The notes beneath the pieces are model-generated. The model was given only the letters and a program-made list of their open reading frames with translations. It did not search any database and was not told the DNA's origin. A stretch of DNA of 39,743 bases. Source: Candidatus Nomurabacteria bacterium. Lineage in GTDB: Bacteria; Patescibacteriota; Saccharimonadia; Saccharimonadales; Saccharimonadaceae. This document shows positions 1 to 39,743 of this stretch, piece after piece (position 1 is the first letter of the stretch; every line of letters starts with the position of its first letter). A program made the translations under genes and the position numbers. The stretch lies in assembly GCA_031264785.1 (NCBI GenBank), contig JAISDN010000058.1, positions 1 through 39,743 on the forward strand. Reading direction: 5' to 3'.

Positions 1-1844
1 CGCCAGTTGTCGCGTTGGCGTTCGTAGAAGGCGGGGGTTGGACCGAGGATGTGGATTTTTGCTTGTTGCGAATGATTTGCAATAAGGTTAGCGAGCTTTC
101 GCGCGGAACTGGCGGCGGATTTTTCGGTTTTATATGAATTGGTTAGTTTTAACAAGTGTGAAAACGGCGGAAAATGACTACGTGCGCGGTTAGTAATTTC
201 AAAATTGTAAAAGCCGGTGTAATCCTGCGCCACGCCAAAACGGACGGCCGGATGATTTGGCTGATAAGTTTGAATAATGGCGCGGCTGGCGGCGCTGCGG
301 CGACCGACGCGGCCGGTGGCTTGGGCTATCAGCTGGAAAGTTCGTTCGGATGAGGAGAAGTCCGGCAGCATCAATCCGGCGTCGGCCTGAACAATACCAA
401 CCAGTGCCAGATTTGGCAAATCCAAGCCCTTGGCGATGGTTTGCGTGCCGATAATCACGTCGATTTCGCCGGTGCGCAAATTGTCGAACAGGTCGTGGAC
501 GCCCTCGCCGCGTAGGCTGTCGCCGTCAAACCGCTGGATTCGGGCGGTCGGGAACAGCCGGCGGGTTTCCTCCTCGATCCGTTTGGTGCCGATACCGCGA
601 TGAACCACGTCGGTTTCGCCGCATTCCGGACAGCTGGTCGGCGGTTTTTCATTATGGCCACAGATATGACAGCGCAGTTGATGGCGGTCGGCGTGCAGCG
701 TCAGCGGCACAAAACAGCGCGGACAGAGCGCGTTCCAACCGCAATTTTCGCACAGCGTAACCGAGGCCGTGCCGCGCCGATTGTGAAATAGTAGGACTTG
801 TTTTTTGGTTTCCAAGCACTTAGTCATTTCGGTAATCAGGGGTTTGGTGAAAATCTGATTATTACCAAAATTGGCGCGATTGGTCATATCGACGATGGTG
901 GTTTCGGGCCGAACGGCGGCCTTTTTGGCCAGTTGTTTCATTTCCACAATCGGCCGGCCGAGTTTTTGGGCCGTATAATAATCGGCAATTAGTGGCGTGG
1001 CCGAGCCGAGTACCAGCCGTGCGCCAGCCTTGTCCGCCAACACGCTAGCGGCCCGCAGGGCACTGTAGCGCGGAGCTTTTTCCTGTTTATAACTGGGTTC
1101 GTGGCACTCGTCGATGGCAATTAGGCCGAGTTGCGCCACCGGCATAAACAGCGCCGAACGCGGGCCAATTATCACCACCGGCTGATCGGCCAGCAGCGCC
1201 TCCAGCCAAGCGCGGTGACGTTCGGACTCGGTCTGGCCCGAGTGTGTGACGATGACGCGGGCAAAATCCCGCTGGAATTCGGCCACCAGCTGGGCAGTTA
1301 GGGAAATTTCCGGCACCAAAATGATGGACGATTGACCGCGCGTGGCGGCCTCCATCGCTAGGGCCTTGTAAACCTCGGTTTTGCCGCTGCCGGTGATGCC
1401 GTGCAGCAGAGCGGTGCCAGTTTTCATCTTCAGAATCTGGGTGATGGCCCGTTGCTGGTCGGATGTGAACACAAAATTTGTTCGGTCGCTCGGCGTTGCA
1501 AGGACGGTCCTTGCAACGGATGGTTTGGCGCGGCGATTTTTATTCAGTCCGGCCGGCAACATCGTCTGCCAAACCGTGCTGGGATGGGTGGCGTAATATT
1601 GACTGACCCAACGGTGGAGCGCCAACAGGTGCGGCGGCAACGGTCGCTCGGTCAAAACTCGCAAAATCTCCTTACATTCAAAATCCGGTTTGGAGACATT
1701 CCGCACCACCACGCCCACAAACTTGCGACGGCCGACCGGAATCTCCACCACCGACCCAGCCGGCAATTTTTCAGCAAAAGCATAAGTCAGCACCAAAAAA
1801 TCCTTGCCGACAATCCCATAGGTTGACACCTCCAAATAGTTCAT
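1..1844 (-). CDS. priA: Primosomal protein N' (PriA) replication-restart helicase; C-terminal end runs off the left window edge
   Basis: Hand translation of the minus strand from ATG (revcomp of cat 1842-1844): MNYLEVSTYGIV... Motifs: Walker A GITGSGKTEVY, DExH-like IAIDECHE, Cys-rich zinc insert CENCGWNALCPRCFVPLTLHADRHQLRCHICGHNEKPPTSCPECGE, and QATGRVGR. It is missing from the ORF track only because it is open at the window edge. Confidence 0.9.
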   Translation of the reverse strand, partial: MNYLEVSTYGIVGKDFLVLTYAFAEKLPAGSVVEIPVGRRKFVGVVVRNVSKPDFECKEILRVLTERPLPPHLLALHRWVSQYYATHPSTVWQTMLPAGLNKNRRAKPSVARTVLATPSDRTNFVFTSDQQRAITQILKMKTGTALLHGITGSGKTEVYKALAMEAATRGQSSIILVPEISLTAQLVAEFQRDFARVIVTHSGQTESERHRAWLEALLADQPVVIIGPRSALFMPVAQLGLIAIDECHEPSYKQEKAPRYSALRAASVLADKAGARLVLGSATPLIADYYTAQKLGRPIVEMKQLAKKAAVRPETTIVDMTNRANFGNNQIFTKPLITEMTKCLETKKQVLLFHNRRGTASVTLCENCGWNALCPRCFVPLTLHADRHQLRCHICGHNEKPPTSCPECGETDVVHRGIGTKRIEEETRRLFPTARIQRFDGDSLRGEGVHDLFDNLRTGEIDVIIGTQTIAKGLDLPNLALVGIVQADAGLMLPDFSSSERTFQLIAQATGRVGRRSAASRAIIQTYQPNHPAVRFGVAQDYTGFYNFEITNRARSHFPPFSHLLKLTNSYKTEKSAASSARKLANLIANHSQQAKIHILGPTPAFYERQRDNW

Positions 1845-1948
1845 AATTCCATTGTAACATTTTCTTGCCTTTTATGCTGTGGCTACATCACTAAACGGGC
1901 GATACGAACGGAGGAATACCTAAGTTGACCCCATATTTTTAATTTCTT

Positions 1949-1977
1949 TTGCATTGAATTTTGCTTAGTGATATAAT
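1949..1977 (+). promoter_or_regulatory. Sigma-70-type promoter for the 2005 gene
   Basis: TTGCAT (1949-1954), 17-nt spacer, TATAAT (1972-1977) with TG at 1969-1970. A GAGGAGGG RBS precedes the ATG at 2005. Confidence 0.6.
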
Positions 1978-2004
1978 GTAAGTAATAATAATTGAGGAGG
2001 GTAA

Positions 2005-3336
2005 ATGAAAAAATTAGGATTAAGACCTAAAAAGGTAAGTAAGATTAGAAACTTAGCCAAGTTTCTAATTGCCTTTACGGTGTTAGCTGGCCAAGTTTTC
2101 GGTTTTCAATACATTGTTAATGCGATTTCGATAACCAACATTACACCAAACACCGGCTCGGTTGTTGGCGGACAAGAGGTCACGATTACTGGCGACTTCG
2201 CTTATAATCCTATGCAGCAAATGACCAAAAGTTTTTGCGATAATGGAATGTCCATTTACCCGACTGGCGATAGTAAGCCAGACACAATAACTCTGGCTGA
2301 TGCTCGCAATGGTCAAGATTACAGAATACGCAAGCTGGCAGATGGCAAATGCTGGATGATTGATAATCTCAAACTGGAGTTGACCGATGGTATGGTCTTA
2401 ACTCCAGCGGGTACCAACGTTGCGGCCGACACCACAGTTGCCCTCGCTACTGGCGGGCTGGACGGTAATTTCACCACATCAGGCTACCTCACCGCAGACA
2501 ACACCAACGCCGCCGGCACGGACTATGACAATTACAACGCTTGGCGGCAAGTCGACCCGAACGAAACGCCGAATTGCCAGAACAACACCGGCACTGGCGG
2601 AAAGGCTTATAACGATGACAGCGCGACCGGCTGCGGCTACTTATACAATTTTTATACGGCGACAGCCAGCGCTGGTGATAATACTAAAACTGTTCAATAT
2701 GATACCGTCGAGAACTCGATTTGTCCGGCGGGTTGGCGGTTGCCGACAGGGATGGTGGCTGGCGCTGGCACCGACAGCGATTTTCAAAATCTTAGCGTGA
2801 AGTATGGCGGCACAGGAGCCCAGCAAATTGGCGCGTCAAGTTTGGCGGTCCTGGCTAACCTTTGGTTGTCGACAGGGGCGTGGCAGGGCGCGTTTGGCGG
2901 CGCTTATGGTTTTGCTTCGGCTCCTGTTCGGCAGGGCGCGTACGGTCTTTATTGGTCGGCCTCTGTCAATTCGGCGCAGGGGGTTTATACTACGCAATTC
3001 TATAACAGGGGTATTAACCCGGGCGTTTTAAACGACAGTCGAATGAACGGTTTCGCGGTGCGGTGCCTAGTCGACGAAAACTACACACCGAACCCAGTAG
3101 TCCCAGTCGTCACTGTTGGCAGCGTAGCGGCGACAGTAGTGAGTTATTCAGATACAAAAATTGTGATAAAAACTCCACCCCACCCCGCCGGCAAAGTCGA
3201 CATAACCGTAACTCGCGGCTCGCAAACTTTCACCCTCGCCGAAGCCTACGAATACTTCAACGCCCCAGACGTGCCAAACGACGACCCCAAACACAGCCCG
3301 ACCATACCCGCCGTGCCAAATACGGGACATAGATAA
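2005..3336 (+). CDS. Secreted/surface protein: N-terminal signal/anchor, IPT/TIG-like domain, Fibrobacter-succinogenes-major-paralogous (FISUMP/TIGR02145-like) domain, second IPT/TIG-like domain
   Basis: Hydrophobic N-terminus (LAKFLIAFTVLAGQVF). IPT-like ITNITPNTGSVVGGQEVTITG. FISUMP-like motifs DARNGQDYRIRKLADGKCWMIDNL, GYLYNFYTA, CPAGWRLPT, LYWSAS, GFAVRCLVD. C-terminal IPT-like VVTVGSVAATVV...KVDITVT. Ends ...PAVPNTGHR. Confidence 0.7.
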   Translation: MKKLGLRPKKVSKIRNLAKFLIAFTVLAGQVFGFQYIVNAISITNITPNTGSVVGGQEVTITGDFAYNPMQQMTKSFCDNGMSIYPTGDSKPDTITLADARNGQDYRIRKLADGKCWMIDNLKLELTDGMVLTPAGTNVAADTTVALATGGLDGNFTTSGYLTADNTNAAGTDYDNYNAWRQVDPNETPNCQNNTGTGGKAYNDDSATGCGYLYNFYTATASAGDNTKTVQYDTVENSICPAGWRLPTGMVAGAGTDSDFQNLSVKYGGTGAQQIGASSLAVLANLWLSTGAWQGAFGGAYGFASAPVRQGAYGLYWSASVNSAQGVYTTQFYNRGINPGVLNDSRMNGFAVRCLVDENYTPNPVVPVVTVGSVAATVVSYSDTKIVIKTPPHPAGKVDITVTRGSQTFTLAEAYEYFNAPDVPNDDPKHSPTIPAVPNTGHR

Positions 3337-3437
3337 AACACCTCATTGCAAAAATTAAATGAAAAAACCGGTTGCATTTATTATCACGAGGGCATATAAT
3401 ATTTACAACATTTGGAAGAAATAGGGGAAGATATAAT

Positions 3438-3731
3438 ATGTTAGACGTTTTTATTACATCGCGGGTGCGCCGAAAAATCATTGTGGTTTATGCAAAATAC
3501 CCTGATTTTAAAACTCACGTTCGGGGTTTGGCCAAGCTAATCAAAGAAGATCCGGGCAATATTCAGCGCGAATTAAAACGTCTGGAAAAATCCGGTTTCC
3601 TCAGTATCGAGAAAAAGGGCAACGCTAAAGTTTATTCGACCAACAAAAGCTTCCCGATTTTTAAAGAATTGCAGAATATCGTCATCAAGTCACAACAAGC
3701 CGGCAAGGGCAAAAAGTCGGAAGATCTGTAA
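3438..3731 (+). CDS. Small winged-helix DNA-binding protein (ArsR/MarR-like wHTH)
   Basis: MLDVFITSRVRRKIIVVYAKYPD...VRGLAKLIKEDPGNIQRELKRLEKSGFLSIEKKGNAKVYS has an HTH-plus-wing pattern. I prefer the ATG at 3438 (GGGGAAG RBS at 3424-3430; promoter TTGCAT-17-TATAAT at 3372-3400) over the track start at 3372. Confidence 0.6.
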   Translation: MLDVFITSRVRRKIIVVYAKYPDFKTHVRGLAKLIKEDPGNIQRELKRLEKSGFLSIEKKGNAKVYSTNKSFPIFKELQNIVIKSQQAGKGKKSEDL

Positions 3732-3791
3732 GGCCTAGACATCCGGCGGATTTTCTGCTAAAATTACAAGAATAATAATATAAGGAATAAA

Positions 3792-4097
3792 ATGAAAGCA
3801 GTCATAAAGTTAGGCGGCAAACAATATATTGTCGCCGAAAAAGAGCGCCTTCTAGTGGATCGTCTCCCTGATGGTAGCAAAGATCTCTCACTTGATGCTT
3901 TGCTAATTTTCGACGAAAAAGGATCGAAAATCGGCCAGCCAACTGTGAAAGATATCAAAGTCACGGCCAAAGTCACCCAGCCGGAAATCAAGGGTGACAA
4001 AGTCCAATATATCCGCTACAAATCTAAAAAGCGGGTCCACAAAGTCAGCGGCCACCGCCAGCAATATAGCGAAATTGAGATTGTTTCGATAAAATAA
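3792..4097 (+). CDS. rplU: 50S ribosomal protein L21
   Basis: MKAVIKLGGKQYIVAEKERLLVDRL...HRQQYSEIEIVSI is a typical L21 sequence and length (101 aa). AAGGA RBS. Confidence 0.92.
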   Translation: MKAVIKLGGKQYIVAEKERLLVDRLPDGSKDLSLDALLIFDEKGSKIGQPTVKDIKVTAKVTQPEIKGDKVQYIRYKSKKRVHKVSGHRQQYSEIEIVSIK

Positions 4098-4135
4098 TTT
4101 TTGTGCTACAATAGAAGCACTATGAGGGTAGAAAA

Positions 4136-4906
4136 ATGAGCGCTATTACTATTGCAATCACCAACCAAAAGGGCGGAGTGGGCAAAACCACTACGGCTGT
4201 TAATTTGTCTTTTTATCTGGCTAAGACTGGTTATCGGGTGCTGCTGATCGATTTTGATCCGCAGGGCAACGCCACCAGCGGTCTTGGGATCGACAAATCC
4301 GGCCTGAGCGCCAGTATGTTGAACGTTATGGACGGCACTAATAATCTGAAATCTATTACCACCGACCTACCGTTCAAAAATCTGACTTTAGCGCCGGCCA
4401 CGCCGGATTTGGCCAACGCCGAGCCCGGCCTAGCCACTGCCGCCGACCGCTTCAACCGGCTGAAAAATGCCATCGCAGCGGTGTCGGACAGCTACGACAC
4501 GATTATCATCGACGTGCCGCCGTCTCTGGGCCTGCTGACGGTCAACGCTCTGACCGCCGCCAATTATGTTCTGCTGCCGGTGCAGGCCGAATTTTACGCA
4601 ATGGAAGGCCTGTCGATGCTGCTCGAAACTATGCAGCTGGTGCGCAAAAAGCTCAATCCGACCCTGAGCCTGATTGGCGTGCTGGTGACGATGTTTAATA
4701 ATACTACTCTGTCCAAACAAGTTTACGAAGAAGTGGCCAAGCATTTTCCGGGCAAGGTTTTTGAAACCAAGATCCCGCGCAATGTGCGACTGGCCGAAGC
4801 CCCCAGTAATGGTTTGCCGGTGGGCGCTTATGACGGTCTGAGCAAAGGCGCGCGGGCTTATAAAGCCGCCACCAAAGAATTGATCGGGAGGATAAATGGC
4901 GATTAA
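4136..4906 (+). CDS. parA: Chromosome partitioning ATPase ParA/Soj
   Basis: Deviant Walker A ITNQKGGVGKTTTAVNL, DFDPQGNAT, and overall ParA layout. Overlaps parB by 11 nt. Confidence 0.92.
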   Translation: MSAITIAITNQKGGVGKTTTAVNLSFYLAKTGYRVLLIDFDPQGNATSGLGIDKSGLSASMLNVMDGTNNLKSITTDLPFKNLTLAPATPDLANAEPGLATAADRFNRLKNAIAAVSDSYDTIIIDVPPSLGLLTVNALTAANYVLLPVQAEFYAMEGLSMLLETMQLVRKKLNPTLSLIGVLVTMFNNTTLSKQVYEEVAKHFPGKVFETKIPRNVRLAEAPSNGLPVGAYDGLSKGARAYKAATKELIGRINGD

Positions 4907-5783
4907 AAGAGGACTCGGCAAGGGCTTTGACGCCCTAATCCCAACCGAAACCATTGAGGAAGAGTTTGACGTCACGGCCAACACCGACCGCGAAGTTTCG
5001 GATTTGCGCAATATCAAGCTTAGTAAAATTGTGCGCGACACCACGCAGCCGCGCAAAAAGTTCGACGAAACGGCACTGGCAGAACTAGCAAAATCAGTCA
5101 AAGAATATGGCGTGCTACAGCCGATTGTGGTGATTCCGAAGGGTGACAAATACCAAATTGTGGCCGGCGAACGGCGCTATCGGGCTAGCAAAATGGCCGA
5201 GCTGGAAACCATTCCGGCGCTGGTGCGAACCCTGAACGGCCAGCGTAAACTGGAAGTGGCGTTGATTGAAAATGTCCAGCGTGAAGATCTAAATCCGCTG
5301 GAATTTGCCACCGCCCTCGCCAAAATGCGCAACCAATTTAATATGGAGCTGAAGGAAATCGGCGACAAAATTGGCAAATCTTTGACGGTAGTGAGTAATC
5401 ACTTGAGGCTGTTTTCTTTGCCGGATTTTGCCAAAAAGGCCATTGAGGACGGCAAAATGAGCGAAGGCTTTGCGCGTCAAGTTTTGTCGCTGGAGGGCGA
5501 TATTGACGCCCAGCGCACCCTGACCAACCACTTACTGAATGACGGTTGGAGCGTGCGCAAAGCCGAGCAGTTTGTGATGGCTTATCGCGCCAGTGGCCGG
5601 ACTAGCACCCGCAGAGCCACCAAAGCCGCCCAGCAGGAAAACGATTTTACGCGAGCGGTGTCGGGGCTGATCGGCCTGCCGGTCAAGCAAAAATTGCTGG
5701 GGCGCGGCGCCGGCGAGGTGATTATTTCTTATAAAAAAGAGGACGAGCTGGATAAGATTAAAAAGGCTTTGAATATCATTTAA
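4896..5783 (+). CDS. parB: Chromosome partitioning protein ParB/Spo0J
   Basis: GLGKGFDALIP, QPRKKFDETALAELAKSVKEYGVLQPIVV, IVAGERRYRAS (ParB box), and an HTH region. Confidence 0.92.
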   Translation: MAIKRGLGKGFDALIPTETIEEEFDVTANTDREVSDLRNIKLSKIVRDTTQPRKKFDETALAELAKSVKEYGVLQPIVVIPKGDKYQIVAGERRYRASKMAELETIPALVRTLNGQRKLEVALIENVQREDLNPLEFATALAKMRNQFNMELKEIGDKIGKSLTVVSNHLRLFSLPDFAKKAIEDGKMSEGFARQVLSLEGDIDAQRTLTNHLLNDGWSVRKAEQFVMAYRASGRTSTRRATKAAQQENDFTRAVSGLIGLPVKQKLLGRGAGEVIISYKKEDELDKIKKALNII

Positions 5784-5784
5784 C

Positions 5785-5811
5785 GTCATTCCGGACCTGA
5801 TCTGTATCCAG
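5785..5811. repeat. GTCATTCCGG-family palindromic intergenic repeat unit (degenerate)
   Basis: GTCATTCCGGACCTGATCTGTATCCAG. Compare the 30107-30134 unit GTCATTCCGGACTTGATCCGGAATCCAG. Confidence 0.7.
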
Positions 5812-5898
5812 CGAATACGATAATCTAAAAATACCTATTGTAATTTTAAAAAAATATGGTAGGCTATGGAATAAGAACAATTTAGAATTGGAGAACAA

Positions 5899-6006
5899 GT
5901 GAAAAAAGTTATAGGGTTGGTCGGCGAGATGTGTAGCGGTAAAGATACTTGGGGGGGGTCTTTCATGATAACTTTGGCTACATTCCTCAATCAACGTCAA
6001 ACATAG
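5899..6006 (+). other. Short ORF encoding the P-loop of a kinase domain, out of frame with the downstream RNR ORF; the frames meet at a G8 tract
   Basis: GTG at 5899 with GGAG RBS (5890-5893). Translation VKKVIGLVGEMCSGKDTWGG... then out-of-frame residues to TAG at 6004-6006. The GxxxxSGKDT motif resembles T4 gp1-type dNMP kinases (from recollection). Confidence 0.6.
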
Positions 6007-8135
6007 TTCGTGAATATATTGCTGAGAATAATCTCGGCGAACCGACTCGCGATTTGGTGAGGGAGTATTCCAGCAAGCTGCGTGCCGATAAAGGGGCCGA
6101 TTATCTTGTGAATACGGCTATAAACAATGTAGATGAATCAAATGTCGTAGTTTTAACTGGATTATATGCGGTGCCGGAAGCTTTATATGTTAGAAAAATC
6201 GGCGGGGCCGTAGTTCGTATCGCGGCCGATGAAGATGTCAGGTTGCAAAGAATGCGCGATAGGCAACGTTCTGGCGAGTCCGGTGCGCATAAGGAGTTTA
6301 AGCGGTTGAATGATGTTGATCTCAACTCGCATTTGTCTGATCAGAGATTGTCAGACGTGCTGCGGATGGCCGATTTTACGATAAATGGCAATATTCATAT
6401 ATCAAACGAGGACCGTATATTAATGGAGGCAAAAGCGGCTGTTGCTATGATTGAAATGATGCAATATTCAAATAAATATCGCTCTTATTTTTATTTGAAC
6501 GATGAAAAGACTGATTTTTTATCTAACGGTAAAGTAAAAGATCCTGAAGAACATCCATACGAAATGACAGAGAGGATCGTATCGGCTATTTTGAAATCCG
6601 ACGAAGAATACAAAACAAATGATAGCGATATTTTTGCCGTAAAATTGGGTAAAATGCTAGACGAAAAAGAGGTAGTATTCAGCACCCCGATAATGACAAA
6701 CGCAGGTAGGTATGAAGATAAGCCGCTGACGGCCTGCACTGTGCCGGCGATTGATATAGAAAATGGAAATTGGGATGAGATCGAACGTAAGATTAATGAG
6801 CTTCATAAAAAAGGAATGGGCACTGGATATAATCTGGATAATTTAAAAGACCCGATCGGCACTTTAGATATGTTGAATACGATTGCGGCACTTGGTGCAG
6901 AAAGCGGCGAGGAAGATAGGCCGGTTGGTAATATGGCAGTGATGAGCGTATATGATAAAAACATCTTCGGTTTTATTGATGCAAAATCCGTAAAGCTGGG
7001 TGAACTGTGGAAGTTCAATTTATCGGTTAATATTGATGACGGTTTTATTGATGCTGTGACGAATGAAGAAAAAATTGCTCTTTCGGACGGGTCCGTGTGT
7101 GATGCCAACAAGATATTTGATAAAATTTGTAGTTCGGCGCTAAAAACCGGCGAGCCAGGATTGGTTTTTCTTGATAGGATGAATCAGAGAAATCCGGCAC
7201 GAGAATTGGGGGATTATCACACCGTAGCTCCGTGTGGTGAGGTTGGTTTGGTTAACGGCGAAACGTGCCAATTCGCGTACATTAATTTGTCAAAGTTTAT
7301 AAGTGATGAACATTCGCTTGACGTTGAGAAGCTTAAAGAAGTGAGCCGCGTATTGACGCGCGCTTTGGATGACGCCCTAGATATTAGTCATAAAAATCTC
7401 GAAATTCAGAGTAAAAACATTATAGAGCAGAAGCGTAAAATTGGTATCGGTTTATGTGGCGTCGCAGACACCTTAGCCATATTGGGATTAAGATATGATA
7501 GCCAAGAGGCAAGGGATTTTATGGAAGATGCTTACGCCTTAATTAATTATTCGTCGAAGCTAGAATCAGTTAAGTTGGCAAAAACCAGAGGATCTTGTGG
7601 TCTAATTAAAGATGGCAAGTCAGAGTATTTGAAAGGTGATGGATACTTGGATAGGCGCTATAGCGATAATCCGACTCGATATGTTTCATCGAAAGATTGG
7701 CGAGAACTATCGAATACCGTTAAAGAGGAGAAAAAACTTCGAAATATATCGACTACCTCGTTGCCGCCAACTGGCCGCTCTGCTATAATCGTTGGTGCGT
7801 CGACCGGCATCGAGCCATATTTCAATGAAGGGATGATAGATGATGAGATAGTCGCAACAATTAAAAATAGCGACTCCGTGATATATGCAAACTCTATCAA
7901 GCCATTAGACCACATCAAGATGACTGCGGCGTTGCAAACCGTATGCGACGAGTCGATTGCAAAAACCATAAATATGTATGAAGGGACGACCCTACAAGAA
8001 GTACGTGATGCTATGCTGGCTGCATATAAATATGGTTTGAACGGCATAACAATTTTTGTCGATAAATCACTAGACGTTCAACCTATAATATTAAATAAGG
8101 AAGGAGAAAACGATGACCGACAGACATATGTTTAG
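5949..8135 (+). CDS. Ribonucleotide reductase catalytic subunit (probably class II/NrdJ-like) with an N-terminal nucleotide-kinase-like domain; the true 5' end is probably 5899 via a frame correction
   Basis: RNR-like motifs: APCGEV (compare NPCGE), ETCQFAYINLSKF, SLPPTGRSAIIVGASTGIEPYF, SIAKTINM, GLNGITIFVDKS. The first ~170 aa look like a kinase body with a lid-like RLQRMRDRQRSGE. No nrdB-like gene is adjacent. Confidence 0.7.
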   Translation: MGGVFHDNFGYIPQSTSNIVREYIAENNLGEPTRDLVREYSSKLRADKGADYLVNTAINNVDESNVVVLTGLYAVPEALYVRKIGGAVVRIAADEDVRLQRMRDRQRSGESGAHKEFKRLNDVDLNSHLSDQRLSDVLRMADFTINGNIHISNEDRILMEAKAAVAMIEMMQYSNKYRSYFYLNDEKTDFLSNGKVKDPEEHPYEMTERIVSAILKSDEEYKTNDSDIFAVKLGKMLDEKEVVFSTPIMTNAGRYEDKPLTACTVPAIDIENGNWDEIERKINELHKKGMGTGYNLDNLKDPIGTLDMLNTIAALGAESGEEDRPVGNMAVMSVYDKNIFGFIDAKSVKLGELWKFNLSVNIDDGFIDAVTNEEKIALSDGSVCDANKIFDKICSSALKTGEPGLVFLDRMNQRNPARELGDYHTVAPCGEVGLVNGETCQFAYINLSKFISDEHSLDVEKLKEVSRVLTRALDDALDISHKNLEIQSKNIIEQKRKIGIGLCGVADTLAILGLRYDSQEARDFMEDAYALINYSSKLESVKLAKTRGSCGLIKDGKSEYLKGDGYLDRRYSDNPTRYVSSKDWRELSNTVKEEKKLRNISTTSLPPTGRSAIIVGASTGIEPYFNEGMIDDEIVATIKNSDSVIYANSIKPLDHIKMTAALQTVCDESIAKTINMYEGTTLQEVRDAMLAAYKYGLNGITIFVDKSLDVQPIILNKEGENDDRQTYV
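5951..5958. repeat. Homopolymeric G8 tract at the junction of the two reading frames
   Basis: cttGGGGGGGGtc, counted directly. Confidence 0.95.
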
Positions 8136-8547
8136 GGCAGCGGTTTATATAATAATTGAGAATCGGGATGGAAGAGTATTGACGTTACGCCGCTATAACA
8201 CCGGCTGGAGTGACGGCATGTATACATTGCCGGCTGGACACGTTGATGCTGGCGAGTCTGTTGCTGATGCTGCAGTAAGAGAATTAAAGGAAGAGACAAG
8301 TTTAGAAGTTGATTTTGATAATATTCGATTCGTTCATATTATGCAAAGAGAAAGCGACGCACCATATTTTGATTTTTATTTCGAGACAAAATTGTTAGGT
8401 GATAGTGTTCCGAAGATTATGGAGCCGGAAAAATGTGACGATCTACAGTGGGTTGACATTAGTAAATTGGGTGGGTTGCCATTACTCAAAAATGTTAAAA
8501 TTGCTTTGGAGAATATAAAGAAGGGAATGAGGATATCCTATTATTAG
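8113..8547 (+). CDS. NUDIX hydrolase
   Basis: Nudix box GHVDAGESVADAAVRELKEETSLEV. AAGGAAGGAG RBS. Overlaps the RNR ORF by 23 nt. Confidence 0.88.
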   Translation: MTDRHMFRAAVYIIIENRDGRVLTLRRYNTGWSDGMYTLPAGHVDAGESVADAAVRELKEETSLEVDFDNIRFVHIMQRESDAPYFDFYFETKLLGDSVPKIMEPEKCDDLQWVDISKLGGLPLLKNVKIALENIKKGMRISYY

Positions 8548-8562
8548 GAAGAGGTTTGAGTT

Positions 8563-9093
8563 ATGGAAAAGAAAGTAAAACAGATGTTGCCGTTTGAGCT
8601 AGAGGATGCAAAAAAATTATTGGATCATTATGCCGATAGGCAATCTGATTTGAGCAAAGAGATGGGTAACGCGATGAGCCAGAACTCCGAAACGTGGCAC
8701 GACAACGCAGTTGCTGAGGCTGTTATGCAAGATTCGATAGTTTTAGCTGATATGGCTGAACGAGCGATCGACATTGTAACAAGCGCAACTTTGGTCGATA
8801 TAGAAAAAGGAAATTCGGATACCATTACAATGGGGTGTGTCGTTGAGCTAGAATATATTGACGACGGCCTAGAGCAGAAAGTTTTGCTAACTGGAAACAC
8901 TGCGGGAGAGATTCCAGATGACGTTGTTGAAGATAATGATGATCTTGCGGATGCTATCGCGATTACAACTAGTAGCCCACTTGGCGGTGCCATTAATGGC
9001 AAAACGATTGAGGAAGAAGCATCTTTTGCTGTGCCGTCCGGCGACATAAAGACCGTCAAAATTATATCGATTAAGTATCTGGAATTTTTGTAA
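8563..9093 (+). CDS. GreA/GreB-family (Gre/Rnk-like) protein
   Basis: N-terminal helical part with SETWHDNAVAEA (compare GreA GDLSENAEY). C-terminal Gre domain pattern ITTSSPLGGAINGKTIEEEASFAVPSGDIKTVKIISI. Confidence 0.6.
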   Translation: MEKKVKQMLPFELEDAKKLLDHYADRQSDLSKEMGNAMSQNSETWHDNAVAEAVMQDSIVLADMAERAIDIVTSATLVDIEKGNSDTITMGCVVELEYIDDGLEQKVLLTGNTAGEIPDDVVEDNDDLADAIAITTSSPLGGAINGKTIEEEASFAVPSGDIKTVKIISIKYLEFL

Positions 9094-9101
9094 TTTTATC
9101 C

Positions 9102-9130
9102 TTGACAAATTAAAGCGCTTGTGCTAGACT
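9102..9130 (+). promoter_or_regulatory. Promoter for tRNA-Lys
   Basis: TTGACA (9102-9107), 17-nt spacer, TAGACT (9125-9130) with an upstream TG. Confidence 0.6.
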
Positions 9131-9187
9131 AAAGAGGTGGGTTGCAAAACCCTAGCGTTTGCTGTATATTGAAATAGCGACTTTCGC

Positions 9188-9263
9188 GGAGCCATAGCTC
9201 AGCTGGTAGAGCACGGGCCTTTTAAGCCTGGTGTCGCGGGTTCGAGCCCCGCTGGCTCCTCCA
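9188..9263 (+). tRNA. tRNA-Lys (anticodon UUU), CCA encoded
   Basis: Folded by hand: acceptor GGAGCCA/TGGCTCC, D arm GCTC-AGCTGGTA-GAGC, anticodon arm CGGGC-CTTTTAA-GCCTG, variable GTGTC, T arm GCGGG-TTCGAGC-CCCGC, discriminator T, then CCA. Confidence 0.93.
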
Positions 9264-9312
9264 AAAACAGACTTTTTCAGAAACCGCTCGTTTTGGGCGA
9301 TTTTTGAAAATG

Positions 9313-9340
9313 CCGCGCTTCTGCAAGAAGGGCGGTTTTT
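9313..9340 (+). terminator. Intrinsic terminator after tRNA-Lys
   Basis: CCGC-G-CTTCT gca AGAAG-G-GCGG followed by TTTTT. Confidence 0.7.
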
Positions 9341-9351
9341 AAATAAAAGTG

Positions 9352-9380
9352 TTGACGTATTGTAAAGGGTGTGATATACT
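9352..9380 (+). promoter_or_regulatory. Near-consensus promoter driving the large ncRNA
   Basis: TTGACG (9352-9357), 17-nt spacer, TATACT (9375-9380) preceded by TGa (extended -10). Confidence 0.7.
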
Positions 9381-9393
9381 TTAGGTAGAAGTT

Positions 9394-9824
9394 GGAGTGG
9401 GGAGTTAAACTTGCATCTCCGACTTAGATTAGTGGCCGCCGTAGGGGAGAGGCCACAAAAACAGAGGGGGTAAAATGGCGTCTGCCGCGCAAGCTGAGTT
9501 GTATACCCTAACGGGCAACGGCAACAGTTTCCAACGCGGCAGCGCCGGAATGAAATGCAGATTATTCTGCTTTTATTCCGGCGCTCGTTGCTACATTCGA
9601 GCGTTACTTTTTACTGCCTTCTGGGGCTCGTGGTGGCGCAAGTCGCCACGAGTCCCAACCTGAAATTTCCCGTCCGGGAAGCACCGTCAAGGGGCGAAAG
9701 CCCCACACATTTTTTCCCCTTTCGAAAAAAGCAAATTGACTACAGACGGTGCTCCCGGTCGGGACGAGGGCTGGATAGACAACTTTATCCAATCAATAAG
9801 ATTCTATTTCTAGCCCTTGCTCCT
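9394..9824 (+). ncRNA. Large structured RNA (~430 nt), tmRNA (ssrA)-like layout but atypical; identity unconfirmed
   Basis: Has its own promoter (9352-9380) and a 12-bp-stem terminator (9830-9866). Many helices (coordinates in findings), including an H-type pseudoknot at 9416-9456 followed by an A-rich linker. A short Ala-rich frame (9515-9553) has its stop inside a helix. GAC/GGAC motifs and a terminal 7-bp helix (9394-9400 with 9817-9823) abut a 5-bp stem, as in a tRNA-like domain. The ORFs here (62 and 95 aa) have implausible composition. Confidence 0.5.
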
Positions 9825-9829
9825 TCCCC

Positions 9830-9866
9830 GAGGCCAATGTGATTACACATTGGCCTCATTTTTTTT
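9830..9866 (+). terminator. Strong intrinsic terminator of the ncRNA
   Basis: GAGGCCAATGTG atta CACATTGGCCTC (perfect 12-bp stem) followed by A and T8. Confidence 0.85.
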
Positions 9867-9880
9867 GCTACAATATATCT

Positions 9881-11389
9881 ATGTTCGGTTGGCGATTTTG
9901 GTTTCGACGGATTCATATTTCTTGGCTGGTGGCCGGAGTTTGCGCTGGATTTTTGCTGGGCGTGGGCCTGTGCTTGATCCCGGCGACGGCGGTTTTTGGC
10001 ACCAAAATCTGGCTGATTTTCGGCTTGCTGTTGCTACCGATTATTTTTTATAAACAAAAAACTTGGATGATGATTTTGGCAATTCTGGCCGGCAGTTTTA
10101 TGGGGCTGTTTCGCGGCACGGCGGAACGAGTGGCCTTGAGCGACTATGGCCAGTTTATTAACCAGACTTTGACGATTTCTGGCAAGGTTTTTGAAGATCC
10201 TGACTTGGGTCTGTCCGGCGATTTGCGGATGCGCTTGGTGGAGGTGGAAATCGACGGTCAAAAACTGCCCGGTCAAGTCTGGACTAGTATCATTGGCGCG
10301 CGGCCGGAAATCCGGCGGTCAGACACGGTTTTTATCACCGGCAAGCTGAAAAATGGTTTTGGCACTTTTCCGGCCAGTATGAGTTTTGCGAAATTGGACA
10401 AAGTTGAAGCTGGCGTGGGTAACGATCCGGCGCGGGATTTGCGCGACGAATTTTCTGAACAATTAAGTTATTCAGTTTCTGGTCCGGCCCACGATCTGGG
10501 GATGGGCGTTTTGGCAGGGCAGAAAACCGCTCTGCCCAACGACATTAGCGAAGCTTTTCGGATTGCCGGTCTGACCCACATTGTGGTGGCCAGCGGCTAT
10601 AATTTGACAATTTTGATTCGGTTTTCGCGCCGGCTGTTCGCCAGAATCAGCCGGCTGGCGGCGCTGCTGGGCGGCGGCACAATGGCGCTGGGGTTTGCTT
10701 TTGTGACTGGTTTTTCGCCCAGTATGATGCGGGCGGGTTTGGTGGCCGGCCTGAGTTTGCTAGCTTGGTTTTATGGTCGAAAATTCCATCCGGTGGTCTT
10801 GATTTTGTTGGTGGCGGCCGCCACAGTGGCCATCAATCCGGCCTATGTTTGGGGTGACGCCGGCTGGTATATGTCGTTTTTCGCCTTTGCCGGCATTCTG
10901 ATTTTGGCGCCGCTTATCAAAGCTTATTTTTGGGGCGAAGCGCGGCCCAAGCCGAAAATTAAATTGCGTCACAAACGACCGACAGCAATTTTGACCTCGC
11001 TGCGCCAAGTTTTTATCGAAACTATGAGCGCCCAAGTTTTGACTATGCCAATTATCGCCCTGATGTTGGGGCAGTTTGCGCCTTATGGGATTTTGGCGAA
11101 TCTGCTGGTGCTACCGCTGGTGCCGCTAACAATGCTGCTGACTTTTTTGGCCGGAATTATTGGCGCGATTTTGCCAAATTTGGCCGCGTTAGCCGGTTGG
11201 CCAGCCCAAACTTTGCTAGACTATATCATCGGTGTGTCGCAAGCCGTGTCGAATATTCCCGGCGCGGCCCAAGAAGTCAATTTCGGGGTCAGCTGGTTTG
11301 TGATTTCAATAACGATTTTGCTGGCGCTACTGATTTATCTACGCCTCAAAACTAAACATAATTTGCGCGAAGATAATATTGTGGCCTAG
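9881..11389 (+). CDS. comEC: ComEC/Rec2-family DNA internalization channel (short form, no beta-lactamase domain)
   Basis: Polytopic membrane protein with GLTHIVVASGYNLTIL (competence-domain motif). I prefer the ATG at 9881, because the track start at 9839 lies inside the upstream terminator hairpin. TGcTACAAT (9866-9874) sits 6 nt before this ATG. Confidence 0.8.
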   Translation: MFGWRFWFRRIHISWLVAGVCAGFLLGVGLCLIPATAVFGTKIWLIFGLLLLPIIFYKQKTWMMILAILAGSFMGLFRGTAERVALSDYGQFINQTLTISGKVFEDPDLGLSGDLRMRLVEVEIDGQKLPGQVWTSIIGARPEIRRSDTVFITGKLKNGFGTFPASMSFAKLDKVEAGVGNDPARDLRDEFSEQLSYSVSGPAHDLGMGVLAGQKTALPNDISEAFRIAGLTHIVVASGYNLTILIRFSRRLFARISRLAALLGGGTMALGFAFVTGFSPSMMRAGLVAGLSLLAWFYGRKFHPVVLILLVAAATVAINPAYVWGDAGWYMSFFAFAGILILAPLIKAYFWGEARPKPKIKLRHKRPTAILTSLRQVFIETMSAQVLTMPIIALMLGQFAPYGILANLLVLPLVPLTMLLTFLAGIIGAILPNLAALAGWPAQTLLDYIIGVSQAVSNIPGAAQEVNFGVSWFVISITILLALLIYLRLKTKHNLREDNIVA

Positions 11390-11982
11390 CTTTTTCGGCG
11401 CATAAAGCCGGAAATGCCGTGTTCGCAAGCTCGGCTAATAAACTTGGCCAAGTTTTCGGTGTCGCTCCGGATGCGGCCTTGTGTCCATAGCACAATTGTG
11501 CCAATGACGCCGCTAGTGTAAAACAACCACAAACTTTCCAAAGTTTTGGGATTGTCGCAGCGGAATTTAGTTTTCCAATAATCGATGCATTGATCGTGAT
11601 ACATATATAATATGCGTTGCACGGTGTTGTCGTCTTTATGCGCAAACACCACCCGAGCTACGTCGCGGTGTCGGTCTATGACCTCCAAACACATCCGAAC
11701 CACTTCATCGGGATTTTTTATTGCCGGCATGGCATCTATTGCTTCCTCGAAGTCAGCCATAACTTGACTTTCGATGTAGTCAAACAACTCGTTGACACTT
11801 TTATAATATTTATAGAAAGTTGTGCGATCGACACCCGCCACTCGACACAGATTCTGTATCGTGATGTTGTCGATTGTTCTGCTTTGGAGAAGCTCCGTCA
11901 GACCCTTGCGTAACTTGCGTTTGCTGCGGTTGACTTGTGCGTTCTCCCTGATTTTAGTACCATTATTTTTCATAATGTTCAT
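11386..11982 (-). CDS. TetR/AcrR-family transcriptional regulator
   Basis: N-terminal HTH LLQSRTIDNITIQNLCRVAGVDRTTFYKYYKSVNELF. The start could instead be the second ATG (11973), because a TTGATT-17-TAAACT promoter abuts the first ATG. The stop overlaps the comEC stop (CTAG). Confidence 0.85.
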   Translation of the reverse strand: MNIMKNNGTKIRENAQVNRSKRKLRKGLTELLQSRTIDNITIQNLCRVAGVDRTTFYKYYKSVNELFDYIESQVMADFEEAIDAMPAIKNPDEVVRMCLEVIDRHRDVARVVFAHKDDNTVQRILYMYHDQCIDYWKTKFRCDNPKTLESLWLFYTSGVIGTIVLWTQGRIRSDTENLAKFISRACEHGISGFMRRKS

Positions 11983-12138
11983 AGTTTAGCGCACTTTTAA
12001 ATAAAAATCAACACTTTGTTTAGTTTTTCCACAGATAATAATTATTTTGTTGATTTTCCTCTATAAATGGCAAAAACGCGTCGATTGTGGTAAAATTAGC
12101 CTAAAAGTATAAGAAAATATGGAAAATAGGAGAAAAAT

Positions 12139-12849
12139 ATGAGTGGACATTCCAAATGGTCAACGATAAAGCGCCAAAAAGCCGCAACCGACGCCAAACG
12201 CGGCGCGATTTTTACCAAAATTGGCAATCAAATTGCTATTGCGGCGCGGGCCGACACCAATCCGGCGACTAATTCGTCTCTGGCGCTGGCCATTGAAAAA
12301 GCTAAGGCAGCCAATATGCCGACGGCCAATATTGAGCGGGCAATTTCAAGAGTTGCCGATAAGTCAGTTGCCGCCCTAGAGGAAGTTACTTACGAGGCCT
12401 ATGGTCCGGCTGGTGTGGGGATTATTATCGAGACTGCGACCGACAACCGCAACCGAACTTTTCCAGAGGTGCGAACGGCGCTAACCAAAAACGGCGGCAC
12501 CATCGCCGAGCCGGGCAGTGTGGCTTTTCAGTTTACGCGCTCCGGCGTGATTCGAGTGGCGGCCAGCGGTGAAGAAGCCCTGATGACGGTGTTAGAGGCT
12601 GGCGCGGCCGATGCGGTGGAGGAAGAGGGCGAAATCGTGGTTTATACTAGCGCTAAGGAATTAGCTAGCGTGCGTCAGGCCATTATTGACGCTGGTTTAA
12701 CAGTGTCGGACGCCGGTTTGGAATACGTGCCGAAGGCCAATGTGGAAGTGGCGGACGCGGCGGCTTCGGAAAAAGTTATTAAGTTACTCGACGCGCTGGA
12801 CGATTTGGACGACGTAACAGCGGTGCACAGCAATGCCGATTTGGTGTAA
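12139..12849 (+). CDS. yebC: YebC/PmpR-family DNA-binding regulator
   Basis: MSGHSKWSTIKRQKAATDAKRGAIFTKIGNQIAIAAR is a diagnostic N-terminus. AGGAG RBS. Confidence 0.92.
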   Translation: MSGHSKWSTIKRQKAATDAKRGAIFTKIGNQIAIAARADTNPATNSSLALAIEKAKAANMPTANIERAISRVADKSVAALEEVTYEAYGPAGVGIIIETATDNRNRTFPEVRTALTKNGGTIAEPGSVAFQFTRSGVIRVAASGEEALMTVLEAGAADAVEEEGEIVVYTSAKELASVRQAIIDAGLTVSDAGLEYVPKANVEVADAAASEKVIKLLDALDDLDDVTAVHSNADLV

Positions 12850-12919
12850 CTAAGTCACATCGACAAAAACTACAACTTTAGGTGTCGAACTTGAGTTCGG
12901 CATAACATAGACGCAAAAG

Positions 12920-12946
12920 CTAGCACTCGACTTGCACGAGTGCTAA
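12920..12946. promoter_or_regulatory. CIRCE-type inverted repeat (HrcA operator) overlapping the clpP -35 element
   Basis: CTAGCACTC-gacttgcac-GAGTGCTAA versus the CIRCE consensus TTAGCACTC-N9-GAGTGCTAA: 17 of 18 arm positions match, with an exact 9-nt spacer. Confidence 0.8.
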
Positions 12947-12960
12947 TTTTTTGCTATAAT
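12932..12960 (+). promoter_or_regulatory. clpP promoter
   Basis: TTGCAC (12932-12937), 17-nt spacer, TATAAT (12955-12960) with an upstream TGc. The ATG lies 6 nt downstream. Confidence 0.7.
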
Positions 12961-12966
12961 GGGGAT

Positions 12967-13557
12967 ATGAAGAATTATTTAGTGCCCACAGTTGTGGAAA
13001 AAGGTTTTGACGGCGAGCGAGCCTTTGATATTTATTCGCGACTATTAAAAGATAGGATTATTTTTCTTGGTGAGGAAGTCAATGAGCACACCGCCAATCT
13101 GGTGGTGGCGCAGCTGCTTTTCTTAGCCAGCGAGGATCCGAAGGCCGACATTAGCCTGTATATAAATAGTCCGGGCGGCAGCGTTTATGACGGTTTGGCG
13201 ATTTATGACACAATGAATTTTATCAAGCCGGACGTGGCGACTTATGGCATTGGCCTGCAGGCTTCGATGGGGGCGTTTTTGCTGTCCAGCGGCGCCAAGG
13301 GCAAGCGCCATATGCTGCCCAACGCCAAAACGATGATTCATCAGCCGTCCTCTGGCACAAAGGGGCAGATTACTGATATGGAGATTTCGCTGCGTGAGGG
13401 ATTGGCCCTGAAAGACAAATTGGCGGAGATTTTAGCGAAGAACACCGGTCAAAAACTAGCCAAAATCAAAGAAGATATGGAGCGCGACCACTGGCTAAGG
13501 GCTGAGGAGGCGGTGGATTATGGGCTGGTGGATGAGGTTTTGAAGAGTAGTAAATAG
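12967..13557 (+). CDS. clpP: ATP-dependent Clp protease proteolytic subunit
   Basis: VPTVVEK...[37 protein letters not shown] (catalytic Ser), MIHQPS (His). I prefer the start at 12967 (MKNYLVP); the track start at 12940 lies within the promoter. Confidence 0.93.
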
Positions 13558-13558
13558 C

Positions 13559-13572
13559 ATTCGTCATTCTGG
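13559..13572. repeat. 14-bp direct repeat ATTCGTCATTCTGG (left copy), part of the GTCATTC repeat family
   Basis: An identical 14-mer recurs at 14662-14675. Together they bracket the 320-aa ORF. Confidence 0.85.
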
Positions 13573-13578
13573 TCGCAC

Positions 13579-14541
13579 TTAATTATTCTCGCGCGCTCTG
13601 TCGTAGGCGGCATTGAGATAAGCCTCGCGGGCATTTAGAGCCAGCTTGTAGCTGTCTGGGACGGCTTCGGGACCATGATTATTAAGCTGGTACTTGTTAC
13701 TACCGTCATATTTATCTTTCGTACCCTCGCTCAAGATCCTATCCACGTCTCGGAGAATACCGTCATAAATCTCGCGTTGCTCCTTGCTTAGTGCTCCTTC
13801 AATAGGTTCAAGGGCTTCGATGGCCCCTTCTATTCGTCTTTTCAAAGCACTGGCCATGCTCACTACGGTCACTCGACGGTTGAACTTGCTATCATTGCCA
13901 CCGCTAAAATTAGTATAATCTCCTTCTAAACCCCGTGCCAAGTTGACGATTCTATCACTTGCTTCAACGGTTAGCGCTTCCTCTTGTGCCACAAATTCGT
14001 TTAATGCTTCGCGTAGTTCGCTGGCCTCTTCGGGATGATCTTTTTCCCATCGCCCTACCGCTTCGTCTCTTTCCTCCAGCTCAGCGAGTTTTTCAGCTAA
14101 AGGCTTATATATTTCACGACCTGACTTATGCCATGCCTCAAAATAGGCCTCATCTCGACCACGCCCGTTTATCTCTTTATCTAACATTTTTTTTACAGTG
14201 TCTTTATCCCCGCTCCTTCGGGCTTCTCTAAAATCATCCGCGTAGTTACGTGGCCTATCATTTCTTCTTTTTGTGGCATAGCGCCAATCATGAGGCCTAG
14301 TGTTTTCAATATCTCTACCATAGGTATTTATCGCACGTTCTAACTTATAATTTATGGTGTCGGTGTTTACCGGTTCATCAAAAGTCGGCCGCTCAATTCC
14401 CAATGTGTCAAGCGTTTTCCCAGCTATCTCTATCGGGGGGGGGGCACTTGTTTCTTGTTCCGGCGCGACCGGTTCTTGCTCAGTCATAATCGCTTCAGGT
14501 GGTTTTTCTGGATTATTTGCATTAAATTCATTACTACTCAT
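13579..14541 (-). CDS. Hypothetical charged, mostly helical protein (320 aa); no recognisable domain, TM segment or signal peptide
   Basis: Long ORF with an AAGGA RBS and an upstream TTGACT-17-TAAGAT promoter (minus strand, about 14575-14605). Contains a C10 tract encoding PPP at residues ~33-35. Confidence 0.7.
   Translation of the reverse strand: MSSNEFNANNPEKPPEAIMTEQEPVAPEQETSAPPPIEIAGKTLDTLGIERPTFDEPVNTDTINYKLERAINTYGRDIENTRPHDWRYATKRRNDRPRNYADDFREARRSGDKDTVKKMLDKEINGRGRDEAYFEAWHKSGREIYKPLAEKLAELEERDEAVGRWEKDHPEEASELREALNEFVAQEEALTVEASDRIVNLARGLEGDYTNFSGGNDSKFNRRVTVVSMASALKRRIEGAIEALEPIEGALSKEQREIYDGILRDVDRILSEGTKDKYDGSNKYQLNNHGPEAVPDSYKLALNAREAYLNAAYDRARENN
14435..14444. repeat. Homopolymeric G10 (C10 on the coding strand) inside the 5' part of the 320-aa ORF
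   Basis: tatcGGGGGGGGGGcact, counted directly. It reads GCC CCC CCC CCG on the minus strand. Confidence 0.95.
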
Positions 14542-14653
14542 AAATTGTCCTTTTCTTTTTGTTTTTAATAAGATTTATGTGTTCATCTTAGCGAAATAAT
14601 TTAAAAAAGTCAACAGTTTTATCTAAAAGTGTTGGATGGGCTAGGGGGGGCAG

Positions 14654-14725
14654 CAAATAGGATTCGTCATTCTGGATTCCGCGTCAAGCGCGGAATGACT
14701 GAGTTGCTATTTGGAATGACGGGAT
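14654..14725. repeat. Composite palindromic repeat of the GTCATTC/GGAATGAC family
   Basis: CAAATAG-GATTCGTCATTCTGGATTCCGCGtcaaGCGCGGAATGAC-tgagttg-CTATTTG-GAATGACGGGATT. Nested inverted repeats, preceded by a G7 run at 14644-14650. Confidence 0.75.
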
Positions 14726-14761
14726 TAGTAAAAAACTTGTGGAAAAAGTTTGATAAAAGGC

Positions 14762-14790
14762 TTGACTTGGGGCGAAAAGTGCTATAAAAT
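14762..14790 (+). promoter_or_regulatory. rpoB promoter
   Basis: TTGACT (14762-14767), 17-nt spacer, TAAAAT (14785-14790), then a ~120-nt leader with an AAGGAG RBS. Confidence 0.6.
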
Positions 14791-14915
14791 TGGCTTAATG
14801 AAGCAGTGAATTTCAGGTTTTTAAAATACCTCCGTGGCGGGAGGGTTTTTGCGCGTCTGAAAGAGGGTCTTTGTTCGCCGAAATATATATTTAAGGAGTG
14901 AAGGAGTAGTTTTCT

Positions 14916-17900
14916 ATGGCGAAAACCACCAAAAACGGCATCACTGAACGCAAGTATTTTACGCCCCAAAATACTGTGTTGGAAGTGCCGGACTTAGTCG
15001 AACATCAAAAAAAATCGTGGCAGGAATTTGTGGAAACTGGGCTGAATGAGGTTTTTAACGAAATTAACCCGATTGACGATTACACTGGCGAAAAATTATC
15101 AATGAGTTTCAAATCTTATGAATTTGAAGATCCCAAGGAGACTGAGGCGGAGGCTCGTGACAACAACACCAGCTTTTTGGCGCCGCTGTATACTATGGTG
15201 GAGCTGACCAACAAAACCACCGGCGAAGTTAGCGAAGAGCGGATTTATATGGGCGATTTTCCGTGGATGACGGAGCGTGGCACTTTTATTATTAACGGCG
15301 TGGAGCGGGTGATTATTAGCCAGCTGATTCGTTCGTCGGGTGTGGTTTTTTCGGCGCGGCGCGAGGCTGACGATCGGAATTATTACGGCGCAAAAATCAT
15401 TCCGACGCGTGGGGCTTGGCTGGAGTTTGAAACTTCTTTTAACGCCAAAAACAAGGCCAACAACGGCGTGATTTATGTTAAAGTCGACCGCAAGCGTAAA
15501 ATTCCGGCCACGGCACTTTTGAAAACTTTTGGTTATACTATTGCGGCGATTCGCGAAGCTTTTAAAGACGTCGACACTGGCGAGGTGAAATTTATTGAGC
15601 AAACGCTTGGTAAGGACAAAGCTTCCAGCACCGGCGAGGCCATTAAGGAAGTTTTTCGGGCGATTCGGCCCGGCGATCAGGCTTCGGTGGACGACGCCAA
15701 AAAGATGATCGAGCGGATGTTTTTCGATTTTCGGCGCTTTGATTTGGGCCGAGTGGGGCGATATAAATTTAATCAGCGTTTGGGGCAGGATCTGGACGAC
15801 AAACAGCGCCAAAATCGGGTGTTTCGGCCTGAAGATTTAGTGGCGGTGTTGGCAGAGATTATTCGTTTGAATAATAGTCAAGGAGCGGCTGATGACATTG
15901 ACGCGATGTATAATCGCCGGATTAAACTGGTTGGCGAATTGGTGGAACATCAATATCGGATTGGTTTGGCGCGGCTGGACAAAAATATTCGCGACCGAAT
16001 GAGTATGGTAGAAATGGCTACTGTGACGCCCAAAACCCTGATTAATGCGCGGCCGGTAACGGCGGCGGTGCGAGAGTTTTTTGCGACTTCGCAGCTTAGC
16101 CAATTTATGGATCAGGCTAATCCGCTGTCGGAGCTGGCTCACAAACGGCGCCTGACGACCACTGGTCCGGGCGGTTTGACCCGCGAACGGGCTGGTTTTG
16201 AGGTTCGCGACGTGCACCCGACGCATTATTCTCGAGTTTGTATTATTGAAACGCCGGAAGGCCAGAATGTCGGTTTGGTGTTGAACTTGGCGACTTATGC
16301 CAGAATTAACGAATATGGTTTTGCGGAAGCGCCGTATGTCAAGGTGGAAAAGGGCAAAGTCACTGGTGAAGTGGTTTATTTGGATGCTGCGCAGGAAGAA
16401 AAGGAAGTTATTGCGGAGGCCGGCACGGCGGTCAACGAGGCCACCGGCAAGTTTGTTGAAAAACGGGTTTCGGCGCGGCGTTTTATGCGGCCGGAAACGG
16501 TGGACGCTGGTGAAGTCACAATGATGGATGCCAGCCGAATGCAGTTGATTGGTTCGACGGCGGCGCTGATTCCGTTTATTGACAAAAACCGGATCGACCG
16601 CAACTTGACTGGCGCCAATATGCAACGGCAGGCCGTGCCGCTGATTAACCCCAAATCGCCGATTGTGGGCACGGGGATTGAATATGATATTGCCAAAAAT
16701 ACTTCGCAGCTGATTTGTGCGCGGGCCGCCGGTGAGGTGGTTAAGGCCGAAGCCGACGAAGTTCAGATTAAATATGGGCCGAAAGAGGTGATTTCTTATT
16801 ATCCAGAGCATTTTGTGAAGTCTAATGAGGATCGTTCGTTTAACTCTCGCGTGGTGGTGAGCCGCGGCGACAAAGTCAAAAAAGGTCAGCCGATTATTGA
16901 AGGCGCTTCGGTGGCGGACGGCGAGCTGGCGATTGGCCGCGACCTGATCGTGGCTTATATGCCTTGGAAGGGCTACAATATGGACGACGGAATTGTGATT
17001 TCTAGGCGCCTAGTGGAGGACGACGAACTGACTAATATTAATATTAGTAGTTCGATGGTGGAAGTGCGCGACACCAAATTGGGGCCGGAAATTGTGACTC
17101 GCGACATCCCGAACGCTCGCGAAGAGGCGATGCGCCATCTGGACGACGAAGGTATTGTGCGGATTGGTGCGGAAGTTAAGCCGGGCGATATTTTGGTTGG
17201 TAAAATTACTCCTAAAGGCGAGCAAGAGCTGAGTTCGGAAGAGCGGCTGCTGCGGGCGATTTTTGGCGAAAAAGCCAAAGATGTGCGCGACACCAGCCAT
17301 CGAGTTGGCAATGCGGCCGGCGGTAAAATTGTTGGCGTCAAGATTTTTAGCAAACAAAACGGCCACGAAATGAAGTCTGGCGTGATTAAGCAAATTGAAA
17401 TTTTTATTGCCGAGACGCGCAAGATTCAGGTTGGTGACAAGCTGGCCGGTCGTTATGGTAACAAAGGCGTGGTGGCGCGAGTGCTGCCGGTGGAAGATAT
17501 GCCATATTTGGCGGACGGCACACCGGTGGATGTCGTGCTGAACCCGATGGGCGTGCCGAGTCGTATGAATTTGGGGCAGCTGTTTGAGACCCATTTGGGA
17601 ATGGCCGCGCGCTTGCTTGGTTATAAACTGGCTACGCCGCCGTTTGACGACGCGCCGGCTGAGAAGATTTCTGAAGAATTAGTTAAAGCTGGCTTGCCGG
17701 CCGATGGTAAAGTGCAGCTGTTTGACGGCCGCACCGGCGAACCGTTCCAAGAAAAAGTTACGGTTGGAAATATGTATATCATCAAATTGCACCATATGGT
17801 GGCGGACAAAATTCACGCCCGTTCCACCGGGCCGTATACAATGGTGACGCAGCAGCCTCTAGGCGGTAAAGCCCAAAACGGCGGTCAGCGATTCGGCGAA

Positions 17901-18398
17901 ATGGAGGTTTGGGCGCTGGAGGCTTATGGCGCGGCCTCGACTCTGCAGGAAATGATCACCATCAAATCCGACGATGTGGTCGGCCGCAGTTGGGCTTACG
18001 AATCGATTATTAAGGACGAGCAAATTCAAGGGCCAAAAATTCCGGAAGGTTTTAACGTTTTGGTGAAAGAATTGCAAGGTTTGGGCCTGCGGGTCGACCT
18101 GATTTCTGACAATGAAACTATTGAAGCTGAGGAAATTTTGACCACCAAAGGCGAAACGGTTTCTGAGAATGACGACGAGCCGGATGTCAGCGTGATTGAC
18201 GAAAATATCGAGGCGGAAATTGCCGACGAATTTGAGGACGAGTTGGAGGACAATCTGGAAGACGAAGTTGAAGAAGATTTAGACGAAGAAATCGAGGATG
18301 AAGATTTGGCGGTGGTCGAGGACGATCTTGACGAAGACGTCGAAGACGAGGAGTTTGAAGAAGCAAATGTAGAAGACGATGGAAAGGAGGTCGCATAA
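14916..18398 (+). CDS. rpoB: DNA-directed RNA polymerase beta subunit with a ~97-aa poly-acidic C-terminal extension
   Basis: 1160 aa with conserved beta blocks throughout (e.g. GDKLAGRYGNKGVV, MNLGQLFETHLG, GGQRFGEMEVWALEAYGA). The tail SDNETIEAEE...DEEFEEANVEDDGKEVA spans 18105-18395. Confidence 0.97.
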   Translation: MAKTTKNGITERKYFTPQNTVLEVPDLVEHQKKSWQEFVETGLNEVFNEINPIDDYTGEKLSMSFKSYEFEDPKETEAEARDNNTSFLAPLYTMVELTNKTTGEVSEERIYMGDFPWMTERGTFIINGVERVIISQLIRSSGVVFSARREADDRNYYGAKIIPTRGAWLEFETSFNAKNKANNGVIYVKVDRKRKIPATALLKTFGYTIAAIREAFKDVDTGEVKFIEQTLGKDKASSTGEAIKEVFRAIRPGDQASVDDAKKMIERMFFDFRRFDLGRVGRYKFNQRLGQDLDDKQRQNRVFRPEDLVAVLAEIIRLNNSQGAADDIDAMYNRRIKLVGELVEHQYRIGLARLDKNIRDRMSMVEMATVTPKTLINARPVTAAVREFFATSQLSQFMDQANPLSELAHKRRLTTTGPGGLTRERAGFEVRDVHPTHYSRVCIIETPEGQNVGLVLNLATYARINEYGFAEAPYVKVEKGKVTGEVVYLDAAQEEKEVIAEAGTAVNEATGKFVEKRVSARRFMRPETVDAGEVTMMDASRMQLIGSTAALIPFIDKNRIDRNLTGANMQRQAVPLINPKSPIVGTGIEYDIAKNTSQLICARAAGEVVKAEADEVQIKYGPKEVISYYPEHFVKSNEDRSFNSRVVVSRGDKVKKGQPIIEGASVADGELAIGRDLIVAYMPWKGYNMDDGIVISRRLVEDDELTNINISSSMVEVRDTKLGPEIVTRDIPNAREEAMRHLDDEGIVRIGAEVKPGDILVGKITPKGEQELSSEERLLRAIFGEKAKDVRDTSHRVGNAAGGKIVGVKIFSKQNGHEMKSGVIKQIEIFIAETRKIQVGDKLAGRYGNKGVVARVLPVEDMPYLADGTPVDVVLNPMGVPSRMNLGQLFETHLGMAARLLGYKLATPPFDDAPAEKISEELVKAGLPADGKVQLFDGRTGEPFQEKVTVGNMYIIKLHHMVADKIHARSTGPYTMVTQQPLGGKAQNGGQRFGEMEVWALEAYGAASTLQEMITIKSDDVVGRSWAYESIIKDEQIQGPKIPEGFNVLVKELQGLGLRVDLISDNETIEAEEILTTKGETVSENDDEPDVSVIDENIEAEIADEFEDELEDNLEDEVEEDLDEEIEDEDLAVVEDDLDEDVEDEEFEEANVEDDGKEVA

Positions 18399-21300
18399 TG
18401 GCTTATTATCCAACTAAAGATTCTGGTCGAGATATTGCCAGTTTTGACGCGGTGCGCTTAAGCGTGGCCAGCGAAGATGATGTTTTGAATTGGAGCTACG
18501 GCGAAGTTTTGAAGCCGGAAACTATCAATTATCGCACTCAAAAACCGGAGCGGGACGGCTTGTTCTGCGAACGGATTTTTGGGCCGACCAAAGATATCAA
18601 TCCGAATGACAATAAACATCGCGGCATTCGCTCGCGTGAAGCGGCTGTCGACAAAAACGGCGAACTAGTCACTAAAGCGGCGGCTCGTCGCGAACGGATG
18701 GGGCACATTAAGTTGTCCACGCCAGTGGCGCACATTTGGTTTATGCGCAACACGCCTAGCCCGCTGTCGCTGCTGCTCGGCCTGACCAACAAGCAGCTGG
18801 AACGCGTGGCTTATTTTGCTAGCTATGTGATTTTGGAAGTCGACGAGGAAAAACGCGACCAGCTTTTGGCCGACAACGAAGCCGAATATGAGGCCGGCAA
18901 AACCGCCATCAAAATGCGTTACGAAAAAGCTGCTGGCGACAAAGATGTCGACGTCACCAAACTGAGCGAACAGATGAGCAAGGAGCTGGACGACATTACC
19001 GAAAAATATGACGAAGTGAAGACTATTCTGGGTGGTTTTATCAAAGGCTCGCTGCTGACTGAAAATGAGTATTTCAACTTGCCGGAAGGCTATGAGGATT
19101 TACTGAAAGTCGGTATGGGCGGCGAAGCGCTTTATAAAATGCTGGAAGAAGTCAATCTGGAAGAGCTGATTATGGAGCTGGCCGAAGACGCCGAAAGCCG
19201 CAAAGGTCAGTCCAAGAAAAAAGTTCAAAAGCGCCTGAAGATTTTGGAAGGTATGAATTCGGCCGGCATTTCTCCGCTGTCGATGTGTATGACAATTGTG
19301 CCGGTGATTCCGCCAGATCTGCGGCCGATGGTGCAGCTGTCCGGCGACCGTTTTGCGACGTCCGACCTGAACGATTTGTATCGGCGAGTCATCAACCGCA
19401 ATAATCGCCTGAAAAAACTGGCCGAACTAAACGCGCCGGAAGTCATTCAGCGCAACGAAAAACGGATGCTGCAAGAAGCGGTTGACGCGCTGTTGGATAA
19501 TTCGATGGTGCGGGGCAATCGCGTGGCTAATTCCACTAATAATCGCCGCCGTCTGAAATCGCTCAGTGATTTATTGAAGGGCAAGCAAGGCCGTTTTCGC
19601 CAAAACTTGCTCGGTAAGCGCGTTGATTATTCCGGCCGCTCGGTGATTGTGCCCGGTCCGGAGCTGAAAATCGAGCAGTGCGGTTTGCCAAAGAAAATGA
19701 CGATGGAGCTGTTTCGGCCGTTTGTGGTTAGTAAGCTTCTCGAATGGGAACAGGCTCACAACATCAAATCGGCGCAGCGTCTGATTGACGCCGGCGACGC
19801 CATTGTGTGGGATGCGCTGGACGAAGCCATTCGCGGCAAATATGTGCTGTTGAATCGCGCGCCGACTTTGCACCGTTTGGGTATTCAGGCTTTCCAGCCC
19901 AAGCTGATTGAAGGCTCGGCCATTCAGTTGCACCCACTGGTGACGACTGGATTTAACGCCGACTTTGACGGCGACCAAATGGCGGTTCACCTGCCATTGT
20001 CGGCTGAAGCTCAGGCTGAGGCGCGCGACCTAATGAGCGCCACCAATAACTTGTTGAAGCCATCTGACGGCGCGCCGGTGCTGTCGATTTCCCAAGATAT
20101 TATTTTGGGAGCTTACTATTTGACTTACGAAAAACCGTCGGTCCAAACCGACCAGCCGAAAATCTTTGCTTCCATTGGCGAAGCCCAAATGGCCAAAGAC
20201 GGCGGCATCATTAAATATCAAACGCCCATCAAAACCAAAGTCGGTGACGAAATTGTCATCACCACGCTAGGGCGCTTGAAATTTAACGAAGTTTTGCCGA
20301 ACGATTTTCCGTTTGTCAACCAAACTATGGGTAAAAAAGTTTTGAACAAAGTTATGGCCCGGATTTTTGCTGATTACGGCGCAAATGTTACCGCCAAAGT
20401 GGCCGACGACGTCAAAGAATTGACGCTAGAGCACGCCACGCGCTCGGCGGTTTCCACCGGTATGCACGACTATTTCGACATCGACGGGCTGGACCACATC
20501 GTCAAAGAAGGCGAAGTTCGCGTGGCCAAGATTTCCGAACAGGCCGAAATGGGCAATATGACCGAATACGAACGCTATCGCCGCACTGTTGACACTTGGA
20601 TGAAAGTCGACGACGACGTCAAAGATCTGCTGCAAGAGCAGCTTCAAAAAACCGACACCGCCATTTCCATTATGACCAATTCTGGGGCGCGTGGTAGTTT
20701 GTCCAACATTAAATGGGCCACTGGTATGATCGGCGTAACGGTCGACGCGTTTGGTCACGAATCGGAAGTGCCGGTCAAAAACTCGTTTAAGCGCGGCCTA
20801 ACTCCGCTGGAATCTTTCCTTTACACCCGTTCCACCCGCAAAGGCTCCATCGACACCGCTTTGAAGACGGCAGACTCTGGCTATCTGACGCGGCGTTTAG
20901 TCGACGTGGCGCAGGACGTTTTCACAGTTGACGACGTGCCGGGCGACGATCCGGGCTTTATGATCGGCCGCGACGAGACCGCCGAAACGATGATTGAGTT
21001 TGGTGATCGCCTGTATGGTCGTTATACCGCCGAGCCGATTATTGATGGCAATGGCCAAGAGCTAATCGGCGACCACGATCTGATTACCCGCGAAATTGCC
21101 GACAAAATCCAAAACGACGAATCGATTGAAGCTGTCAAAATTATGTCAATCCTGTCCACTAAACAGCTGCACGGCATTCCGCAGCGCAGTTATGGCATCG
21201 ATATGGCGACGGGCTATCTGGTGGCCGAACACGAACCGGTCGGCGTGATTGCCGCCCAGTCGGTCGGCGAGCCGGGCACACAGCTGACGCTGAAAACTTT

Positions 21301-22294
21301 CCACTCCGGTGGTGAGGCTGGCGGCGGCGGCGACATCACGCAAGGTTTGCCGCGCGTCGAGGAGCTTTTGGAAGCTCGCAAACCGAAAGGCGAAGCGACT
21401 TTGAGCGAAATTTCTGGCACCCTAAAAATTACCGAAGATAAAGAAAGTAAAAAATTCACCGTCAAAGTTACGCCCAGCAAAGCTGCCGAAGAGCGCGTCA
21501 AAATTGGCGAATACGAAGTCGTGGTGGAGCACGGCGCGGAAGTTCTGGCTGGCGATGTGCTGGCTCAGGCCAAAGGTAAAGCGCCGCTAGTTGCACCATT
21601 TGACGGCAAAGTCAAAGTTCTCAAAAACGACATCGTTGTCAAATCGCTAGACAAAGCCAATCCGGTGGATTATGAAATTTCCGAATCCAAAATGCTGCGC
21701 GACAAATTGGGCAAATTTATCCTGCACGACGGCGAAGAAATCACTTCGGGCGACCGTCTGAGCATTGGTTCAATCGACCCGCACAAACTGATGGAGCTGA
21801 GGGGCGTCGAAGCTACTCAGCGCTACATCATCAACGACGTGCTGCGGATTTACGCCGCGCAAGGCCAAAATATCGCCGACAAGCACCTCGAGATCATCGT
21901 TCGCCAGATGTTCAGCCGCGTCCAAATCGAAGAATCCGGCGACAGTCCGTTCGTGGCTGGCGACATTATGTCGCGCGCCCAAGTCGTCGACGAAAACGAA
22001 AAGCTGATTGCCGGTGGCAATAAACCAGCCGTCTATACGCAGCTATTGCTTGGCATCACCAAAGTTTCAATCTACTCCGACAGCTTCCTGTCCGCCGCCT
22101 CCTTCCAAGACACCACCCGAGTCCTAATCGGCGCCGCCATCAGCGGCAAAGTCGACCACCTAAAAGGCCTCAAAGAAAACGTCATCATCGGCCGCAAAAT
22201 CCCCGTCGGCACCGGTATCCTATCCGAAGAAGACTTCTACGAATCCGAATTTCAAGGCGACTCAATAGACGAATTCCCTGAAGCGCAGATATAA
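18398..22294 (+). CDS. rpoC: DNA-directed RNA polymerase beta' subunit
   Basis: 1298 aa. [12 protein letters not shown] catalytic motif, plus trigger-loop and bridge-helix regions. The start overlaps the rpoB stop (TAATG). Confidence 0.97.
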
Positions 22295-22304
22295 AAACCC
22301 GCAA

Positions 22305-22394
22305 CTGGATTCCGAGTCAATACCGAATCAGGTCCGGCTGATGTTGTCCGGAATGACAAACACCCGTCATTCCGGCCCTCGAGCCGGAATCCAG
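22305..22394. repeat. 90-bp palindromic composite of two inverted GTCATTCCGG-family units (MITE/REP-like), immediately 3' of rpoC
   Basis: Termini CTGGATTCCG...CGGAATCCAG are exact inverted repeats. Internal ...GTCCGGAATGAC aaacaccc GTCATTCCGGCCctcgaGCCGGAATCCAG. Confidence 0.8.
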
Positions 22395-22401
22395 AAAAGG
22401 T

Positions 22402-22710
22402 TTAGCGTCGTTTGGGACGGGCCTGTCCTTTCCCGTCAATAATATCATCCAGATGCCGCAAAAACTCGTCCGGCGTGTAAGGCTTGAGCTTACCAGCTTT
22501 ATAATCACGATCGGCTTCATCACTAGCTTTAAGCAGTTCCGCGATATATTCCTCCGAATAATCGTCATCATAAACCACCTTGTCGCCCTTCGCAAAGCGG
22601 CGCAAGGCGTTGTTTATCACATCACTCAAACTCAGGCCCAGCTGCTCGGCGCGGGCCTGAGCGGCTTGCTTGATATTTTTGTTAGTGCGAATAGTAATTG
22701 TAGCGTCCAT
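22402..22710 (-). CDS. Ribbon-helix-helix protein, RelB/DinJ-like antitoxin (no cognate toxin gene adjacent)
   Basis: MDATITIRTNKNIKQAAQARAEQLGLSLSDVINNALRRFA has a beta-strand plus two-helix RHH pattern like DinJ/RelB, followed by an acidic C-terminal half. Confidence 0.6.
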   Translation of the reverse strand: MDATITIRTNKNIKQAAQARAEQLGLSLSDVINNALRRFAKGDKVVYDDDYSEEYIAELLKASDEADRDYKAGKLKPYTPDEFLRHLDDIIDGKGQARPKRR

Positions 22711-22716
22711 ACCCCT

Positions 22717-22762
22717 AGTATAGCAAACTGTTATTACATTGTCAATACTTTGTTATTACATT
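22717..22762 (-). promoter_or_regulatory. Promoter of the RHH gene with two 12-bp direct repeats (candidate operator)
   Basis: On the minus strand: TTGACA (22740-22745), 17-nt spacer, TATACT (22717-22722) with TGc, then the ATG 6 nt downstream. TGTTATTACATT occurs at 22729-22740 and 22751-22762 (22-bp period), overlapping and flanking the -35. Confidence 0.65.
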
Positions 22763-22941
22763 ATATTTTCCACAAAGCACTACAAAAACCCTTGTCTTTC
22801 CAAATTCACTTTGCTATAATGGTTATGTCAAAGGGGGCGGAAGCCCAGTGTGGTTGGCAAATAAAAAATGCGAGAACAATATTTAGTGGTTGGAAATGAG
22901 GTTTTGGCTTAGTTTCTGGCGAAAAAAGTGGAGAAAATAAA

Positions 22942-23733
22942 ATGGTAGGCACAAAAAATCCATTTAAAGGGTTAAATAAAGACAACAAATCGGGCGCTTT
23001 TGATATTAACGAAATTATTGAGACTGAAAAACAGCCAGAGGCTCCGACTGAGGAAGTTTCAAATCCGGTCGAGACAGAGGTTCCCGATCAACCGGCTGAA
23101 GAGGATTCGGCGGAAGCGCCAATCGAAGAGAATTATCGAACTCCGGATGAAACGGCGGCAGAAACTGCTCAAAAACCGGCGTTTGTGGACAGTATTTCAA
23201 CGCCAATGATTGAAAATAATAGCGGCGCGGAAGACCTCGATGAGCCAGAGCCAGAACCAGAACCTGCAGAACCGGAAGACGAGCCGGAAGCTGAAGAACC
23301 AGCTGACCTTTCCGAAGGCATTGTGCTTAATAACAAACCGCGCAAATTTGGCAAAAAGGGCATTGTTGCGGCGATTTCCGGTGGTGCAGTGGCGGTGTTG
23401 GCCGTGGTATTTTTGGTTAGCGGCGTTTTCAAGACCGATTTGCCGATCGACGACCAAACGGCCGAAAACGGCATTACTGACGTGACCAATAATAATAGCA
23501 AGTCGGGGCTGGACGACATTACTGAGGACGATCCGCTGGATTATGCGCAGGAAGAGGCCGATGTGGCGGCGGACGACGTCAATGGCAAAGGCTCAGGCGT
23601 TTCGGAAGTGTCTACGCCGGATAATGAGCCGAGTGGCGTGGCCGGCGACACCGACGATCCAGATTATTTAGCCCAGACTAGCGCCGATTCGAGCGATGTT
23701 GATAACGCGCCGATCACTGGCTATGGATTTTAA
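22942..23733 (+). CDS. Acidic, Pro/Glu-rich bitopic membrane protein, unknown function
   Basis: Low-complexity acidic N-terminus (EPEPEPEPAEPEDEPEAEEP), a single TM (IVAAISGGAVAVLAVVFLVSGVF) and an acidic C-terminal region. GGAG RBS. Promoter TTGTCT-17-TATAAT at 22792-22820. Confidence 0.6.
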   Translation: MVGTKNPFKGLNKDNKSGAFDINEIIETEKQPEAPTEEVSNPVETEVPDQPAEEDSAEAPIEENYRTPDETAAETAQKPAFVDSISTPMIENNSGAEDLDEPEPEPEPAEPEDEPEAEEPADLSEGIVLNNKPRKFGKKGIVAAISGGAVAVLAVVFLVSGVFKTDLPIDDQTAENGITDVTNNNSKSGLDDITEDDPLDYAQEEADVAADDVNGKGSGVSEVSTPDNEPSGVAGDTDDPDYLAQTSADSSDVDNAPITGYGF

Positions 23734-23775
23734 TTTAATGAGTGGTATAATAAACATAAGCTAAAAGGGGACGAA

Positions 23776-24528
23776 ATGGAGAATGACAACGAAAGATTAA
23801 CACTAGATAGTATGCAACAGGACGAAACCGCTACTGCCGCACCGCCGCCCGAACCGACAGAGGAAGACTACCAGCCGAACCGGCCGATGTATGAGCAGGC
23901 GCCAATTGTGAATGATTATGACGATGCGGTGAAGGACAGCGAACCGGCGGAAAATGAGGCGGCGCCAGAGGAGGACGAGGAAGACGAGCCAGCCGCGCCG
24001 ATTGGGATTGTGGATGAGGTGTTGGCCCAGAGTGATGCGCCGGAACAGCCAGAGGAACCAGAAATCAAGGAAGAGCCGGTTTTGCCGGCCAAATCTAGCG
24101 GTTTTAAGACCGACAACGGTGGCAAAAAGCACTTTTTGGTGTCGCTGGCGGCGGTTGTGGTAGTAGGTGGTTTGGCGGCCTGCAGCATTTATTTTGCTTC
24201 GGAAAGCCAGCGCCTGCGGACTGAAAATGAAAATATGCGTCAGGACGAAATCGCTAAGCAACAGTCTCAAAACAGCGACGAAGCCACCGACGAAGTCATA
24301 AATATGATTGGAAAATTGATTGATTTGCCGCTGAACGAAAAACCCAAAGTTTATTCGATATCGGATCGCGACGCCAAAGATGCCAAAACTATGGCCAAAA
24401 ATCTGCTGGGCGGCACGCAATTGTTCAAGGACAACGACAAAGTTTTGCTGTATTCTGGCAACAAACTTTTTGTGGTTTATCGGCCGGATGAGCATCGAAT
24501 TGTGCGTTCCGGGCAGCTTGCCGAATAA
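23776..24528 (+). CDS. Acidic bitopic membrane protein with a ~100-aa extracytoplasmic C-terminal domain, unknown function
   Basis: Acidic N-terminus, TM HFLVSLAAVVVVGGLAACSIYFA, then a C-terminal region that looks folded (...KVYSISDRDAKDAKTMAKNLL...KVLLYSGNKLFVVYRPDEHRIV). Confidence 0.6.
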   Translation: MENDNERLTLDSMQQDETATAAPPPEPTEEDYQPNRPMYEQAPIVNDYDDAVKDSEPAENEAAPEEDEEDEPAAPIGIVDEVLAQSDAPEQPEEPEIKEEPVLPAKSSGFKTDNGGKKHFLVSLAAVVVVGGLAACSIYFASESQRLRTENENMRQDEIAKQQSQNSDEATDEVINMIGKLIDLPLNEKPKVYSISDRDAKDAKTMAKNLLGGTQLFKDNDKVLLYSGNKLFVVYRPDEHRIVRSGQLAE

Positions 24529-24604
24529 GTTGTAATTTTTACAACACCAACAGAGAAGCCTACGCTATATATAGCGTATGGTTTTTGTTGTAATTTTTAC
24601 AACA
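24529..24604. repeat. Composite palindromic region upstream of ftsA: two copies of GTTGTAATTTTTACAACA flanking an 18-bp perfect palindrome
   Basis: Copy 1 at 24529-24546 and copy 2 at 24587-24604 are identical 18-mers, each itself GTTGTA-N5-TACAAC. TACGCTATATATAGCGTA lies at 24561-24578. Confidence 0.85.
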
Positions 24605-24640
24605 GGTGACAGGTTTTTAAATATTTGATAGAATGTGATT

Positions 24641-25891
24641 ATGTTTTTCAAGAAGAATGATTCAACCAGTAAAAACGACAGATATATCGTGGCGCTCGAC
24701 ATCGGTACAGAGTTTACGAAGGCGCTGATTGCTGAAGTCGACAAGGGCAAGCTGAATATTATTGGCGTGGGGCGGGCTCATCAGGAAATTGGTAATATGT
24801 ATTCCGGGGCGGTGGCCGACATTATGGGCGTGGTTAAAAATTGCGAAAAAGCTCTGACTGAGGCCGAAAATCAGGCCGGTTTGCAGGCTCGTAAGGTGGT
24901 GATTGGTATTGCCGGCGAGTTTGTAAAGGGCATTACTAGCACGATTCGTTATAAGCGGCCGCAAGCCGATAAAAATTTGGATGAGGCCGAAATGGAACTG
25001 ATTATTCATAAAGTTCAAGAGCGGGCCAGCCGCCGGGCCCAAAAACAAATCGCCATCGAGACCGGCAACCCCGACGTCGAGGTCAAGTTGGTGAATTCGG
25101 CGATTGTTAGCATTCATATTGACGGTTATAAAGTCACAAATCCGATTGGTTTTCAGGGGCGCGACGTGGCGATTCAGATTTATACGGCTTTTGCGCCAAT
25201 GGTGCATATTGGGGCGCTGGAGCGGATCGCGGCGGAGCTGGACCTTGATTTGCTAGCGGTGGCGGCCGAGCCGTTTGCGGTGGCACGAGCCGTGCTGGGC
25301 GACGATAGCGATTCGAATTTTACGGCGATTTTGTGCGATATTGGCGGCGGTACAACTGATGTGGCGGTGGTCAATGACGGCGGCGTGGAGGGCACCAAGA
25401 TGTTTGGCGTGGCCGGCCGTAGTTTTACGCGCACTATTGAACACGATTTGAACATTTCTTATGAGGCGGCCGAACGGCTGAAGATTAACATTAATCACCC
25501 CAAAGTTAAGCCTAGTGTCAAAACTCGGCTAGACGAAGCTGTCGACAAAACGCTGGAAGTTTGGATGTCTGGCGTGGAGCTGGCTCTCAGCGAGTTTGAT
25601 GCCATTGACCATCTGCCCAATCGGATTTTGATGTGCGGCGGCGGCTCAAGTTTGGCGGCGCTGATGGAGCGGCTGACGCGCGATAATTGGTATCAAAATC
25701 TGCCGTTTTCGCGGCGACCGAGCGTGCATCATATCAAGCCCAGCGACGTTTGGGGAATTGAGGATGAAACCGGCGATGTTAAAGATCACACTATGATTAC
25801 GGCAATGGGCTTGCTACGCGTTGGATATGATACAATATTTAGTGACGACGAAAGCGTTAAGGGGAAAATTGATAAGATTTTAAGGATTTAA
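24641..25891 (+). CDS. ftsA: Cell division protein FtsA (actin-like ATPase)
   Basis: YIVALDIGTEFTKALIAEV (phosphate 1), VVIGIAGEF, CDIGGGTTDVAVV (phosphate 2), ERLKI, MCGGGSSL (adenosine), and a C-terminal amphipathic KGKIDKILRI. Overall colinear with B. subtilis FtsA from memory. I prefer the ATG at 24641, with TGaTAGAAT 6 nt upstream. Confidence 0.8.
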   Translation: MFFKKNDSTSKNDRYIVALDIGTEFTKALIAEVDKGKLNIIGVGRAHQEIGNMYSGAVADIMGVVKNCEKALTEAENQAGLQARKVVIGIAGEFVKGITSTIRYKRPQADKNLDEAEMELIIHKVQERASRRAQKQIAIETGNPDVEVKLVNSAIVSIHIDGYKVTNPIGFQGRDVAIQIYTAFAPMVHIGALERIAAELDLDLLAVAAEPFAVARAVLGDDSDSNFTAILCDIGGGTTDVAVVNDGGVEGTKMFGVAGRSFTRTIEHDLNISYEAAERLKININHPKVKPSVKTRLDEAVDKTLEVWMSGVELALSEFDAIDHLPNRILMCGGGSSLAALMERLTRDNWYQNLPFSRRPSVHHIKPSDVWGIEDETGDVKDHTMITAMGLLRVGYDTIFSDDESVKGKIDKILRI

Positions 25892-25893
25892 GT

Positions 25894-27510
25894 ATGGAAA
25901 AGAGCAATTATATCGGTAAAAAGTCAGCAATTTATGTCGACATCGACGACGATTTGACGACAATTATTACTAAAGTGCGGGCTTCCAGCGCGGAAATTAT
26001 TGCTTTGGTGCCGCCCAAGCGAGTTGGTTTGTTGCAGAGTGCGGTTAATTTGAAGCTGCTGGCTAAGGCTGCCGGCGACAAAAAGAAGAAATTGATTTTG
26101 ATTACTTCGGATAATGCTTTGGCGATTTTGGCGGCCGGCGCCAAAATTCCGACAGCTCACAGCTTGACCGCCGAGCCGAAACTGGCCGAATTGCCAGAGC
26201 TGGACGAGACCGACGACGTGATTGAGGGCGTGATTGCGCCACAAAAAACCATCATCAAGCAAGTGGACAATAATAAAACTTCGGCGGCCGTCAAAGCCAT
26301 TGCCGACGATGACAAAATCAAGCTGGATGATCTGGACGACGACAGCGATAAAATGCCTATTAAGAAAAAGAAAACCAAGGTACCAAACTTTAACAAGTTT
26401 CGCAAGTTGCTGATTATTGGCATCATTGCTGGCGCGGCGCTGATTGGCGTTTTGATTTGGCTGATATTTTTTGCGACTAGCGCCACAATTACTATTACCG
26501 CCAAAACTTCGGACGAAAAAATCGATCAGCCGATATTTATTTCCACCAGCGGCGAAACTGAGTCGGCCCAAAATAAAATCAAAGCGGTGGTGGTTGATCC
26601 AATTAAAAAAACCATTGAAATTGAGTTTAAGGCCACCGGCAAGCGCGATATTGGCAAGCCGGCCACTGGTGAAATTACGCTGACTTGTAGTTTGGACGCT
26701 TCAATTGGGCCGAGCTGCACGGTGCCCGGAACGGTTAATATCAATGGTAAGGATTATAAAGTTAATTCAAATAACGACCAAATCGCCAGCGGTGGCGGCA
26801 GCGCTAAGTTGCCAGTGACGGCGGCGGACAACGGCGAAAGTTATAACTTATCGGCCGGAGTGCAGATTTCGGTTAATAGTTATTTGACCGGCACAACCGA
26901 GGCGATTTCTGGCGGTGTCAAGAAAACTGAGTATTTTGTAACCAAGTCGGACCTAGACGCGGTCAAAATTAAAGCCGACGCCGAGCAAAAAGACACGACT
27001 GACCAAAAAACGGAATTGGAGAGCCGGTTCGGTTCGGATGTGCGGCCGATTGGCGATAGCTTTAAGACCGAAACCAAGATTTTGTCGCCGGCCGTCAACA
27101 CGGTTGTCAAGCAAGATGAGGTCACGAAGGCTGGCGTGGAAGTGTCTTCGACTATGATTGGGCTGAATAATAACGACCTGAATGCATTGCTGTCCGACGC
27201 CGCGCAAAAGAAAATTAGCGGGATGAACAATCAAGGAATTTTTGACAATGGCTATGGCGGGCTGCAGATTTTGAGTTTTCAATATGGCGACAACGGTGGC
27301 ACGGCGCGCTTGGTGGCGACGGCTAAAGTTGGGCCGAATCTGGACGACGCCAAAATCAAGGAAGAGGCCGTTGGTAAGAAGAAAAATGAGGTCAAAGAGC
27401 TGCTTGAAAAAACTGATGGGGTAGATAGTGTTGAAGTGAATTATTTCCCGTTTTGGGTGACTGTCGCGCCGTCGATTGACAAAATCAAAGTCGAAAAAGT
27501 CGGATTTTAA
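25894..27510 (+). CDS. 538-aa bitopic membrane protein, unknown function (cytoplasmic ~100-aa N-domain, one TM, beta-rich ectodomain)
   Basis: N-domain IYVDIDDDLTTIITKVRASSAEIIALVPPKRVGLLQSAVNLKLLAKAAGDKKKKLILITSDN, TM LLIIGIIAGAALIGVLIWLIFFA, then a long ectodomain. It starts 2 nt after the ftsA stop. From recollection it resembles CPR proteins annotated baseplate-J-like; unverified. Confidence 0.55.
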   Translation: MEKSNYIGKKSAIYVDIDDDLTTIITKVRASSAEIIALVPPKRVGLLQSAVNLKLLAKAAGDKKKKLILITSDNALAILAAGAKIPTAHSLTAEPKLAELPELDETDDVIEGVIAPQKTIIKQVDNNKTSAAVKAIADDDKIKLDDLDDDSDKMPIKKKKTKVPNFNKFRKLLIIGIIAGAALIGVLIWLIFFATSATITITAKTSDEKIDQPIFISTSGETESAQNKIKAVVVDPIKKTIEIEFKATGKRDIGKPATGEITLTCSLDASIGPSCTVPGTVNINGKDYKVNSNNDQIASGGGSAKLPVTAADNGESYNLSAGVQISVNSYLTGTTEAISGGVKKTEYFVTKSDLDAVKIKADAEQKDTTDQKTELESRFGSDVRPIGDSFKTETKILSPAVNTVVKQDEVTKAGVEVSSTMIGLNNNDLNALLSDAAQKKISGMNNQGIFDNGYGGLQILSFQYGDNGGTARLVATAKVGPNLDDAKIKEEAVGKKKNEVKELLEKTDGVDSVEVNYFPFWVTVAPSIDKIKVEKVGF

Positions 27511-27513
27511 TTT

Positions 27514-27942
27514 ATGAAGATTGAAAAGGTCTTAGGGCTGGACGTGGGCGAAAAGCGGATTGGCGTGGCGCTGGGCGATAGCGAGGTGAAGATTGCTGCG
27601 CCGCTGGGGGTGATTTTGAATGGCGAGGACGTGATTTTGGAAATTGAGAAGTTGGTTGGCCAGAAAAATGTCGATAAAATTGTGGTTGGTTTGCCGCGTA
27701 ATGCCGGCGGGGTAGAAACTCAGCAGTCAGCTTATGTGCGCGATTTTAGCGAGCGATTATTGCCCTTGAATTTGCCGATTATTTTTCAGGACGAATCTTT
27801 GACCTCTGTTGAGGCTGAAAATACGTTGTATAAATTACAACGTAGTAAAAATTACAACAATATTGCTAAAGGTGAGATTGACGCCCGAGCAGCAGCTCTG
27901 ATTTTGCAAGATTTTTTGGAGGCCGAATATGCAAAGAAATAA
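27514..27942 (+). CDS. ruvX: Holliday-junction-resolvase-like nuclease RuvX/YqgF
   Basis: LGLDVGEKRIGVALGD N-terminal motif, 142 aa, ...DESLTSVEAE..., IDARAAALILQDFL. Confidence 0.88.
   Translation: MKIEKVLGLDVGEKRIGVALGDSEVKIAAPLGVILNGEDVILEIEKLVGQKNVDKIVVGLPRNAGGVETQQSAYVRDFSERLLPLNLPIIFQDESLTSVEAENTLYKLQRSKNYNNIAKGEIDARAAALILQDFLEAEYAKK
27825..27858. repeat. Tandem pair of GTTGTA-N5-TACAAC-type palindromes inside the 3' end of ruvX, ~70 nt upstream of the mltG start
   Basis: GTTGTAtaaatTACAAC (27825-27841) is followed directly by GTAGTAaaaatTACAAC (27842-27858). Same motif as the ftsA-upstream units. Confidence 0.7.
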
Positions 27943-28966
27943 GCAGAATTTTTGGCAGAAACTGTCGCCGCGTAAGCAGGTTTTATTAGTAATTGTTGGG
28001 GCATTGTTGATTTTGGCATCTTTTTTCACGGTTTGGTTGGTGCCAAATCTGCAGCCGCTGGACAGTGAAAATCAAAACTCGGTCAAAGTCGAAATTCGTT
28101 CCGGCGCGTCGATTGAGGAGGTGGCGGTGGTTTTGGGCGACAAGCAGCTGATCCGCAGCAACTTGGCTTACATTATGTATTCGCGGCTGACTTTTGCCAG
28201 GATTGAGGCCGGTATGCACGAGATTTCGCCGTCGATGTCGCTGCCGGAAATTGCCTCGATTTTGGGTGCGGCCAAAAAAGATAGTTTTTCGATTACTATC
28301 ACACCAGAGGCGAATATTTTGGAGCTGAAAGAGCTTTTCAAAAAATACGATTTTACGGAGGCGGAAATTGAAGCGGCTTTTGCCGAAAAATACGTTCACG
28401 CGCTGCTGCTCGACAAGCCGGCCGGAATTGATTTGGAAGGTTATATTTTTCCCGATACTTACGAAATGCACACGGCCGACTCGCTGGAATCGCTGTTTGA
28501 GCGCTCGTTTGACAACCTCTACAACAAACTGCAGGCCGACGGCAGTTTGGGCTTGGCGCGCTCCAAAGGTTTGTCGATTTTTGAACTGTTGACGCTGGCT
28601 TCGATTGTTGGTAAAGAGGCGCCCGGCGTTACCGATCAAAAGATTATTGCTGGCGTGTTTTGGAATCGTCTGGATAAAAAAATGCCGCTCGGTTCGGATG
28701 TGACTTTTAAATACGCTTATAAAATGGGCTATTGCAAGGAAGATTCGCCAAGTTGCCAGTCGGCTTGGAACACGCGAATTCACACCGGTTTGCCGCCCGG
28801 TCCAATCGCTAATATGAATTATGAAACTATTCAAGCGGTTTTGAAGCCGACCGAAAGTGACTATTTGTATTTTGTGGCCGGCGACGATGGCAAGATTTAT
28901 TATGCTAGCACTGACGAGGGCCATCAGCAAAATGTCGCCAATTATTGCACGAAATTGTGTCAATAG
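27929..28966 (+). CDS. mltG: Endolytic murein transglycosylase MltG (YceG family)
   Basis: N-terminal TM, LysM-like fold region, GVFWNRLDKKMPLGSDVTFKYA, WNTRIHTGLPPGPIAN, YLYFVA...G..YYAST.EH. Overlaps ruvX by 14 nt. Confidence 0.88.
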   Translation: MQRNKQNFWQKLSPRKQVLLVIVGALLILASFFTVWLVPNLQPLDSENQNSVKVEIRSGASIEEVAVVLGDKQLIRSNLAYIMYSRLTFARIEAGMHEISPSMSLPEIASILGAAKKDSFSITITPEANILELKELFKKYDFTEAEIEAAFAEKYVHALLLDKPAGIDLEGYIFPDTYEMHTADSLESLFERSFDNLYNKLQADGSLGLARSKGLSIFELLTLASIVGKEAPGVTDQKIIAGVFWNRLDKKMPLGSDVTFKYAYKMGYCKEDSPSCQSAWNTRIHTGLPPGPIANMNYETIQAVLKPTESDYLYFVAGDDGKIYYASTDEGHQQNVANYCTKLCQ

Positions 28967-29010
28967 TTGGCTTTCTGGCGATTTTTGTGGTAAAATGGTA
29001 GGGCTTTATT

Positions 29011-30102
29011 ATGAGTAGTATTTTTGAAAAAATGAGTGGGAAATGGCATAGCCTCAACCGACGAGGTCAGCGCCGCGCGATGGCGGTTGGCTATAGTTTG
29101 AGTTTGCTGGCTCTTTTGGTGGTTTTGGCGATTTTTTATCAGTCGCCGAGCGGTATGGAAACCGGCGTGGTTTTGAACGACGGCGGCACTAAAAACGCCT
29201 ATTTGGAACAGACCAAAGAGGTTGAAGTAGTGGTGGACGTGGCGGCACAGGCCCGGCTGTCGACGGCTAATAACGTGGCCGAGCGGGCGATTTCGGTGGT
29301 GACCAAAAGCGAATTGGCCCAAAACGACGAAACTGTGATTTCCAAACCGGTGCTGTCGGCGGATAGCACCAACAATTCGATTACTAAATATGTGGCGGTG
29401 GCTGGCGACAACGTGGCCAAAATTGCTACGATGTTTGGCATTAGCGAGCAGACAGTCAAATGGGCTAATAATTTGACGGGGAATAGCGTGGCGGTCGGCG
29501 CGACGTTGGTGATTCCGGTGGTGGACGGCGTGGTTTATAAAGTCAAATCCGGCGATTCGCTAAAAAGTTTGGCCAAAAAATATCGCGGCTCGGCTAGTTT
29601 GATTGCTTCTCAAAATAATATTACTGGCGCGCTAAAGGCCGGCGAGGTGATTGTGATTCCAAATGGCGTGCTGCCGCAAAACGAGCGGCCGGGTTATGCC
29701 GCGCCGTCTAATAATCCGTCATATGGCGTCAATTCTTATTTTGCTAGCAATTATACCCTGAACATTGGCACCAGCAAGGCCGGCAACAACTATTCCTATG
29801 GCTACTGCACGTGGTATGCCTACAATCGCCGCGTCGAACTGGGCAAAGCCGCTTATCGCAGCTTGGGCAACGCCAACACGTGGGACGATCGTTCGCGCGC
29901 CGCTGGCATTACCGTCAGCAGCAAACCCATCGCTGGCGCAATCTTCCAAACCGACGCCGGCTATTACGGCCACGTTGGCATTGTGGAAAGCGTCAACCCC
30001 GACGGCACCATCAACATCTCTGATATGAACGGCATCGCTGGCTGGAATCGAGTTGGCTTTAGAAATAACGTCAGTCCGTATAGTTATACGTATATTTACT
30101 AG
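29011..30102 (+). CDS. Secreted peptidoglycan hydrolase: 2x LysM plus a C-terminal CHAP (NlpC/P60-superfamily) domain
   Basis: TM/signal LSLLALLVVLAIF. LysM repeats YVAVAGDNVAKIATMFGISEQTVKWANNL and YKVKSGDSLKSLAKKYRGSASLIASQNNI. CHAP motifs YGYCTWYAY (Cys) and GHVGIVESV (His). Confidence 0.85.
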   Translation: MSSIFEKMSGKWHSLNRRGQRRAMAVGYSLSLLALLVVLAIFYQSPSGMETGVVLNDGGTKNAYLEQTKEVEVVVDVAAQARLSTANNVAERAISVVTKSELAQNDETVISKPVLSADSTNNSITKYVAVAGDNVAKIATMFGISEQTVKWANNLTGNSVAVGATLVIPVVDGVVYKVKSGDSLKSLAKKYRGSASLIASQNNITGALKAGEVIVIPNGVLPQNERPGYAAPSNNPSYGVNSYFASNYTLNIGTSKAGNNYSYGYCTWYAYNRRVELGKAAYRSLGNANTWDDRSRAAGITVSSKPIAGAIFQTDAGYYGHVGIVESVNPDGTINISDMNGIAGWNRVGFRNNVSPYSYTYIY

Positions 30103-30106
30103 CCTT

Positions 30107-30177
30107 GTCATTCCGGACTTGATCCGGAATCCAGAAATAAAACAACGTCTAGATTCCGGCTCGGAGGCCGGAATGAC
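30107..30177. repeat. Two inverted GTCATTCCGG-family units (MITE/REP-like) 3' of the hydrolase gene
   Basis: GTCATTCCGGACttgaTCCGGAATCCAG (30107-30134) ... CTAGATTCCGGCtcggagGCCGGAATGAC (30149-30177). Termini GTCATTCCGG/CCGGAATGAC are exact inverted repeats. Confidence 0.85.
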
Positions 30178-30220
30178 AAAGAAGTTCAGCATCTTTAGGG
30201 CAGCGAATAATAAATAAAAT

Positions 30221-30254
30221 AAAAAAATCGCCCCCAAAAGCTGGGGCGATTTTT
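30221..30254. terminator. Bidirectional intrinsic terminator between the convergent hydrolase and MIP genes
   Basis: A7-ATCGCCCC-caaaagct-GGGGCGAT-T5: an 8-bp GC-rich stem flanked by an A-run and a T-run. Confidence 0.8.
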
Positions 30255-30270
30255 AATTCAAGGGTTTATT

Positions 30271-31263
30271 TTATTTTTTATGACAATCGCAGCTGCAATC
30301 GCCACCCTCACAACAATCGCACGAATCTTTTAGTAAGAAGCGATAGCCGGTGATGCCGATGATGACGCCGGCGATGGTAGCGACGACGTAGGTGATGATG
30401 GGCCACATAATGTCGGTGGCATTCCATTCAGCACCGGTGAAGCCCCAGCCGTGCGCAAACGAACCAAGCGCGCCAGCGATGGCTGGATTTAGGATGACTG
30501 TTGAACCGCCAACCACGATACCGGCAAACAGACCGAAGCCTAGCGCCAAAGCTTTGATGATTGGTTTGTGAGCTTTCAAATATGCTACACCCGCGCCCAA
30601 GCCAAAGATGACTGCACCGACTAATTCGGAGAAGAAGGCCGCCAAGCCGTTGCCGCTGATGTTGTTGTCGACAAAGGTTGTGACGCCGATTCGCTCCGCC
30701 ATTTCGGCGATGCTGCTAAAGCCGTTAGACTTAGCAAATTCTAACAAGCCGCCAGCTTCGTCGATCATTTCTTGGGTCAAGCCTTGTTTGTTGATTAGGT
30801 TGTCAATAATTAGCGCTTCCGAGCCGCCAAACAGATCAATGCCGTTGGCCGCCGCGAAGATCGCTTTGAAAACCAAAAATGCTAAAACCGCACCCACTAC
30901 TTGGGCCACGATATAAAGCAGAGTTTTGACGCCGCCGATTTTGCGATTTGCCCACAGAGCAATCGTGATGGCGGGGTTGAAATGGGCCCGGCTAATGACA
31001 CCAAAGATAACCACTAAGGCGATTAGAACTAAGGCAATGCCAATTATGCCGGTTGTGCCGCCGGCGAACAGTGCGAAAAACGCACCGGTCAAAGTGAACG
31101 TGCCGATTAACTCGGCAATCAGCGCACTTGGTCGCGGCATCTTGCTTTCTTCAACTTTTTTGATCTCGGCAGCTTTGGCCGCCGCTGTCTTTCGTGTTGG
31201 TTTTGCACCAGTTTTTTTGGCCGGCGTTTTTTTACGCGCCGTAGTAGCCTTTCTTGTGGCCAT
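30271..31263 (-). CDS. MIP-family channel (aquaporin/glycerol-facilitator-like) with a basic N-terminal tail, a large loop insertion and a Cys-rich C-terminal tail
   Basis: Two NPA boxes (HFNPAITIA and ILNPAIAGA) and about six TM helices. N-terminus MATRKATTARKKTPAKKTGAKPTRKTAAAKAAEIKK. C-terminus CDCCEGGDCSCDCHKK. AAGGAGG RBS. Confidence 0.8.
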   Translation of the reverse strand: MATRKATTARKKTPAKKTGAKPTRKTAAAKAAEIKKVEESKMPRPSALIAELIGTFTLTGAFFALFAGGTTGIIGIALVLIALVVIFGVISRAHFNPAITIALWANRKIGGVKTLLYIVAQVVGAVLAFLVFKAIFAAANGIDLFGGSEALIIDNLINKQGLTQEMIDEAGGLLEFAKSNGFSSIAEMAERIGVTTFVDNNISGNGLAAFFSELVGAVIFGLGAGVAYLKAHKPIIKALALGFGLFAGIVVGGSTVILNPAIAGALGSFAHGWGFTGAEWNATDIMWPIITYVVATIAGVIIGITGYRFLLKDSCDCCEGGDCSCDCHKK

Positions 31264-31362
31264 TATTTTTTACCTCCTTTAATTTATATGATCACAGTAT
31301 AGCATATTTTTATTTTTAACAAAAGTTTTATCTTTTGTAGATTTAGTAGTAAAATGATTGAT

Positions 31363-31617
31363 ATGGGATTATTTGTAACCGATCAAGGCAATCGCTCGGA
31401 GCTGCAGGAAAAACTAGCGGCCGAGTTGCGAGCTAAACTAGCCAGTCAATCAAAAGATGTCGATATTGATCCGCCGGAAATTCCGGACGGCGTTAAAGAC
31501 AGCGCCTATGTCAAAGATTTTGAAAAAAAATCTGGCAGTAACGGGCGAATGACGGCGCTGATTATTATTGGCGTGGTGATTATGGCGTTGGCAATTTTGG
31601 TTTTTATAGCCAGTTAG
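31363..31617 (+). CDS. Small tail-anchored membrane protein, unknown function
   Basis: MGLFVTDQGNRSELQEKLAAELRAKL... with a C-terminal TM ALIIIGVVIMALAILVFIA. TAAAAT (31350-31355) lies 7 nt upstream of the ATG at 31363. The stop overlaps the pcrA stop. Confidence 0.5.
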   Translation: MGLFVTDQGNRSELQEKLAAELRAKLASQSKDVDIDPPEIPDGVKDSAYVKDFEKKSGSNGRMTALIIIGVVIMALAILVFIAS

Positions 31618-33755
31618 ATTTTTTCCAACGGGGCAAAGGCGACGTTGAGTTTTTTGATGCCGGTTGGGAATTTGACCGAAACCACCGAACCGTCGATGGC
31701 TTCAACAAAGCCGACGCCAAAAATTTGGTGTTTAACTTTGTCGCTGATTTTTAGGTCGATTTCGTCCGGCACAAAAGTCGGCTCATCTGTAAGGCTGTCC
31801 GGCTTAGCATAGTCATTATAAGTCGAAACATTTTCGGCGCTAATGGGCGAAAGATTTCCGTCAACGTCGCTCAGGAAACGCGACGGCAGATTATTTTGAA
31901 AATTACCATACAACAAACGTTGGCTGGCAGCCGTCAAAATCAACTCTTCTTTGGCGCGCGTCATACCAACATAAGCCAGCCGCCGCTCCTCTTCCATTTC
32001 GCTTGGTTCAAAAGTGGCGCGGGCTAGCGGAAAAACACCTTCTTCCATTCCAACCATAAACACCACCGGAAATTCCAAGCCTTTGGCGGCGTGCAATGTC
32101 ATCATAGTGACGGCGTCGCCGTTGTTGCTGGTATCGGCCGACGACACCAATGCCACTTCTTCCAAAAATTCCGGCAAAGCCGTAAATTCTTTGGCCACCG
32201 ACAATAATTCATTGACGTTTTCAATCCGGGTTTCGGCCTGCACCGAGCCGTCGTCCAAATATTGCAAATATTCAATTTTTTTAAGCAAACTTCGAATCAA
32301 ATCTTCTGGCGTTTCGGCCGCGTATAACTTGTATAACTTTTCCAACTTTTCTCCCAAAGCCTGTAAATTGGTAACAGCTCGCGTTTGCAAGCCGGTAATT
32401 TCGTCAGCGTGCAAAATTGTGGCAATAAAATCCGCGCCGGTTTGTTCTTGATGTTCCAAAACTTTAGCCACCGAAGTGCCGCCCAGCCCGCGTCGCGGCA
32501 CGTTCACAATCCGCATAAAACTGGCGCGGTCAAATGGCTGGTAAATTAGTTTCAAATAAGCCAAAACATCCTTAATTTCGGCGCGGTCATAAAAGCGCGT
32601 GCCGCCAACAATTTTGTAAGGCACGCTATAACGCATAAAAATTTCTTCCAGCGCCCGACTCTGGGCGTTGGTGCGATACAGCACCGCAAAATCGTGATAT
32701 TGACGCGCGCCGATTTCCTGCAACGGCTTGATGTGATTGATTAAAATTTCGGCTTCGTGCAGCTCGTTTTGGGCAAACAAAATCCGCACCGGCGTGCCGC
32801 CTTTTTTGGCTGTCCAAAGTTTTTTGTCAGAGCGTTGCTGGTTGTGCTGGATCACCATATGGGCGGCGTTTAAAATCGCTTCGGTTGAACGATAATTTTG
32901 CTCCAATTTAATAATTTTGGCGCCCGCAAAATCGCGTTCAAAATTCAGGATATTGGTAAAATCCGCGCCGCGCCAAGAATAAATCGATTGCCAATCGTCG
33001 CCCACGGCGCAAATGTTTTGGTCGGAATTTACCAGCAGCTTGATAATTTTATACTGCGCCTTGTTGGTATCTTGATATTCGTCAATCAAAATGTGTTGAA
33101 TAGTTTTTTGCAAATTTTCGCGCACGGCTTTGACGGTTTGTAGTAAATTGACAGTTTCCAAAAGCAGGTCATCAAAATCGAGCGCTTTGCCGTCACGTCG
33201 CATTTTTTCATATTTTGGATAAATCTCGGCCGCGACTTGTTGGGCCGGCGTGCTGGCAATGGCCGCGTATTCGGAAGGGGACAGGCAGTCGTTTTTGGCG
33301 TTTGAAATATAATTCGCCATCGAACCAACCGAATATTGCTTGTCGGTCAAACCGATTTTTTTCATAACTTGTTTGATCAAACTTTGTTTGTCGCTTTCGT
33401 CCAAAATCACAAAATTTTTAGGAATAGCAATATTTTCGCCCCACTGCCGCAGAATCCGCACCGCAATCGAGTGAAAAGTGCCCATAAAAGGCATAAAGGC
33501 CCGATTTTCGGCGTTTTGATTCAGTAGTTTGGCCAGTCGTTCGCGCATTTCCTTCGCTGCCTTGTTAGTAAAAGTCACCGCCATAATCTGGCTAGGCGCG
33601 ACATTCTCGGCGCTAATCAAATAAGCAATCCGGTGCGTCAAAGTCTTAGTTTTGCCGCTGCCAGCGCCGGCCAAAATCAAAAGCGGCCCCCTTTTATGTA
33701 GCACAGCCTGTTTTTGTTGGTCGTTTAAGCCCTCCAATAATTTATTTTTGTCCAT
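31614..33755 (-). CDS. pcrA: ATP-dependent DNA helicase PcrA/UvrD
   Basis: LNDQQKQAV, AGAGSGKTKTLTHRIAYLI (Walker A), ILIDEYQDTN, and the VGDDWQSIYSWRGA and TLHAAKGLEFPVVF motifs. 713 aa. Confidence 0.93.
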   Translation of the reverse strand: MDKNKLLEGLNDQQKQAVLHKRGPLLILAGAGSGKTKTLTHRIAYLISAENVAPSQIMAVTFTNKAAKEMRERLAKLLNQNAENRAFMPFMGTFHSIAVRILRQWGENIAIPKNFVILDESDKQSLIKQVMKKIGLTDKQYSVGSMANYISNAKNDCLSPSEYAAIASTPAQQVAAEIYPKYEKMRRDGKALDFDDLLLETVNLLQTVKAVRENLQKTIQHILIDEYQDTNKAQYKIIKLLVNSDQNICAVGDDWQSIYSWRGADFTNILNFERDFAGAKIIKLEQNYRSTEAILNAAHMVIQHNQQRSDKKLWTAKKGGTPVRILFAQNELHEAEILINHIKPLQEIGARQYHDFAVLYRTNAQSRALEEIFMRYSVPYKIVGGTRFYDRAEIKDVLAYLKLIYQPFDRASFMRIVNVPRRGLGGTSVAKVLEHQEQTGADFIATILHADEITGLQTRAVTNLQALGEKLEKLYKLYAAETPEDLIRSLLKKIEYLQYLDDGSVQAETRIENVNELLSVAKEFTALPEFLEEVALVSSADTSNNGDAVTMMTLHAAKGLEFPVVFMVGMEEGVFPLARATFEPSEMEEERRLAYVGMTRAKEELILTAASQRLLYGNFQNNLPSRFLSDVDGNLSPISAENVSTYNDYAKPDSLTDEPTFVPDEIDLKISDKVKHQIFGVGFVEAIDGSVVSVKFPTGIKKLNVAFAPLEKI

Positions 33756-33774
33756 ACATAACTATAATAGCACA

Positions 33775-34524
33775 TTATAAACTAGATTCTGGATCAAGTT
33801 TGTAAAATGGTTTCACGTCGTTATATTCCGTAAAAGCCAGTTTGAGTGCGCCGCTGCCAATTTTGCTAAACAGAAATTCGTAATAACCGGGTAAATATTC
33901 ACAATCCCTCGAAAGTTCTCGATTCGGCTGGCCGGTGTTTGGATTTGGTATAGCTTGGATTGCTCGGAGCATAGTCTGCCGAGTTGGTTGGTCCGCCTCT
34001 TCATTAAATTTGAACGACCCAAGAAAAGCATCGCGCTTTAGCGAGTAATCGACATAACCAGCGTGGGCTAGTCTTGCCAAATGCCCCCTACACATTTCAA
34101 GGTGGATCGAACGTTGATCATCATTTACCATAACAGATCCGGAATATTCACGAGTTGGCTCTTCGCGAATAAATATGGTATCCACGTCGTAACTGTCAGT
34201 TTTCGCGAGTTCGACAGTCTGCTGTTTGTCAAGCGCAAATTTGCGTAACAGAGGTTTATTATCTTTGGAATGGCTAAGAGATGCATAGAAAGCGTCGGGC
34301 TGCGCATCAAGCGCCTGAAATGCCGCGTCTGGCTTGTCGATAAATCGAGATATGGGCAGAGTAATATGCGGTAAACTCGGCAGCGCCAGTCTAGCTAGAT
34401 TGTCCATAATGGTTTGCTTGCTGAGTAATAGACGATCCAGCTTGCCAGCAAAATCCGTGCCTCGCGCAGCTTTGACATACTCGCGCAGGCCAAAATTTCT
34501 AATTTCTTGATGGGTCGGTGTCAT
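33775..34524 (-). CDS. Hypothetical cytoplasmic protein (249 aa), unknown function
   Basis: Intact ORF 19 nt upstream of pcrA on the same strand. TGgTATAAT lies 6 nt upstream of its ATG. No motif recognised. Confidence 0.6.
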   Translation of the reverse strand: MTPTHQEIRNFGLREYVKAARGTDFAGKLDRLLLSKQTIMDNLARLALPSLPHITLPISRFIDKPDAAFQALDAQPDAFYASLSHSKDNKPLLRKFALDKQQTVELAKTDSYDVDTIFIREEPTREYSGSVMVNDDQRSIHLEMCRGHLARLAHAGYVDYSLKRDAFLGSFKFNEEADQPTRQTMLRAIQAIPNPNTGQPNRELSRDCEYLPGYYEFLFSKIGSGALKLAFTEYNDVKPFYKLDPESSL

Positions 34525-34591
34525 TTCGTTATTATACCAATTTTTGGAATATTATTCAAGTTAATGATACAATAGAAGCTTAAAAGTGGTT

Positions 34592-34864
34592 TTAAGCCAC
34601 ACAAACTTGGGTGCGTTGCACGGTTTTGCCGGTGAAGCGGCGCACTTTGATTTGTTTGAACTCTACCACGCCGTCTTTTTTAGCGTGAATGGTGAAATTG
34701 CGTGAAACGTAGGTGCCGGGCCCAGCGATTTTGGTGGCGCCGACTTGGCGCACTAAAACTTCGCCGGCGCGGACATTTTGGCCGCCGAAGCGTTTAACGC
34801 CCAAGCGATGGCCGGCGTTGTTGTGATTATTTTTGGTGCTTCCACCCGCTTTAACATGCGACAT
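34592..34864 (-). CDS. rpmA: 50S ribosomal protein L27
   Basis: MSHVKAGGSTKNNHNNAGHRLGVKRFGGQNV.AGEVLVRQ.G is a typical L27 sequence. GAGGAG RBS. Confidence 0.92.
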   Translation of the reverse strand: MSHVKAGGSTKNNHNNAGHRLGVKRFGGQNVRAGEVLVRQVGATKIAGPGTYVSRNFTIHAKKDGVVEFKQIKVRRFTGKTVQRTQVCVA

Positions 34865-34905
34865 TTCTTAATTCTCCTCTAATTTTTGGCAAATCGAAAA
34901 CCGAT

Positions 34906-36093
34906 TTATTCTTTCTTATCTTCCATCTTAGCAGTTTTTTTAACTTTTTTCAAGACCAAAAGTTCACGTCCAACAATTTGATCCTTACGCCGATACAGCA
35001 GTGGCTTGGCGCTAACTTTTTGCTGCTCATAACCCAAATCTTTCAGCCGGCGGATAATCGACAAGCGGTAATTTTTGCCGCCAACATTCCAAGCCGGCAC
35101 CGCCAGACACAATCGCGTGTCTTTTTTAATTTGGCTATACAGATTTTCCAAAAATTTCTCAACCAGTTTGTTGCATTTTTTAACATTTTGGCGCAGGGCC
35201 TCGATGGTCGGCTCAACAAAATACGGCTTTCCGAGCGAAGTTTCGGCCACTACAAAATCCATCACCGGCTGCCAATTCATCTTGGTGGCGTCGCCAACTT
35301 CCAACTTTTCAAAAAAGTTGACTTTGTGCGAAGCGCTCAGCCATTTCAAATTAGCAATCGTAAAATCAATCATTTTTTGCTCAATATCCGTGCCGTAAAC
35401 GTTATATCCCATCAGCGCCGCCTCTTGCAGCACCACGCCCGTGCCGCAAAACGGATCGAGTATTACCGGAATGGTCTTGGGCTTGGCGCGTTTTTTGCTG
35501 GGATCGAGATCGTGCCGCGATTTGGTGTCCTGAACCGCCAGATTTATCATAATTTGGGCCAGTTTGGGCGGCAACATACCGTTTTTAGCGTCACGGCGCG
35601 GCCGGCCATAGTCGCGGTTGGAATAAGATTTAATGTCTTGGATATATAGCGTCTGAGCCAGCATTTTGGCGCCGTCGGCCTCCGCCAAAATAAACTCGAA
35701 CTTGTTGTCAGAACCAATCAATTTGTTATGAATTATCTGCGCGCTGGACAGGTCAGATTTTTTATTGGGCACAAACCGAACCGATTTGCGATGTTTTTTG
35801 ATAGCCACCGCGATTTTGGTCAAAGTTTTGGCGTTCAGGTTAGTATTATATGACGACAGACCAACCACCGCCTTGCCGCTTTCCGGCAAAAAGCTCATAA
35901 TGTCGTTCCAGTCATTACTAATCACCTCGGCGATTTTAATCGTGCCGCCCAAGCGCTCAAACTGCCGCGCCGAAATATCTTCAACGTCCAGCACCGCGAT
36001 TTTGCCAAAGTGTTTCAAATTGGCTTTCCCGAAAACCGCCTCTAGCTCAGCAAAACTAATTTCTGGCTGTCGCCCCAATATACAAATATACAT
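34906..36093 (-). CDS. SAM-dependent methyltransferase (UPF0020/Trm11-like putative RNA methylase)
   Basis: ILDPFCGTGVVLQEAALMGYNVYGTDIE (SAM-binding motif I and the post-I acidic residue). N-terminal ILGRQPEISFAELEAVFG module. I prefer the ATG at 36093 (MYICILGRQ); the track extension to 36276 overlaps the divergent gene and promoter. Confidence 0.65.
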   Translation of the reverse strand: MYICILGRQPEISFAELEAVFGKANLKHFGKIAVLDVEDISARQFERLGGTIKIAEVISNDWNDIMSFLPESGKAVVGLSSYNTNLNAKTLTKIAVAIKKHRKSVRFVPNKKSDLSSAQIIHNKLIGSDNKFEFILAEADGAKMLAQTLYIQDIKSYSNRDYGRPRRDAKNGMLPPKLAQIMINLAVQDTKSRHDLDPSKKRAKPKTIPVILDPFCGTGVVLQEAALMGYNVYGTDIEQKMIDFTIANLKWLSASHKVNFFEKLEVGDATKMNWQPVMDFVVAETSLGKPYFVEPTIEALRQNVKKCNKLVEKFLENLYSQIKKDTRLCLAVPAWNVGGKNYRLSIIRRLKDLGYEQQKVSAKPLLYRRKDQIVGRELLVLKKVKKTAKMEDKKE

Positions 36094-36100
36094 ACAAACA

Positions 36101-36140
36101 ATTATACCACAAACTTTTTGAATGCAAAATGTGATATTAT
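36101..36140. promoter_or_regulatory. Back-to-back divergent extended -10 promoters in a 54-bp intergenic region
   Basis: Minus strand: TGgTATAAT (hexamer 36101-36106), 7 nt from the ATG at 36093. Plus strand: TGaTATTAT (hexamer 36135-36140), 7 nt from the ATG at 36148. Confidence 0.6.
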
Positions 36141-36147
36141 GGGTGGT

Positions 36148-37242
36148 ATGGAAAAAGTTATTAAAAAACGACACTGGGGAAAAATTATTCTCAATTCGGC
36201 GGTGGCGGTTTTCGTGATTCTGCTGATTTATTTTGCGCGCGACGACATCGCCAAAGTTGGCGAAATGCTGGGACAAATCAATATTTGGGTGCTGTTGCTG
36301 CTAATTCCGGCCCAGATTTTTTCTTATTTTAGTGGTGGTATGACGATTTTTTCTTATTTGAAGGGTCGCCAGCAGCTAAAAGACATTAAAATGACCGAAG
36401 TCACCGCAATGTCGCTGGAGCTGAACTTTATGAATCACGTTTTTCCGAGCGGCGGCATTTCCGGCATTACTTATATGGTTTGGCGCCTGAAAAAGCTCGG
36501 CATTGCTGGCGGTCAAGCTACAATGGCCCAAATGATTCGCTTTTTGGCTATTACGGTGGCCTTTGTGGTGTTGCTAGCGGTGTCGCTGTTGGCGGTGACG
36601 ATCGACAATAAATCCGACAATTGGCTGGTTTTGGTGGCGGCTTTTGTGGTTTCCGGCGTGGCTTTTTTGATAATTTTTGCGGCTTATGTGATTGGTAGCA
36701 AAAAAAGAGTGATTAGTTTTTCACATTGGATTAGCCGATTGAGTAATAAAGTTGTTCAAAAGATTACTCTGGGAAAGTTCAAAAAATCGATTTTACCGTT
36801 AGAAAAATCGGAAAAATTTTTCTTAGAAATTTACGAAGATTTTTTGGCTTTGAAAGAGCAAAAAAAACTGCTAATCAAGCCGATTGCTTGGGGTTTTGCT
36901 TTTGTGATTGCCGATGTGGCGCTGTTTGCAGTGGCCTTTTTGGCGCTAGGAGTAGATTTTAATCCGGCGCTGCTAGTGATTGCTTATGGCGCGGCTTCGG
37001 TGATGGGTATGATTATGATAACGCCGGGTGGGGCCGGTGGTTATGAGGCGGTGATGGTGATGGTGCTGGCGGCTGGCGGTATGGCTACGGCTGGCGCGAC
37101 CTCTGGTGTGATTTTGGCGCGAGTGATTCTGATTTTTATTACTCTGGCTACCGGTTACGTGGTTTATCACCGCGCAATGGCCAAATACGGCAAGCCAGTG
37201 ATGAAACAAAATGTTGACATTTTAAACGTTTCGGGAAAATAG
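36148..37242 (+). CDS. Polytopic membrane protein, UPF0104/YbhN-like (lysyl-PG-synthase TM-region/flippase-like) family
   Basis: About 8 hydrophobic helices; N-terminus MEKVIKKRHWGKIILNSAVAVFVILLIYFA. Family assignment is from general resemblance only. Confidence 0.5.
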   Translation: MEKVIKKRHWGKIILNSAVAVFVILLIYFARDDIAKVGEMLGQINIWVLLLLIPAQIFSYFSGGMTIFSYLKGRQQLKDIKMTEVTAMSLELNFMNHVFPSGGISGITYMVWRLKKLGIAGGQATMAQMIRFLAITVAFVVLLAVSLLAVTIDNKSDNWLVLVAAFVVSGVAFLIIFAAYVIGSKKRVISFSHWISRLSNKVVQKITLGKFKKSILPLEKSEKFFLEIYEDFLALKEQKKLLIKPIAWGFAFVIADVALFAVAFLALGVDFNPALLVIAYGAASVMGMIMITPGGAGGYEAVMVMVLAAGGMATAGATSGVILARVILIFITLATGYVVYHRAMAKYGKPVMKQNVDILNVSGK

Positions 37243-37244
37243 CT

Positions 37245-38357
37245 GTGGAAAACCAGCCGATTTTTAGCGTTTCGGAGGCGATGGCGGTGGTCAACCAGAC
37301 GCTGGAATACGCTTTTCCGTTTATTCAGGTGGAGGGCGAAGTCGCCAATTTTAAGGTTGGCAGCGGCAAATGGGTGTTTTTTGATTTGAAAGACAGCGAG
37401 GCCAGTTTGCGCTGTTTTATGCCGGCTTGGAATCTGCGCACCGCTGTTGAAGACGGGATGCGCGTGGCGGTGGTGGCTAAGCCGCGCTTGTCGAAATATG
37501 GGTTTTCGCTGAATATCGAGGCGATTAAGCCGGTTGGCGAGGGCGATATTAAAAAATCGTTTGAGCTGCTTAAGAAAAAGCTGACCGCCGAAGGTCTGTT
37601 TGCGCCAGAACGCAAGCGGCCGCTGCCGGATTTGCCCAGTCGGATTGGCGTAATTAGCTCGGTTGAGGCGGCTGGCTATAAAGATTTTATAAAAATTATC
37701 GGCGCGCGTTTTGGGGTCTCTGAAATTACGGTGGCTGACACGGCGGTGCAGGGCGACAGCGCGCCGGATCAGATTATGGCGGCGATTGCGGCTTTTAACG
37801 AAAGTGCCGATCCGCCAGAGGTGATTGTGATTTTACGGGGTGGTGGCAGCCGCGACGATTTGCTGGCTTTTGATGACGAGCCGCTGGTGCGGGCCATCGC
37901 CGGCAGCCGCGTGCCGACGCTGGTTGGGGTGGGCCACGAAATTGACGTGACTTTGGCCGATCTAGCGGCCGATGTGCGGGCTAGTACCCCTAGTAATGCG
38001 GCGGAGATTTTGCTGCCGGATAAGCGGGAGATAATTAAATCTTTGAGTCATAAACTGGAACAATCGCAGGTCAAACTGGAAAATAATCTACAGCGAAAAA
38101 TTGACGAAATCGTTCAAAATTTGGCCGAAATGCGCCTGAAAACTGAGCATAGTTTAGTGCGGGCCGAAAATCTGTTCGGGAGCCTTGATTTGGCGCTGGA
38201 ACAGCTCAATCCGGCGCGGATTTTGCAGCGTGGCTATGCGCTGGTGAGGCGCGAGAGCGGGGAAATCTTGCGTGCGGCGCCGACGGTGGGCGAAAAATTG
38301 CAAATTGAGACGAAAAACTCAACATTTCGTGTTAAAACTGTTGACATTTTGAGCTGA
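37245..38357 (+). CDS. xseA: Exodeoxyribonuclease VII large subunit
   Basis: FSVSEAMAVVNQTLEYAFPFIQVEGEVANFKVGSGKWVFFDLKD (OB-fold N-terminus), IGVISSVEAAGYKDF, RGGGSRDDLLAFDDE, VGHEIDVTLADLAADVRASTPSNAAE. GTG start 2 nt after the upstream stop. This is the only TGA stop in the window. Confidence 0.9.
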   Translation: MENQPIFSVSEAMAVVNQTLEYAFPFIQVEGEVANFKVGSGKWVFFDLKDSEASLRCFMPAWNLRTAVEDGMRVAVVAKPRLSKYGFSLNIEAIKPVGEGDIKKSFELLKKKLTAEGLFAPERKRPLPDLPSRIGVISSVEAAGYKDFIKIIGARFGVSEITVADTAVQGDSAPDQIMAAIAAFNESADPPEVIVILRGGGSRDDLLAFDDEPLVRAIAGSRVPTLVGVGHEIDVTLADLAADVRASTPSNAAEILLPDKREIIKSLSHKLEQSQVKLENNLQRKIDEIVQNLAEMRLKTEHSLVRAENLFGSLDLALEQLNPARILQRGYALVRRESGEILRAAPTVGEKLQIETKNSTFRVKTVDILS

Positions 38358-38454
38358 GTGTGCTAGGATGGAGGTAAGTGCTGGGAGGCAGCACGCTTAA
38401 GTGGCATTTGTCCAAGAGAGGGTTCATCTTTTGGGCTTTTTGTTTTGGAGTGAA

Positions 38455-39183
38455 ATGCAGAGATTTCGTAAAATTAGTCACCGGTTTTTGGGCAAGTTTT
38501 GCCTGATTTTTGGTGGGTTTTTGCTGGCGATTTATTTGGCAATGAGTTTTTCGGAGGTTTTGGCGGGTCCGGTTGACGAGATTATTTCTGAGCCAGTGGT
38601 TGAAGCTGGGCAAGTTTCGGAATCTGAAACCGGCTTGGCAGAAAAATCAGAATTAAAACCGCTGTCGACCACGCCGCGCGCTAATCAAAAAAATAATTCC
38701 ACGGCAGCGGCCAAAACGGCGACCAAAAATTCCAAGTCTTGGAGCTATATAAATATATCGGGCAAAATTTCCACCGCCATTACGCCGGTTGGGCTGGATT
38801 CGACTGGGGCAATTGCCGTGCCGGCTAGTGCGGCTGGGCTGTGGCGAGCTGGCGACTACGCGCCGGTTTTCTTGGACGGTCACAGCGATGGCGTGTTTGC
38901 GGGCTTAAAAAACGTGACAACTTCTGATGTGATTTCTATTACTTTGGGCGACGGCTCGGTGCTGAAATATCAAGTTGATAGCAGAAAAATCTATGATTAT
39001 GACCCGTCGATCGGGGTTTATGACAACAGAACCGGCGAGTTGACCGCCAACGGAACCATTATGAGCGATTCAATCTATACCGGCGGCCCGGACGGCCTGA
39101 ATTTAATGACTTGTTATGGCAAATATTTGGCGAATTATGGCACGTATAATCAAAGATTAGTGGTTTTTGCTTCCAGAATATAA
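38455..39183 (+). CDS. Sortase-family transpeptidase (class E/F-like)
   Basis: N-terminal TM FCLIFGGFLLAIYLAMSF. Catalytic-type motifs LDGHSDGVFAGL (His), LNLMTCYG (Cys) and NQRLVVFA (Arg). I prefer the ATG at 38455 (GGAG RBS) over the track start at 38401. Confidence 0.7.
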   Translation: MQRFRKISHRFLGKFCLIFGGFLLAIYLAMSFSEVLAGPVDEIISEPVVEAGQVSESETGLAEKSELKPLSTTPRANQKNNSTAAAKTATKNSKSWSYINISGKISTAITPVGLDSTGAIAVPASAAGLWRAGDYAPVFLDGHSDGVFAGLKNVTTSDVISITLGDGSVLKYQVDSRKIYDYDPSIGVYDNRTGELTANGTIMSDSIYTGGPDGLNLMTCYGKYLANYGTYNQRLVVFASRI

Positions 39184-39426
39184 AACCTAAAATTATTAGG
39201 CTTCACTCAATAAGTATTACAATCTGACCACAACATTTTTCCACAGCTTCTACAAAAAGCTGTTGACAGACAGGGCGGGGGCAGTATATTATGGTTATGT
39301 CTTAATACATAAACATCAAAAGTTTATCTGTGTGGTATCAAAGACAAAGCAATAAATTAAATAAAACTCGCAGGTTTTTTGTGGTATGTGGCATACCAGC
39401 CACAAAAGGCAAGAAGGAGACAAAAA

Positions 39427-39743
39427 ATGAACAGCAACCCATTCGCAGATGGTGCGCCTAAAGAAAAGGACGAAGGCTTGTTTCGTCCGCCAGACTGGTC
39501 GTCAGAAGATGAACCAGTTAAAGAGGATAAGAAAGTTAAAAAAACTAAAGATCCAGATCAAGACTCAGACCAAAGTTTCCTCAAAAAACATCTCCACGCC
39601 CTCATAGCCGTTATCACAGCCATAATCTTTGTCCTGATCGTAATCCTCATAGACCTCCTCATGAACCACGTCTTCCTAACCACCTCTGCGAGTGGCCTAG
39701 AAGTCAACATGCAAACTAACGACCAAGGCCAAGAACTACCCAC
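39427..39743 (+). CDS. Bitopic membrane protein, unknown function; 3' end runs off the window
   Basis: Hand translation: AAGGAG RBS, MNSNPFADGAPKEKDEGLFRPPDWSSEDEP...HLHALIAVITAIIFVLIVILIDLLM (TM) ...QTNDQGQELP, open to the window edge. Upstream promoter TTGACA at 39263-39268. Confidence 0.55.
   Translation, partial: MNSNPFADGAPKEKDEGLFRPPDWSSEDEPVKEDKKVKKTKDPDQDSDQSFLKKHLHALIAVITAIIFVLIVILIDLLMNHVFLTTSASGLEVNMQTNDQGQELP

Follow-up and report, generated by a model that had tools for sequence, protein, structure and literature searches.

Positions 9387–9866 (+) of the DNA analysed here appear to form a self-contained gene for a stable structured RNA of ~473–480 nt, with both its transcription and its exact ends predicted, and we put the probability of this at about one half. 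With the same confidence we regard the RNA as an independently transcribed orphan which acts as RNA and is built from five modules with two GNRA loops. The preliminary description of this DNA had proposed a large structured RNA that was either a divergent or degenerate ssrA or something different and unassigned, and it is this core claim, together with the second of the two options, at which the evidence ends up.

The predicted transcription unit between tRNA-Lys and comEC

The whole unit (9352–9866, +) is located between a tRNA-Lys(UUU) gene and the DNA-uptake gene comEC of a Saccharibacteria (TM7) genome, in a stretch of 39,743 nt which we refer to as the window. The signals and neighbouring genes that frame it are as follows:

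9188–9263 (+): tRNA-Lys(UUU) gene, the upstream neighbour, outside the RNA (Rfam tRNA, 69.1 bits; ARAGORN anticodon ttt)
9285–9338 (+): two terminator-like hairpins ending the tRNA unit, the first found by scan (CGCTCG..GGGCG plus T5) and the second by direct reading of the sequence (CCGCGCTTCT-GCAA-AGAAGGGCGG plus T5)
9352–9380 (+): promoter, with −35 TTGACG, a 17-nt spacer and extended −10 TGaTATACT (motif scan; 10/12 matches plus TG)
9830–9866 (+): intrinsic terminator, with a perfect 12-bp stem (9830–9857), AUUA loop and U8 tract (9859–9866)
9866–9874 (+): comEC extended −10 TGcTACAAT, followed after 6 nt by the ATG of 9881–9883 (motif listing; ComEC domains present)

The promoter and terminator which the preliminary description had assigned to the RNA were both recovered by our scans, in which the terminator ranked first among all terminator-like sites in the window and the promoter was one of ~10 sites with a score of at least 10/12 and an upstream TG. 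They lie on the same strand and flank the most structured stretch of the window, and no minus-strand promoter-like site was found within the unit by motif scan. Judged from spacing, transcription would start at about 9387 (A) or 9388 (G).

The nearest relatives of this genome are termite-gut MAGs, and the order tRNA-Lys then comEC recurs across many Saccharibacteria loci. In these nearest relatives, the tRNA-Lys or another gene lies only 25–180 nt from comEC, and the RNA was missing at the orthologous tRNA-Lys–comEC site throughout a ComEC-anchored set of 80 Saccharibacteria loci and three further contigs. The ~600-nt segment between the two genes is specific to this lineage among the relatives examined, and an independent Logan assembly agrees with the sequence at 99.98%. 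We also considered the spacer inserts of three relatives (L006, L009 and L067) as possible relatives of the RNA, and rejected them as unrelated sequences consisting mostly of terminator hairpins.

A promoter, a long structured RNA, a terminator and a gene start 15 nt further on, all on the same strand, is also the arrangement of a cis-acting 5′ leader or attenuator, in which a riboswitch-like RNA would govern comEC through the terminator at 9830–9866. However, the RNA unit is probably independent of comEC, which retains its own −10 and ATG downstream of the terminator; this −10 delimits the RNA unit on its downstream side and implies, on sequence grounds, a probably leaderless or near-leaderless comEC mRNA, and the same −10-to-ATG layout is found in relatives lacking the RNA (L002, L015, L052 and L077). 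Further points against a leader are that there is no antiterminator next to the terminator (the tail hairpin stays separate in both the minimum free energy (MFE) fold and the ensemble), that no riboswitch, T-box or leader family was matched in Rfam, and that a terminator with 12 unbroken pairs and U8 would be a very strong one. We consider control of comEC by this RNA in cis to be quite improbable.

Predicted fold of the RNA

The 480-nt transcript has an MFE of −231.5 kcal/mol compared with −149.8 ± 6.4 kcal/mol for shuffled sequences (z = −12.8), and it remains exceptional when the terminator is removed (z = −11.0), with all of the sub-domains being significantly structured. When 150-nt windows were scanned across the whole stretch (n = 528), this region held the top two by z and three-quarters of the top four, with z = −12.3, −8.1 and −7.1 against a background of −0.5 ± 1.5. 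The reverse strand of the transcript is less stable (−201.2 kcal/mol, z = −7.3), and the plus strand is favoured both overall and for each sub-domain, with equality only in the 3′ domain and the palindromic terminator. G–U pairs, which become A–C mismatches on the other strand, account for 15 of the 148 predicted pairs.

About two-thirds of the bases are paired in the predicted fold, which consists of five independently folding modules: a pair of hairpins at the 5′ end, a four-way junction, a hairpin of 16 bp with a GNRA cap, a helix of 19 bp that ends in a three-way junction, and a tail hairpin. The fold includes two GNRA tetraloops (GCAA and GAAA) and one UAAC tetraloop. The predicted elements are listed here from 5′ to 3′:

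9389–9456 (+): 5′ module, with hairpins H1 (9389–9397/9417–9425, 9 bp) and H2 (9432–9437/9451–9456, 6 bp)
9457–9477 (+): linker, with A-rich AAAAACA, the Shine-Dalgarno (SD)-like GAGGGGG (9464–9470) and the first AUG (9475–9477)
9464–9620 (+): central four-way-junction domain with three arms (MFE fold)
9622–9657 (+): 16-bp hairpin (9622–9637/9642–9657) with a GCAA (GNRA) tetraloop and three G–U pairs
9668–9764 (+): 3′ domain, a 19-bp three-segment helix (9668–9688/9745–9764) capped by a three-way junction (z = −7.4)
9765–9829 (+): tail, an irregular A/U-rich hairpin (9765–9779/9803–9819) followed by the C/U-rich single strand GCUCCUUCCCC (z = −2.6)

Pair probabilities in the 5′ module are 0.99–1.0 (z = −4.1 compared with −2.2 for the minus strand), and the loops of H1 and H2 both carry a G-rich, SD-like GGGGAG. 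The SD-like sequence and first AUG of the linker fall within the closing helix of the central domain in the MFE fold (GAGG 9464–9467 with 9617–9620 and GGUAAAA 9469–9475 with 9609–9615), and the three arms of this domain are a long irregular one with the UAAC loop (9477–9546) and two hairpins (9547–9579 and 9580–9605), with z = −7.5 for the plus strand and −5.4 for the minus strand. The 16-bp hairpin is likewise more stable on the plus strand (−32.3 kcal/mol, z = −7.8, compared with −20.0 kcal/mol, z = −3.1). The junction of the 3′ domain is made up of GGGGC-GAAA-GCCCC, a U6C/GA6 hairpin with the loop CCCUUUC, and a 14-nt single strand, GCAAAUUGACUACA, for which pairing targets in the window were found only at chance level.

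The helices listed in the preliminary description are all complementary as given, though several needed correction of their coordinates or lengths. The partner of CGCUCG is CGAGCG at 9598–9603 and not at 9597–9602; the hairpin described as 11 bp long is the 16-bp hairpin at 9622–9657; and the 14-bp long-range helix is part of the 19-bp three-segment helix of the 3′ domain. In the H-type pseudoknot proposed for the 5′ end, the complementarity is sound but stem 1 (UCUCC/GGAGA) competes with the 9-bp hairpin H1 (probability 0.99), and the pseudoknot is better described as an alternative pairing within the 5′ module.

Comparison with tmRNA and other RNA families

The RNA does resemble tmRNA in outline. 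It is of similar size and has its own promoter and terminator, its ends can in principle pair to form a terminal helix, and a possible 5′ H-type pseudoknot is followed by an A-rich linker and a short Ala-rich frame, with GGGAC, a 5-bp stem and a 7-nt strand in succession on the 3′ side. Furthermore, the putative acceptor begins with the same four pairs (GGAG/CUCC) as the adjacent tRNA-Lys. This is the basis on which the locus might be read as an ssrA that has diverged or decayed, and whose tRNA-like end may have been patterned on tRNA-Lys. Against this, ARAGORN found no tmRNA in the window, and the Rfam tmRNA models (standard RF00023 and permuted RF01849–RF01851) gave no match, whether at gathering score across the whole window or with the threshold relaxed to E ≤ 10 in the 701 nt of 9250–9950.

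The conflicts with a canonical tmRNA that had been recognised earlier were all borne out. There is no 7-nt T-loop of the GUUCRANYC type, as the GGGCU/AGCCC stem encloses 39 nt in which a T-loop-like sequence is absent, and its two strands are part of an extended irregular hairpin (9765–9819) in the MFE fold. Position 3:70 of the putative acceptor is A–U and not the alanine identity pair G3:U70, and there is no CCA, with UUCCCC and then the terminator hairpin following the putative acceptor strand. The putative tag frame (9515–9553) reads ATATVSNAAAPE and then a stop codon, and has an APE end rather than a hydrophobic one (e.g. ...LAA). The terminal helix proposed in the preliminary description, GGAGUGG/UUGCUCC (9394–9400/9817–9823), fared badly in constrained folding, where forcing it cost +8 kcal/mol and its ensemble probability was ~0; it is disfavoured because GGAG is taken by the 9-bp 5′ hairpin (probability 0.99). 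The likeness between the 3′ ends of the RNA and of tRNA-Lys is not significant, with 76% of shuffles scoring equally.

The setting of the gene is no more favourable to the tmRNA reading, which is undercut because a lineage-specific insertion is unlike the behaviour of an essential, conserved ssrA. No tmRNA was found within 4 kb of comEC in relatives (80 Saccharibacteria species), which lack the RNA at this site, and smpB is not in the 39.7-kb window (~4% of the ~1-Mb genome). With ARAGORN, Rfam at two thresholds, the feature checks and constrained folding all rejecting it, we conclude that the RNA is not a tmRNA; a degenerate ssrA would be extremely improbable, and we likewise give hardly any credence to a tmRNA-like molecule with a tRNA-like end copied from the tRNA-Lys next to it.

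The Rfam check recommended in the preliminary description (tmRNA, RNase P, SRP and 6S) was run and gave no competing family. tRNA was the sole family matched in the whole window at gathering score, and a permissive scan (E ≤ 10, 9250–9950) produced only sub-threshold microRNA-type hairpin matches. RNase P, SRP, 6S, group I and II introns, riboswitches and T-box were not matched at either threshold, and neither were OLE, ROOL, GOLLD, HEARO and raiA. The RNA shares with these last five a large size, multiway junctions and GNRA tetraloops. ROOL and GOLLD are located beside tRNA genes, as is the RNA here. It differs from them in that the known classes are defined by many covarying homologues, of which we found none, and no prophage context was found around the RNA in the window.

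Searches for homologues were equally negative within the databases covered. Neither nhmmer nor blastn found a homologue of the RNA among all of the Saccharibacteria loci collected, and when 707 kb of Saccharibacteria DNA was searched with a covariance model built from the 3′ domain as a single sequence, nothing but the sequence of the window itself was matched. Among phages and plasmids, BLAST yielded no more than a short, AT-rich match resembling a promoter, pattern scans of viruses gave either nothing or chance GNRA-hairpin matches without flank similarity, and a metagenome pattern scan gave two chance matches of 14–15 nt and no homologue. In translated searches aimed at mis-called ORFs lying over homologous RNAs, a six-frame concatenate had no match among 5.8 billion proteins, and tblastn-type viral scans had none either. 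A literature search on Saccharibacteria tmRNA or structured RNAs found nothing relevant. Within these searches, the RNA is an orphan outside every curated RNA family. It should be noted that because no homologue was found, the helices are without covariation support and function is without an argument from conservation.

Coding potential, origin and possible role

The statement in the preliminary description that the unit has no credible ORF was too strong, as the first AUG of the transcript lies 7 nt past GAGGGGG and opens a frame of 62 codons:

9475–9663 (+): candidate 62-codon ORF (MASAAQAELYTLTGNGNSFQRGSAGMKCRLFCFYSGARCYIRALLFTAFWGSWWRKSPRVPT; ORF list)

This raises the possibility of an mRNA that is gated by its structure and encodes a small, basic protein of 62 aa, with an organisation like that of the type I toxin mRNAs hok, tisB and aapA1. 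These are highly structured mRNAs of ~400 nt with a helix-sequestered SD (predicted here), an A-rich standby site and a short ORF. In such a message the 88-nt 5′ UTR and A-rich stretch would provide the standby site, the SD and AUG would be locked in the closing helix, and the 200 nt of structured 3′ UTR would serve either to stabilise the mRNA or to gate it. Consistent with this, the SD is comparable to those of the real genes of the window (e.g. GAGGAGGGTAAATG), it is paired together with the AUG in the MFE fold, and the start and stop of the ORF match module boundaries, with the stop falling in the single-stranded linker 9658–9667 of the predicted fold. The peptide is strongly basic (+7) and has an aromatic, hydrophobic C-terminal half.

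The coding signal itself is weak. The codon log-odds of the ORF is −0.04, which lies between real genes (0.43 ± 0.19) and off-frames (−0.62 ± 0.26) and is below the 5th percentile (0.03) of real 62-codon windows. It is no better than that of two other overlapping ORFs, and none of the three in this stretch is outstanding by codon usage. Stop codons are scarce in the region as a whole, where several stretches of 60–114 codons are open, so that little can be read from the length of the ORF. There is no Pfam match to the 62-aa product and no homologue among 1.84 billion representatives, and gene calling on the Logan contig made no call in this stretch. The resemblance to type I toxins is also incomplete, as a clear transmembrane segment is lacking in the peptide (its highest Kyte-Doolittle mean over 19 aa is 1.12, in a segment interrupted by two Arg), codon usage is neutral, and neither an antisense nor a divergent antitoxin promoter was found in the unit. 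On balance, a toxin-like message is an unlikely account of the RNA.

A different possibility is that the segment is a non-functional or selfish insertion, either the relic of a mobile element or a REP/BIME-like cluster of palindromes in a recombination-prone spacer, which is transcribed incidentally. The absence of the segment from the orthologous site of all of the relatives examined is in keeping with this, as is the relative L006, which has in the same spacer a different insert of ~250 nt flanked by a duplicated terminator hairpin. The genome also carries small palindromic repeats between its genes, a family of its own which is recognised by the 8-mers GTCATTCC / GGAATGAC (seven copies in the window, and none in relatives except for two isolated matches in L012), and one hairpin of the RNA shares a CCGGAAT...ATTCCGG core with the family. 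A 10-nt direct repeat, CAAAAACAGA, occurs at the tRNA end and at 9456–9465. REP/BIME elements are likewise intergenic strings of near-perfect hairpins with very negative z, and very long perfect helices are equally typical of palindromic repeat DNA and functional RNAs.

In contrast to such elements, the RNA is single-copy in the window, with no second copy of any of its hairpins in the 39.7 kb (again ~4% of the ~1-Mb genome). Palindromic DNA would fold alike on both strands, whereas here the plus strand is favoured through G–U pairs, and the segment is exactly framed by a dedicated promoter close to the consensus and by the top-ranking terminator in the window. There are no terminal inverted repeats, and a duplication of the tRNA end as an att-like site was tried and found not to be significant; the 10-nt repeat is about what chance would give within 800 nt (expected about 0.3, by estimate). 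We consider a non-functional or selfish insertion unlikely.

Returning to the preferred reading of an independently transcribed RNA that acts as RNA, we suggest, from short motifs in predicted loops, that it would most likely serve mainly as a riboregulator or a protein-binding scaffold rather than as a message. In the predicted fold, the loops of the 5′ hairpins would expose the SD-like GGGGAG, while the CCCUUUC loop of the 3′ domain hairpin and the pre-terminator tail CUCCUUCCCC would expose C/U-rich motifs resembling anti-SD sequences. This is reminiscent of regulators with C-rich loops such as the Staphylococcus aureus RNAIII, a dual-function regulatory RNA forming an independent unit of about 500 nt with many hairpins, a small ORF in the 5′ half, and unpaired C/U-rich motifs able to pair with SD regions. 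This would be an analogy of mechanism and not of membership, as there is no sequence or structural homology and no quorum-sensing context here. By the same analogy a dual function may be possible, given the good SD and the 62-codon frame at the first AUG.

More tentatively, the RNA might be the founding member, and as yet the only one, of a new class of large (~475 nt) structured RNA in the Saccharibacteria/Patescibacteria. On this still speculative reading, it would function as an RNA, rank alongside OLE, ROOL and GOLLD, and have been recently acquired or evolved in a termite-gut-type lineage. Few large ornate bacterial RNAs are known besides those of the ribosome, RNase P and tmRNA, and every new class has opened new biology; to our knowledge, none is specific to the ultra-small, genome-reduced Saccharibacteria. 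As it is, the finding is a well-defined candidate consisting of one sequence without relatives, and it also warns us that an RNA which looks by eye to be laid out like a tmRNA need not be one. Spending ~600 nt on a single RNA unit with a strong promoter is a considerable investment for a reduced genome, and should the RNA prove to be expressed and functional, this would mean that even streamlined episymbionts invent lineage-specific structured RNAs.

The locus and its lineage-specific insertion

The window is chromosomal, with the gene order parA, parB, ribonucleotide reductase, NUDIX, GreA-like, tRNA-Lys(UUU), the candidate structured RNA (9387–9866, + strand; the RNA hereafter), comEC, tetR, yebC, clpP, rpoB, rpoC and more genes. 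Judged from its ComEC homologues and 80 genome loci, it belongs to the Saccharibacteria (TM7, Patescibacteria), where its nearest relatives, mostly termite-gut MAGs (PMC7024585), have just 50–65% ComEC identity. The tRNA-Lys–comEC order is widespread among Saccharibacteria loci, with 25–65 nt between the tRNA-Lys end and comEC in two of them (L002 and L004) and 48–180 nt between the end of the upstream gene and comEC in three others (L100, L101 and L102). The relatives' spacer consists of the tRNA terminator followed, a few nt 5' of the ATG, by an extended -10 (TGTATACT or TGATATACT), and the same layout is kept in the window 3' of the RNA's terminator (TGcTACAAT, 6 nt, ATG at 9881). As relatives have this short spacer with the same comEC layout, the ~600 nt at 9264–9865 are extra in this lineage, and the RNA is an insertion specific to it. 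The junctions are real, since an independent assembly (Logan, run SRR14710921) contains the same stretch, from the 3' half of the tRNA through the RNA to comEC, with 99.98% identity. That assembly breaks inside the tRNA-Lys gene (one contig, L001, ends at 9233 and the other, L082, begins at 9234), with near-identical tRNA-Lys genes in co-occurring relatives the likely cause, though population heterogeneity at the tRNA-Lys–comEC spacer could also produce it.

An unrelated insert of ~250 nt occupies the same spacer in a termite-gut relative (L006, 3722–3975), with a copy of the ~35-nt tRNA terminator hairpin (AAAATTTCGATCCTCGCGATCGA...) on either side, which suggests that insertions or recombination recur in this spacer. 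We also noted an exact 10-nt direct repeat, CAAAAACAGA, at 9262–9271, where it overlaps the tRNA-Lys 3' CCA end, and at 9456–9465, where it immediately follows the RNA's second 5' hairpin; such a repeat is near chance expectation for 800 nt, but that one copy falls on the tRNA end is noteworthy.

It is very improbable that the RNA is a cis-acting leader of comEC, because the promoter-to-ATG layout of comEC is still the ancestral one and there is no evident antiterminator. The apparent comEC promoter, an extended -10 (TGnTAnAnT; window 9866–9883), ends just 6–10 nt 5' of the ATG with no Shine-Dalgarno (SD) sequence, an arrangement common to the window and L002, L015, L052 and L077, and this implies a leaderless or near-leaderless comEC mRNA. 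Full-length ComEC typically carries a C-terminal metallo-beta-lactamase domain. This is missing from the window's comEC product (9881–11389) and from the Saccharibacteria homologues (P0002–P0120), which are ~480–550 aa long and have DUF4131 and Competence domains only. Elsewhere in the window, a DnaA-box-like 9-mer, TTTTCCACA, occurs six times (12025, 12993, 14738, 22766, 37244 and 39237), and one-mismatch matches to TTATCCACA number 15 in total vs 7.4 ± 2.6 expected (0/100 shuffles reach 15). Several of these matches fall in intergenic or promoter regions and parA and parB are also present, and the window may lie near a replication origin.

Transcription signals and predicted fold

The promoter and terminator proposed in the preliminary description were both recovered by motif scan: TTGACG-17-TATACT with TG upstream at 9352–9380, one of ~10 window sites scoring at least 10/12 matches plus TG, and a perfect 12-bp stem with T8 at 9830–9857, which ranks first among terminator-like sites in the whole window. 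We infer transcription itself and the exact ends of the RNA, whose elements are as follows.

Predicted elements of the RNA
near 9387, + strand: predicted transcription start
9389–9425 and 9432–9456, + strand: 5' module of two hairpins, GGGGAG in each loop
following the 5' module, + strand: A-rich linker, then GAGGGGG, then the first AUG at 9475
9464–9620, + strand: four-way junction, its closing helix holding the GAGGGGG SD and AUG
9622–9657, + strand: 16-bp hairpin with GCAA loop
3' of the 16-bp hairpin, + strand: 10-nt single strand including the UGA of a 62-codon frame
9668–9764, + strand: 3' domain, a 19-bp helix topped by a three-way junction with a GAAA-capped hairpin, a weak A-U hairpin exposing CCCUUUC, and the 14-nt strand GCAAAUUGACUACA
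9765–9819, + strand: A/U-rich tail hairpin
between tail hairpin and terminator, + strand: single-stranded tail GCUCCUUCCCC
3' of this tail, + strand: terminator, the last element

The 480-nt transcript (9387–9866) folds at -231.5 kcal/mol compared to -149.8 ± 6.4 for dinucleotide shuffles (z = -12.8; -11.0 without the terminator), and its reverse complement at -201.2 kcal/mol (z = -7.3). The MFE fold has 148 pairs over 440 nt, 15 of them G-U. Every sub-domain is significantly structured when folded alone. The two strands are equally stable in the 3' domain and in the palindromic terminator, and in all other sub-domains the + strand is the stabler; for the 16-bp hairpin the values are -32.3 (+) vs -20.0 (-) kcal/mol. 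When 528 windows of 150 nt were scanned, the RNA region provided the two lowest z values and three of the lowest four (-12.3, -8.1 and -7.1, against a background of -0.5 ± 1.5). The exceptional structure is confirmed by the agreement of shuffle z-scores, sub-domain tests and window scan, and it is strand-specific, the favoured strand being the one with the promoter and terminator. All the helices originally found by hand are complementary, but the CGAGCG strand lies one position further on (9598–9603), the '11-bp' hairpin has 16 bp, and the '14-bp' helix is a portion of the three-segment 19-bp helix. Among ~5 tetraloops, two are GNRA and one UAAC, a set that would fit a designed fold, with GNRA loops also found on ordinary terminators of this genome (e.g. 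9318–9321). The sequence TGCTACATT in a hairpin loop (9589–9597) resembles the comEC extended -10 TGCTACAAT (9866–9874), probably by chance.

The genome has its own family of small, REP-like palindromic elements after or between genes (5785, 13549–13572, 14652–14720, 22300–22396 and 30107–30177), with units of TCTGGATTCCGG-N6-8-CCGGAATGAC or GTCATTCCGG...CCGGAATCCAGAA, frequently as inverted pairs. The 8-mers GTCATTCC / GGAATGAC occur seven times in the window vs ~1.2 expected, all but one clearly intergenic, and were not found in related Saccharibacteria loci except for two isolated matches in L012; 30076–30300 ranks second among the folding outliers of the window (z = -7.7). This family supports the main non-functional alternative for the RNA, a relic or selfish palindromic insertion, but we find this unlikely, as the locus is single-copy within the window, its fold is asymmetric between strands, and a dedicated promoter and terminator bracket it exactly.

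Known RNA families and homologues

ARAGORN reported tRNA-Lys and no tmRNA, and Rfam 15 at gathering thresholds found tRNA only in the whole window; at E ≤ 10 on 701 nt there were just sub-threshold microRNA-type hairpin matches. At neither threshold was there a match to tmRNA (standard or permuted), RNase P, SRP, 6S, introns or riboswitches, or to the OLE, ROOL, GOLLD, HEARO and raiA models, and tRNAs were the sole RNAs found in the comEC neighbourhoods of the 14 nearest relatives.

The RNA had been described as tmRNA-like in layout and possibly a divergent or degenerate ssrA, with conflicts that we also see: position 3:70 of the putative acceptor would be A-U, CCA is missing, the tag frame would translate as ATATVSNAAAPE, and in place of a 7-nt T-loop the GGGCU / AGCCC stem closes 39 nt folded as an extended hairpin. 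The acceptor helix proposed between the 5' and 3' ends is disfavoured, with an ensemble probability of ~0 and a cost of +8 kcal/mol when forced; its GGAG is taken by the 9-bp 5' hairpin (probability 0.99). Pseudoknot stem 1, complementary as described, is in competition with this hairpin too. When the tRNA-Lys gene was aligned locally to the insert, the best match fell on the putative acceptor end, with a score equalled by 76% of shuffles. Because the features fail one by one and the location is not conserved, the tmRNA reading is rejected with near certainty.

No relative of the RNA was found by nhmmer and blastn against 81 loci, by a 3'-domain covariance model run on 707 kb of Saccharibacteria DNA, by viral pattern scans, or by translated-frame searches meant to recover homologous RNAs annotated by mistake as ORFs. 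Among phages and plasmids, BLAST gave one short AT-rich promoter-like match, and a single metagenome pattern scan two chance matches. The closest ComEC among 5.8 billion proteins, the organism itself excepted, is 65% identical, and close relatives of the source organism appear not yet to have been sequenced.

Coding potential and mode of action

The 62-codon frame (9475–9663) raises the alternative of a structure-gated mRNA for a small protein, as its first AUG has a strong, well-spaced SD resembling those of real genes in the window and both of its ends match module boundaries of the predicted fold. However, its codon log-odds of -0.04 is below the 5th percentile (0.03) of real 62-codon windows (0.43 ± 0.19; off-frames -0.62 ± 0.26), two other overlapping ORFs score about equally, and the region is stop-codon-poor, with open stretches of 60–114 codons in several frames. 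The product has no clear transmembrane segment, Pfam match or homologue in protein searches, no gene is called over the frame in the Logan contig annotation, and no antisense promoter was found for a type I antitoxin source. We regard such a structure-gated mRNA as doubtful.

We favour, at a probability of about 0.5, a real, independently transcribed, orphan structured RNA acting mainly as RNA. Its most likely mode would be riboregulation or protein/ribosome binding, in which exposed G-rich SD-like loops (5') and C/U-rich anti-SD-like elements (3'), motifs without statistical support, might be the effectors. Staphylococcus aureus RNAIII is a C-rich-loop regulator that also encodes a small peptide, and the RNA resembles it by analogy only, in its C/U-rich exposed motifs and possible small peptide.

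The RNA can be classed among lineage-specific bacterial RNA genes and is a member of no known family. We suggest tentatively that it could be the founding member, with one sequence so far, of a new class of large structured RNAs of the Patescibacteria, and it is a clean candidate for transcript mapping.
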